Of a stretch of DNA of 53,983 nucleotides, positions 1 to 53,983 are shown in pieces. Below the pieces are notes generated by a model, which was given only the letters and a program-made list of their open reading frames with translations, did no database searches and was not told the origin of the DNA. Positions within the stretch are counted from its first letter, which is position 1, and each line of letters starts with the position of its first letter. Source of the stretch: an uncultured bacterium (lineage in GTDB: Bacteria > Eisenbacteria > RBG-16-71-46). The translations under genes and the position numbers were made by a program. The stretch lies in assembly GCA_964650245.1 (NCBI GenBank), contig CAZYQK010000002.1, positions 1 through 53,983 of the forward strand. The letters are read 5' to 3'.

Positions 1-1087
1 GGTACTCGAGGATGCGCTCCTTGATCTTCTCGAGGCCGTAGTGGTCCTCGTTGAGCACCCCGCGCGCGCGCTTGGGATCGAGATCGTCCTCGGTCGCGAT
101 CGCCCACGGCATGTCGCACAGCCACTCGAGGTAGGTGCGCGACACCGTGTACTCGGCGGCCTGGGGCGGGATGCGCTGGAGCCGCGATAGCTCGCGATCG
201 GCCTCCTTGCGCACCTCGGGCGGCATCTGCGCCTTCTCGATCTTCGCCTTGAGCTCCTCGATCTCGCGCTGCGTGTCGTCGGTCTCGCCCAGCTCCTTGC
301 GGATCGCGTCCATCTGCTGGCGCAGCAGGAATTCCTTCTGGTGCTGGTCGATCGACTCACGCACCGTCTCCTGGATCTGCTGGCCGACCTCGAGCACCTG
401 GAGCTCGCGCGCCAGCACCTCGGTCAAGTGCGTGAGGCGCTGCTTGACGTCAAGCGTCTCGAGCAGCTTCTGCTTGTCCTCGGCGGGCAGGTCGAGCAGC
501 GAGGCGATGAAGTCGGCGACCCGCCCCGGGCCCTGCTGATTGCGCGCGGCGGCCGCGGCCTCGTCCGGCACGTTGGGCATGAGCGACACCACCCGCTCGA
601 ACTGGGAGACCACGGTCTTGACCAGCGCCTCGGTCTCGACGTCCTCGGCGACCGTCTCCGCCAGGCTCTCGACCCGCACCGTCAGGTAGGGCTCGTCGCT
701 CACCACCGCCTTGATGCGCACGCGCGCCACGCCCTGGATAAGCACCGAGAGTCGATCCTCGGCGACGCGCACCATGCGCAGCACCGTGCCCGCAGAGCCG
801 ACGTCGTAGAGATCGGTAGCACCCGGCTCCTCGAGCTGCCCGTCGCGCTGCGCCACCACCGCGATGGTGCGATCGCCGGCCATCACCGCGTTGAGCAGCG
901 CGATGCTCTTCGGGCGGCCGATGTTGAGCGGCAGGATGGCGAGCGGGAACAAGACGGTGTGCCGGACCGGGAGCACCGGCAGGTCGCGGTTGCCGGATCT
1001 CTTGAGCCGGATGATGGGAAAGGCCCGGGCCCTGGGCTTCCTGCGGTCGCGCTTCTGGTTCTTGTCGTTCTTGTCGCGCGTGGCCAT
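1..1087 (-). CDS. lon: Lon protease, N-terminal part (gene continues past the left edge)
   Basis: The minus-strand frame stays open to position 1, so it is absent from the ORF track. My translation from ATG 1087..1085 reads MATRDKNDKNQKRDRRKPRARAFPIIRLKRSGNRDLPVLPVRHTVLFPLAILPLNIGRPKSIALLNAV...HQKEFLLRQQMDAIRKELGE...LNEDHYGLEKIKERILEY. This is the typical Lon N-terminal domain plus the helix leading into the AAA+ module. The start overlaps the hsp20 stop (TGATG). Confidence 0.85.
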   Translation of the reverse strand, partial: MATRDKNDKNQKRDRRKPRARAFPIIRLKRSGNRDLPVLPVRHTVLFPLAILPLNIGRPKSIALLNAVMAGDRTIAVVAQRDGQLEEPGATDLYDVGSAGTVLRMVRVAEDRLSVLIQGVARVRIKAVVSDEPYLTVRVESLAETVAEDVETEALVKTVVSQFERVVSLMPNVPDEAAAAARNQQGPGRVADFIASLLDLPAEDKQKLLETLDVKQRLTHLTEVLARELQVLEVGQQIQETVRESIDQHQKEFLLRQQMDAIRKELGETDDTQREIEELKAKIEKAQMPPEVRKEADRELSRLQRIPPQAAEYTVSRTYLEWLCDMPWAIATEDDLDPKRARGVLNEDHYGLEKIKERILEY

Positions 1088-1533
1088 CAGTGGCCCTTCT
1101 TTTCCTGGATCGGGATCTCGGTCGGCCCCGCCACCGGCACCGGACGCACGTGAATCTCGAGCATGCCGTGGCGGTGGTGCGCCTCGATGCTGTCGGCATC
1201 GGCCTCCCACGGCAGCTCGATGGTGCGCAGGAAGTCTCCGAAATAGATCTCGGCGCGGTGGTAGTGCGCGCCGCCGGGCTCGATCGGCGGGCTGCGCCGC
1301 CCGGTCACCTCGAGCGTGCGGCCCCGGATCGTGACGCGCACGCTCTCGCGCGACACGCCGGCCAGCTCGAGCAGGACGCGCGCCTCGCACTCCGACACCA
1401 CCAGGTCGGCGGACGGCGTCCAGGTGGGCTCGGCGAAGTGGGACGAGGGATGGCGGTGATAGACCAGGTCGCGGAACAGGCGCTCGACCTCGCGCTGCAG
1501 GCTTTCGAGCGGATCGTCGGGGCTACGGCTCAT
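1087..1533 (-). CDS. Hsp20/alpha-crystallin family small heat-shock protein
   Basis: 148-aa ORF with the alpha-crystallin core pattern (PSADLVVSECEARVLLELAGVSRESVRVTIRGRTLEVTGRR...FLRTIELPWEADADSIEAHHRHGMLEIHV). Its stop overlaps the lon start by 1 nt. Confidence 0.85.
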   Translation of the reverse strand: MSRSPDDPLESLQREVERLFRDLVYHRHPSSHFAEPTWTPSADLVVSECEARVLLELAGVSRESVRVTIRGRTLEVTGRRSPPIEPGGAHYHRAEIYFGDFLRTIELPWEADADSIEAHHRHGMLEIHVRPVPVAGPTEIPIQEKKGH

Positions 1534-1644
1534 GGCAGGTCTCGAGGCGGCCCCGGTCTCATGGAGCGGCCGTTGACGGACGAAGCCTAGCGCAGGGCGG
1601 GGCGGCGCACAAAGCGCGGGGTGGGGCGGGCGCGTGCGGCGGGG

Positions 1645-1827
1645 CTAGTACCCCTGCGTCCAGTTGTGCACGGTGCGCGTCATGGTGAGGCTGGCGATCC
1701 GGCAGCTCTCGAGGAACGCCGCCGAGTTGGGCCAGCCGTGCCTGCCGCAGGAGCACATCAGGCGGCCGCTGGGCTTCTCGACCACCGTGCAGGGCTTGTC
1801 GTCGTGGGTCTTGCAGAAGGGGCACAT
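1645..1827 (-). CDS. small Cys-rich zinc-ribbon-like protein (hypothetical)
   Basis: 60-aa ORF MCPFCKTHDDKPC...MCSCGRHGW with CxxC and CxC pairs. Third codon positions are G/C-rich like neighbouring genes. An AGGAG lies 9 nt upstream of the ATG on the minus strand. Confidence 0.5.
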   Translation of the reverse strand: MCPFCKTHDDKPCTVVEKPSGRLMCSCGRHGWPNSAAFLESCRIASLTMTRTVHNWTQGY

Positions 1828-2004
1828 GCTCGAATGCTCCTCTCGATACCGTCGGCGCAGAATAGCGCGCGGCGCGGCTCGGGCTCAAACCGGGCGTTCG
1901 GCCCGGCACACGCCGCGCTCGTCGGCGCCATGTTCGGACGCCCGGCACGGCCGGGTATGTTTCGCGCCGCGAGTACAGGGTGCCGGTCAGAAGGAGGAGC
2001 CATC

Positions 2005-2469
2005 ATGGACATGCCGAAGCCGGGTGATGCGCATCGTCGCCTCGAAAAGCTGGTGGGCAAGTGGAGTGGCGAGGAGCGCCTCGCCCCGTCGCCGTGGGAT
2101 CCCGCGGGTGGCACCGCGGTCGGTCGCATGAACAACCGCCTCGCGCTCGACGGCTTCGTCGTGGTCCAGGACTACGAGCAGGAGCGCAACGGGACCGTCG
2201 GGTACCGCGGCCACGGCGTCTTCAGCTGGGACGCCACCGAGAGCCGCTACGTGCTTCACTGGTTCGACTCGATCGGAGCGCCGCCGAACGACTTTCGCGG
2301 AGGCTTCGAGGGCGACGTGCTGACCCTGACCGGCAAGCACGGGCCCGGCCAAGCTCGCGTCGTGTTCGATGTGCGCGAGCCCGGCCGCTACCGGTTTCGC
2401 ATGGAAGGGACGCAGGACGGGGCGAGCTGGATGACCTTCATGGAAGGGGACTACGCGAAGAAGTTGTAA
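2005..2469 (+). CDS. DUF1579-family protein
   Basis: Internal ATG at 2005 of ORF 1621..2469, preceded by AAGGAGGAG (1991..1999). The translation MDMPKPGDAHRRLEKLVGKWSGEERL...ALDGFVVVQDYEQERNG...GHGVFSWDATESRYVLHWFDS matches my recollection of the DUF1579 pattern. Confidence 0.7.
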   Translation: MDMPKPGDAHRRLEKLVGKWSGEERLAPSPWDPAGGTAVGRMNNRLALDGFVVVQDYEQERNGTVGYRGHGVFSWDATESRYVLHWFDSIGAPPNDFRGGFEGDVLTLTGKHGPGQARVVFDVREPGRYRFRMEGTQDGASWMTFMEGDYAKKL

Positions 2470-2483
2470 AGCGGGCGCCCCGC

Positions 2484-5400
2484 CTACTCGGCTTCGATCT
2501 TCTCCCGCCTCAGCACCGCCTCGAGCCGCGGCAGAAACGGCCCCAGCCTGCCCGCCGGATCGAACAGCGTCGCGGGCGGACGTTTCCGCAGGCGCCAGTA
2601 TCGGTAGTCGATCACCGACGACATGTTGAGCTGAACCTGATCGAGCTTCACGCGCTTCGGCAGCCACAGGTCACCGAAACGAGTGGCCTCGAGCACCGCG
2701 TAGCGCTTGACGGGACGCAGGTCGGGGTCCGCGAACTCGATGCGCGCGACCAGCCGCCGCGCGCGATCGATCCCGATCCGAAGCCGCCCGTAGCCCAGGT
2801 GCTTGCGCAGCGAGTCGGCGACCGGCGTGGCCACGATCCAGAGCGTGTCGTCGCTCGAATCGCGGGCCGCGGAGTCGCTCTCGAAGCGATAGAGGCTGGT
2901 CGGGATGTAGCCGCGCGAGTCGAGGTAGCTGAGCGTGGTACCCGGCACCAGGAGCCTGAGCCCCGCGGCGCTCACCCGCCACATGCTCCTGAACGAGGGC
3001 AGGAAGAGCCACGTCGAATCGGCCTCGCGCGGCGCGTCGAAGCGCATGAGCAGGGTGGCGCCCTTCATGGTCTCGGGGCTCATGAAGGTGTAGATCAGGT
3101 GCCCCGCGTCCGGGTCGCGGGCGAGCACGCCCCAGCTCGAGCGCTCGAGCACCTGCCCGGAGGAGTACGTCGTGTGCACGTCCATGCGCAGCGCGCGCGG
3201 CGTGCGCAGGAACTCGCGCTCGAGCGAGCGCATGAACTGTTCCGCGGCCGGGCCACTCGCGGCGCCCGTATCGCGCGCCGCCTCTCGGACGGCCGCGGCT
3301 TCGGCACGCACCGGCCACAGCAGCAGCAGCACGAGCGGCGCGGCCTTCAAGCCCCGCACCAGCCACGGCAGGAAGACCAGTGTCGCGGCGTAGCAGCCGA
3401 ACATCGCGGCCGCCAGCAGCAGCCCGAGATTCCGGTTGGGCGGGATGCGCGAGAGCGTGAGCGCCAGGAATCCCAGCGTCACCACCAGCGCGTTCCAGCG
3501 GATGGCGCGCCCGGTGCGCGCGAGCGTGGCCTCCAGCGCCAGGCGCAGCGATTCGCGGCGGGCGACCTCGATCCGGTACTGGTAGACGAAGTGCAGAGCG
3601 AAGTCCACGCCCACCCCGACCGCGAGCCCCGCGAACATGCTGGTGGCGATCCCGAGCGGAACGCGCGCGTAGCCCATCGCGCCGAACAGCGCCAGCGCGG
3701 TGGCGCTCACCGGCACCAGCGCGATCCACGCCGCGCGGCCGCGCGGGTAGACCAGCCACAGCAGGAGCCCGATGCCGAGCAGGCTCCAGCCGATCGAGCG
3801 CAGCTGGTTCACGACGATGGCGCGCACCACCTCGAGCGCCACCGGCAGGTCGCCGCTCACGTGCGTCTTCGCATGCGCAGCTTCGAGCAGCGGCGTCAGC
3901 GCGCGCTCCAGGTAGCGCCGGAGTGAATCCGCGCGCTGGTAGTTGGGGCTGTTGACGAAGATGCGCGCCCGCGCCCGCGCGCCGTCGCGGGTGAGGAGCT
4001 GGTGGAGCCCGCCGGCGTCGGGCGAAGACTCTGCGATCGCCACCAGCTCGCCGATCTGGCCCGGCTCGAGGCCCGCGAGCGGCTCCTCGCGGCCCAGCGT
4101 GCGCTCGATCTGGCCGAGCGGCTCGAGGTAGCTGAGCACGCCGCCTGCGTGCGGGGCGCCGCGCGCGACGCGCGCCACGTCGCTCATGAGCCCCGCGCCC
4201 TCCGGACCCAGGAATCGCCCGGGCTCGGCTTCCAGCACCACGTCGAAGCGATAGCTCCCCCAGAATCGCGCGTTGAACTCGCGGTCGGCGGCGACCAGCG
4301 GTGTCGCGGGGTCGAAGTTGTCCATCCACGCGTCCTGGACGCGCAGCCTGAACGGCCCCGGCACGCAGAGCGCGAGCACCAGTATTCCCAACACGAAGAC
4401 GCGCTTCGGCGCGCGGGCCACCGCGGCCTCGAACCCGGTCAAAGCGTGCAGGTCGCGAACCCGCCCGATGCGCACGGTGCGGAACCACGAGAGCGGCAGC
4501 AGCATGGCGAGCGCGGGCATGAAGCTGAAGGACAGCAGCATCGCGAGCAGGATGCCGGCGCCGGCGGCGAGGCCAAACGCGCGCAGCGGCTCGATCGAGG
4601 CCGAGAGGAACGAGAGGAAGCCGATCGCGGTGGTGACGGCGGCGCCGATGATGGGCCAGCGCACGTCGCGCAGTCCGGCGAGCAGCGCTTCGCGCAGGCG
4701 CTCGCGCGTCGGCGCGGCGCCGGTCGTAGCACCCGTGGCAAGCTCGTCCTGCACGCGCTCCAGCACGTGGATTTCGTCGGTAATCGCGGTGGACATGAGG
4801 ATCACGGGCAGGATGGTGGTGACGAGCGTGATCGGCAGGCCGAGGTATCCCATCGCGCCGAAGGTCCAGGCCAGCACCACCAGTGCCTCGGTCATGGGCA
4901 GCACCACGCCCGCGATCGAGCGCAGGCTCACCAGTAGCAGCAGCCCCATGAGCGCGATCATGAGCGGGACGAACGCCGCGAGGTCGGCGAGCACCAGGGC
5001 GCCGAGCTTCACTTCCGCCACCAGCGGGCCCGTGAGCCGCAGGTCGAACTCGCCGGTGCGGCGCTCGGAGGCCCAGCGCTCGAGCCGCGCGACGAACGCC
5101 GGCCGCCGCTCGCCGCTCGCCATCGAGACGTAGATCGCGGCGGCACGCCCATCGCGGGCGAGCAGCAGCCCATCCACGACCGGCTTCGTGCGCAGCCGCT
5201 CGAGCGTCGCGGCGAGCCGCGCGGGATCGTCCGGCACGCCGTCGAGCAGCGAGCCGATGGCCATCGCGCCGCCCTCGGAGCGCACGTCGAGCAGCGAGGC
5301 GATCGAAAGCGTCTGCGACCCGCTCACGCCCGGCAGCGCGACCAGCGAGCGGTGTGCGCCGGAGATGAATTCGAGGCCGGCGCGCGATGCCAGCGCCGGG

Positions 5401-5627
5401 CCTCCCGCGTGCGCGGTGACGAGGACGATCACCTGCTTCGGATCGTCGAAGGCCCGCTCGTCGGCCTCGCTGCGCTCGACCGTGGCGTTCCCGAGCGGGT
5501 AGATCGAAGCGCCGTCGGTCTTGAGCTCGAGCCGGGAGAGGCCGAGCCCGAGCGCCAGCGTGAGCACCAGCGTCGCCAGCACCCAGCGCCTGGGCTGCGC
5601 GAGCGCCAGGGCGATCAGTCGGGTCAT
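2484..5627 (-). CDS. MMPL/RND-type (sterol-sensing-domain) exporter fused to a C-terminal LolA-like outer-membrane-lipoprotein-sorting domain
   Basis: ORF 2484..5747. The likely start is the internal ATG at 5627 (MTRLIALALAQPRRWVLATLVLTL...), 4 nt after the GH1 stop. It shows two repeats of a large periplasmic loop plus a TM bundle, as in MMPL/HpnN-like exporters. The last ~290 aa (FMSPETMKGATLLMRFDAP...STWLFLPSFRSMWRVS...LSYLDSRGY...WLPKRVKL) resemble the LolA_like family. The two parts are joined by a hydrophobic stretch, KAAPLVLLLLWPVRAEA. Confidence 0.8.
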   Translation of the reverse strand: MTRLIALALAQPRRWVLATLVLTLALGLGLSRLELKTDGASIYPLGNATVERSEADERAFDDPKQVIVLVTAHAGGPALASRAGLEFISGAHRSLVALPGVSGSQTLSIASLLDVRSEGGAMAIGSLLDGVPDDPARLAATLERLRTKPVVDGLLLARDGRAAAIYVSMASGERRPAFVARLERWASERRTGEFDLRLTGPLVAEVKLGALVLADLAAFVPLMIALMGLLLLVSLRSIAGVVLPMTEALVVLAWTFGAMGYLGLPITLVTTILPVILMSTAITDEIHVLERVQDELATGATTGAAPTRERLREALLAGLRDVRWPIIGAAVTTAIGFLSFLSASIEPLRAFGLAAGAGILLAMLLSFSFMPALAMLLPLSWFRTVRIGRVRDLHALTGFEAAVARAPKRVFVLGILVLALCVPGPFRLRVQDAWMDNFDPATPLVAADREFNARFWGSYRFDVVLEAEPGRFLGPEGAGLMSDVARVARGAPHAGGVLSYLEPLGQIERTLGREEPLAGLEPGQIGELVAIAESSPDAGGLHQLLTRDGARARARIFVNSPNYQRADSLRRYLERALTPLLEAAHAKTHVSGDLPVALEVVRAIVVNQLRSIGWSLLGIGLLLWLVYPRGRAAWIALVPVSATALALFGAMGYARVPLGIATSMFAGLAVGVGVDFALHFVYQYRIEVARRESLRLALEATLARTGRAIRWNALVVTLGFLALTLSRIPPNRNLGLLLAAAMFGCYAATLVFLPWLVRGLKAAPLVLLLLWPVRAEAAAVREAARDTGAASGPAAEQFMRSLEREFLRTPRALRMDVHTTYSSGQVLERSSWGVLARDPDAGHLIYTFMSPETMKGATLLMRFDAPREADSTWLFLPSFRSMWRVSAAGLRLLVPGTTLSYLDSRGYIPTSLYRFESDSAARDSSDDTLWIVATPVADSLRKHLGYGRLRIGIDRARRLVARIEFADPDLRPVKRYAVLEATRFGDLWLPKRVKLDQVQLNMSSVIDYRYWRLRKRPPATLFDPAGRLGPFLPRLEAVLRREKIEAE

Positions 5628-5631
5628 GCGG

Positions 5632-6960
5632 TCAGAGCGCGAGGCCGACCTCGGCCACCACGTCGTGCGAGACGGCGTTCGCGCGCGCGATGCGCGCGTA
5701 GACGTCGGCACTCCGCGTGCGGTGGCGCGGCCGGTCGGGATGGTCAAAGTCCACGCGGTAGAGTCCGAAGCGGCCCCGGTAGCCGTCGGCCCACTCGAAG
5801 TTGTCGAGCAGCGACCAGTGAAAGTAGCCGAGCACCTGGACGCCGCGCTCGAGCGCGCGGCCCATGTGGAGCAGGTGCTCGACCAGCGCCCGGGGCCGGA
5901 ACGCGTCGCGCGCGTCCGCGAATCCGTTCTCGGTGACGAACACCGGCAGGCCGAGCCGGCCGACGCGCACCAGCGCCTGCTCGAACCCGCGCGGATGGAT
6001 CTCCCAGCCCAGGTCGTTGCGTGGAGCGCCGCGCCGCGTGACGTGCGAATCGGGCGCGAACATGCGCACCTTCCAGCGGGTGTAGTAGTTGAGCCCGAGC
6101 CAGTCGAGGCTCCCCTTCAGTTCGGGCACGCGACGCTTGACCGCAGGCGCCCCGGGGATCGAGAGCTCGATGTCGCCCGTGACCGGCGCCCGCAACACGG
6201 CCTCGTTGAAGACCGCGTCCTCGATATACGCCCGCAGCGCATCGAGCGGAAACCACCAGCGGTCCGATTCGAGCTGCGGCAGGTGCTTGGCGAACCCCAC
6301 CCTCGCGGGGTGGCCGTCGCCGTCGGCGTCGGTGCGATCTTCCTGGTGGATGATGCGGTAGGCGAGGCCGTGCGCCTCGAGCTGATGCCCGATCACCTGG
6401 AGCGCGGCGCCGTCGTCGCGCTTGCCGGGCGGCCACACGCCCTCGGACCAGCCGCGGAAGGCGAAGACCTCGGGCTCGTTCACCGTGCACCACCAGTCCA
6501 CCTCGCCCCCGAACTCGCGCGCGCAGAAGCGCGTGAAGGCGCAGAACTGATCCACCGTCTCGCGGTTCTCCCAGCCGCCGCGATCCGCGATCCACACCGG
6601 ATTGGTGAAGTGGTGGAGCGTGACGAGCGGCATGAGACCGTGGCGCTGAAGCGAGGCGAGCACCGCGTGGTAGTGCGCAACCGCCGCGGCGTCGATTTTT
6701 CCACGCTCCGGCTCGATCCGGCTCCACTCGAGCGAGAGCCGGTGCGCGTTGTGCCCGTCGGCGGCGGCCAGCGCGAAGTCCCGGTCGAAGAGTTCCCAGT
6801 GGCGGCAAGCCGCGCCGCTCACCGCTCCACCGTGGATCTTTCCCGGCAGCTGCTCGAAGCGCCACCAGTCGTTGCGGTCGTTCCCGCCTTCCACCTGGTG
6901 CGCGGAAGTCGCGCACCCCCAGCGGAAGCCGTCGGGAAAGCGGCGGACCACGCTGGTCAT
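5632..6960 (-). CDS. glycoside hydrolase family 1 beta-glucosidase (cytoplasmic, no signal peptide)
   Basis: 442-aa ORF with the GH1 hallmarks: FRWGCATSAHQVEGG, the TVNEP acid/base motif, the VTENG nucleophile motif and WSLLDNFEWADGY. Confidence 0.9.
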   Translation of the reverse strand: MTSVVRRFPDGFRWGCATSAHQVEGGNDRNDWWRFEQLPGKIHGGAVSGAACRHWELFDRDFALAAADGHNAHRLSLEWSRIEPERGKIDAAAVAHYHAVLASLQRHGLMPLVTLHHFTNPVWIADRGGWENRETVDQFCAFTRFCAREFGGEVDWWCTVNEPEVFAFRGWSEGVWPPGKRDDGAALQVIGHQLEAHGLAYRIIHQEDRTDADGDGHPARVGFAKHLPQLESDRWWFPLDALRAYIEDAVFNEAVLRAPVTGDIELSIPGAPAVKRRVPELKGSLDWLGLNYYTRWKVRMFAPDSHVTRRGAPRNDLGWEIHPRGFEQALVRVGRLGLPVFVTENGFADARDAFRPRALVEHLLHMGRALERGVQVLGYFHWSLLDNFEWADGYRGRFGLYRVDFDHPDRPRHRTRSADVYARIARANAVSHDVVAEVGLAL

Positions 6961-6967
6961 GCGCGAT

Positions 6968-7288
6968 TCAGGGCTGCCGCTTCGACAGCTCGTCCTCGAT
7001 CATGGCGCGGACCGCCATGGCCTGAGGGAAGCCGAGCGTGGTGATGCCGAGAATCCCGACGTGGCGGATGGCCTCGGGCGTGGCGCCGGCATCCAGCGCG
7101 CGGCGCACGTGGCTGTGGATCGCGCCCTCGATGCGCGCGCCGGCGGCGAGCGCCAGCTTCACCAGCTCGCACTCGGCGGGCCCGAGCGGCCCCGCGGCCC
7201 GCGTGGCCTCGCCCAGCGCTTCGTAGGCCTCGACCACCCGCGGGTGCGACTCGCGGAACGCGGCGTAGAACGACGGCGGCTTCGACAT
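6968..7288 (-). CDS. carboxymuconolactone decarboxylase (AhpD-like) family protein
   Basis: Internal ATG at 7288 of ORF 6968..7507, preceded by AAAGGAGGCG on the minus strand. The translation is MSKPPSFYAAFRESHPRVVEAYEALGEATRAAGPLGPAECELVKLALAAGARIEGAIHSHVRRAL. Its stop lies 7 nt before the GH1 start. Confidence 0.7.
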   Translation of the reverse strand: MSKPPSFYAAFRESHPRVVEAYEALGEATRAAGPLGPAECELVKLALAAGARIEGAIHSHVRRALDAGATPEAIRHVGILGITTLGFPQAMAVRAMIEDELSKRQP

Positions 7289-7385
7289 GGACGCCTCCTT
7301 TGCCGTGGGGCGGGCGTGGCCGCGAGCGACGCGGCGCCTTCGCCTGCGCGCGCCCGACGCGCGGGCCGCAGGGTAACATGGGGCC

Positions 7386-8267
7386 GTGCGTGGAATCGCG
7401 GTGCATCTCGGCGAGGGTTGGAAGCGCGCGGCCGATCCGGCGTGGCTCGAGGGCTGGACGCCGCGGCCCTTCGAGCTTCCCGGCGGGGCGACCGAGGTGG
7501 TCGTCATGGGCGAGGGACCGCCGCTGCTCCTGCTGCCGCCGCTGCCCGGCTACAAGGAGGCGTACGTCGCGTGCGCGGCGCTGCTCGCGCGCCGCTTCCG
7601 CGTCGTGACCTTCGACCTGCGCGCGGTGTTCGACCGGCGCCCGCGCTGGGAGACTCTGCTCGACGACCTCGGGCGCGTCGTCGACGCGTTCGCGCCCGGC
7701 CGCGCCGGCGTCGTGGGCCATTCGCTCGGCGGGGCGCTGGCCCAGCGCTGGGCGCTGGCGCAACCGGAGCGGGTCTCGGCGCTCGTGCTCTCGAGCGCGT
7801 TCGCGCGGGTCACGACGCCGCGCTCGCACTGGCGCGCGCGCTACCTGGAGCAGCCGCTGGTGCTCGCCGCGCTGCGCTGGCTGCCGGAGGCCCGGGCGCT
7901 TCGCTACGCCCGCGCGCTGGCCGCGCGCGGCGGCTGGGTGTTCGATCCGCGCTGCGACGAGCGCGTGCTCGAGCTGGTGCGCCACGCGGCACGGAACGTG
8001 TCCATCCGCCTCGCGCTGCAGCGCGTGTCGCTCGCGCTCGAGCACGACACGCGCGCCGAGCTGCCGCGAATCTCGTGTCCCACGCTGGTCGTGGTCGGCG
8101 AGCGAGAGACCGCCTTCGCGCGCGCGGCGGCGGACGAGTTGATGAGCCTCATCCCGGGTGCGGAGCGCGCCGAATCGCCAGGTGTCGGCCACTTGCACCC
8201 GCTCTCGAATGCGACGTGGTTCGCGGAGATAATCGGGGCGTGGGCGGGGGAGAGGCTCCGGACTTGA
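7386..8267 (+). CDS. alpha/beta-fold hydrolase
   Basis: 293-aa ORF with the nucleophile elbow GHSLGG, a late His (GVGHLHP) and the typical PLLLLPPLPG N-terminal strand. Confidence 0.8.
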   Translation: MRGIAVHLGEGWKRAADPAWLEGWTPRPFELPGGATEVVVMGEGPPLLLLPPLPGYKEAYVACAALLARRFRVVTFDLRAVFDRRPRWETLLDDLGRVVDAFAPGRAGVVGHSLGGALAQRWALAQPERVSALVLSSAFARVTTPRSHWRARYLEQPLVLAALRWLPEARALRYARALAARGGWVFDPRCDERVLELVRHAARNVSIRLALQRVSLALEHDTRAELPRISCPTLVVVGERETAFARAAADELMSLIPGAERAESPGVGHLHPLSNATWFAEIIGAWAGERLRT

Positions 8268-8298
8268 AGCCGCCCCGCGATGGTGCCACGCTTTACCC

Positions 8299-8556
8299 AT
8301 GCGTTGCTCGGTCACGCTGCATCGGGATGGTGCGGGCGTCGTCGCGCGCTGCCACGAGGTCCCGGCCGTCGAAGGCCGCGGCGCCACGGCGGGCGAGGCG
8401 GTGGAGAAGCTCCGCGCGTCGCTGCTCTTCTGGCTCGAGGCCTGCCCGTGCGACACCACGACCGGGCCCGGTCTCGTGCTCGAGGTCACGCAGGACCTGA
8501 CGCGCGCGCTGAGCGGCGCGCCAACGCCGGCTGACGACGCTCCGCCGTCGCGATGA
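8299..8556 (+). CDS. HicB-like / UPF0150-type antitoxin-fold protein, no partner toxin seen
   Basis: 85-aa ORF with G/C-rich third positions. The N-terminal pattern CSVTLHRDGAGVVARCHEVPAVEGRGATAGEAVEKLRASL resembles the HicB N-terminal fold. No Shine-Dalgarno sequence is visible. Confidence 0.45.
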   Translation: MRCSVTLHRDGAGVVARCHEVPAVEGRGATAGEAVEKLRASLLFWLEACPCDTTTGPGLVLEVTQDLTRALSGAPTPADDAPPSR

Positions 8557-8991
8557 CCGGGGGAGGAGCCTGCATGGCAGCCAGCGCGGGGCCCGAGCAC
8601 GCGGCGGACTCCGGAACAGCTCGCCCACTCCCGCGGGCGCGGTGATGAACGGGAGCGTCAGCCTGATGCGAAGCGAATAGGGCCCACTTTGCCAGAAGCG
8701 GGGCATCCGCTCCTGCCCCAATCCCCGGTGACGCCCAGAGTGATCGGGTCTATGCCAGAGGAGATCATTCCGGCAGGGGGACGGGCCGAAGGTGGCAAAC
8801 TATTGGGAGCGCAGGTTCTGAGGAACGCAATCACGACGGGCACAACCTCGTTGATTCCGCGAGGTCACGGCGCTATGGTCGCGGTCCGACCTTCACCGGC
8901 CCGTGGACGAGCGTCGAATGCTGCGCTTCTCTCGGGCTGCCACTCACTCGGCGGAGAGTATGGCGATCGGGCTCTCCAGAAAGGACTCACC

Positions 8992-9435
8992 ATGAGCAGC
9001 CAGGACCTGACCGAAGTCGCGCGGGAGATCGTCACGGGGTACAGCACCGCCAATTGGACGGCGCTGAAGGGTCTGTTCACGCCCGCTGCGATCTACAACG
9101 AACTCGGAAGCCAGCGGCGAATTCAGGGGCCGGACGCGATCATCCAGACGCTGCAAGGGTGGAAGAAGTCGATGACGGATTCGCAGGGGAAGGTGACCAG
9201 CGCTTTCGCATCGGGCGACACGGTGGCGATGCAGATCACCTGGACAGGGACCCATGACGGCGCGTTCACCGGTCCCGGCGGGACCGTTCCCCCAACGGGG
9301 AAACGGCAAACCACGCCCGCGGCGATGATCGTCAAGTTCAGCGGCAACAAGGTCAGTGAGATCCACCACTACTTCGACATGGTCACGTTCCTCCAGCAGA
9401 TCGGAGCCATGCCGGCGATGGCGGCGCGGACCTGA
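8992..9435 (+). CDS. SnoaL-like ester cyclase (NTF2 superfamily)
   Basis: Internal ATG at 8992 of ORF 8689..9435. The translation is MSSQDLTEVAREIVTGYSTANWTALKGLFTPAAIYNE...WTGTHDGAFTGPGGTVPPTGKRQTTPAAMIVKFSGNKVSEIHHYFD, which fits the typical ester-cyclase pattern. Confidence 0.75.
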   Translation: MSSQDLTEVAREIVTGYSTANWTALKGLFTPAAIYNELGSQRRIQGPDAIIQTLQGWKKSMTDSQGKVTSAFASGDTVAMQITWTGTHDGAFTGPGGTVPPTGKRQTTPAAMIVKFSGNKVSEIHHYFDMVTFLQQIGAMPAMAART

Positions 9436-9460
9436 GGCGCACGGACTCGAAGTGATTGGG

Positions 9461-9500
9461 CACCGCCCCGGCCGAGACGCCGGGGCGGTGTCTTCGTTTC
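9461..9500 (+). terminator. intrinsic terminator after the ester cyclase gene
   Basis: An 11-bp perfect stem, CACCGCCCCGG (9461..9471) with CCGGGGCGGTG (9480..9490), an 8-nt loop, then the T-rich stretch TCTTCGTTTC. Confidence 0.6.
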
Positions 9501-9548
9501 GCCGACCCCGTGACCGCTTCGCGCCCCCCGTGCTAGCGTGCGGGCGCC

Positions 9549-10820
9549 ATGTTCGCCCCGGCCTTGCGCGAAGTCCTCGCCGTCCGCTTTCGCGCGCTCC
9601 GCCACCGCAACTTCCGCCTGTTCTGGGCCGGGCAGCTGGTCTCGCTGATCGGGACCTGGATGCAGAGCGTGGCCCAGCTCTGGCTCATGCACCGGCTCAC
9701 CTCGTCGCCGCTGATGCTGGGGCTGCTGGGCTTCTGCCAGTTCCTGCCGGTCACGCTGCTCTCGCTGTGGGCGGGGGTGGTCGCCGACCGGATGGACAAG
9801 CGCAGGCTCATCCTGGTCACGCAGACCTGCGCGCTGGCGCAGGCCGTGACCCTGGCCGCGGTGGTGACCACCGGCGTGGTCCAGCCCTGGATGGTGCTGG
9901 CGCTCGCGTTCGTGTTCGGCATGTTCAACGCGTTCGACCTGCCCGCGCGCCAGTCGTTCCTGGTCGAAATGGTGGGGAAGGAGGATCTCTCCAACGCGAT
10001 CGCGCTCAACTCCGCCGCCTTCAACACCGCGCGCGTCATCGGCCCCGCGATCGCCGGCGTGCTGGTCGCTACCATCGGCGAGGGCGGCTGCTTCTGGATC
10101 AACGCGCTCTCCTACATCGCGGTGCTCGCCGGGCTGCTGCGCATGACCCCGATGGCGCGCGCGGAGGTCACCCGCCGGGCCGCCGCCACGCTCGCCGAGG
10201 GCGTGCGCTATGCCTGGAGCGTGGGTTCCATCCGCAACCTGCTCCTGCTGCTCGGCGTGTGCGCCGGGTTCGGCTTCCAGTACATGGTGCTGCTCCCGGT
10301 CTACGCGCGCGACATCCTGCGCGCGGGCCCGCAGGCCTACGGGCTCATGGTGACGGCGTTCGGCCTGGGCTCGCTGCTCTCCGCGGTGGGAATGACGCGC
10401 AAGCTCGACCGCTGGGACCTGCGCCGCAACCTGCTGGTCGGGCTCACCGCCGGAGGCATCGGCATGGGAGGGTTCGCGTGGTCGCGGCTGCTGCCGCTCA
10501 GCTTCGGGATGGGCTTCCTCGCCGGCTTCGGGCTCATCCTCTACGTCGCCAGCACCAACACGCTGCTCCAGCTCACCACCGAGGACGGCTTTCGCGGCCG
10601 CATCATGAGCCTCTACACGCTGATGTTCGTGGGCACCGCCCCGTTCGGCGCGCTGATCGCGGGCGGCATCGCGCAGCGTTTCGGCGCCCCGCTCGCGACC
10701 AGCGTGTGCGCGCTGGTGCTGCTGGGAGGCGCGCTGTGGGTCGCGTACCGGCTGCGCACCCTGAGGGCGCGCGAAGCGGAGCAGGCGGTCGAAGCCGCGG
10801 TGCCGGAGCGCGTGGGGTAG
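9549..10820 (+). CDS. MFS transporter (EntS/DUF894-like subfamily)
   Basis: 423-aa polytopic ORF. Its N-terminus FRALRHRNFRLFWAGQLVSLIGTWMQSVAQLWL is typical of this MFS subgroup. Confidence 0.85.
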   Translation: MFAPALREVLAVRFRALRHRNFRLFWAGQLVSLIGTWMQSVAQLWLMHRLTSSPLMLGLLGFCQFLPVTLLSLWAGVVADRMDKRRLILVTQTCALAQAVTLAAVVTTGVVQPWMVLALAFVFGMFNAFDLPARQSFLVEMVGKEDLSNAIALNSAAFNTARVIGPAIAGVLVATIGEGGCFWINALSYIAVLAGLLRMTPMARAEVTRRAAATLAEGVRYAWSVGSIRNLLLLLGVCAGFGFQYMVLLPVYARDILRAGPQAYGLMVTAFGLGSLLSAVGMTRKLDRWDLRRNLLVGLTAGGIGMGGFAWSRLLPLSFGMGFLAGFGLILYVASTNTLLQLTTEDGFRGRIMSLYTLMFVGTAPFGALIAGGIAQRFGAPLATSVCALVLLGGALWVAYRLRTLRAREAEQAVEAAVPERVG

Positions 10821-10857
10821 GCGCGGCGGCTCCGGGACGCTGTGCTATGGTGCGGCG

Positions 10858-12486
10858 ATGATTCTTTTCCTCGCGGGCACCATCGGCGAAAAGCTCCAGG
10901 CCTGGGCGCTGGATCAGCCCGAGCTCGCCATCGGCCGCTCCTCGCGCAACGCCATCCACATCGCCGACGGCACGGTCTCCAAGGAGCACGCCGAGATCGT
11001 GCGGCGCGGCGATCGCTTCTTCATTCGCGACCTGGGCAGCCGCAACGGCACGCGCGTGAACGGCGCCGAGGCCCGCGAGCCCATCGCGATCGGCGCGGGC
11101 GACCGCGTCGAGATCGGCCACGTCCTGCTCAAGGTGACCGACGGGCCGCCGCAGGCCGAGGTGCCGCTCAGCGACGCGACGATCATCGGCTCGTCGAAGA
11201 AGATCCGGGTCGAGCAGGTGCTGGAGCGGCGCATGCGCTCCCCAGAGAGCTCTGCGCAGGTGATCCACCTGCTCGCGGACGCCGGCAAGCTGCTGGTGCT
11301 GCCGCGACCGCTCAAGGAAACCTGCGACGAGCTGCTCCAGTTCGTGGAGAGGGCGGTGCCCGCCTCCCGTTACGTGCTGATGCTGCGGCAGGACGCGGCG
11401 AGCGAGCCGGTCCAGATGGCGGCGCGCCTGCGGGGCGGCCGCGCCAGCCAGCCGCTCGCGCTCTCCCGCTCCATCATGCGCACCGTGATGGACGAGAACT
11501 CCTCGGTCCTCACCTCGGACGCCGCGCTCGATCCGCGCTTCCAGGGTCAGCACAGCATCGTCGCGCAATCGGTCCATTCCGCGATGGCGGTGCCGCTGTT
11601 CGACAACGAGCGCGTCCTCGGCGTGCTCTACGTGGACAGCCAGGACTTCACCGTGACGTTTACCGAGGATCAGCTCGAGCTGCTCACGCTGCTCGCCAAC
11701 ATGGCGGCGATCAAGATCACGAACGCGCGCCTGCTCGAGGCCGAGCAGGCGCAGGCGCGACTCGCGCAGGAGCTGGCGAGCGCAGTGCGGATCCAGCGCA
11801 CGATTCTGCCCGCGGAGCCGCCGCGCGTTCCGGGCTACTGCTTCGAAGCCCTGCTGCAGACCTGCCACGAGGTGGGCGGCGACCTCTACGACTTCTACCA
11901 GCGCGCGGACGGCACGCTGCTGTTCCTGGTCGGCGACGTGACCGGGAAGGGCATGGGCGCGGCGCTGCTGATGTCATCGTTCCTGGCCTCGGCGCGCGTG
12001 CTCTACGACGCCTGCGACGACGTCGCAGACCTCGCCACGCGCCTCGGGTCAATCATGTTCCGAACCACCGACCCGATGCACTTCGTGACCGGCGTGGTCG
12101 GCGCACTCGATCCGCCGACCGGCCGGCTGCGCTACGTCAACGCCGGGCATCCCTCCATGGCGTTGGTGGCGGGGGGCGAGCTCCAGAAGCTCGAGAGCAC
12201 GGGAATTCCGTTCGGGGTCCTGCCGGCTTTTCCCTATGCCGCGAGCGAGGTCGAGTTGCGGCCGGGGGCGCTGCTCGCGATCGTGAGCGACGGCATCCCG
12301 GAGGCGGACCGCGGCGGCGAGATGTTCGAGGAGCAGCGCCTGTACGACGCCCTGCTCGAGGACGGCGCGGGCGCGCCGCTCGAAGCGCTGCGCGATCGCA
12401 TCATGGCGCGGGTGGACGAGTTCCTGGCGGACGCGCCGCGCAGCGACGACATCACGCTGCTGCTCCTCCGGCGCGAGGGCGCGTAG
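10858..12486 (+). CDS. FHA - GAF - PP2C/SpoIIE-type serine/threonine phosphatase
   Basis: The N-terminus carries an FHA signature (IGRSSRNAIHIADGTVSKEHAEIVRRGDRFFIRDLGSRNGTRVNG). The central part is GAF-like (DPRFQGQHSIVAQSVHSAMAVPLFDNERVLGVLYVDS). The C-terminus is SpoIIE-like (VGGDLYDFY...LFLVGDVTGKGMGAALLMS...NAGHP...SDGI). Confidence 0.85.
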   Translation: MILFLAGTIGEKLQAWALDQPELAIGRSSRNAIHIADGTVSKEHAEIVRRGDRFFIRDLGSRNGTRVNGAEAREPIAIGAGDRVEIGHVLLKVTDGPPQAEVPLSDATIIGSSKKIRVEQVLERRMRSPESSAQVIHLLADAGKLLVLPRPLKETCDELLQFVERAVPASRYVLMLRQDAASEPVQMAARLRGGRASQPLALSRSIMRTVMDENSSVLTSDAALDPRFQGQHSIVAQSVHSAMAVPLFDNERVLGVLYVDSQDFTVTFTEDQLELLTLLANMAAIKITNARLLEAEQAQARLAQELASAVRIQRTILPAEPPRVPGYCFEALLQTCHEVGGDLYDFYQRADGTLLFLVGDVTGKGMGAALLMSSFLASARVLYDACDDVADLATRLGSIMFRTTDPMHFVTGVVGALDPPTGRLRYVNAGHPSMALVAGGELQKLESTGIPFGVLPAFPYAASEVELRPGALLAIVSDGIPEADRGGEMFEEQRLYDALLEDGAGAPLEALRDRIMARVDEFLADAPRSDDITLLLLRREGA

Positions 12487-12499
12487 AAGGCGCGTCGGG

Positions 12500-12916
12500 A
12501 TGGAGCGCGTCACGGGCATCGGCGGCGTCTTCTTCAAGGCGCGGGATCCCGCGCAGCTCCGGGCCTGGTACCGCGACCAGCTCGGCATCGCCGCGATGGA
12601 GGAGTGGGGCGTGGCGTTCCACTGGCGCGAGCTCGACCGCCCCGAGCGCGCCGGATACACGGTGTGGTCGCCGTTCGCGCAGGACACGCGCTACTTCGAG
12701 CCGAGTGCGGCACCGTTCATGATCAACCTGCGGGTGGCAAACCTGGACCGGATGCTCGCCCAGCTCCGCGCCGCCGGCGAACAGGTGGACGAAAAGGTCG
12801 AGGCCTCCGAGTTCGGGCGCTTCGGCTGGTTCATGGACCCGGAAGGGAACAAGGTCGAGCTCTGGGAGCCGCCGGATGCCGCGGCGGGCGCGGCGGTGGG
12901 CGGCGAAGAGAAGTGA
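12500..12916 (+). CDS. VOC/glyoxalase-bleomycin-resistance family protein
   Basis: 138-aa ORF with MERVTGIGGVFFKARDPAQLRAWYRDQLGI...GRFGWFMDPEGNKVELWEP, a typical VOC beta-alpha-beta-beta-beta module. Confidence 0.8.
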   Translation: MERVTGIGGVFFKARDPAQLRAWYRDQLGIAAMEEWGVAFHWRELDRPERAGYTVWSPFAQDTRYFEPSAAPFMINLRVANLDRMLAQLRAAGEQVDEKVEASEFGRFGWFMDPEGNKVELWEPPDAAAGAAVGGEEK

Positions 12917-12943
12917 TCTCCGCCGAGATCCAGTGCCCCACGC

Positions 12944-14698
12944 TCAGGGTTTGGCTAGCCGCTCCAGCATGATGCGTGCCGAGCGCGATCCGGGATCGAT
13001 CACGAGCGCCTTGCGGTAGAGCGCGATCGCCTGCTCGCGCTCGCCCAGCTCGAGATGGGCTTCGGCCAGGCTGTCCCATACATTCGCCGACCGCGGGTAC
13101 GCCTCGGCATTGATCCGCAGCACCGCGAGCGCGGCCTCCTTCCGGCCGTCGCGCAGCAGCGCGTAGCCGGTCTCGTTGACCTCGCCCTCGGTGGTGTGTC
13201 CCCACCGGTCTGGATGGCGCCGCTTGTATTCGCGATAGGCAGCCGAGGCGGCCGCGTAGCCGCCCGCCAGCACCCGCTCGCGCAGCCGCTGGGCTAGCGT
13301 CGGCTGGCCCAGGTAGTCGAAAATCGCCTCCAGCGCCGGGTCGCGGTTCGCGCGGTAGTGCGTGCTGGTCATGGACGCTGCCAGATGAGGCGCGATCCAC
13401 GGCCGGTCGTCCCACGGCAGCCGCGCCTGCCACGCCCACTGCGAGACCCGGAGCAGCGCGCCACAGTGCGGAAGCATCACCGACCTCGCGTCGCCATAAT
13501 GGTTGGGTGGCGCGCCGGTTGGCTCGCCGACGAACAGCGTGTGGGTGTGGTCCTCGAGGAAGTTGGCGCAGTTCATCGCCGCCGAAAAGGTGCCGCGCCC
13601 GATGATGGTGAACAGGTGGCCGGGGCGGTTGACCGAGCTGTCGCGCTTGACGAGCCCGTGGATCAGCGGCTTGAGGATCAGGTTGTTGCCGCCGGAATTG
13701 TGGCGGATATCCAGCACCAGGTTCTCGACTCGCGCGCTGTCGACGAATGCGAACATGCGCTCGCAGAAACGGGAGAAGGTCTCAACGCCGTCCTCGAACT
13801 GGACCCGACGGAATTGGACGTAGAGCAGCTTCTTCTCCGGCAGGTACTCCATCCAGTAGGCCTTTTGCGGAACCCGCAGGTGGAGCGGCACCGGCGCCCG
13901 GGCACCGTCCCGCATGGTGCGGAAGCTCGCGACCGGAACACCCTCGCCGTCGAAGTACCAGTCCGGCGGACCCGCCGGCATGGGCGACGTCGCGGCCTCG
14001 AAGCGCTCGCGGCCGTGTGCGGTCTCGACGTCGAAGCGGATGCGCTCGGTGGTCTCGGAGATGCCGAGAACCTGGAGCGCGCGAGGCAGCATGAGGAAGA
14101 GCGGCGCGCGATTGAGCAGGGTGAACTCGTTGTCGGCGCTGGTGAGCGTGCCTGCACGGTTGAGCGCCTCCCGTGCGGGAAGCGCGCCGATGCGGACCAC
14201 CTTCGCGCCCACAAATGGCGCGTAGCGTTCGTCCGCCGACTGGATGAAGAGCCCGTCCTCGAACGCATAAAGCCGCACTGGGACCATGCGATCGAAACCG
14301 AGCGCCGGAAGCGTCGCGTAGAGCCCGGTGTGTCCATCACCGATCATCGCGACCAGCTGCATGAGCGCGACCGCGTTCTCGGGATCGGTGAGCCCGGGAA
14401 TGCGCGCATCGAGGCTCGACGCCGCAGAGTCGAAGCGCGCTTCGGGAATCTTGAAGAAAGGTTTCGGGTGAATGGAGCGAAGGCTCCGCACCGTGAACCT
14501 CAAGTCCTCGCGCCAGCGCGCGACGCGCGCGGTGTCGGAGGTGGTCGCGGCGACGGCGGTGGAGGTCAGCGAGAGCGCCAGCGCGGCGCACACGAACGGG
14601 ATTTTGGAAGGGATCAGGTGTCCTCCACGAGGCAGGCGGGATCGCGCCCGCCGACGGGCCGCAGTGTGCCCCGGCGACAGGCCCAGGCTGAAGCACAT
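12944..14698 (-). CDS. secreted S41-family (tail-specific-like) peptidase with C-terminal TPR repeats
   Basis: S41 core LVLDIRHNSGGNNLILKPLIHG...FTIIGRGTFSAAMNCANFL, with a TPR-like C-terminus (ANVWDSLAEAHLELGEREQAIALYRKALVIDP). The start is uncertain. A CTG at 14617 follows GGAGGA and would give a clean signal peptide, IPSKIPFVCAALALSLTSTAVAA. Confidence 0.75.
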   Translation of the reverse strand: MCFSLGLSPGHTAARRRARSRLPRGGHLIPSKIPFVCAALALSLTSTAVAATTSDTARVARWREDLRFTVRSLRSIHPKPFFKIPEARFDSAASSLDARIPGLTDPENAVALMQLVAMIGDGHTGLYATLPALGFDRMVPVRLYAFEDGLFIQSADERYAPFVGAKVVRIGALPAREALNRAGTLTSADNEFTLLNRAPLFLMLPRALQVLGISETTERIRFDVETAHGRERFEAATSPMPAGPPDWYFDGEGVPVASFRTMRDGARAPVPLHLRVPQKAYWMEYLPEKKLLYVQFRRVQFEDGVETFSRFCERMFAFVDSARVENLVLDIRHNSGGNNLILKPLIHGLVKRDSSVNRPGHLFTIIGRGTFSAAMNCANFLEDHTHTLFVGEPTGAPPNHYGDARSVMLPHCGALLRVSQWAWQARLPWDDRPWIAPHLAASMTSTHYRANRDPALEAIFDYLGQPTLAQRLRERVLAGGYAAASAAYREYKRRHPDRWGHTTEGEVNETGYALLRDGRKEAALAVLRINAEAYPRSANVWDSLAEAHLELGEREQAIALYRKALVIDPGSRSARIMLERLAKP

Positions 14699-14880
14699 CC
14701 GGCGTGACGCGGCGGATAGCGGGACGAGCGCGGCCCGAGTCGCGGGCCGACTCGCGTACGGGGCCTGCTCGAGCAGCCGGTGAGCGCAGCGCCCGGGGCC
14801 GGCACGAGATTGAGGATGCCGTGGCGTCGTGAAACCCCCATCGACCTGGTATAAAGTAGGCCGCTCATGACTCGGATTTC

Positions 14881-15954
14881 ATGGCGTGGTCTGGAACTCG
14901 TCTTTCCGTGAAGGCGCTTACCTTCCAGGGCGTGGGCGGGATTCGAGTGGACGAGGTGCCCGATCCCGTCATCGCGCACGAGCGCGACGCCATCGTCGAA
15001 GTCGAGCTGGCGGCGATCTGCGGTTCGGACCTGCACGTCTACCACGGGCGCGAGACCGGCCTCGACCCCGGGACCGTGATGGGCCACGAGTGCGTCGGGC
15101 GGGTGGTCACGACCGGTGCCGGAGTCGAGGCCCTGAAGGTGGGAGACCGCGTCGCGTGCCCGTTCACCACGAGCTGCGGCGGCTGCTTCTACTGCACGAG
15201 CGGTCTCAGCGCCCGCTGCACCACGGGCCAGCTGTTCGGCTGGGTGCGAAACGGCATGGGGCTTCAGGGCGCGCAGGCGCAGCTCGTGCGCGTGCCGCTC
15301 GCGGACACCACGCTCCTCAAGCTGCCGGACGATCTGCCTGCCGCGGAGGCGCTCCTGCTGTGCGACGTGCTCCCGACCGGCTACCACTGCGCTCGAATGG
15401 GGGAAGTTTCGGCGGAGCGCGCGACCGTCGTGATCGGCTGCGGGCCGGTCGGGCTCATGGCGATCGCAGCCGCGCGCGAGCTGGGCGCCGAGCGGCTCTT
15501 CGTGGTGGATACGATCGAGGAACGGCTGGTACTCGGGGCGGGATTCGGCGCGACGGCGATCGACGCGCGGCGCGAGGACGCGCGCGGCGTGGTCCGCGCG
15601 GCCACCGGCGGGCGCGGCGCCGACGCGGTGCTCGAAGCGGTGGGGAGCCTGGACGCCGCGCGCCTCGCCTTCGAGCTGGTGCGGCCCGGCGGGACCATCG
15701 CGGTGGTGGGCGTGCATCACGAGGCGGGCTTCCCGTTCTCGCCGCCCGAGGCCTACGACATGAACCTGACCTGGCGGATCGGCCGCTGCCCGGCGCGCAG
15801 CCTGATGGACGAGCTGGTCCCGCTGGTGCGACGGCGAGGCCGGGAGCTGGCGCGCATCTTCACGCACCGGCTCCCGCTCGCGGAGGGAGTTCGCGCCTAC
15901 GAGATCTTCGACGGGAAGCTGGACGGATGCATCAAGGTGGCGCTCGTGGCGTGA
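14881..15954 (+). CDS. zinc-dependent alcohol dehydrogenase (MDR superfamily)
   Basis: Contains [16 protein letters not shown], the structural-zinc motif [15 protein letters not shown] and the Rossmann motif VIGCGPVG. The start may instead be the GTG at 14908 (VKALTF). Confidence 0.85.
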
Positions 15955-16106
15955 GCACGGCTCACAGGCCGATGCGCTCGAGCAGCCCGGCTCCGATCGA
16001 AGCGCTCGAGCCGCGGGCCCGCCTTGAGGTAAACGCCCCACGCCGCGCCATTCGGGCGCGACATGGGGCGTTCCCAAGAACGCACACCCTGCGATACATT
16101 CCGCGA

Positions 16107-18577
16107 ATGCCGCTGGCTCCCCACACCCGCCTCGGACCCTACGAGATTCTCGCCCCGCTCGGCGCGGGGGGGATGGGCGAGGTCTATCGCGCCCGCGACA
16201 CGCGGCTCGACCGCGCCGTCGCGATCAAGGTGCTGCCGCAGCATCTCTCCGCCCGAGGCGAAGCGCGCGCGCGGTGTCGAGCCTGAACCACCCGCACATC
16301 TGCACGCTGCACGACGTCGGGCACCAGGACGGCGTGGACTACCTGGTGATGGAGCTGGTAGAGGGGGAGACACTCGCCCATCGACTGGAGCGCGGCGCGC
16401 TGCCCGCGCCCGAACTACTGAGGACCGCGATCGAGATTGCCGGCGCCCTGGACCGGGCGCACCGGAGCGGCATCGTGCACCGTGATCTCAAGCCCGGAAA
16501 CGTGATGATGACCAAGTCGGGAGCGAAGCTCATGGATTTCGGGCTCGCTCGCGCGACGGGGCTCGCGCCGGCAGCGAGCGATCTCACGAGCTCACCCACG
16601 GTGACGCGCCCGCTGACGGCGGAGGGCACCCTCGTGGGCACGTTCCAGTACATGGCGCCGGAGCAGCTCGAAGGCAAGGATGCGGACGCGCGCAGCGACC
16701 TGTGGGCTCTGGGTTGCGTGCTCCACGAGATGGCGACCGGCCGGCGCGCGTTCGAGGGTGGGAGCCAGGCGTCCCTGATCTCGGCGATCATGAAGGACGA
16801 GCCGCGGCCGATCACCGAGCTTCAGCCAATGAGCCCGGCAGCGCTCGAGCGCGCCGTGAGACGGTGCCTGGCGAAAGAGCCGGACGATCGCTGGCAGAGC
16901 GCGCGCGATCTCATGCACGAGCTCCAGTGGATTCGCGAGCGCGGGTCGCAGCCTCCCGGGCCCGCGCCCGGGGCCGCGGCCGCGAAACGCGAACTCACGT
17001 ATCACGCGCTCACCTTCCGCCGCGGGGCGGTCATGAATGCGCGGTTCGCGCTCGACGGCCGGGCCGTAGTCTACGCCGCCGCCTGGGACGGAGGACCATC
17101 TCGGGTCCATCTCACGCGCCTCGAGAGCCCCGAGACCACCGAGCTGCCACTCCCGCCCGCCAACCTGCTCAGCGTCTCGCGCTCCGGCGAGCTCGCGCTC
17201 TCGCTCAATCGGCGGCAGCTCGGGACCTCCTGGATCTCGACCGGCCTGCTCGCGCAGGCGCCGCTCTTCGGCGGTGCGCCACGCGAGCTGCTGCGCGGGG
17301 TGCACGAAGCGGATTGGGCTCCCGACGGACGGAATCTGGCGGTCATCCGCCGGGCTGGTCTCGAAGTCGTCGTCGAGTTCCCGATCGGCAAGAAACTCTA
17401 CGCGTCGGCGAATTGGAAGGCGTGGTCGCGAATTTCTCCGGACGGTGAGCGGATCGCCTTTTTCGAATTGCTCGGGGGTGCCGGAAACGTGCTCCAGACC
17501 ATCGATCGGGCTGGAACGTTGCGCACGCTCGCGAAGGTTTCCCATTGGCCGGGCAGCCTGGCCTGGCGCGCGGACGGAGCGGAGATCTGGTTCACTCAGT
17601 GGGGAGGGCCGGACGGCGCGTCGCTCCGAGCCGTGGATCTCGAGGGTGGGAGCCGAACCATCACGCGTTTCATCGGCGGACTCACGAATCTGCACGATCT
17701 CTCTCCCTCGGGCGACGCGCTCGTCTCGCGCTCGCTTCTCTATTCCTCGATCGCGTGTCTGCCACCGGATCACGAGCGGGAGCGTGACCTGTCGTGGCTC
17801 GATTTGAGCATCGCCAAGGACCTCTCCGCCGACGGGCAGACGTTGCTGTTCGACGAGCAGGGCATCGGAGTCTCCGGGGAGGATCAGACCTTCGTGCGCT
17901 CCACCGACGGCTCGCCGCCGGTCCGTCTCGGTCGCGGCATCGCGCGCAGCCTTTCCCCGGACGGCCGATGGGCGATCGTGGTGGACGAGGGCGAGCTCAC
18001 CCTGCTTCCGACCGGCGCCGACGAGGCGCGCACGGTGGACACTTCGCCCGCGCGGCAGGCGGGAGTCGCCGCCTGGTTCCCGGATGGAGAACGCATCCTG
18101 TTCCAGGGGACCGAGGAGGGGAGCGGCGTTCGGCTCTACGTCGTGCCTGCGAAGGGTGGACCGCCCCGGGCGATCACCCCCGAAGGCGTGGGATTCGCCT
18201 TTGGCGCGGCGACCAGGCCGGTATCGCCTGATGGGACGCGCGTGGTCGCGATGGCGGGTGGCCGCGAGCTGCGCATCTACGACGTCGAATCGGGCACGCC
18301 GCTGGCCGCGTTTTCAGTCGAGGAGGACGAGGAGCCGATCCGTTGGAGCGCAGACGGACGATCCGTTTTCCTGTGGCGCCGGGGAGACGTTCCGTTGAGG
18401 GTATTCCGCCTCGATGTCGAAACCGGCGGCCGCGAGCGTCTGATGGAGCTGATGCCCGCGGATCCCACGGGAGTGACGACCTCTCGCACCATGCTGCTCA
18501 CGCCCGATGGTCGCGCCTACGCGTACACCTACGTGCGCCAACTGTCGGAACTGTACTTGGTTCGAGGTCTGGCATGA
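16107..18577 (+). pseudogene. Ser/Thr protein kinase fused to a PD40/TolB-like beta-propeller; reading frame broken between the VAIK lysine and helix alpha-C
   Basis: Codons 16107..16283 ([44 protein letters not shown]...) end at TGA 16284..16286. The rest of the kinase ([34 protein letters not shown]) and about 500 aa of SPDG/PD40-type repeats continue in another frame (ORF 16274..18577). No TM helix is present. Confidence 0.65.
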
Positions 18578-21375
18578 CCGGCGCTCCTGAGCGCATCGGG
18601 CCATATCCCATCGAGCGTGAAGTCGGGCGCGGCGGCATGGGCGTGGTCTATCTCGGGCGCGACACGCGGCTCGACCGCCGGGTCGCGATCAAGGTGCTGC
18701 CGGACGCAGTCGCGGCCGACCCCGAGCGGCTGGCGCGCTTCGAGCGCGAGGCGCGGCTGCTGGCCTCGCTCAACCACCCGAACATCGCGGGCATCTACGG
18801 CCTCGAAGAGGCCGAGGGCCGGCGCTTCCTCGCGCTCGAATACGTGGAGGGCGACACGCTCGCCCAGCGCGTCGCGCGCGGTGCGCTGCCGCCCGACGAG
18901 GCGCTCGAAGTTTGCCGGCAGATCGCGGCGGCGCTCGAGGCGGCGCACGAGAGCGGCGTCATCCACCGCGATCTCAAGCCGGGAAACGTCAAGATCACGC
19001 CCACGGGCGAGGTGAAGGTGCTCGACTTCGGTCTCGCCAAGGGCGAAGCGAGCTCGTCGTCGGGCTCCGACCCCGATCTCTCGCACTCTCCGACGCTGAC
19101 CCACGCCGCGGCCACCAGCGCCGGCGTGATCCTGGGCACCGCGGCCTACATGAGCCCGGAGCAGGCGCGCGGCAAGAGCGTGGACCGGCGCACCGACATC
19201 TGGTCGTTCGGGTGCGTGCTCTACGAGTGCCTGACCGGCAGGCAGCTGTTCGCGGGAGAGACGGTCTCCGACACGATTGCGAAGATCCTGGAGCGCGAGC
19301 CGGACTGGGCCGCCCTGCCGCCGCAGACGCCGGCTCTGGCGCGCGAACTGCTGCGCCGTTGTCTGGAGAAGGACGCGAAGAAGCGGCTGCGCGACATCGG
19401 CGACGCGCGCCTCGAGCTCGAAGAGTCGCTGACGCAGCTGCGGTCATCGGGCCGGATGGCGGCCGCCGCGGCGGAGGAGAAGAGACGAGCCCGCGCGGCG
19501 ACACCCTTCTTCACGGTGCGCACGCTTCTGATCGGGGCCGCAGTGGGCGCGATCGCGGGCGTCGCGGCATGGAACGGCGTCGGGCCCGGCGCGTCGCTGA
19601 GGGCGATGTCGAAGGCGTTCGCGACCGCCACCCATCTCTCGGTAACGCTTCCCTCCGAGATTCGCTTCGACTTCGGGGGCCTCTCTCCCGACGGCTCCCG
19701 GCTGGTGTACGTCGGGAGACCCAGGAAATCGGAGGGCGGCACGGAAGAGTCCGTTCCGATGATCTACGTCCGGCGGCTCGACAGCTACGACATGAAGCCA
19801 CTGCCGGGGACGGAAGGGGTCACCGGTTTCGGAATGTCCCGGGACGGCCGATCCATCTTCTTCACGGCTCCCGTGAGCCGCGGTGCCGCGAAGCTCAAGC
19901 TCTCGAGAGTTCCGGCGGACGGCGGCGCGCCGCCGATCTCGCTCACCGATTGGAAGGATGAATGGGAGGGTTTCACCGCGCTCCACGGCGGCGACCTCCT
20001 GCTCACCATGGGTCAGGGCGCGAGCTTTCTGCGGCTACCCGCGGGTGGGGGAGAGGCCGGACCTCCGGCGAAGATTGACGCGGGCAAGTATCGCGGAAGT
20101 CTCTTCGCCACCAGCGTGCTCCCCGGCGACCGGGGCGTGCTCATGAACGGGGTCTCGTACGGATCGCGCGGCTGGTACTACCGGATCGCGCTCCTCGAAC
20201 CGAAATCCGGCAAGGTGCGCTTCCTGCTCGACGACGGCGGGAATGCGGTCTACTCGCCGACCGGGCACCTGCTGTTCACGCGCGGCGACGCGCTGCTCGC
20301 CGCGCCCTTCGATCTGGGCCGACTCGCCCTCACCGGACCACCCGTTCCGATCGTGAGCGGGCTGTGGACCCGCTTCATCGTGGAACCGGCGGCGTTCGAC
20401 CTCGCCGAAAACGGAACCCTGATGTACCGGCCGGGTGGCGCGGTTCGCACCGAGCGACGGCTCGCGATGGTGGATGCGAACGGGAGGGTGGAACCGTGGA
20501 GCCAGGAACGGCGGCCGTACGGGGCTGAGCCTGCGATGTCGCGCGATGGCCGGCGCTTCGTGGTCGTGATCACCAACGCCCAGGGGATCGACGAGATCTG
20601 GGTTTCCGATTTCGACCGTCCGGCGCTGCGCAGGGTCGTGGCCGTGCCGGATGCGGATTGCGACCTGGGCTGCATGAGCCCGGACGGCCAGGCATTCGCA
20701 TACGCGCGGAACGGCCGGGACGAGAAGGATGGGGTGTACCTGCAGCGAACGGATGGTCAGGGAGCGCCGAGGCGCATCATCATCCCCGCCAACCCGAGCG
20801 CCTTTCCTTTCCCGCTCGACTGGTCTCCGGACGGGAGCGCTCTCTTGAGCACCGAGACGATCGAAGGGCGAGCGCACCTCCGCATTCAGCGGTCACTCCT
20901 CACCTCGGGCGACCCCGTCGAGCCGAAGCCGCTGATCTCGGGTTTCGTGGACGAGCTCGACGGAAGGTTCTCCCCCGATGGCAAGCTGATCGCGTTCTCC
21001 TCGAACGAGTCCGGCAAATCCGAGATCTACGTGTGCGCCTATCATCCCGACGGAACGGTGAGCGACCCGGTGCGGGTCTCGAGCGGGGGAGGGCAGTTGC
21101 CCCATTGGACGGCCGGCGGGAAATCCCTGATGTTCGTCGCCAACCCGCGCCGCCTGATGTCGGTGCCGATCACGGCGGCCCCCGAAATCGCCCCCGGCCC
21201 GCAGGTCGAGCTGTTCGATCTCGAGAAGCTGAGGATCAGCAACTTCACGGTTCTGCCCGACGGGCGCCTGTTCGGGATTCTCACCAGCGAGCTGGAACGC
21301 GGCGAGGTCACCGGCCAGAACCTGATTCTCGGTTTCTCGAGCCAGCTGAAACGCACGATGGCATCCCGCCGCTGA
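18574..21375 (+). CDS. membrane-anchored Ser/Thr protein kinase with periplasmic PD40/TolB-like beta-propeller
   Basis: Internal ATG at 18574 of ORF 18343..21375, overlapping the kinase-1 stop (ATGA). The kinase domain is intact ([51 protein letters not shown]). One TM helix follows ([16 protein letters not shown]), then repeated SPDG/SRDG PD40-type blades. Confidence 0.85.
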
Positions 21376-21487
21376 GGGCCCGCGCCGCGCCCCGAGATGG
21401 GGCCTCAAGTCCACCCCGCCCTCCGGCCGATGACAGACGGGAACCCGAGCCGGGATCGACCGGCTTCCTGTACCGGATGGAGGAGCC

Positions 21488-22123
21488 ATGGCTCTCATGC
21501 CCGAACCCGCGCCCCGCGCGAACGACGCCCCCTCTTATGCCACCACCGTCAGCCTCAAGCTGACCCTCAAGGGCCAGCTGGTTCAGAGCTACGGTTTGGA
21601 GCAGGACACCATCACCGTGGGCCGCGATCCTCAGTGCGACGTCTACGTCGACAATCCCGGGGTGTCGCGTCAGCACTTCCGCATCGAGCGCGGCGACACC
21701 GGCGAGTTCCGCGTGGTGGACGCCGGCAGCTCGAACGGCACGTATCTGAACGATCGCCCGGTCAAGGTCGCCACGCTGCGCGACGGCGACACCGTCCAGT
21801 TCGGCAAGTACGCGCTCGAGGTGGGAATCGACGAGCTGGTGGGTGCTCAGGGCTCGGCTCGGCGCGGCGCGGCGCGCGGGAGCGAAGGAGCGACCGTGAT
21901 GCTTTCGCCGGCCGAGGTGCGCCACATGGTGGCCGAGGCCAGGGCCGCCGGCCAGGCCGGCACGCCTTCCCCGGCTGCCGCCCACCAGCCGCCGCTCAAG
22001 CTGGTGAGCCCCGCGGCGCCACCGGTGACGGGTTCCCAATCGTCCGCCTGGAGGTCGTGGATCGCGGTCTGCGCGGTGACGCTGGTCGCCGCCGCTATCG
22101 CGATCTGGTTGCTGGCGCGCTGA
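21488..22123 (+). CDS. FHA-domain protein with C-terminal membrane anchor
   Basis: FHA signature ITVGRDPQCDVYVDNPGVSRQHFRIER...SSNGTYLNDRPV. The C-terminal TM is WIAVCAVTLVAAAIAIWLLA. GGAGGAG lies just upstream of the ATG. Confidence 0.8.
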   Translation: MALMPEPAPRANDAPSYATTVSLKLTLKGQLVQSYGLEQDTITVGRDPQCDVYVDNPGVSRQHFRIERGDTGEFRVVDAGSSNGTYLNDRPVKVATLRDGDTVQFGKYALEVGIDELVGAQGSARRGAARGSEGATVMLSPAEVRHMVAEARAAGQAGTPSPAAAHQPPLKLVSPAAPPVTGSQSSAWRSWIAVCAVTLVAAAIAIWLLAR

Positions 22124-22166
22124 GCGCTTCCTAAGCACCGCGGCGGTTCGCGGCGTCGCGCATACC

Positions 22167-23168
22167 TCACGCGCCCCGCAGCGCGGCCTCGGGCGAGCTG
22201 AACAGCGAGCCGATCGCGCTCCGCCACAGTCGGGCGCGCGGCAGGCGCGGCCGGCGCTCGCCCCACGGGAACGTGGGATCGCGCCGCGCGTGGTCGAGCG
22301 AGCCCAGCGCCCACACCGCGGGCCACAGGCAGAACAGGCGGTAGCGCACCGCGCGCCCCGGCACCAGCGCCAGGTAGTCCGGTACCCGCTTGAGCGCGGC
22401 GCGGGCGAGCGCTTCGAGCCGCGCCGCCAGCTCGCGCACGCCGGGATGCTCCCGCCCCACCAGATCGCGCGGCGCGAGGCCGCGCTCCGCGAGCCACGCC
22501 GCCGGCACGTAACAGCGCCCGCGCCGCACGTCCGCCGGCCAGTCGAGCAGGATGTTGGTGAGCTGGAGCGCCTCGCCTACCACCGGCGCGAGTGCCAGCC
22601 TGAGCATCTCGCGCGCCGCGTTGCGCGCCGGAACGCGCTCGGCAAAGAGACGCGTGAGCATGACGCCGACGCAGCCGGCGACCACGTGACAGTAGTCGTG
22701 AAGCTCGGCCTCGCTGTCGAGATAGGGGGTGCCGGGAGGGCGTTCCGCCGCGCGCGCGGCGTAGCGGCTCATGCCGCCCGCCATCTGGCGAACGCAATCG
22801 GCGACCAGCTCGCGATCGCGGGTGGGCAGCGCGCCGAACACCCGCAGCACCGCCGGCAGGCGCGTGACCAGCTCGAGGTCGTCGCGGCCGCGGGCGACCG
22901 CCGCGGCGCGGCGCGCGAGCTCCGAGGCGGCGGCATCGTCACCGGCGAGCGAGCGCTCGAGCGCCGTGAACCGGTCGCGGAACTCCTCCGAATCGCCCGG
23001 CCACGAATCCTCCAGCGCGTCGGCGGTGCGGCACAGCAAGTAACCGGTCCGCACCGACTCGCCGAGCGAGCCGTTGAGGAGCCGGATGCTGATCGCGAAG
23101 GTGCGAGAGACGCGGGGCAGCACGGCGCGACAGTAGCGGCGATCCTCGCGTTGGGGAGGCGCATGCAT
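22167..23168 (-). CDS. squalene/phytoene synthase family protein
   Basis: Both Asp-rich motifs are present in the expected context: YLLCRTADALED and LTNILLDWPADVRRGRCYVP. The overall trans-isoprenyl diphosphate synthase head-to-head pattern is present. Confidence 0.8.
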   Translation of the reverse strand: MHAPPQREDRRYCRAVLPRVSRTFAISIRLLNGSLGESVRTGYLLCRTADALEDSWPGDSEEFRDRFTALERSLAGDDAAASELARRAAAVARGRDDLELVTRLPAVLRVFGALPTRDRELVADCVRQMAGGMSRYAARAAERPPGTPYLDSEAELHDYCHVVAGCVGVMLTRLFAERVPARNAAREMLRLALAPVVGEALQLTNILLDWPADVRRGRCYVPAAWLAERGLAPRDLVGREHPGVRELAARLEALARAALKRVPDYLALVPGRAVRYRLFCLWPAVWALGSLDHARRDPTFPWGERRPRLPRARLWRSAIGSLFSSPEAALRGA

Positions 23169-23331
23169 GGGAAGCCGCAGACTAGCACTCGGGCCGGGGC
23201 GTCACTACACTGCGGGGCGTCCGGGCCGCATCGCTCGCTCGGCCGGATGTTGACGCGCCCCTCGCCCGTCTGCCGGGGTCAATCTCAAGGCCGCTCGAGG
23301 AGCTGCCGATAATGGATGTCGGGGTCCCACC

Positions 23332-25209
23332 TTGATTCCAGCCCGCTTTCCCGCCCGCTTCGCCACCGCCGCGCTCACGCTGGCGCTGGTGTGCGCACCC
23401 GCCGCCGCTCGCGCCCAGGACTATCCGCGCCTCGGCCTCTACTGCTCGATGTACGGCGACGGATTCCCGCTGTGGGACGTGAACGGCGCCCTTCAAGATT
23501 CCGCGCTCGCCGCGATCGCGCGCTATCACCAGGTGGTCCTCGACGCGAGCCCGATCACCCCGTACCGGCCCGATGCCGCGGCCGCGCTGCGCGTCCGGCA
23601 TCCCGGGATCAAACTCTACGCCTACGTCACGGGACACAACATCTGGGGGGCCAACAACGCCGACAGCACGATCCACTACCCGACCCGCTACAACCACCTG
23701 GTGCGCAGCCTCGGCGGCTACCTCTACGACACCGCCGGCCGGCTGTTCGACGGTTCCGACGTCAACCTCGCGAAGCGGGACGCGAACGGCCGCTTCATCG
23801 TGGCCGAATCGCTCGCCGACCTCTTCATGAACGCCATCGTGACGACCGGCATCTGGGACGGCATGTTCCTCGACGTCTACTGCAAGTCCATCCTGTGGAT
23901 GGAAGGCCCGGGCGTCCAGATCGATTACGTTCGCGCCGGCTACCCCAGCCTCTCCGCGTTCGACCAGGCCTGGGGCGCGGGAGTGGACACGCTCGGCAAC
24001 CGGCTGAAGCGGCTCGCGGGGCCCTCGTTCGAGTTGATCGGGAACTGCGGGCAGAGCACCAACTACGGCTCGTTCAACGGCTGGATGCGCGAGAATTTTC
24101 CGTACCAGAACGGCGGCGACTGGTACCAGAACATGTATCGCATTCCGGGCGGCTACTTCGTGGACGACGCGCGGTTTCTCCCGCCGCAGAGCAACTACCT
24201 CTTCAGCGCGCTGGTGGCCAGCGACCCCTACGATCCGAACAACGCGCGCAAGGCGCGCCTGGGGCTCGCGAGCGCGGCGCTGGGGAAGGGTTACAGTGTG
24301 TTCGGACCTTCCGACCGCCGCTCGCGTCCGTTCCCGTACCACATGTGGTGGTACGACGAGTACGGCGTGGACCTCGCCACCGGCGGCGCGTCGGGTCTGA
24401 TCCAGCACACCGGGTGGCTAGGCCAGCCGCTCGGCGACTACTACCAGATGATCTGGATCGGGACCAATCCCGACGTCGTCACCAATTCCGATTTCGAAAC
24501 CGATGTCACGAGCGGCTGGCGATTCAGCGCCGGCGTCCCGGCGACTCTGATGCGCGACGTCGGGACCGCCGCCGTGGGGTCGGCGTCCGCGCGGGTGACG
24601 GTCTCGGCCGCGGGTTCCGTGTCCTGGGCCGTGGGGTTCGGCACCGTCGGCACGATGCCGCTGAGCGCTGGGCAGCCTTACTCGGCCAGCTTCTGGGCCA
24701 GGGCGTCCGCTCCACGCACCATCGTGGTCGCGGCCGGCCCCACCGCGTCGCTCCGCATCGCGATCACGACTTCGTGGAAGCGGTACCAGGTCACGCTTCT
24801 ACCCTACGCCGACGGGAACGCGGGTTTGCAGCTCTTCCTCGCGGAGGCGGCGGGCGACGTGTGGTTCGACGACGTGCACTTCCAGCCCGGCGTCACCAAC
24901 CTCTATCGGAGGGACTTCCAGAACGGGATCGTGCTGGTGAATCCGTCGAACGATGTGCTCACCGTGCCGCTCGAGCACCTCTATCGGAAGATTCGCGGCG
25001 TCTCGGACCCTGCGACCAACGACGGCACGATCGTGGCCCTGGTGACCGTGAACCCGAGCGACGCGCTGTTCCTGATCGGGGACGACCGCATTCCACCCGC
25101 GGCGATCATGGATCTCCAGACCGGGTCGGCCTGGCAGCCGCACCTACGCGCGCGGCGGCCGCAGGCAGGGGGCGGGTCTTCACAGCCGCCCCCGCCGCAC
25201 GACCCTTAA
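23332..25209 (+). CDS. secreted putative glycoside-hydrolase-like TIM-barrel protein with CBM4/9-like module
   Basis: The signal peptide is ATAALTLALVCAPAAARAQ. The N-terminal ~380 aa resemble the 'putative glycosyl hydrolase-like' (GHL) families as I recall them. The central segment NSDFETDVTSGW...FWARAS...WKRYQVTL looks like a CBM4_9 beta-sandwich. The TTG start is as given in the ORF track. Confidence 0.55.
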   Translation: MIPARFPARFATAALTLALVCAPAAARAQDYPRLGLYCSMYGDGFPLWDVNGALQDSALAAIARYHQVVLDASPITPYRPDAAAALRVRHPGIKLYAYVTGHNIWGANNADSTIHYPTRYNHLVRSLGGYLYDTAGRLFDGSDVNLAKRDANGRFIVAESLADLFMNAIVTTGIWDGMFLDVYCKSILWMEGPGVQIDYVRAGYPSLSAFDQAWGAGVDTLGNRLKRLAGPSFELIGNCGQSTNYGSFNGWMRENFPYQNGGDWYQNMYRIPGGYFVDDARFLPPQSNYLFSALVASDPYDPNNARKARLGLASAALGKGYSVFGPSDRRSRPFPYHMWWYDEYGVDLATGGASGLIQHTGWLGQPLGDYYQMIWIGTNPDVVTNSDFETDVTSGWRFSAGVPATLMRDVGTAAVGSASARVTVSAAGSVSWAVGFGTVGTMPLSAGQPYSASFWARASAPRTIVVAAGPTASLRIAITTSWKRYQVTLLPYADGNAGLQLFLAEAAGDVWFDDVHFQPGVTNLYRRDFQNGIVLVNPSNDVLTVPLEHLYRKIRGVSDPATNDGTIVALVTVNPSDALFLIGDDRIPPAAIMDLQTGSAWQPHLRARRPQAGGGSSQPPPPHDP

Positions 25210-25670
25210 GCGACCTCCTCCACCTCCGCCGTCCAGCTCACCGCGACCGCGCCTTTCAGCGAGGCCGCAGTCGGGCAGCGCTCCTGATGGCGCGCGAGCG
25301 CGCGATCCACCACCTCGCGCGTGCCGGGCGGGATCCGGAGCCGGTAGCGTATCCGCACCTCGGTCAGCACCGGCAGCCCGTCGCGCACCTCGTTCAAGCC
25401 CTCCACCTCGGCGCGGATCGCGTCGTCCTCGAGCTTCACCTGCCGCACCTCCAGCGCGGCGATCAGGGTGCCGAGCATTCAGCCGCCGGTGGCGGCCACG
25501 ATGTAGTCCACCGGCAGCGGCAGCGCGCGCGGTGGCACGAGCTTGAACAGCTCGACGATCGGGCCGTGCACGCCCATGTCCACGGTTTCACCGGTGGGAA
25601 GGTGCGCCCGGCGGTGGAGATGGCCGGTTTTCTCGAGCGTGACGCGGGAGACGTAGAGCGGGTCGGACAC
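25206..25670 (-). CDS. OsmC/Ohr-family peroxiredoxin-like protein with an in-frame TGA at the conserved first Cys position (selenocysteine candidate or nonsense mutation)
   Basis: ORFs 25479..25670 and 25206..25478 are contiguous and in the same frame, separated only by TGA (25481..25479). The joined product reads ...LPLPVDYIVAATGG[TGA]MLGTLIAAL...ARHQERCPTAASLKG. The TGA sits where OsmC-family proteins have ...aGC..., and the second conserved Cys (CP motif) is present. Confidence 0.6.
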
Positions 25671-25877
25671 GTGAGGGCCTCACTGGAGGAGGTGCGCTGC
25701 GCGTGCTGCGCCGTGGGCCGCTCCACCTTTGCGCTTGCGTCCCGCCCAGTCCATCCCTAAATTCGCCGCGCTTCCCGCACCCGGGAGGCGCCTTCGGGGA
25801 GCGCCGGGCGCGGCGCTCCATCGCGCTCGCCGCCACCGCCGGCGCTCCGGCCCGGCGCTTGGGCCCGCAGAGGATCC

Positions 25878-26813
25878 ATGGCTTCCACCACGGCGTTTCG
25901 AATCGCGGGCCGGCTGTCGCTCGCGACCACGCTGCTCATGTTCGGGCTGATGGTGCTGGGCTCGGTGGTGCGCAGCACAGGCTCCGGGCTCGCCTGCCCG
26001 GACTGGCCGCTGTGCCAGGGCCGGCTGATCCCGCCGTTTCAGTTCAACGTGCTCATCGAGTGGTTCCACCGGCTGGCCGCGCTGCTGGTGAGCGTGCTGC
26101 TGTTCGCCACGGCGGGGTGGATCCTGCTGCATCGCACGACTCGCTCGAAGCTGGGCGGGCTCGCGACGCTGGCGGTGGTGCTGCTCGCGGCGCAGGTGCT
26201 GCTCGGAGCGCTCACGGTGTGGAAGCTGCTCTCACCGGCGGTGGTGAGCGGCCATCTTGCGGTGGCGCTGCTGCTGTTCGCGACATTGCTCTCGCTCACG
26301 CTGATCGCGCGCGAGGAGTCCGAGCCCGACGCGGCTGAGCCGCGGCCGCTGCGCCCGCCGGGGCTGCTCGCCACGCTCGCGATCGCGACCGCGATGGCCT
26401 GCGGCCAGGCGCTGCTGGGCGGCATGGTGAGCACCAGCCACGCAGGGCTCGCGTGCCCCGACTGGCCGGGCTGTAACGGCCGGCTCTTTCCCCCGCTCGA
26501 GGGGCCCGAAGGCCTCCACATGCTTCATCGCTACGGCGCATACGCGCTCACCGCCATGATGATGCTGGTCGCGATCCGCGCGCGCACTGCTCCCGATGCC
26601 GCGGTGCGGGCGGGCGGGGCCATGGCGTTCGGCCTCACGCTCGCGCAGGTGGTGCTCGGGGTGTGCAACGTGCTGCTCGGGACCCCGCCCTGGCTCTCGG
26701 CGATGCACCTCGCGACCGCGGTGGCGATTCTCGCGCTGCTGCTGGTTGCGTCCTTCCGGGCCGCGGCGCTGCCCGCGCGCGAGGCGCGCGTGGCGCTGGT
26801 GGCGACCCCATGA
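25878..26813 (+). CDS. ctaA: heme A synthase (COX15/CtaA)
   Basis: Polytopic 311-aa ORF with GSGLACPDWPLCQG and HAGLACPDWPGCNG repeats and the EWFHR / HMLHRY histidine motifs. Confidence 0.85.
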   Translation: MASTTAFRIAGRLSLATTLLMFGLMVLGSVVRSTGSGLACPDWPLCQGRLIPPFQFNVLIEWFHRLAALLVSVLLFATAGWILLHRTTRSKLGGLATLAVVLLAAQVLLGALTVWKLLSPAVVSGHLAVALLLFATLLSLTLIAREESEPDAAEPRPLRPPGLLATLAIATAMACGQALLGGMVSTSHAGLACPDWPGCNGRLFPPLEGPEGLHMLHRYGAYALTAMMMLVAIRARTAPDAAVRAGGAMAFGLTLAQVVLGVCNVLLGTPPWLSAMHLATAVAILALLLVASFRAAALPAREARVALVATP

Positions 26814-27724
26814 GCCTCGCGCTGGCCGAGCCCTCGGTGCGGCGCCTGGCACTCGCCTATCTCGAGCTCACCAAGCCGCGCATCGTGACGCTGGTGGTGA
26901 TCACCGGCGTGCCCGCGCTCCTGATCGCGGCGCAGGGGATGCCGCCCGCCCACATCTTCTTCGGCACGCTGGCGGGCACCATGATGGCGGCGGCCTCGGC
27001 GGCGAGCTTCAACATGTACTTCGACCGCGATCTCGACGGGCTGATGCGCCGCACCGCGAGCCGCCCGCTGCCCTCCGGGCTGCTCCCGCCCTCCAGCGCG
27101 CTGGGTCTGGGCTGCGTGCTGGCGGGGCTCTCGTGGGTGACGCTGCTCACCTTCACCCACCTGCTGGCGGGGCTGATCGCGCTCGCGTCGATCTTCTACT
27201 ACGCCGTGGTCTACACGGTGTGGCTCAAGCGCCGCACGCCGCAGAACATCGTGATCGGGGGCGCCGCGGGTGCCGCGGCGCCGCTCATCGCGTGGGCCGC
27301 GGTGACGGGGGGCGTCAGCGTGCCGGCCGTGCTGCTCGCGGGCATCGTGTTCCTGTGGACGCCGCCGCATTTCTGGGCGCTCGCGCTCTACCGGCTCGAC
27401 GACTACGCGCACGCCCACGTGCCGATGCTGCCGGTGACGCACGGCGAAGACGAGACGCGGCGGCAGATCCTGCTCTACTCGCTGACCCTGGTGCCGGTGA
27501 CCCTGGCGCTGGTGCCGCTCGGGGTGGCGGGCTGGGTCTACGGCGTGCCGGCGGCGCTGCTGGGCGCGGCGTTCGTGTTCGGCGCGGCCCGGCTGCGGCG
27601 CTCGAAGAGCGGCGCGCACGCCACGCAGCTCTTCCGCTTCTCGATCCTCTACCTGTTCCTGCTGTTCGTGATGCTCACGCTGGACGCCGTGGTGCGGATC
27701 GCGGTGCGGGGCGGGGGGGCGTGA
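26810..27724 (+). CDS. ctaB: protoheme IX farnesyltransferase (heme O synthase)
   Basis: Internal ATG at 26810, overlapping the ctaA stop (ATGA). The translation contains YLELTKPRIVTLVVITG...NMYFDRDLDGLMRRTASRPLPSG...WTPPHFWALAL. Confidence 0.9.
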   Translation: MSLALAEPSVRRLALAYLELTKPRIVTLVVITGVPALLIAAQGMPPAHIFFGTLAGTMMAAASAASFNMYFDRDLDGLMRRTASRPLPSGLLPPSSALGLGCVLAGLSWVTLLTFTHLLAGLIALASIFYYAVVYTVWLKRRTPQNIVIGGAAGAAAPLIAWAAVTGGVSVPAVLLAGIVFLWTPPHFWALALYRLDDYAHAHVPMLPVTHGEDETRRQILLYSLTLVPVTLALVPLGVAGWVYGVPAALLGAAFVFGAARLRRSKSGAHATQLFRFSILYLFLLFVMLTLDAVVRIAVRGGGA

Positions 27725-27869
27725 GCGGGCGGCCCGGGAGCCGGGAGACCGCGCCGCGATCCACAATCCGGTTTCACTCCGGTGCTGCAGCGTGGTAGTT
27801 TTCCGCGCGACTTTTTGCCCGCGAGTGCGAGTCCAGGACCCGAGTCACCCGACCCCCACAGGGAAGCCC

Positions 27870-28892
27870 ATGGCCCGAAGGCCCCAACGCACACTGCTGC
27901 GGCTCGCCGCGTTGCTCGTGACGGTCCTGCCGCTCGCGATCGCCGGCTGCACGCTCCAGCAGTTCCCGCAGAGCACCCTCCACCCGCACTCCGACTACGC
28001 GAATAGCATCCAGTCGCTGCTCGAGCAGCTGACGTTCTGGGTGGTCGTCATCTTCGTGGTGGTCGAGGGACTCCTGATCTACGCGGTGATCCGGTTTCGC
28101 GCGCGCCCGGGAATGGCGGATCCCAAGCCGGTCCACGGCCACACCGGTCTCGAGATCGCCTGGACCATCGCACCCGCCGTGATCCTCGCGATCGTCGCCG
28201 TGCCGACCGTGCTCGCCATCTACCAGACCCAGGGCGGCGCGCCGGCGGGAGCGCTCCAGGTCAAGGTGACGGGGCACCAGTGGTGGTGGGAGTTCAATTA
28301 TCCGGAGCTGGGCGTGACCACGGGGAGCGAGCTGCACGTCCCGGTCAATCGCGCGATCGCGGTGGATCTCGAGTCCGCCGACGTGATTCACAGCTTCTGG
28401 TTCCCGGCGGTCGGCGGCAAGCGCGACGTGGTCCCGGGGCACACCAACCGCATGTGGTTCACGCCCGACAGCGTCGGAGTGTTTCCCGGACAGTGCGCCG
28501 AGCTGTGCGGCATCTCGCACGCAAACATGAAGATGATACTGGTGGTCGAGACCCGGGAGGCGTTCGACGCGTGGGTCGCGCGGCAGAAGCAGGCGCCAGC
28601 TGAGCCGGACTCGACCACGCTCGCCGGCCGGGGCCGGGCGATCTACGCCGAGAGCGCGTGCATCGGCTGCCACACCATCGAGGGCATTTCGGCCGGGATC
28701 ATCGGGCCGAATCTCACGCACGTCGGAAGCCGCATGACGCTCGCGGGCGCGATGTTCCCGAACGACAGCCGGCACCTCGCGAAGTGGATCGCCGAGCCGG
28801 ACAAGCAGAAGCCCGGGACGATGATGCTCAATCTCTCGTTGCCGCCCGACCAGGTCGAAGTGCTGGTCGCGTACCTCCAGAGCCTGAAGTAG
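27870..28892 (+). CDS. ctaC: cytochrome c oxidase subunit II with fused C-terminal cytochrome c (caa3 type), lipoprotein signal
   Basis: Internal ATG at 27870. It has the lipobox LAIAGC, the CuA site HSFWFP...CAELCGISHANM and the C-terminal heme-c motif CIGCH. Confidence 0.9.
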   Translation: MARRPQRTLLRLAALLVTVLPLAIAGCTLQQFPQSTLHPHSDYANSIQSLLEQLTFWVVVIFVVVEGLLIYAVIRFRARPGMADPKPVHGHTGLEIAWTIAPAVILAIVAVPTVLAIYQTQGGAPAGALQVKVTGHQWWWEFNYPELGVTTGSELHVPVNRAIAVDLESADVIHSFWFPAVGGKRDVVPGHTNRMWFTPDSVGVFPGQCAELCGISHANMKMILVVETREAFDAWVARQKQAPAEPDSTTLAGRGRAIYAESACIGCHTIEGISAGIIGPNLTHVGSRMTLAGAMFPNDSRHLAKWIAEPDKQKPGTMMLNLSLPPDQVEVLVAYLQSLK

Positions 28893-28921
28893 CCGCGCGG
28901 AACCACGAGAAAGGAAGGGTC

Positions 28922-30727
28922 ATGGCCACCACCGCCGCCGCCATTCACGCCCCGGCCAAGCTCGAGTCCGGGCTGTGGAGCTGGCTCACGACCGTGGACC
29001 ACAAGCGCATCGGGATCCTGTACGGGTCCACCGCGCTGTTCTTCTTCCTGCTCGGGGGGCTCGAGGCGCTCCTCATCCGGATCCAGCTCATGAAGCCGGA
29101 GAACACGCTGGTGAGCCCCGATTTCTTCAACCAGCTGTTCACCATGCACGGCACGACCATGATCTTCCTCGCCGTGATGCCGCTCTCGGCGAGCTTCTTC
29201 AACTTCATCGTGCCGCTTCAGATCGGCGCACGCGACGTCGCTTTTCCCCGCCTTAACGCGTTCAGCTACTGGGTGTTCCTTTCCGGCGGGATCTTCCTCA
29301 ACCTCAGCTTCTTCCTGGGCGGCGCGCCCAGCACGGGCTGGTTCGGCTACTCGAACCTGACCTCGAGCCAGTACGCGCCCGGGCACGGCGTGGACTTCTG
29401 GGCGATCGGCCTCCAGATCCTGGGCATCGCCTCGCTCGCCGCGGGGTTCAATTTCATCATCACCATCCTCAACCTGCGCGCGCCCGGGATGAAGCTCATG
29501 CGCATGCCGGTGTTCGTCTGGATGACGCTGGTCACATCGTTCCTCATCATCCTGGCCTTCCCGGTCATCACCGTGGCGCTGGTGTTCCTGCTGTTCGACC
29601 GTTTCACCGGCACCAATTTCTTCGTGCCGGCGGGCGGCGCCGATCCGCTGCTGTGGCAGCACCTGTTCTGGCTGTTCGGCCACCCGGAGGTCTACATCCT
29701 GATCCTGCCGGCGATGGGAATCGTCTCCGAGGTGCTGCCGACTTTCTCGCGCAAGCCGCTGTTCGGCTATCCGGTGGTGGTCTACTCGGGGATCTTCATC
29801 GGCTTCATGGGCTGGGGGGTGTGGAGCCACCACATGTTCTCGGTGGGCCTGGGGCCGCTCGCGGATTCCTTTTTCGCGCTCACCACCATGCTCATCGCGA
29901 TCCCGACCGGCGTGAAGATCTTCAACTGGATCGCCACCATCTGGGGCGGACGGGTGGAGCTCAAGACCGCGATGCTGTTCGCGGTCGGCTTCATCGCCCT
30001 GTTCATCATGGGCGGGCTCTCGGGCTTCATGCACGCCTCGCCGCCCGCCGATCTGCAGCAGACCGACACCTATTTCGTGGTCGCGCACATCCACTACGTT
30101 CTGTTCGGCGGAGCCATCATGGGGCTGTTCGCGGGGATCTACTACTGGTTCCCGAAGGTCACCGGTCGCTTCATGAGCGAAGGGCTCGGCAAGCTGCATT
30201 TCTGGACCACGATGATCGCCATGAACATCACGTTCTTCCCCATGCACTTCGTGGGCCTGCTGGGCATGCCGCGGCGAGTCTACACCTACGCGCCCAACAT
30301 GGGCTTCGACCAGATGAATTTCCTGTCCACCATCGGCGCTCTGCTGCTGGTCCCCTCGCTGCTGGTCTTCCTGTGGAACCTGATTTCGAGCGCGAAGAAC
30401 GGAAAGCCCGCGGGCAGCGACCCGTGGGGCGGGGCGACGCTCGAGTGGGCGATCCCCTCGCCGCCGCCGGCCCACAACTTCGGCAGCATTCCCGAGGTGA
30501 AGAGCCTCGATCCGCTGTGGCACAAGGAAGGGCGCGAGCTGGCGCTGGCCTCGAACCAGGCGCGCGGCCCGTTCCACATGCCGCCGCCCTCGTTCTGGCC
30601 GCTGGTGAGCGGGCTGGGCGTCACCCTGCTCATGAGCGGAATGATCTTCGGCTGGGCGGTCGGCATCCCGGGACTGGTGCTCACCCTCGCCGGCATCTAT
30701 TCCTGGGCGTTCGAGCCCTGCACGTGA
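28922..30727 (+). CDS. ctaD: cytochrome c oxidase subunit I
   Basis: Internal ATG at 28922 after GAAAGGAAGGG. The translation shows WLTTVDHKRIGILY, WFFGHPEVYILILP and HHMF motifs, with two extra C-terminal TM helices. Confidence 0.95.
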   Translation: MATTAAAIHAPAKLESGLWSWLTTVDHKRIGILYGSTALFFFLLGGLEALLIRIQLMKPENTLVSPDFFNQLFTMHGTTMIFLAVMPLSASFFNFIVPLQIGARDVAFPRLNAFSYWVFLSGGIFLNLSFFLGGAPSTGWFGYSNLTSSQYAPGHGVDFWAIGLQILGIASLAAGFNFIITILNLRAPGMKLMRMPVFVWMTLVTSFLIILAFPVITVALVFLLFDRFTGTNFFVPAGGADPLLWQHLFWLFGHPEVYILILPAMGIVSEVLPTFSRKPLFGYPVVVYSGIFIGFMGWGVWSHHMFSVGLGPLADSFFALTTMLIAIPTGVKIFNWIATIWGGRVELKTAMLFAVGFIALFIMGGLSGFMHASPPADLQQTDTYFVVAHIHYVLFGGAIMGLFAGIYYWFPKVTGRFMSEGLGKLHFWTTMIAMNITFFPMHFVGLLGMPRRVYTYAPNMGFDQMNFLSTIGALLLVPSLLVFLWNLISSAKNGKPAGSDPWGGATLEWAIPSPPPAHNFGSIPEVKSLDPLWHKEGRELALASNQARGPFHMPPPSFWPLVSGLGVTLLMSGMIFGWAVGIPGLVLTLAGIYSWAFEPCT

Positions 30728-30755
30728 GCCTCATCATCCGCGGAGGGTACTGACC

Positions 30756-31358
30756 TTGGCCGTCGCCGCCCACGCCGTCGCGCCGCACGAGGCGCACCAC
30801 ACCAGCACCGGGCTCAACAGCCGGAAGATGCTGTTCTGGGCGTTCCTCGGCTCGGAATGCATGTTGTTCGGCTCGCTGATCGCGACCTATGTCGTCTACC
30901 GCGGACGCGACCAGGTGGGGCCGCACCCGCACGAGATCTTCAACATTCCCTTCACCTCGGTGAGCGCCTTCGTGCTGCTGATGAGCAGTCTCACCATGGT
31001 GCTGGCGCTGGCCGCGGTTCAGCGCGGCAACCAGCGTGGCGCCCGCACCTGGCTGGCCGCCACCGCGCTGCTCGGCATGACGTTCGTCGCCGGGCAGTGT
31101 TACGAGTTCACCGAGTTCTTCTACGACGGGCTCAGGCTCCAAACCAACCTGTTCGGCTCCACGTTCTTCGTGCTGACCGGGTTCCACGGCACGCACGTCA
31201 CGATCGGCGTCATCTGGCTGTGGACGCTGTTCATGATGGCGGTGCGCGGCAAGCTGCCGAAAGAGCGCGCGCTCGACGTCGAGATCGCGGGGCTCTACTG
31301 GCACTTCGTGGACGTGGTCTGGATCGCGATCTTCACCCTGGTCTACCTGATCCAGTAG
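30756..31358 (+). CDS. ctaE: cytochrome c oxidase subunit III
   Basis: TTG start after GGAGGG. The translation contains FFVLTGFHGTHVTIGVIWL...YWHFVDVVWIAIF. Confidence 0.9.
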   Translation: MAVAAHAVAPHEAHHTSTGLNSRKMLFWAFLGSECMLFGSLIATYVVYRGRDQVGPHPHEIFNIPFTSVSAFVLLMSSLTMVLALAAVQRGNQRGARTWLAATALLGMTFVAGQCYEFTEFFYDGLRLQTNLFGSTFFVLTGFHGTHVTIGVIWLWTLFMMAVRGKLPKERALDVEIAGLYWHFVDVVWIAIFTLVYLIQ

Positions 31359-31369
31359 GGGAGGCACTC

Positions 31370-31618
31370 ATGGCCGAGCACGCCGAAGGTCACGCGCAAC
31401 CGAAGGGGCACGCGCACCCGGGTGCCAAGGAGTACCTCGCGATCGCCACCATCCTCACGGTGCTCACGGCGGTCGAGGTCGCGGTGTTCTACATCCCCTC
31501 GATGAAGCCCATGCTGGTGCCAACGCTGCTCACGCTCTCGGCGGTCAAGTTAGCGCTGGAGGCGATGTTCTACATGCACCTTAAGTTCGACCATCGGCTG
31601 TTTTCGTGGTGCCGATGA
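31370..31618 (+). CDS. ctaF: cytochrome c oxidase subunit IV (prokaryotic COX4 family), apparently truncated
   Basis: ATG at 31370 after GGGGAGG. The translation YLAIATILTVLTAVEVAVFYI...LSAVKLALEAMFYMHLKFD matches the COX4_pro pattern, but it stops after two TM helices. A third hydrophobic helix is encoded in the -1 frame (31606..31671). Confidence 0.6.
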   Translation: MAEHAEGHAQPKGHAHPGAKEYLAIATILTVLTAVEVAVFYIPSMKPMLVPTLLTLSAVKLALEAMFYMHLKFDHRLFSWCR

Positions 31619-31722
31619 TAATCGCGGCGCTCGTGATCCTCGCGCTGCTGAAGTTGTTCGGGCGCTGGTAGGGGATCGTGGAACCCCGCGCCGCGCCGAA
31701 AGGTGCCGCGCGGCCAAGGGTA

Positions 31723-31754
31723 GAGCCCCGGAGTCCTCTCGGACGCCGGGGCTC
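31723..31754. terminator. strong GC hairpin between ctaF and tRNA-fMet (terminator-like, no clear U tract)
   Basis: GAGCCCCGG (31723..31731) pairs with CCGGGGCTC (31746..31754). An inner GTCC/GGAC helix closes a TCTC loop. Confidence 0.35.
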
Positions 31755-31757
31755 GAT

Positions 31758-31834
<77 letters not shown>

Positions 31835-32046
31835 TCAACAGGCCGAAAGCTAAGGGCCCGCCCGCCCGCTGTCAAGTCGGACTGCGCGCGCAAGTCGGGC
31901 GGAACGCGCAGGTCGAGCGGCACCGTCCCGGCTCGATTCGCCCGACTCACCGGTTGCGTGCGCTTCGCGCGGTGGATATTCTCCGCGCTCTTGACCGGGA
32001 TCGAACACGTGCGGATCGGGACGGACATTCTTGCCTGGAGGCAGCG

Positions 32047-32814
32047 TTGACTCGTAATCGGCTCGCGGCCGCGGTGGGTCTCGCCGGACTGCTGGTGGCG
32101 GGAGGGGAGGCCCGGCAGGCGCAAGCGGCCGCCGAGGTCCACCGCATCAACCTCGTGATCTCGGCGATTCCCACGCAGATCTCCGGCGGCGACTTCAACG
32201 ACGAGATCGATTTCCGCAACCGTGCCTACATCGAGCCCCGGGGCCTCGAGGGCATGGACCGCATCACATACGGCTGGCTCTTCGACACCGAGCTGCGCTA
32301 CCTGGTCCGGCCGAGCCTGGCGCTGGCGGCGGGAGTGGGGCAGCTGCGCATCAGGAGCTCGCGCGAGTTCCTGCCCGCGCTGCAGGAGGACATCCGGCTG
32401 CGCGCCGAAATCCTCTCGGTGCCGATTCACGCCGGGGCGGCCTACTACTTCCAGCCCTACAACCAGGGCGACTTCCAGGCCCGAGCCTACGCCGGCGGCG
32501 GATTCCTGAGCCTGGTGGGAAACCGCGCCAAGTTCCAGCGCTTCGAGCAGGTGGGCGACACCGCGCGCTCGCTGTCGCGCTGGCAGGAGGTCACGCTCAA
32601 GGGTGAGAGCCCGGGCTTCTACCTCGAAGCCGGGGTGCACATGTTCTTCGCGATCCGCTACTCGGTGCTGCTCGGCGTGCTCTACCGGGACGCCAAGATC
32701 GCGGACATGAGGAACCGCGCCACCCTGGTGCGCGCGACGGCCCCCGACGGCAAGCCGTTCCGACTGGACGCGAGCGGCGTGGGGGCGCGCATGGCGATCG
32801 CTTTCGGTTTCTAG
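32047..32814 (+). CDS. outer-membrane beta-barrel protein (hypothetical)
   Basis: TTG at 32047 lies 5 nt after GGAGG, inside ORF 31798..32814. The signal peptide is TRNRLAAAVGLAGLLVAGGEARQAQA. The sequence shows alternating hydrophobic beta-strand patterning and a C-terminal aromatic end, MAIAFGF. Confidence 0.6.
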   Translation: MTRNRLAAAVGLAGLLVAGGEARQAQAAAEVHRINLVISAIPTQISGGDFNDEIDFRNRAYIEPRGLEGMDRITYGWLFDTELRYLVRPSLALAAGVGQLRIRSSREFLPALQEDIRLRAEILSVPIHAGAAYYFQPYNQGDFQARAYAGGGFLSLVGNRAKFQRFEQVGDTARSLSRWQEVTLKGESPGFYLEAGVHMFFAIRYSVLLGVLYRDAKIADMRNRATLVRATAPDGKPFRLDASGVGARMAIAFGF

Positions 32815-32831
32815 CGGGGCCCGGGCCGCAT

Positions 32832-33194
32832 TCAGCGCTTGAGGCTGTCGCCCCGCGCGCCCTGGATGCGGTAGATGATCTCGCCGCGGCCGGCCATGCC
32901 GCCGTGCTCGCGCAGCCAGCGCTCGCCCCGCAGCCGGGACGCCGCCGGATCCTTGAGCTCGGTTTCGAGGCGGTCGCGCTCGAGCCCGACGCGCTCGAGC
33001 TCGAGCGCGGCAGCTTCGTTCTCGCGCCCGAGCCGCCAGATCCGGTAGAAGCTGTGCTCGCTCAGGAATCCCACCCATGCGAGCCAGATCGCCGCGAGCG
33101 CCCACGCCCAGCGCAGCCGGCGCCGAACCGGATCAAGCGCCGGCGCATAGCGTGAGAGGCGATATCGCCGGATGCGAACCCCGATGTCGCGCAT
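32832..33194 (-). CDS. ftsB: septum formation initiator FtsB/DivIC family
   Basis: 120 aa with one N-terminal TM (WAWALAAIWLAWVGFL) followed by a coiled coil. It lies directly downstream of eno, the conserved eno-ftsB arrangement. Confidence 0.75.
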   Translation of the reverse strand: MRDIGVRIRRYRLSRYAPALDPVRRRLRWAWALAAIWLAWVGFLSEHSFYRIWRLGRENEAAALELERVGLERDRLETELKDPAASRLRGERWLREHGGMAGRGEIIYRIQGARGDSLKR

Positions 33195-33296
33195 GACCTC
33201 CCTGTCCTTCCGTCCGAATCCCGGAGCGCAAGGTCGCGCCCCGCCGGAGCGTCCGTGCCCCTCGATCGATCCGCCGCGGCGGCGCGGCGCAACCGA

Positions 33297-34598
<1,302 letters not shown>

Positions 34599-34725
34599 CT
34601 ACGGGCGGGGCCGGCGGTCGTCAAGCTCGCGCGCCGGTCCCCGGCCGCGGGTCCAGGCCGCGCCCGGTACTGCGTTTTGCCCGGCCTTGACCGGCCTCCG
34701 GACCCCCGCCTATCGTGCGGCCCCA

Positions 34726-34753
34726 TGAAACTTTCGCCTCCGGCCGGCCGTAA
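34726..34753 (+). promoter_or_regulatory. candidate ECF-type autoregulated promoter (TGAAAC-N17-CGTAA)
   Basis: TGAAAC (34726..34731) and CGTAA (34749..34753) are separated by 17 nt, about 20 nt upstream of the ECF sigma GTG start. This resembles the generic GGAAC...CGT ECF promoter architecture. Confidence 0.3.
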
Positions 34754-34772
34754 GCGGCATTGAAGATTTGGT

Positions 34773-35345
34773 GTGGGAAACGGCGAAGACACCGAGATCC
34801 TTCAGCGATGCCGTGAGGGCGACGAGAGGGCTTACCGCGAGATCATCCAGCGGTATCAGCGGCGGGTCTTCTCGCTGGCGCTCCGGGTGGTGAGACGGAC
34901 GGAGGACGCGGAAGACGTCACGCAGGAGACCTTCGTCCGGATGTTCCGGGCGATCGACCGATACGATCCGGCGAGACCCTTCGCCGCCTGGCTCTTCACC
35001 ATCGCCTCGCGGCTCTGCATCGATCATCTTCGCCGGCGCCGGGTGCGCCCGATCTCGCTGTTCCAGCGCGACCCGGAGACGCAGGAAGAGCGCACCATCG
35101 AGGTGGTCGATCCCGGTCTCAAGCCGGACGAGGAAACCTCGAGACTCGAGGAGGAGCGGCACACGCGGGAGCTGATCGACTCGCTGCCGCCGCACTATCG
35201 GATCGTCGTGATGCTTCGCCACCAGCAGGACCTGTCCTACGAAGAGATCGCCGAGGCGATGAAGCTCCCGCTCGGCACGGTGAAGGCGCGGATTCACCGC
35301 GCGCGGGCGCTGCTCAAGCATCGCCTCGAGAGCGAAAGCCCATGA
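34773..35345 (+). CDS. ECF (sigma-70 family group IV) RNA polymerase sigma factor
   Basis: Region 2 reads DAEDVTQETFVRMFRAIDRYDPARPFAAWLFTIASRLCIDHLRRRR. Region 4 reads LSYEEIAEAMKLPLGTVKARIHRAR. Confidence 0.85.
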   Translation: MGNGEDTEILQRCREGDERAYREIIQRYQRRVFSLALRVVRRTEDAEDVTQETFVRMFRAIDRYDPARPFAAWLFTIASRLCIDHLRRRRVRPISLFQRDPETQEERTIEVVDPGLKPDEETSRLEEERHTRELIDSLPPHYRIVVMLRHQQDLSYEEIAEAMKLPLGTVKARIHRARALLKHRLESESP

Positions 35346-35965
35346 ATCCCTGTCCCGAATCCGAGCGCATCCAGGGCTACCTCGACGCGGCGCTGTCCGC
35401 GGACGAGACGCGTCGTCTGCTCGAGCACGCCACCGGCTGCGAGCGCTGCGGGCGGGAGCTCGCGCTCTACCGCCGCGTGGTGCGATCGCTCGAGTCGCTG
35501 CCGCTCCTGGATCCGGGCCCCGCGTTCACCGCCCGGGTGCTGGATCGCGTGCTGCCCTCGCGGGTGCGCCGCCGCTGGCTGCGCGCGCTGGGCCTGAGCT
35601 ACGCCGGCGCGCTCACCGCCACGCTGGCGGGCGTGGTCACGCTCGCCACGCAGCCCGCCACGCGCGCGCTGCTCGAGTCGCTCACCGGCGAGGCGCCGCG
35701 CCGCATCGCGCAGGCCATGATCTTCACGCTCAACGCCCTCAGCTTCTCGGTGCTGAGCGTGGCCGAGGGCGGGAGGCTGCTCGAGGCGACGGGCGAGCGC
35801 CTGGCGCCGCTGGCGCGCGCGACCGGCGCGCTGCTCTCGCACACTTCCATCAGCCTGCCGCTCGCGGTCGCGGTCGCGGCCTGCGCCGCGGTGCTGTGGT
35901 GGATGCGGGCGCGCGGGCGCCATTCCGAAAGGGAGGTCGGCCATGTCGGCGTGCTGGGGTTCTAG
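35342..35965 (+). CDS. anti-sigma factor (zf-HC2 type) with TM segments
   Basis: ATGA overlap with the sigma gene. The N-terminal zf-HC2 motif is LLEHATGCERCGREL, followed by hydrophobic helices. Confidence 0.75.
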   Translation: MNPCPESERIQGYLDAALSADETRRLLEHATGCERCGRELALYRRVVRSLESLPLLDPGPAFTARVLDRVLPSRVRRRWLRALGLSYAGALTATLAGVVTLATQPATRALLESLTGEAPRRIAQAMIFTLNALSFSVLSVAEGGRLLEATGERLAPLARATGALLSHTSISLPLAVAVAACAAVLWWMRARGRHSEREVGHVGVLGF

Positions 35966-37172
35966 CGGGCGGAAGTGGAAGCTGCGGCTCGCGGCGTGGG
36001 CCGCGACGGCGGCGGGGATCGCGATGCTGGCGGCCGGAACGGCCGCCGCGGCGAAGGCGCGCGCGACAGCACCCCGCGACACCTCCCGCACGGTCGGGAA
36101 AATCCTCATCAGCGACGAGGGGATTCGGATCGATGGCCGCGACGCCGGTGACGGCCGCGGCGACGTCGAAATCCACATCGATCGCAATTTCAAGCGGCAC
36201 AGGACCAGGTTTGGCCACGGGCTGCGGGAGAGCACCGACACCGCGGGCGGCGTCACCGTGGTGGGACCCGGGATCGTCATCGACACCGACCAGGCCGGCC
36301 TGGTGCGCGTGTTCGCCGACGCCGAGGTGCCCGCCGGCGAGCGTGTCGAGGGCGACGTGGTCGCGGTGTTCGGCTCGGTCACGGTCAGGGGTCAGGTGGC
36401 CGGCGACGTGGTCGCGGTGTTCGGCTCGGTGCGCCTCGATCCCGGCGCCGCGATCGAGGGAGACGTGGTCGCGATCGGTGGCGTGCTCGACCAGGCACAG
36501 GGCGCGACCGTTGGCGGCGAGAGCGTCTCGCTCGGGTTCTTCCCGATCGCGTGGGGAATCCCCACGCTGCCGGTGCTGCTGTCCGCGATTTTCGCGTGCT
36601 GGCTGCTCTCGCTGTTCGTGGGCTGGCTGACGAGCCTCATCTTCCCGGAGCGCATGCTGCGCGTGGCCACGACTGCGTCGCGCCGCACGGCGGCGTCGCT
36701 CTTCATGGGACTGGTGTCGCTGCCGCTCATGATTTTCGCGGTGATGCTGCTCTTCATCACCGTGATCGGAATTCCCATCGCGCTGCTGATGCCGGTGTTC
36801 TACGTGCTCATGGTGTGGGCGGGCCAGCTCGCCGCGACCTGCGTGCTCGGCAGCAAGATCGTGCGCCGGCCGCTGGGCGGGGCCGGGATGATGGGGCCGC
36901 TGGTCGCCGGCACCCTCTTCGTCGCGATGTTCTTCGTGGTCGGCGCGGCGCTGGCGGCGCCGCCCGGCTTCGTGCGCACCGCGGCGCTCTTCTTCTGCCT
37001 GCTGGGCGTGCTCCTGATCGTGGCGCTCTCGACCGTCGGTGCCGGAGCGGTCCTGCTCTCGCGCATCGGCGCGCACCCTGCCGACGTGCGCTTCGAGCGC
37101 GAGCCGGGCGTCACACAGGTCCAGGCCATGTCCGCGGGTGCGACCGCACCGCCGGCGTCACCCGGGGCCTGA
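35943..37172 (+). CDS. membrane protein with bactofilin-like (polymer-forming) GDVVAxxGSV repeats, third gene of the ECF triad
   Basis: It has an N-terminal TM/signal, the repeat GDVVAVFGSVTVRGQVAGDVVAVFGSVRLDPGAAIEGDVVAIGGVL, and then about 6 TM helices. Confidence 0.6.
   Translation: MSACWGSSGRKWKLRLAAWAATAAGIAMLAAGTAAAAKARATAPRDTSRTVGKILISDEGIRIDGRDAGDGRGDVEIHIDRNFKRHRTRFGHGLRESTDTAGGVTVVGPGIVIDTDQAGLVRVFADAEVPAGERVEGDVVAVFGSVTVRGQVAGDVVAVFGSVRLDPGAAIEGDVVAIGGVLDQAQGATVGGESVSLGFFPIAWGIPTLPVLLSAIFACWLLSLFVGWLTSLIFPERMLRVATTASRRTAASLFMGLVSLPLMIFAVMLLFITVIGIPIALLMPVFYVLMVWAGQLAATCVLGSKIVRRPLGGAGMMGPLVAGTLFVAMFFVVGAALAAPPGFVRTAALFFCLLGVLLIVALSTVGAGAVLLSRIGAHPADVRFEREPGVTQVQAMSAGATAPPASPGA
36352..36431 (+). 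repeat. 29-nt perfect direct repeat with 51-nt period inside the repeat-protein gene
   Basis: ggcgacgtggtcgcggtgttcggctcggt occurs at 36352..36380 and again at 36403..36431. Confidence 0.8.
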
Positions 37173-37433
37173 GCGCAAGTCTCGCCGCAATCCGGACGTT
37201 CTCTCCGGGTCGGCCTCTGGGTGGGGTTTCCCAGGCTCCCCGGGGGCCCTGGGGCGGTTGGCCCACGAACCGGACCCAGGGCCGTTGGCGGCCGCGGACC
37301 GAGCTCCGGCCATCAGCCCCAGGATATCGCCTGACCACAGGCTGCGGCGCCACTTACGGCCGCGGCCGAGCTTCCGCCGCCAGGCCCGCTCACGGCGTTC
37401 CCGGTGGCATGTTTGTGGCCTTTCCAAGTGGGC

Positions 37434-38447
37434 ATGACTTCGCTCGGTCTCACCCGCCGCATGCTCAACGGGTTCCTGCGGGCGCTCGCCTCCGGGGCCC
37501 TGCTCGCCGCGGCGGCGCACGCCCACGAGCTTTCCGCGACCGGCTCGAGGTCCGGGTTCGTGATTCACGGCGCGGCCGAGACGCTCGCCGGCTTCTGCCG
37601 CGCCGACGCCGAGGGCAGGCTATGGCTCGAGCTTCCGGGCGGGACCCGGCAGGAGCTCGTCACCTCGCTCTCGGACCCCGCCATCTCGAACCAGGGCGAC
37701 GGCCGCTTCCACCCGTTCGACGAGCCGGAAGTGCGATCGGCGCTCGCCGCGGTGAGTTTCCCGCTCGGCCGGGTCTCGGCGGAGATCTTCATCCTTCCGT
37801 TCCCGCGGCGTGGTGGCCTCGAGTCGGCCGCCGGCCCCGGGCTAATCCTATTGTCGCCCGGCGTATGGCCCCTCTCGCCCGAGCACCAGCACGCGGAGTT
37901 CACGCACGAGCTCGGTCACGTCGTCCAGTACGCGCTCCTGCCCGACGCCGACGTCGAGCGCTGGAACGTCTACCGCAGGCTGCGCGGCATCGACGACGCG
38001 GCGATCTTCGCTCCGACCGGCGCACACGCGGACCGTCCGCACGAGATCTTCGCAGAGGACTTTCGGATGCTGTTCGGTGACCCGCTCGCCAACTACTCCG
38101 GCTCGATCGAGAACGCGCGCCTCGCGCTCCCGGACGGGATCGCGGGCCTCGAGCGCTTCATGCTCGATTTGGGAGAGGGCGCGCCGCTCCCGGCCGCGCT
38201 CTCCGGCTTCCCCAACCCGGCGCGGGGCCCGGTGCTGTTCTCGCGGCCCGGCGGCGTGGCGGCGCACCTCGAGCTGTTCGACCTCTCGGGCCGGCGCGTC
38301 GCGGCGGTGGCACCCGACGTCGCCGCGGGAATCGTGAGCTGGAGCTGGGACGGTCGCGGTGGCAATGGGCGCCGGGTGGGCCCGGGCGTGGTGTTCGCGC
38401 GCGTCCGCGGCACCGGCGAGAGCACGCGGATCTCGCTACTGCCCTGA
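37434..38447 (+). CDS. secreted HExxH-motif putative metallopeptidase with FlgD-Ig/T9SS-like C-terminal domain
   Basis: ATG at 37434 within ORF 37404..38447. The signal peptide is LRALASGALLAAAAHA. The only zinc-type motif is FTHELGHVV. The C-terminal ~80 aa (FPNPARGPVLFS...LELFDLSGRRVA...WDGRGGNGRRVGPGVVFARV) resemble the FlgD Ig-like / type-A sorting domain. Confidence 0.6.
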   Translation: MTSLGLTRRMLNGFLRALASGALLAAAAHAHELSATGSRSGFVIHGAAETLAGFCRADAEGRLWLELPGGTRQELVTSLSDPAISNQGDGRFHPFDEPEVRSALAAVSFPLGRVSAEIFILPFPRRGGLESAAGPGLILLSPGVWPLSPEHQHAEFTHELGHVVQYALLPDADVERWNVYRRLRGIDDAAIFAPTGAHADRPHEIFAEDFRMLFGDPLANYSGSIENARLALPDGIAGLERFMLDLGEGAPLPAALSGFPNPARGPVLFSRPGGVAAHLELFDLSGRRVAAVAPDVAAGIVSWSWDGRGGNGRRVGPGVVFARVRGTGESTRISLLP

Positions 38448-39149
38448 GCCCGGGGGCTCCTCCGGGAAGAGGGTTCGCAGCTCGAATTCGGGCGAGATGG
38501 CGCGCGCCTTTTGATCGCCGAAGCCGACGAAGTTCCGCACCGCGTCGAACACCGAGCGCGGCAGCTCGGTGATGATGCCGAATCCGGCGCTGCGCTTCTG
38601 CTCGACCTCGCCCGAGAGCCAGCCTTCTATCGCCGCGACGTCCTCGACCGAGAGCGGCTTCAGGGTCGCCACCACCACGACGTAGTAGCGCGCGCCGGGC
38701 TCGAGCCGTCCCACCCGCCCCAGCCGAAGCGCGATCGGCCGCGAGAGCGCGGCGCTCACCGAGTCGAGCGAGGACGCGCCGAATCCCGGCACCCCGCGGC
38801 GCTCGAGGCGGTAGACGCGCGACCAGACGTCGAAGTGGATGCGCAGCTCGGAGTCAAAGCTGGTCTCGAGCCGGTCGAACCAGGCGTTGCGCCGGCGCCA
38901 CAGCTCGGCGTGCAGCCGCAGCGTGGCGGGCATCCCGCGCGACAGGCTCTCGGCGACCCGCGGCTCGAAAATCTCTCCCAGGCGCACGTCGGTCCACACG
39001 TAGCCGGCGCGCTCGCGGTTGGCGAGCACCTCGACCTCGAGCGCCCGGGCCGAGGCCGCCGCGGCCACCGCGAGCGCGGCGACCAGGCTCAGCACGCGGC
39101 GGGCCCGGGCGGGGCTCCGGGGCGGTCGATGGGGGAGCGGGGGGAGCAC
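38436..39149 (-). CDS. DUF4390-domain protein (secreted)
   Basis: The signal peptide is VLSLVAALAVAAAASARA. The core is VAESLSRGMPATLRLHAELWRRRNAWFDRLETSFDSELRIHFDVWSRVYRLER, the DUF4390 pattern as I recall it. Confidence 0.65.
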   Translation of the reverse strand: MLPPLPHRPPRSPARARRVLSLVAALAVAAAASARALEVEVLANRERAGYVWTDVRLGEIFEPRVAESLSRGMPATLRLHAELWRRRNAWFDRLETSFDSELRIHFDVWSRVYRLERRGVPGFGASSLDSVSAALSRPIALRLGRVGRLEPGARYYVVVVATLKPLSVEDVAAIEGWLSGEVEQKRSAGFGIITELPRSVFDAVRNFVGFGDQKARAISPEFELRTLFPEEPPGSGQ

Positions 39150-39164
39150 GCGGAGGCCGGGCGG

Positions 39165-40559
39165 TCAGAATGGCCGCTTGAGTCGCACGCTGATCACGAA
39201 GTCCGAGTCGGGGTCCTGCAGGTTGCGGGCGAAGTAGACGCGCAGGTTGTCCTCCGAGGTGCCCAGCCCGAACCCGCCGTCGGCCTGGATCTGCTGACGG
39301 TCCGGATCCCAGGAGTGACTCGGGTTGGACCACGCGCGGCCCGCGTCCACGAACGCGATCGCCTGCAGGCCGCATTCCATCGCGAGCGCGCGCAGGCGCC
39401 GCAGGTCGATCACGTATTCGGCCTGCGCCAGCACCATCTGGTCGCCACGATAGTCCGCGAACGCATGGGCCCGCAGGCCGTCGACGCCGCCCACCGTGAA
39501 CTGTTTCTGGCGCGGGAGCCGCCCTGCCAGCGTGTGGCCGCCCGCGAGGCGGAGCGCCAGCGTGGAAGCGGGTGTCAGTCGGACCACGCTCCGCACGTCG
39601 CCCAGCGCGCGGGCGTAGTCGAAATCGCCCCGGAGGTCGGCGCCGGCGCGCTCGAATTCGATCCAGTGATAGAGCCCGGCGCGCGTGCGGCGGGTGCCGT
39701 GCGCGAGCCGTTCGAGCCGGACCGTGAAGGCGTGGGCCTCGCCCACCTCCACGCTCGGATTGGCGCGCAGCGCTCGCTCGCCGTGGAGCCACGAGCGGGT
39801 GCCGCGGTCGGTGGCCAGCGAATCGAAGTGATCGTTGCGCACGTGGATACTGACGGTCGAGAAGTCCGGCACCCGCCACGACAGGTACGCGCCGAAGCCT
39901 TCGCGCTCGAAATAGTCACGGTAGTCCTGGCGGCCGAGCAGCAGCGCGAGGCTGTTTTCGGTGTCGTCCACCTGCTGCAGCTCGCTGTGGTCGGTGCGGC
40001 GCGCCATCGAGAATCCGAGCGCGAGCCGGCCGGGAGGGAGCAGCGGCTGCTCGAGCTGGAGGCCGTAGAGCACGCGCTCGCGGCCGAAGGCGTATTCGAT
40101 CAACGCCCCGAGCCTCGGCATCATGGTCTCGGGCTGCTGCAGCTGGTGGCCGAGCCCGAGGCGGAGGCGATCTACGCGGTTGTAGTCCGCGCGCAGCGCC
40201 GTGCGCTCGTGCTTCCCGCCGGCCGATCGCCACTGGGCGGGGTCGGTGAGCAGGTTGTCGCCGAAGGGCGCCCGCAGCCACTCGTCGTCGAATAGCGTCA
40301 CTTCGGCCTCGGCATCGGGCCCGGCTTCGGTGGCGAGCGTCTCGGCCGCGAACGGCGTGAACTCGAACACCTGGCGGGTGGTGTCCGCGTCCACCGCGGA
40401 GTCGGCAGCCGCGCCCGCGCCCGCGATGGCCCGGAATGAGAGGGTGGAGCCGGCGAGCGTGGCGCGCGGCGGCGCGGCGCGGGCGATGGGGGCGGCGCCC
40501 ACGCACGCGAGCGTGGCGCCAAGTGCGAGCACGAGCGGAATCGACTTCAGGGTGGTCAC
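39165..40559 (-). CDS. Omp85/bacterial-surface-antigen-family outer-membrane beta-barrel, no recognisable POTRA repeats
   Basis: GTG at 40559, 4 nt after AGGAGG, gives the signal peptide TTLKSIPLVLALGATLACVGAAPIARA. The C-terminal barrel motifs are FTVGGVDGLRAH, AFVDAGRAW and GGFGLG, and the protein ends in ...RLKRPF. Confidence 0.55.
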   Translation of the reverse strand: MTTLKSIPLVLALGATLACVGAAPIARAAPPRATLAGSTLSFRAIAGAGAAADSAVDADTTRQVFEFTPFAAETLATEAGPDAEAEVTLFDDEWLRAPFGDNLLTDPAQWRSAGGKHERTALRADYNRVDRLRLGLGHQLQQPETMMPRLGALIEYAFGRERVLYGLQLEQPLLPPGRLALGFSMARRTDHSELQQVDDTENSLALLLGRQDYRDYFEREGFGAYLSWRVPDFSTVSIHVRNDHFDSLATDRGTRSWLHGERALRANPSVEVGEAHAFTVRLERLAHGTRRTRAGLYHWIEFERAGADLRGDFDYARALGDVRSVVRLTPASTLALRLAGGHTLAGRLPRQKQFTVGGVDGLRAHAFADYRGDQMVLAQAEYVIDLRRLRALAMECGLQAIAFVDAGRAWSNPSHSWDPDRQQIQADGGFGLGTSEDNLRVYFARNLQDPDSDFVISVRLKRPF

Positions 40560-40854
40560 GGTGCCTCCTGGCGAGAGCATGGGGGAGAACCAGCTCTTCA
40601 AGAGCCTTGCAAACTCCATGCGCGGCACGCGAGCCGCGCCCCGTCGCGGAACGCAGCGCCCCGCGCAGTCCGGCCCCGTCCGCCGGCCCAACCGGGCACT
40701 CCGGTTGTGGCGCCGCCGCCACGCCGTGTGGCGGCGGGTCGCGTTCGCGCGCGGCCGCCCGCCGGAGGCGCTGCCCTTCGCGTGGATGCCGCCCGCTCGC
40801 GCGGCCGCGAACCCGCTCCGGGGGCGTCCGCGCGTTCGGAGCGGGCCGCTTCCG

Positions 40855-42201
<1,347 letters not shown>

Positions 42202-42213
42202 GCGTTCGCGGCC

Positions 42214-43728
42214 CTAGGGGCCGCCCTCCTCCAGCAGCGGAAGGGCGAGGCGCGCGAACGCGCCGCCCCCTTCCCGGTTGGCCAGCACCACCCCGCCCCG
42301 GTGCTGGGCCGCGATGTCCCGCACCAGCGAGAGGCCGAGCCCGCTGCTCCGCTTCTTGGTGCTGACATAGGGCTCGAATACCTTCTGGCCCAGTTCCGCC
42401 GGCAGCCCCGGGCCGCGGTCGAGAATCTCGAGCACGGCCTGGCCTTCCGCCGCATAAGTGCGGACCTCGACGCGCCCGCCGCGCGGGCTCGCCTCGCATG
42501 CGTTCAGTAGCAGGTTGTGGATCGCGCGGGACAGTAGCAGAGAATCGCCCCGCATCATGAGCGGGGGTCCGGTCGCGATCGCGACCTCCACGCCCTGGTG
42601 CTCGTGCATGCCCGCGGCCGCGCGCGTGACCTCGGTGAGATCGAGTGGCTCGAAGCGCGGCTCGGGCAGCCGCGCGTACTGCGAGAACTGCTCGGCGAGC
42701 CGGCTCAGCTGGTCCACACCGCGTTCGAGCGCGGCCAGGCTGTCGCGCACGGCGTCGCGTTGCTCCGGGGGCACGAGGTCGGCGCGCGCCGCCAGCCGGT
42801 GCAGCGAGAGCGCCATCGGCGTGAGGATGTTCTTGAACTCGTGCGCCAGCCGGCGCGCGACTTCGCGCCACACCGCCTCGCGCTCCGCCCGCTGGAGCGA
42901 CTCACGCGCGGCCTCGAGGCCCGCGGTCATCGCGTTGAACCCGTGACCCAGCGTGCGCAGCTCGCGCGCGCCCGAGGGCGTCACCCGTGTGGCGAGATCG
43001 CCCGCGGCCACCCGCTCGAACGCGGCCGCGAGCCCGGCCAGCGGGCGCGCCATGCCACGCGCCAGCCGGGCGGCCAGCAACAGCGCGAGCGCGAAGAGCC
43101 CGAGCACCAGCAGCCAGACCAGGATCCACACGTACTGGCGCTGGAGCGCGACCAGCACGCCGAGCTGACCGTAGCGGCTGACGCCGGTGCCGACTTCCTC
43201 CACCTGACTGAAGAAGTCGGGCGGTACCCACAGGCCGACGACCAGCACACCGCCGTCGCGCAGGACAGCGACCGCGGCCAGCGCGCCCTGCCCGGAGTGG
43301 ACGACGCGGCTCGAATCCACAGAGCTGGCGATCTCAGCAGAGAGGTCGGGCGCGGCGGGGGCGATCACGCCGGTCGGCGTGAGCTGCTCCTCCAGCGCGA
43401 GCCCGCTTCGGGCAGGGCGGTAGATCTGGAGGAAATCGAGACCGGCGTCGCGCAGCGACTCGCGCACGACGTCGCGCTCGGCCTCGCTCCGCGGCCCCAT
43501 GGGGAATCGTTCCGCGAGCGCGTCGGCCTGCGAGAGCGTGGTGGCCTCAACCCGGGTGAGCGCCGTGCGCGTCGCCTCGAGCGCCGAGGAGAGCGCGCGG
43601 CTCACTCCCGGGCGAAACCAGCGATCGGCCGAGCGTTCCAGCTGGACCAGCGTGAAACCGGTGTAGACCGCGATCGGAATCAGGGCGAACGCGATGAGCG
43701 CCAGGGTGAGACGGGTGCGCAGCCTCAT
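42214..43728 (-). CDS. sensor histidine kinase (2 TM - HAMP - HisKA - HATPase), NtrY-like
   Basis: Internal ATG at 43728 (MRLRTRLTLALIAFALIPIAVY). HAMP reads RPLAGLAAAFERVAAGDLATRV, the H-box reads LAHEFKNILTPM, and the N/G boxes read NLLLNACEA and DRGPGL...GLGLSL. The response regulator gene starts 12 nt downstream. Confidence 0.85.
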   Translation of the reverse strand: MRLRTRLTLALIAFALIPIAVYTGFTLVQLERSADRWFRPGVSRALSSALEATRTALTRVEATTLSQADALAERFPMGPRSEAERDVVRESLRDAGLDFLQIYRPARSGLALEEQLTPTGVIAPAAPDLSAEIASSVDSSRVVHSGQGALAAVAVLRDGGVLVVGLWVPPDFFSQVEEVGTGVSRYGQLGVLVALQRQYVWILVWLLVLGLFALALLLAARLARGMARPLAGLAAAFERVAAGDLATRVTPSGARELRTLGHGFNAMTAGLEAARESLQRAEREAVWREVARRLAHEFKNILTPMALSLHRLAARADLVPPEQRDAVRDSLAALERGVDQLSRLAEQFSQYARLPEPRFEPLDLTEVTRAAAGMHEHQGVEVAIATGPPLMMRGDSLLLSRAIHNLLLNACEASPRGGRVEVRTYAAEGQAVLEILDRGPGLPAELGQKVFEPYVSTKKRSSGLGLSLVRDIAAQHRGGVVLANREGGGAFARLALPLLEEGGP

Positions 43729-43849
43729 CGCGGCCGGAATCGTGGATGCCGGCGCGTGGCGGGCGCGCGAGACCCGGGGCGCAGCGCGCGGGGCCGACCG
43801 CACTCGCGCATCATCTCCGCCCCTCCACAGGTGGAACGCGGATCCGGGA

Positions 43850-44926
43850 TCAGGTGCTCAGACCGCCAAGCTGCCCGCACGCGGCCCAGATCTCGCCCCC
43901 CATCGTCTGGCGCACGGTCACCGCCGGCGCTCGCGGGTAGAGGCTCAGCGCGAAATCCTTGACCGCTTCGGGGCTCGGGCGCCGGTAGCCGAGCCCGGGC
44001 ACGGGGTTGTACGGAATGAGGTTTATCTTGCTCGGCAGTTCTCGCGCGATGGCGCTCAGGCGCTCGGCGTCCTGCGCGCTGTCATTCACGCCCGCCATCA
44101 GCGTGTACTCGATAGTGACGCGCCGCCCGCTGCGCCGGCCGTAGTCGCGCGCCGCCGCGAGCAGCTCGCGCAGCGGCCAGCGGCGATTGACCGGAACCAG
44201 CTGGTCACGAAGCTCGTCGGTCGTGGCGTGAAGCGAGATCGCGAGGCCGAGCGGAAGGCCCTCTTCGGCCAGCTGTCGCATCTGCGGCACCAGTCCGCTG
44301 GTCGAGACCGTGATGCGCCGCGCGCCCATGTTGAGACCGCGCTCGTCGTGGAGGATGCGGATGGATTCCACCACCGGCGCGTAGTTGGCCAGCGGCTCGC
44401 CCATTCCCATGAAGACGATGTTGAAGCGGTCGTCCCGCCAGTGGTTGAAGTCGCCCATCGCGACCACCTGGGCCACGATTTCCTCCGCCTTGAGATTGCG
44501 CTCGAGCCCCATCAGGCCGGTGGCGCAGAACGAGCACTTGAGCGCGCATCCCACCTGGCTCGAAAGGCAGAACGTCAGCCGCCTCGAGGTGCGCATCGAC
44601 ACGCACTCCACCCGCGCGCCGTCCACGAGCTCGAGGACGAACTTGTGCGTGGATCCGTCGGCGGTTCCGAGGACGGACGCCACCCGCGGCAGCGAGAGGT
44701 CGCACATCCCCTCCAGGCTGCGCCGAAGCGCGAGCGGCAGATTGGTCATCCCCTCGGGCCGGTATTCGTGTTTCCGATAGACCCATGAGTAGAGCTGCCC
44801 GGCCCGGTAGGCGGGCAGGCCCCGGTCACCGAGGTGGCCGGCGAGCCGCTCGTGGCTCAGGCCGTAGAAGCTCGGGCGGGTGGCGGGTGAGCCGCTGGCG
44901 TGGTGGGAGCGGATGGGCTGGTTCAT
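43850..44926 (-). CDS. rlmN: 23S rRNA/tRNA (adenine-C2)-methyltransferase RlmN (radical SAM)
   Basis: Internal ATG at 44926. The translation shows LPAYRAGQLYSWVY, the radical-SAM motif CALKCSFCATG, GMGEPL and the C-terminal GGEIWAACGQL. Confidence 0.9.
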   Translation of the reverse strand: MNQPIRSHHASGSPATRPSFYGLSHERLAGHLGDRGLPAYRAGQLYSWVYRKHEYRPEGMTNLPLALRRSLEGMCDLSLPRVASVLGTADGSTHKFVLELVDGARVECVSMRTSRRLTFCLSSQVGCALKCSFCATGLMGLERNLKAEEIVAQVVAMGDFNHWRDDRFNIVFMGMGEPLANYAPVVESIRILHDERGLNMGARRITVSTSGLVPQMRQLAEEGLPLGLAISLHATTDELRDQLVPVNRRWPLRELLAAARDYGRRSGRRVTIEYTLMAGVNDSAQDAERLSAIARELPSKINLIPYNPVPGLGYRRPSPEAVKDFALSLYPRAPAVTVRQTMGGEIWAACGQLGGLST

Positions 44927-44990
44927 GGCGGGAGCGTGACGGCCGCAAGGTAGCAAAGGCAATCGCTTGCGGTCAACGCGGCGCGATGAT

Positions 44991-45566
44991 ATGCATGCCC
45001 ATGCAATGGACGGCATCGATCTGCGAACGCGCCGTACGCTCGCCTGCCTCGGCGACGCTTCCCGCTTCCAGCTCGTCCAATCCCTGCTACTGGACGAACG
45101 CTGCGTGAGCGACCTCGCGCACGAAGTGGGGCTGTCGCAGTCGTGCACCACGCGCCACCTCCAGTCCCTCCAGCGCGAGGGGCTGGTGTGCGGAACGCGC
45201 AGTGGAAAGCGCGTGATGTTTCGGCTCTGCCTCGATCAACCCCGGGTGCGCGAGCTGCTGGCATGGGCCACCGGTGAGATGGCGGCGGATGCCGCGCCCG
45301 AGCCCTCTCGAGCCATGTTCAACGCCGAGGGAGCTGCCAGGCGGAGGGGATCGCGCCGGTCACAGCGAAGGCGACGGCGATCGGACGCGAGTCCGAATCG
45401 GAAACTTCGGCCCGGGCCCGCGCGCATTACGGCCGCCACAGTCGCGGCGCCTTTGCCCGCGGCCGGCGCGGACCGCACCACACCTGCACCCACCGCGCTC
45501 GGGACGCAGGAGCATCCCATGCCGGCCGCGCAGAGGCCGGGCGACATGGAGGACTGGCTGTTATGA
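44991..45566 (+). CDS. ArsR/SmtB-family HTH regulator with long Arg-rich C-terminal tail
   Basis: Winged-helix core LGDASRFQLVQSLLLDERCVSDLAHEVGLSQSCTTRHLQSLQREGLV, followed by about 100 aa of low complexity (RRRGSRRSQRRRRRS). The start is ambiguous (TTG 44967, ATG 44991 or ATG 45006). Confidence 0.7.
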   Translation: MHAHAMDGIDLRTRRTLACLGDASRFQLVQSLLLDERCVSDLAHEVGLSQSCTTRHLQSLQREGLVCGTRSGKRVMFRLCLDQPRVRELLAWATGEMAADAAPEPSRAMFNAEGAARRRGSRRSQRRRRRSDASPNRKLRPGPARITAATVAAPLPAAGADRTTPAPTALGTQEHPMPAAQRPGDMEDWLL

Positions 45567-46573
45567 GCGGGGTCAATCATATGCGTGTCGGTGCAATTGA
45601 TCTCGGCTCCAATTCCGTCCGGCTGCTGGTCGCGGACATCGCGAGCGGCGAGCCCGAGAACGGCCAGATCTCGGTGCTCGGCCGAGCCGGGGAGGCCTGC
45701 CGGCTGGGCCGGGGGCTCGACCGCAGCGGCGTCATCGACGAGGAGATGGCCCGGCGGGCCGGTGCCATCGCGCGGGAGTTCGCCCGGCGTGCGCGTGGGC
45801 TGGGAGCGGTTCACATCGTGTGCGGTGCGACCGCTGCCCTGCGCAGCGCAGCCAACGGGGCTGCGGTCGCGGCCATGATCGAGCGCGAATGCGGGGTGCC
45901 GGTGCGGATTCTGTCCGGCGAGGACGAGGCACGGCTGGTCTACCGTGCCGTGGTGCTCGGCCTCGGCCCCGGGGCGCGACGCAGCTCCTGCGTGGTATTC
46001 GATATCGGGGGTGGCAGCACCGAGGTGGTGAGCGGGCTCGGCGATCAGGCCGGGCGCTGGACCAGCCTGGGTTTCGGAGCGGTCAGCCTCACCGAGCGTC
46101 ACGCCCTCTCCGACCCGGCCCGAATCGAGGAGGTCACGGCGCTGCGGGACGAGGTGCGCGAACAACTTATGCATAAATGTGCATATATGCCGTCACGATC
46201 TCCACTGTTCGCCGGGGTGGGAGGCACGGTGACGCTTCTGGCGGCACTGGACATGGGACTGACCGTGTACGACCCGGCCCTGCTCGATGGCCGGGCGATC
46301 GATCGGGCGCGGCTCGACGGCCTGATCGAGCGTCTGCTGGGCTCGACGCAAGGAGAGCGCATCGCCTGGCCTGTTATGGGGGAAGGACGGGCGGATATCG
46401 TGGTGGCGGGGGCTCTCGTGGTAGGGCTCCTCGCGCAACGCTTTCCGTCCAATGCCCTGGTTTGCTCGACCCAGGGCCTGAGATATGGCCTGGTGCGTCT
46501 GGCGGCGGAGGAGGTCAGGCGGGGGAGGACGGGGTCCGGGGGCGGGCAGGGTGGGTCTGAAATTCCTCATTGA
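45563..46573 (+). CDS. Ppx/GppA-family phosphatase
   Basis: ATGA overlap with the arsR-like gene. The translation contains VGAIDLGSNSVRLLVA...FDIGGGSTEVV...GVGGTV, i.e. the ASKHA-fold motifs. Confidence 0.85.
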   Translation: MSGVNHMRVGAIDLGSNSVRLLVADIASGEPENGQISVLGRAGEACRLGRGLDRSGVIDEEMARRAGAIAREFARRARGLGAVHIVCGATAALRSAANGAAVAAMIERECGVPVRILSGEDEARLVYRAVVLGLGPGARRSSCVVFDIGGGSTEVVSGLGDQAGRWTSLGFGAVSLTERHALSDPARIEEVTALRDEVREQLMHKCAYMPSRSPLFAGVGGTVTLLAALDMGLTVYDPALLDGRAIDRARLDGLIERLLGSTQGERIAWPVMGEGRADIVVAGALVVGLLAQRFPSNALVCSTQGLRYGLVRLAAEEVRRGRTGSGGGQGGSEIPH

Positions 46574-46734
46574 CGCCCGGCGGTCTGCGGGAAGATACTT
46601 TTCCCGGCGCTCAAAAAAAATGCAGGCGTGGTCCCCTCTGACGTGCGCAAACCTTGGCGTCGGTTTCCTCCGACCGAATGATGAGGTGTTTCTGTGTTTC
46701 TCTTACCGCCAGTAGTGGAGGGAGCAGGTAGCGC

Positions 46735-47064
46735 ATGCTGAAAACCCGTAACAGGCTCCTGGTCACGCTGGTCCTACTTCTGTTGGCGACGGCGACGGCA
46801 TGGACGGTGGCCGAAGCGCGCCCGAAGTCCGATGACGGAAGCTCATCGGGCACGGTGGCCGCTCCGGGCATTCCAAAACCATGCGCAGCCCCAGCCTCCG
46901 GAGAGCCGGATCAACCTGCGGGTCACACCACGCCCGGCAACCATGGCGCCGTGATGGCGCCGCCTTCGCAAGAGGGCAGTGTTGCCGTACAGGATGTGAG
47001 CTGGAGATGGATCCGTTGGATCAGCAGGATCTGGGCCGCGCGGTACCTGGGAGTGGCCTTCTAG
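46735..47064 (+). CDS. small secreted hypothetical protein with Trp/Arg-rich C-terminus
   Basis: 109-aa ORF after GGAGGGAG. The signal peptide is LLVTLVLLLLATATAWTVAEA. A Pro/Gly-rich middle precedes the C-terminus VSWRWIRWISRIWAARYLGVAF. Many A/T-ending codons make it atypical for this window. Confidence 0.45.
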   Translation: MLKTRNRLLVTLVLLLLATATAWTVAEARPKSDDGSSSGTVAAPGIPKPCAAPASGEPDQPAGHTTPGNHGAVMAPPSQEGSVAVQDVSWRWIRWISRIWAARYLGVAF

Positions 47065-47184
47065 CCGGCCGCAGCATCGGATAGAGCGTCACTCTCAGTT
47101 CAATCCAGTTCAGGTCACCAACGGCGCTCCGGAACGAACCGACGGGGTGCCCAACCGGGTGTCAAGAACCGAGGGTTCGAAAAA

Positions 47185-50100
47185 GTGCAGCGAGCGATCC
47201 CCCCCGATCTGACTCATGCTCACCTCTCCGCTCAAGAGGGAGCGCTGCAGCACGAGGCGATCGGCAATCTGCATCTGGCCGCGGACAACTTCTCGGGTGC
47301 GGCCGATGCCTACGTGGCGGCCCTGCACCAGCTGGGCCCCGAAGCCCCCCATGACCGGTCTCGGCTGCTCCTGCTTCTGGCCGAGGCCCACGTCCATCGA
47401 GGCGACTTCGAATCCGGATCGAAAGTCTTGAGGGAAGCGCGCGAGCTCGCGCGCCTGCTCGACGATCCCCGCATACGCGCGCGCATCGCCGCGCGGCTGG
47501 CGCATGCGCTCACCGAGCTCGGCCACTACCGCCGGGGGCGGCACTACGCGCTCTACGCGTACCGCGTCTTGAGGGACAGCGACGAGCATCGCACCGTGGG
47601 CCAGGTCGGCGTGCAGCTCGGTGTCTGCTGCTCCCGGCTGGGGCGCGTGCCGGAAGCGATCGAGTGGCTGCAGAACGCGGCCGCCACCTTCCGGCGGATC
47701 GACGACACGGAGGGGCTGGTCACCGCGCTCAACAACCTCGGCATCGTCTACAAGAATTTGCGCGACTGGCGAGAAGCCACGCGCTGCCTCGAGCAGGCCC
47801 TGCGCCTCGACGAGCGCGCGGGGCTTTACGCTCGGATGCGGCCCACCTACCAGAACCTCGGGCTGATCCGCTACCGCCTGGGGCAGTGGGATCTGGCCGA
47901 GGAGAACTTCCGCCATTCCATGAAGATCGCGCGTGAGACCGGGCACCTCCAGGGCGAGGCCGCCGCGCTGCTCGCGGTCGGCATGCTCTGCCGGCGGCGC
48001 CGCCAGTTCGACCGCGCAGAGGATCACTTCCGGCGCGCGATGGCGCTCTCCACCCAGGTCGGGGCGCAGCGCGAGACCATGCTGGGGCGCGAGTTCCTCG
48101 CTGAAGTCGAGCTCGATCGCGGCAACGGCGACGCCGCCCTCGCGCTGCTGGAGCCCACGCTCGAGGAAGCCCGGCTCATGGCGCCGGAGGGCGACATGGT
48201 CACCGAGCTCGAGACCCGCACCGGGATGGCCCTGCTTCAGCTGGGCCGAACCGAGGACGCGCTCCCCCACCTGCTCAGCGGCGCGATGCTGGCCGAGCGG
48301 CTCGGCGACCGTGTCGAACAGGCCTACGCCGAGCGTGCCCTCGCGCGCCTCGACGCGGTGCGCGGCAACAGCACCGGACTCGAGGCCAGGCTCCACGCAT
48401 CCGCGCAGTGCTTCGACGAGCTGGGTGAGGTTTACGAGCTCGCGGCTTCGCTCGCCGCCTGGGGCGAGTACCTGTTCCTGCTCCCGGCCAGCGTGCGGAT
48501 GCGCGTGCCGCTCGAGCCGGTCGCCGACGCGGCCAAGCGTGCCTCTGCGCTGTTCCGCCAGCTGGGGGTCACGCCGCTCGCCGCCGAAGCGATGCTCAAT
48601 CACTCGCGCCTCGAGGCCGAGCGTGAGCACTTCGATCAGGCGCTCTCGATCCTGGAGCAGGCCGAGCAGTGGCTCGCCGAGTCGGGCGACCCCGAGACCC
48701 GCGACCGTGCCGAGACGCTGCGCCGCGAGCTTGAACGTCAGTACGTCGCGGTCTCGCTCTCGACCTGCAACGAATTCCGGGCGCTCGACGAGGCCAACCG
48801 GTTGTTCCGTGAGACCGCCGACATGGACGGGCTGCTCAGCCAGGCGGTGCGGCTCGCGGTCGAGAACGCGGGCGGCGACCGTGGCTTCGTGGCCTACAGC
48901 AGCGGTGGCGGCCGGCTCGACGTCGTCGCGCAGCACGGCCTGGGCCGCGACCGCGCGCGCCGCGTCCTCAAGGTGATCGAAGGCGTGTGCGGATCACGCA
49001 TCGCCGAGTGCGGCCCGGTGTTCTCGAGCCGCGTTGCCGCCGATCCCCGTTTTCACGCGGCGATCGCGGACGCGCTCGAAGGCGTCGGCTCGCTGGTGTG
49101 CGTGCCGCTCAACTTCCCGTCGCAATCCATGGGTCTGGTTTACGTGGACCGCCTCAACGACAACCTGCTCGGCCCCTTCAGGCAGCGCGAGCTCAATCTG
49201 CTCGCGGTGCTGGCGAACAGTGCAGCGGTGGCGATCGTCGAGGCCCAGCGCTCACGGCTGCTCGAGGAGAACAAGCAACTGCGCGACAAGCTGCGTCCGG
49301 CGCCGGGCAGCGAGCGCATCATCTCCCAGTCGCGCGAGATGGCCAACATCCTCGCGCTGCTCGGAAAGGTGGGCGACAGCTCTGCCACCGTGCTGTTTAT
49401 CGGCGAGACCGGGACCGGCAAGGGCCTGCTGGCCCAGGTCGTTCACGAGATCTCGAACCGGCGCGACGGGCCGTTCGTGCAGGTCAACTGCGCGGCGCTG
49501 CCGGAGCAGCTGCTGGAGAGCGAGCTGTTCGGCTACGTTCACGGCGCGTTCACCGGTGCCACGCGGGACAAGACCGGGCTCTTCGAGGAGGCCGAGGGCG
49601 GCACCATCTTCCTCGACGAGATCGAGAAAGTGCCGGAGACGGTGCAGGCCAAGCTCCTCCACGTCCTCGACCGCGGGGAGATTCGCCCGGTCGGAGCCAC
49701 CCGCAGCAAGCATGTGAACGCGCGAGTCATCTGTGCGACCGGCTGCGATCTGCGCGACCGCATCAAGGAGGGGCGCTTCCTCGAAGATCTCTACTACCGG
49801 CTCAACGACATCACGGTTCGGGTCCCGGCGCTGCGGGAGCGGCGCGAAGACGTTCCGGTGCTCGCCCAGCACTTCCTGACCCTGTACTCGCGGCAGATGG
49901 AGAAGACGCTGCGCGGCTTCTCGCCCGGCGTGGTGCAGGCGTTCCTGGAGCACGCATGGCGCGGCAACGTGCGCGAGCTCGAGAAGACGATCAAGCGCAT
50001 GGTGGTGCTGGCCGACGAGGGGGACTCGCTGGAGGTGGAACTGCTGCCGCCCGAGATGCGCGAGGTCGGCGCCGCCCCGACCGAGAAGCCGAACGGCAAG

Positions 50101-53983: not shown

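What the first reader, a model, noticed from the sequence alone, without database searches (positions are those of the whole stretch)
25206..25670. OsmC-family peroxiredoxin with TGA exactly at the conserved first cysteine: selenocysteine candidate with a SECIS-like hairpin
Seen directly:
- Two ORFs (63 aa and 90 aa) are in the same frame and separated only by TGA at 25481..25479.
- Together they form one full-length OsmC fold, ...PVDYIVAATGG-[TGA]-MLGTLIAAL...RHQERCPTAASL.
- The TGA falls where OsmC/Ohr proteins carry their first conserved catalytic Cys (the aGC motif). The second conserved Cys (CP motif) is intact.
- Immediately downstream, the mRNA can fold into an imperfect extended hairpin spanning +4 to +51 (nt 25475..25428). 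It has helices CUCGG/UCGAG, CACC/GGUG and GCCGC/GCGGC (25460..25456 with 25446..25442). The 9-nt apical loop GCUGGAGGU starts 23 nt after the UGA.

Established: bacterial Sec insertion needs a hairpin directly 3' of the UGA. Sec normally replaces a redox-active Cys. As I recall, OsmC-like selenoproteins have been reported in bacterial selenoproteome surveys.

Alternative: a TGC/TGT-to-TGA nonsense mutation or a sequencing error.
Basis: partly seen in the sequence, partly recalled or inferred. Interest (0 to 1): 0.7.

Follow-up and report, generated by a model that had tools for sequence, protein, structure and literature searches.

The report
Selenocysteine-containing OsmC peroxidase gene
The in-frame TGA is almost certainly a selenocysteine codon in an OsmC-type peroxidase gene of a soil Eisenbacteria genome, kept with its RNA hairpin signal in about 80 species; this kind of selenoprotein is known, but this subfamily is called as two short genes in the public records sampled.

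Summary
One minus-strand gene (25670..25206) has an OsmC fold, and it is interrupted only by TGA at 25481..25479. That TGA falls on the column of the first catalytic Cys.

The TGA is not a mutation or a sequencing error:
- 79 of 80 species-level genomes carry TGA at this column and one carries TGC. They come from Eisenbacteria, Gemmatimonadota and Acidobacteriota.
- 69 of 72 metagenome contigs also carry TGA.
- Rare Cys orthologues sit in the same gene neighbourhood.

A compact hairpin lies 25 nt after the UGA (25460..25442). It has 6-7 conserved base pairs and a U-GGA-G loop.
- It is intact in 134 of 136 distinct TGA sequences.
- Two of its pairs covary.
- Synonymous codon variation is suppressed exactly there.
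- It meets every criterion of the published bacterial SECIS model.
- It is degraded in 7 of 10 Cys forms.

Neighbouring genes stop at TGA, so the recoding is specific to this site. The Sec machinery (selA, selB, selC, selD) could not be checked. It is absent from the 54-kb window and from the fetched flanks.

OsmC-like selenoproteins have been known since 2005. This clade fails the NCBIfam OsmC (seleno)protein model (26.6 bits against a cut-off of 95). I class it as a new member of a known kind, of moderate interest.

The parts
25206..25670 (-). Complete selenoprotein gene: GTG start, 153 sense codons plus one UGA (Sec64), TAA stop. The product is 154 aa with an OsmC/Ohr fold.
   Evidence: Orthologue alignments span residues 1-152 in one frame. 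AlphaFold model of the 72%-identical Cys orthologue P0001: pLDDT 95. Its best PDB matches are Ohr and OsmC, with TM 0.67-0.78 for the top hits.
25479..25481 (-). In-frame UGA read as selenocysteine (residue 64), at the position of the first (peroxidatic) Cys of OsmC/Ohr.
   Evidence: TGA in 79 of 80 GTDB species loci and TGC in one. 69 TGA against 3 TGC in metagenome contigs. Cys in the full-length homologues. Aligned with the OsmC 1ukk Cys.
25442..25460 (-). Core SECIS-like hairpin. 5' arm 25460..25454, loop UGGAG 25453..25449, 3' arm 25448..25442. There are 25 nt between the UGA and the loop.
   Evidence: RNAalifold consensus and pair counts. Pair 33-41 is AU 52 / GC 20 / GU 6. Pair 29-45 is GC 59 / GU 14 / CG 5. 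All six core pairs are present in 134 of 136 distinct TGA forms. MFE is -12.6 kcal/mol, z = -3.2. Synonymous entropy is lowest at codons +7 to +12.
25428..25475 (-). They can form in this window but are not conserved.
   Evidence: They form in the single-sequence fold. They are paired in only 57% and 63% of cells over 78 orthologues and are absent from the consensus structure.
25275..25277 (-). TGC codon of the second redox Cys (C132, 'RCPTA' motif), the presumed resolving cysteine.
   Evidence: Invariant in the alignments. It aligns with the 'GCP' Cys of OsmC 1ukk.
25678..25681 (-). GAGG, a Shine-Dalgarno-like motif 7 nt upstream of the GTG start.
   Evidence: Read directly from the sequence. 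The N-terminus MSDPLYVSR matches the homologues' MSEPLYVSR.
25878..26813 (+). Context only: ctaA (COX15 haem A synthase), transcribed divergently and followed by ctaB and cox genes. This neighbourhood is conserved in the Eisenbacteria clade and identifies the orthologues.
   Evidence: The gene ends in TGA.

Best explanation
This is one gene for a selenocysteine-containing OsmC/Ohr-type thiol peroxidase.

Proposed mechanism:
- During translation the UGA at codon 64 is not read as stop.
- A short G+C-rich hairpin begins 19 nt after the UGA. Its U-GGA-G loop starts 25 nt after the UGA.
- The hairpin acts as a bacterial SECIS element. It recruits SelB carrying Sec-tRNA(Sec) to the ribosome (inferred).
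- Selenocysteine is therefore placed where OsmC/Ohr enzymes have their peroxide-attacking cysteine.
- Cys132 in the 'RCPTA' motif would then resolve the selenenic acid as a selenenylsulfide (inferred from OsmC/Ohr chemistry).

Shown here:
- the TGA/Cys pairing;
- conservation of the TGA and of both halves of the gene in one frame;
- the OsmC fold;
- the conserved, covarying hairpin that fits the SECIS model;
- selection on the RNA that is specific to TGA forms;
- normal use of TGA as a stop codon in neighbouring genes.

Inferred, not shown:
- the presence of selA, selB, selC and selD in the genome;
- actual incorporation of selenium;
- peroxidase activity and its substrate.
For: 1. The joined ORF is OsmC (Pfam 49.9 bits). 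The orthologue model has pLDDT 95, and its top PDB matches are Ohr and OsmC.
2. The TGA aligns with Cys in the 19 full-length homologues P0001-P0019 and with the OsmC 1ukk catalytic Cys.
3. TGA is present in 79 of 80 species-representative genomes down to 57% identity. It is present in 69 of 72 metagenome contigs.
4. About 97 of the best 120 protein clusters are 88-97-aa truncated gene calls, which fits a TGA at the same column; this was confirmed directly for the clusters whose contigs were fetched.
5. The Cys orthologue P0008 lies in the identical ctaA-ctaB-cox / GHL15-CBM / SQS_PSY neighbourhood.
6. Upstream codons show invariant amino acids with free synonymous variation. Examples are GVHG and PVD, with Hsyn 0.6-1.8. 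This indicates that both parts are translated in this frame.
7. Hairpin conservation:
   - six core pairs in 134 of 136 distinct TGA forms;
   - compensatory changes at two pairs;
   - the slid-partner controls fall to 6-57% paired, against 90.8% for the real structure.
8. Synonymous freezing at the hairpin. Leu+9 is CTG in 134 of 137 sequences (Hsyn 0.17). Val+11 is GTG in 105 of 105. Other Leu and Val codons show Hsyn 1.2-1.9.
9. The bSECIS model criteria from PMC13188914 are all met:
   - stem of 7-8 bp (4-16 required);
   - loop of 3-5 nt (3-9 required);
   - loop pattern N1-G-G-N-N2 with N1 and N2 able to pair;
   - spacing of 25 nt (16-37 required);
   - MFE of -12.6 kcal/mol (at most -7.5 required).
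10. In 10 Cys forms only 3 keep all six pairs, and 8 use CTC, which destroys the GG loop. Fisher p = 5e-10 and 2e-8. These tests count sequences, not independent events; the Cys forms make 5 clades.
11. ctaA, ctaB, cox1, enolase and SQS_PSY end in TGA at the lengths of their homologues. The genome therefore uses the standard code.
12. A distant subclade (L175) has TGA followed by CTG rather than ATG and keeps the same hairpin.
Against: - No tRNA-Sec was found in the window or in 60 related loci.
The machinery is therefore unverified for this genome and for Eisenbacteria in general.
- The paper library holds nothing on selenocysteine in Eisenbacteria.
- Two TGA-bearing species (L044, L057) have a UCGCC loop without the GG.
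- There is no Rfam match. Whether Rfam holds a model suited to an in-frame bacterial SECIS was not checked, so this absence carries little weight.
- No experimental data exist.
Confidence: 0.9

Rival explanations
1. Pseudogene, nonsense mutation (TGC/TGT to TGA) or sequencing error. The protein would be truncated or dead.
For: A single in-frame stop at a Cys codon is one mutation away from TGC. Gene callers split the gene.
Against: - The same TGA occurs in 79 of 80 species genomes and in 136 distinct sequences from independent assemblies.
- There are no other disruptions.
- Amino acids are conserved, with synonymous variation, on both sides of the TGA.
- An identical protein sits on two further independent contigs.
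Confidence: 0.01
2. A truly split gene. Translation stops at UGA and restarts at the adjacent AUG (UGAAUG). This gives two polypeptides that assemble into an OsmC fold without the first catalytic residue.
For: TGA is followed directly by ATG in all 78 aligned orthologues. The public gene calls sampled give a 63-aa and an 89-90-aa ORF.
Against: - The Met is equally conserved after Cys in single-chain Cys forms ('GCMLGTL'). It is therefore a protein residue, not a start signal.
- The split would remove exactly the catalytic residue.
- Subclade L175 has TGA CTG GTC and no adjacent ATG.
- The conserved hairpin, with its SECIS-type loop at SECIS spacing, decays when TGA becomes TGC. A reinitiation model does not predict this.
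Confidence: 0.03
3. Site-specific UGA recoding to something other than Sec. One route is Cys inserted by a tRNA(Sec)-mimicking tRNA(Cys). Another is near-cognate read-through stimulated by the hairpin.
For: The Sec machinery is not demonstrated here. SelC*-type tRNA(Cys) that mimic tRNA(Sec) and may act as opal suppressors are documented in other phyla (PMC5389517).
Against: - selC* tRNAs were reported in anaerobic Firmicutes, Thermodesulfobacteria, Nitrospirae and Proteobacteria, not in these lineages.
- The hairpin matches the standard bSECIS model.
- Repeated TGA-to-TGC switches with decay of the hairpin are the usual Sec/Cys pattern.
- Acidobacteria are known to have selenoproteins (PMC1794560).
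Confidence: 0.05

Closest known systems
OsmC-like selenoprotein family of Zhang, Fomenko and Gladyshev 2005 (Sargasso Sea; COG1765/PF02566, 'UxxT'). It is also listed in the reviews PMC9312934 and PMC13188914.
   Same: It has an OsmC-fold protein with Sec replacing the first redox Cys. It has Cys-containing homologues. A bacterial SECIS hairpin with G in a small apical loop lies directly downstream of the UGA.
   Different: - The motif here is U-M-L-G-T (UxxxT), not UxxT.
- The hosts are soil and sediment Eisenbacteria, Gemmatimonadota and Acidobacteriota rather than marine plankton.
- Sec is the dominant state here (about 95% of species). In the 2005 survey Sec forms were rare and Cys forms widespread.
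- Direct sequence comparison with AACY01145085 or MCS5647933.1 was not possible.
NCBIfam NF041052 'OsmC-related (seleno)protein'
   Same: It is the best-scoring NCBIfam model for this protein and for 20 of 21 homologues scanned. It is a curated OsmC clade that includes selenoproteins.
   Different: The score is 26.6 bits (20 for P0001) against a cut-off of 95, so this protein is not a member. It is a separate OsmC subfamily.
OsmC (E. coli, T. thermophilus 1ukk) and Ohr (for example 6ebg, 1n2f) two-Cys thiol peroxidases
   Same: - The fold is the same, with TM 0.67-0.78 for the top hits.
- The first redox residue sits in the long central helix.
- The second sits at the helix break in a 'CP' motif.
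   Different: - It has Sec instead of the first Cys.
- Sequence identity is only 12-24%.
- It scores below the cut-offs of the OsmC (TIGR03562, 16 against 86 bits) and Ohr (TIGR03561, 12 against 89 bits) subfamily models.
- Its activity and reductant are unknown.
E. coli fdhF-type bacterial SECIS / bSECIS consensus model (bSECISearch)
   Same: It lies in frame, directly 3' of the UGA. It has a short upper stem, a small loop with G-G at loop positions 2-3 flanked by a pairable N1/N2, spacing within 16-37 nt, and a stable fold.
   Different: - It is very compact: 7-8 bp and no conserved lower stem or bulge.
- It is almost invariant in sequence across three phyla because it overlaps conserved codons (G-A-L-E-V-R).
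- SelB binding is untested.

Membership tests
Bacterial selenoprotein gene (Sec-UGA plus bSECIS) | In-frame UGA that aligns with Cys in homologues (Sec/Cys pair) | tested here: met
   Cys at this column in the full-length homologues P0001-P0019 and in 10 fetched TGC loci.
Bacterial selenoprotein gene (Sec-UGA plus bSECIS) | TGA conserved at the same column in orthologues of other species | tested here: met
   79 of 80 GTDB species representatives. 69 of 72 metagenome contigs.
Bacterial selenoprotein gene (Sec-UGA plus bSECIS) | Hairpin fitting the bSECIS model: 4-16 bp stem, 3-9 nt loop, G in the first two loop positions, 16-37 nt from the UGA, MFE at most -7.5 kcal/mol (PMC13188914) | tested here: met
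   The stem is 7-8 bp and the loop is U-GGA-G. The spacing is 25 nt. MFE is -12.6 kcal/mol.
Bacterial selenoprotein gene (Sec-UGA plus bSECIS) | The hairpin is maintained by selection on the RNA (covariation, synonymous constraint, loss in Cys forms) | tested here: met
   Sequences are related, so the counts are not independent events.
Bacterial selenoprotein gene (Sec-UGA plus bSECIS) | selA, selB, selC (tRNA-Sec) and selD present in the same genome | not testable with these tools
   None in the 54-kb window or in 1.36 Mb of window plus flanks. Whole genomes could not be fetched.
Bacterial selenoprotein gene (Sec-UGA plus bSECIS) | Selenium actually incorporated at the UGA | not testable with these tools
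   This needs an experiment (75Se labelling or mass spectrometry).
OsmC/Ohr superfamily (Pfam PF02566) | Pfam OsmC hit above the gathering score | tested here: met
   49.9 bits against 27.5, residues 51-146.
OsmC/Ohr superfamily (Pfam PF02566) | OsmC/Ohr fold with two redox residues, one in the central helix and one in the C-terminal 'CP' helix break | tested here: met
   Model of the 72%-identical orthologue P0001: pLDDT 95. C64 lies in helix 53-75 and C132 between helices 118-131 and 133-138. The top PDB matches are Ohr and OsmC. The window protein itself could not be submitted.
OsmC/Ohr superfamily (Pfam PF02566) | Hydroperoxide reductase activity | not testable with these tools
   This needs an experiment.
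NCBIfam NF041052 OsmC-related (seleno)protein | Score at or above the curated cut-off (95 bits) | tested here: not met
   26.6 bits for the window protein. The orthologue P0001 scored 20 bits, and the best E-value among the 21 homologues scanned was 4.2e-06.
OsmC subfamily TIGR03562 / Ohr subfamily TIGR03561 | Score at or above the curated cut-off (85.8 and 88.85 bits) | tested here: not met
   16.1 and 12.3 bits.
OsmC-like selenoprotein of the 2005 Sargasso survey | UxxT redox motif; COG1765 | tested here: inconclusive
   The motif here is U-M-L-G-T (UxxxT). COG1765 membership and comparison with the published sequences could not be run.

The most novel reading that the evidence does not exclude
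The conserved UGA plus hairpin might not insert selenocysteine. It might be a site-specific recoding of another kind, in lineages (Eisenbacteria, many Gemmatimonadota) for which no Sec machinery has been documented. One possibility is Cys delivered by a tRNA(Sec)-mimicking tRNA through a SelB-like factor. Another is hairpin-stimulated read-through. A milder and much more likely reading is this: it is a previously uncatalogued OsmC selenoprotein subfamily, Sec is its ancestral state, and it is mis-split into two ORFs in the public annotations sampled.
Probability: 0.04. Interest if true: 0.75.

Novelty: new member of a known kind. Interest (0 to 1): 0.35.

Why it matters
- The public records sampled call this gene as a 63-aa orphan plus an 89-90-aa 'OsmC family protein'. 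The active-site residue and the N-terminal third of the enzyme are therefore missing from the databases for roughly 100 protein clusters.
- Recognising it adds a selenoprotein to Candidatus Eisenbacteria. The paper library holds no report of selenium use in that phylum.
- It implies Sec decoding, and therefore a need for selenium, in widespread soil Gemmatimonadota and Acidobacteriota.
- It gives a compact, nearly invariant SECIS (GCGCAC-UGGAG-GUGCGC) that could serve as a search seed and as a minimal model element.
- The family is unusual in being about 95% Sec, with at least five apparent Sec-to-Cys reversions. This makes it a convenient natural series for asking what Sec provides in an OsmC/Ohr peroxidase.
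- It does not reveal a new mechanism.

Tried and rejected
- **tRNA-Sec search.** ARAGORN on the window and 60 loci found none.
- **SelA, SelB and SelD search.** Inspection of L039 showed these are IF2 in a rimP-nusA-infB operon.
- **Rfam.** The gathering scan of the window and a permissive scan of 25380..25520 gave no SECIS or other credible match.
- **Sec/Cys scan of all fetched DNA.** I took 7,729 TGA-centred windows from 1.63 Mb and compared them with 10,766 ORFs. Only the OsmC gene was recovered. The remaining hits are shadow ORFs of high-GC DNA.
They are not conserved.
- **Functional link to the ctaA/ctaB/cox operon.** I rejected this as a general feature. The synteny holds only in the Eisenbacteria clade, and Gemmatimonadota have rimP-nusA-infB downstream.
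- **'Trp' at the Sec column in P0020 and P0024.** For P0024 this is an artefact: the source pipeline translated TGA as Trp. P0020 has the same 'GAWL' context but its DNA was not fetched.
- **98-nt 'tRNA-Ile' near the gene in L031.** Rfam does not support it.
- **Structure prediction of the window protein with C at position 64.** The orthologue P0001 was used instead.
- **Literature.** Searches for Eisenbacteria or Gemmatimonadota selenoproteins found nothing relevant.
Full report
**1. Observation**

The minus strand of 25670..25206 reads as one frame of 155 codons (154 residues plus the TAA stop) with a single internal stop, TGA at 25481..25479.

With Cys put in place of the stop, the 154-aa product matches Pfam OsmC (PF02566). 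The match has E 4.6e-13 and 49.9 bits against a cut-off of 27.5. It also aligns with Thermus thermophilus OsmC (1ukk). In that alignment the TGA column is the Cys of 'AHAGCFSMAL', and C132 is the Cys of 'EGCPVSRAL'.

A GAGG motif lies 7 nt upstream of the GTG. The N-terminus matches that of the homologues.

**2. Is the TGA real and conserved?**

A search of the 5.8-billion-protein collection gave a striking pattern.
- About 20 full-length relatives of roughly 153 aa were found, at 58-72% identity.
- About 97 separate clusters of 88-97 aa were found, at 74-100% identity (75-84% for most). They cover only the C-terminal 57-58% of the query, which fits gene calls that start at the Met after the TGA.

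The full-length relatives P0001-P0019 have Cys at the TGA column ('GGCMLGTL').

Contigs carrying the short forms show a 63-aa ORF ending exactly where the 89-90-aa ORF starts.

A scan of one genome per GTDB species returned 80 loci. They come from Candidatus Eisenbacteria, Gemmatimonadota and Acidobacteriota, plus one MAG labelled Limnocylindria.
- The tblastn alignments span residues 1-152 in one frame.
- The codon at the Cys column is TGA in 79 loci and TGC in one, L038.

A metagenome scan seeded with Cys forms still returned 69 TGA and 3 TGC.

Two 'full-length' clusters with Trp at this column (P0020, P0024) were examined. For P0024 the DNA has TGA, and the Trp comes from a pipeline that used a TGA=Trp code. 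P0020 was not checked.

Across 137 distinct TGA genes, upstream residues such as G-V-H-G and P-V-D are invariant while their third codon positions vary freely. The upstream piece is therefore translated in this frame and is under purifying selection.

A nonsense mutation, a pseudogene or a sequencing error cannot explain this.

**3. Is the genome recoded as a whole?**

No. ctaA, ctaB, cox1, enolase and the squalene/phytoene synthase gene in the window all end in TGA. Where homologue lengths were returned (ctaA, ctaB, the synthase gene), the lengths agree. The recoding is specific to this site.

**4. The RNA element**

I aligned 78 orthologous stretches running from -6 to +72 around the TGA (A3).

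RNAalifold finds one consensus helix.
- It pairs alignment columns 29-35 with 39-45.
- In the window this corresponds to 25460..25454 paired with 25448..25442, with loop UGGAG at 25453..25449.

Pair counts:
- Columns 31-43, 32-42 and 34-40 are invariant.
- Pair 33-41 is AU in 52 sequences, GC in 20 and GU in 6.
- Pair 29-45 is GC in 59, GU in 14 and CG in 5.
- Pair 30-44 is CG in 69 and UG in 8.
- Overall 90.8% of cells are paired. Sliding the 3' partner by 1-3 columns drops this to 6-57%.

The 33-41 covariation links a synonymous site (GCA or GCG, Ala) to a non-synonymous one (GUG Val or GCG Ala). The 29-45 covariation links GGC/GCC (Gly/Ala) to CGC/CGG (Arg).

Codon-level analysis of the 137 distinct TGA genes shows that synonymous variation collapses only here.
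- Leu+9 is CTG in 134 of 137 (entropy 0.17).
- Val+11 is GTG in 105 of 105.
- Gly+7 is GGC in 108 of 121.
- Ala+8 prefers the otherwise rare GCA.
- Other Leu and Val codons in the gene have entropies of 1.2-1.9.

The published bacterial SECIS model requires four things (PMC13188914):
- a stem of 4-16 bp;
- a loop of 3-9 nt;
- a G in the first two loop positions, usually in the pattern N1-G-[G/U]-N-N2 with N1 and N2 able to pair;
- 16-37 nt between the UGA and the loop, and an MFE of at most -7.5 kcal/mol.

This hairpin has 7-8 bp, the loop U-G-G-A-G/A, 25 nt of spacing and an MFE of -12.6 kcal/mol (z = -3.2 against shuffles). All criteria are met.

**5. Control with Cys forms**

I fetched DNA for 10 distinct TGC forms. 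One of them, P0008, lies in exactly the same ctaA-ctaB-cox / GHL15-CBM / SQS_PSY neighbourhood as the window gene. It is therefore a true orthologue.

The contrast with the TGA forms is clear.
- Among 136 distinct TGA forms, 134 keep all six core pairs and 134 keep the UGG of the loop.
- Among the 10 TGC forms, only 3 keep all six pairs.
- Eight of the 10 use CTC for the Leu, which removes the GG.
- Fisher p values are 2e-8 and 5e-10. These tests count sequences, not events.

A representative Cys-form hairpin folds at only -4.3 kcal/mol.

A quick neighbour-joining tree places the Cys forms in five separate clades nested among TGA forms. This suggests that Sec is the older state, with repeated replacement by Cys followed by decay of the hairpin.

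**6.

- The outer helices (CUCGG/UCGAG and CACC/GGUG) can form in this window. Across the family they are paired in only 57% and 63% of cells, and they are absent from the consensus structure.
- The whole 62-nt region does not fold better than shuffled sequence (z = -0.31). Only the core hairpin does.
- The loop is 3-5 nt, not 9 nt.

**7. Rival readings**

*Termination and reinitiation.* UGAAUG suggests a termination-reinitiation pair. Four points argue against it.
- The Met is just as conserved after Cys in single-chain forms.
- A distant subclade has TGA CTG GTC and keeps the same hairpin.
- A split would delete precisely the catalytic residue.
- Reinitiation does not predict a SECIS-type hairpin that decays in Cys forms.

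*Non-Sec decoding.* Decoding by something other than Sec, for example a tRNA(Sec)-mimicking tRNA(Cys), cannot be excluded without the genome. Such tRNAs are documented in PMC5389517, but nothing here points to it.

**8. What could not be shown**

- No tRNA-Sec and no selA, selB or selD were found in the window or in 1.36 Mb of window plus related flanks. These genes need not be linked to the selenoprotein gene, and whole genomes could not be fetched.
- Acidobacteria are known to have selenoproteins (PMC1794560).
- For Eisenbacteria the paper library holds nothing.
- No other Sec/Cys pair was found in the fetched DNA.

**9. The protein**

An AlphaFold model of the 72%-identical Cys orthologue P0001 is confident (pLDDT 95, pTM 0.87). 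Its best PDB matches are Ohr and OsmC structures, with TM 0.67-0.78 for the top hits.

Residue 64 lies in the long central helix (53-75). C132 lies at the break between helices 118-131 and 133-138. From my own knowledge of OsmC/Ohr structures, these are the positions of the peroxidatic and resolving cysteines.

The inferred chemistry is this: Sec64 attacks a hydroperoxide, and C132 resolves the selenenic acid.

**10. Comparison with what is known**

OsmC-like selenoproteins were described in 2005 from the Sargasso Sea. They were assigned to COG1765 with the motif UxxT and a bacterial SECIS with G in a small loop (PMC1088965). They are listed in later reviews. The kind is therefore known.

This clade differs in several ways.
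- Its motif is U-M-L-G-T.
- It scores 26.6 bits against the cut-off of 95 for NCBIfam NF041052 'OsmC-related (seleno)protein'. It is also far below the OsmC and Ohr subfamily cut-offs.
- It lives in soil and sediment phyla.
- It is about 95% Sec.
- The source names returned for the short forms are 'OsmC family protein', OsmC/OhrA-type reductase or 'hypothetical protein', for 89-90-aa products.

**11. Context**

In the Eisenbacteria clade the gene is divergent from ctaA-ctaB-cox. It is followed by a GHL15/CBM protein gene and a squalene/phytoene synthase gene. In Gemmatimonadota it sits upstream of rimP-nusA-infB. The neighbourhood therefore does not indicate a functional link.

The window's closest relatives are Candidatus Eisenbacteria MAGs: 77-78% identity for this protein and 82% for CtaA.

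**12. Verdict**

This is a real selenocysteine-type recoding site in an OsmC-family peroxidase gene with a compact, conserved SECIS. My confidence in that reading is about 0.9. It is a new, unannotated member of a known kind of selenoprotein, and its interest is moderate.

Noticed in passing
L175:283-768 (protein P0024); also P0020: P0024 shows Trp at the Sec column, but its DNA has TGA. The source pipeline evidently translated TGA as Trp, and the locus does not translate to the stored protein under table 11. P0020 has the same 'GAWL' context, but its DNA was not fetched. In this subclade the codon after TGA is CTG, not ATG, and the hairpin GGCGCGC-UGGAG-GCGCGC is kept.
   Followed up: yes
L044:10090-10155 and L057:10190-10255: Two Gemmatimonadota MAGs keep the TGA but encode G-A-L-A-V-R. 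The loop is UCGCC with no GG. The stem is kept in L044 and has one mismatch in L057. In L044 the 5' arm GGUGCAC can also pair with a downstream GUGCACC. Whether these use a different SECIS is unexplained.
   Followed up: partly
L023 (DASQFU010000140.1, labelled Candidatus Limnocylindria): This contig has the Eisenbacteria-type neighbourhood: ctaA at 69%, ctaB at 71% and the GHL15-CBM gene at 58% identity to the window. It may be a mis-binned or mislabelled contig.
   Followed up: no
window 25878..30727 (+), 31758..31834 (-), 33297..34586 (-): A ctaA-ctaB-cox2-cox1-cox3 oxidase cluster, a tRNA-Met(CAT) and an enolase gene lie beside the gene. This order is shared across the Eisenbacteria loci but not the Gemmatimonadota loci, where rimP-nusA-infB lies downstream instead.
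   Followed up: partly
L031:6347-6444 (-): ARAGORN calls a 98-nt 'tRNA-Ile(GAT)' with the anticodon at position 38. A permissive Rfam scan finds no tRNA there. It is probably a false positive inside a coding region.
   Followed up: yes
window 23316..25760 (+): An 814-aa ORF runs antisense across the whole OsmC gene and its neighbour. Many similar long overlapping ORFs occur in the window. These are shadow ORFs of 70% G+C DNA, not genes.
   Followed up: partly
window 25455..25457 (-), codon +8 after the UGA, across alignment A3: Across the family the Ala codon in the 5' arm is GCA in 89 of 136 sequences, although GCA is rare elsewhere in the gene. It tracks GUG against GCG at codon +11. The window itself has GCG paired with GUG as a G.U wobble.
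   Followed up: yes
loci L038, L089, L094, L137, L169-L174: The Cys forms fall into five separate clades nested among TGA forms in a quick neighbour-joining tree. This suggests repeated Sec-to-Cys replacement. The tree is rough and has no support values.
   Followed up: partly
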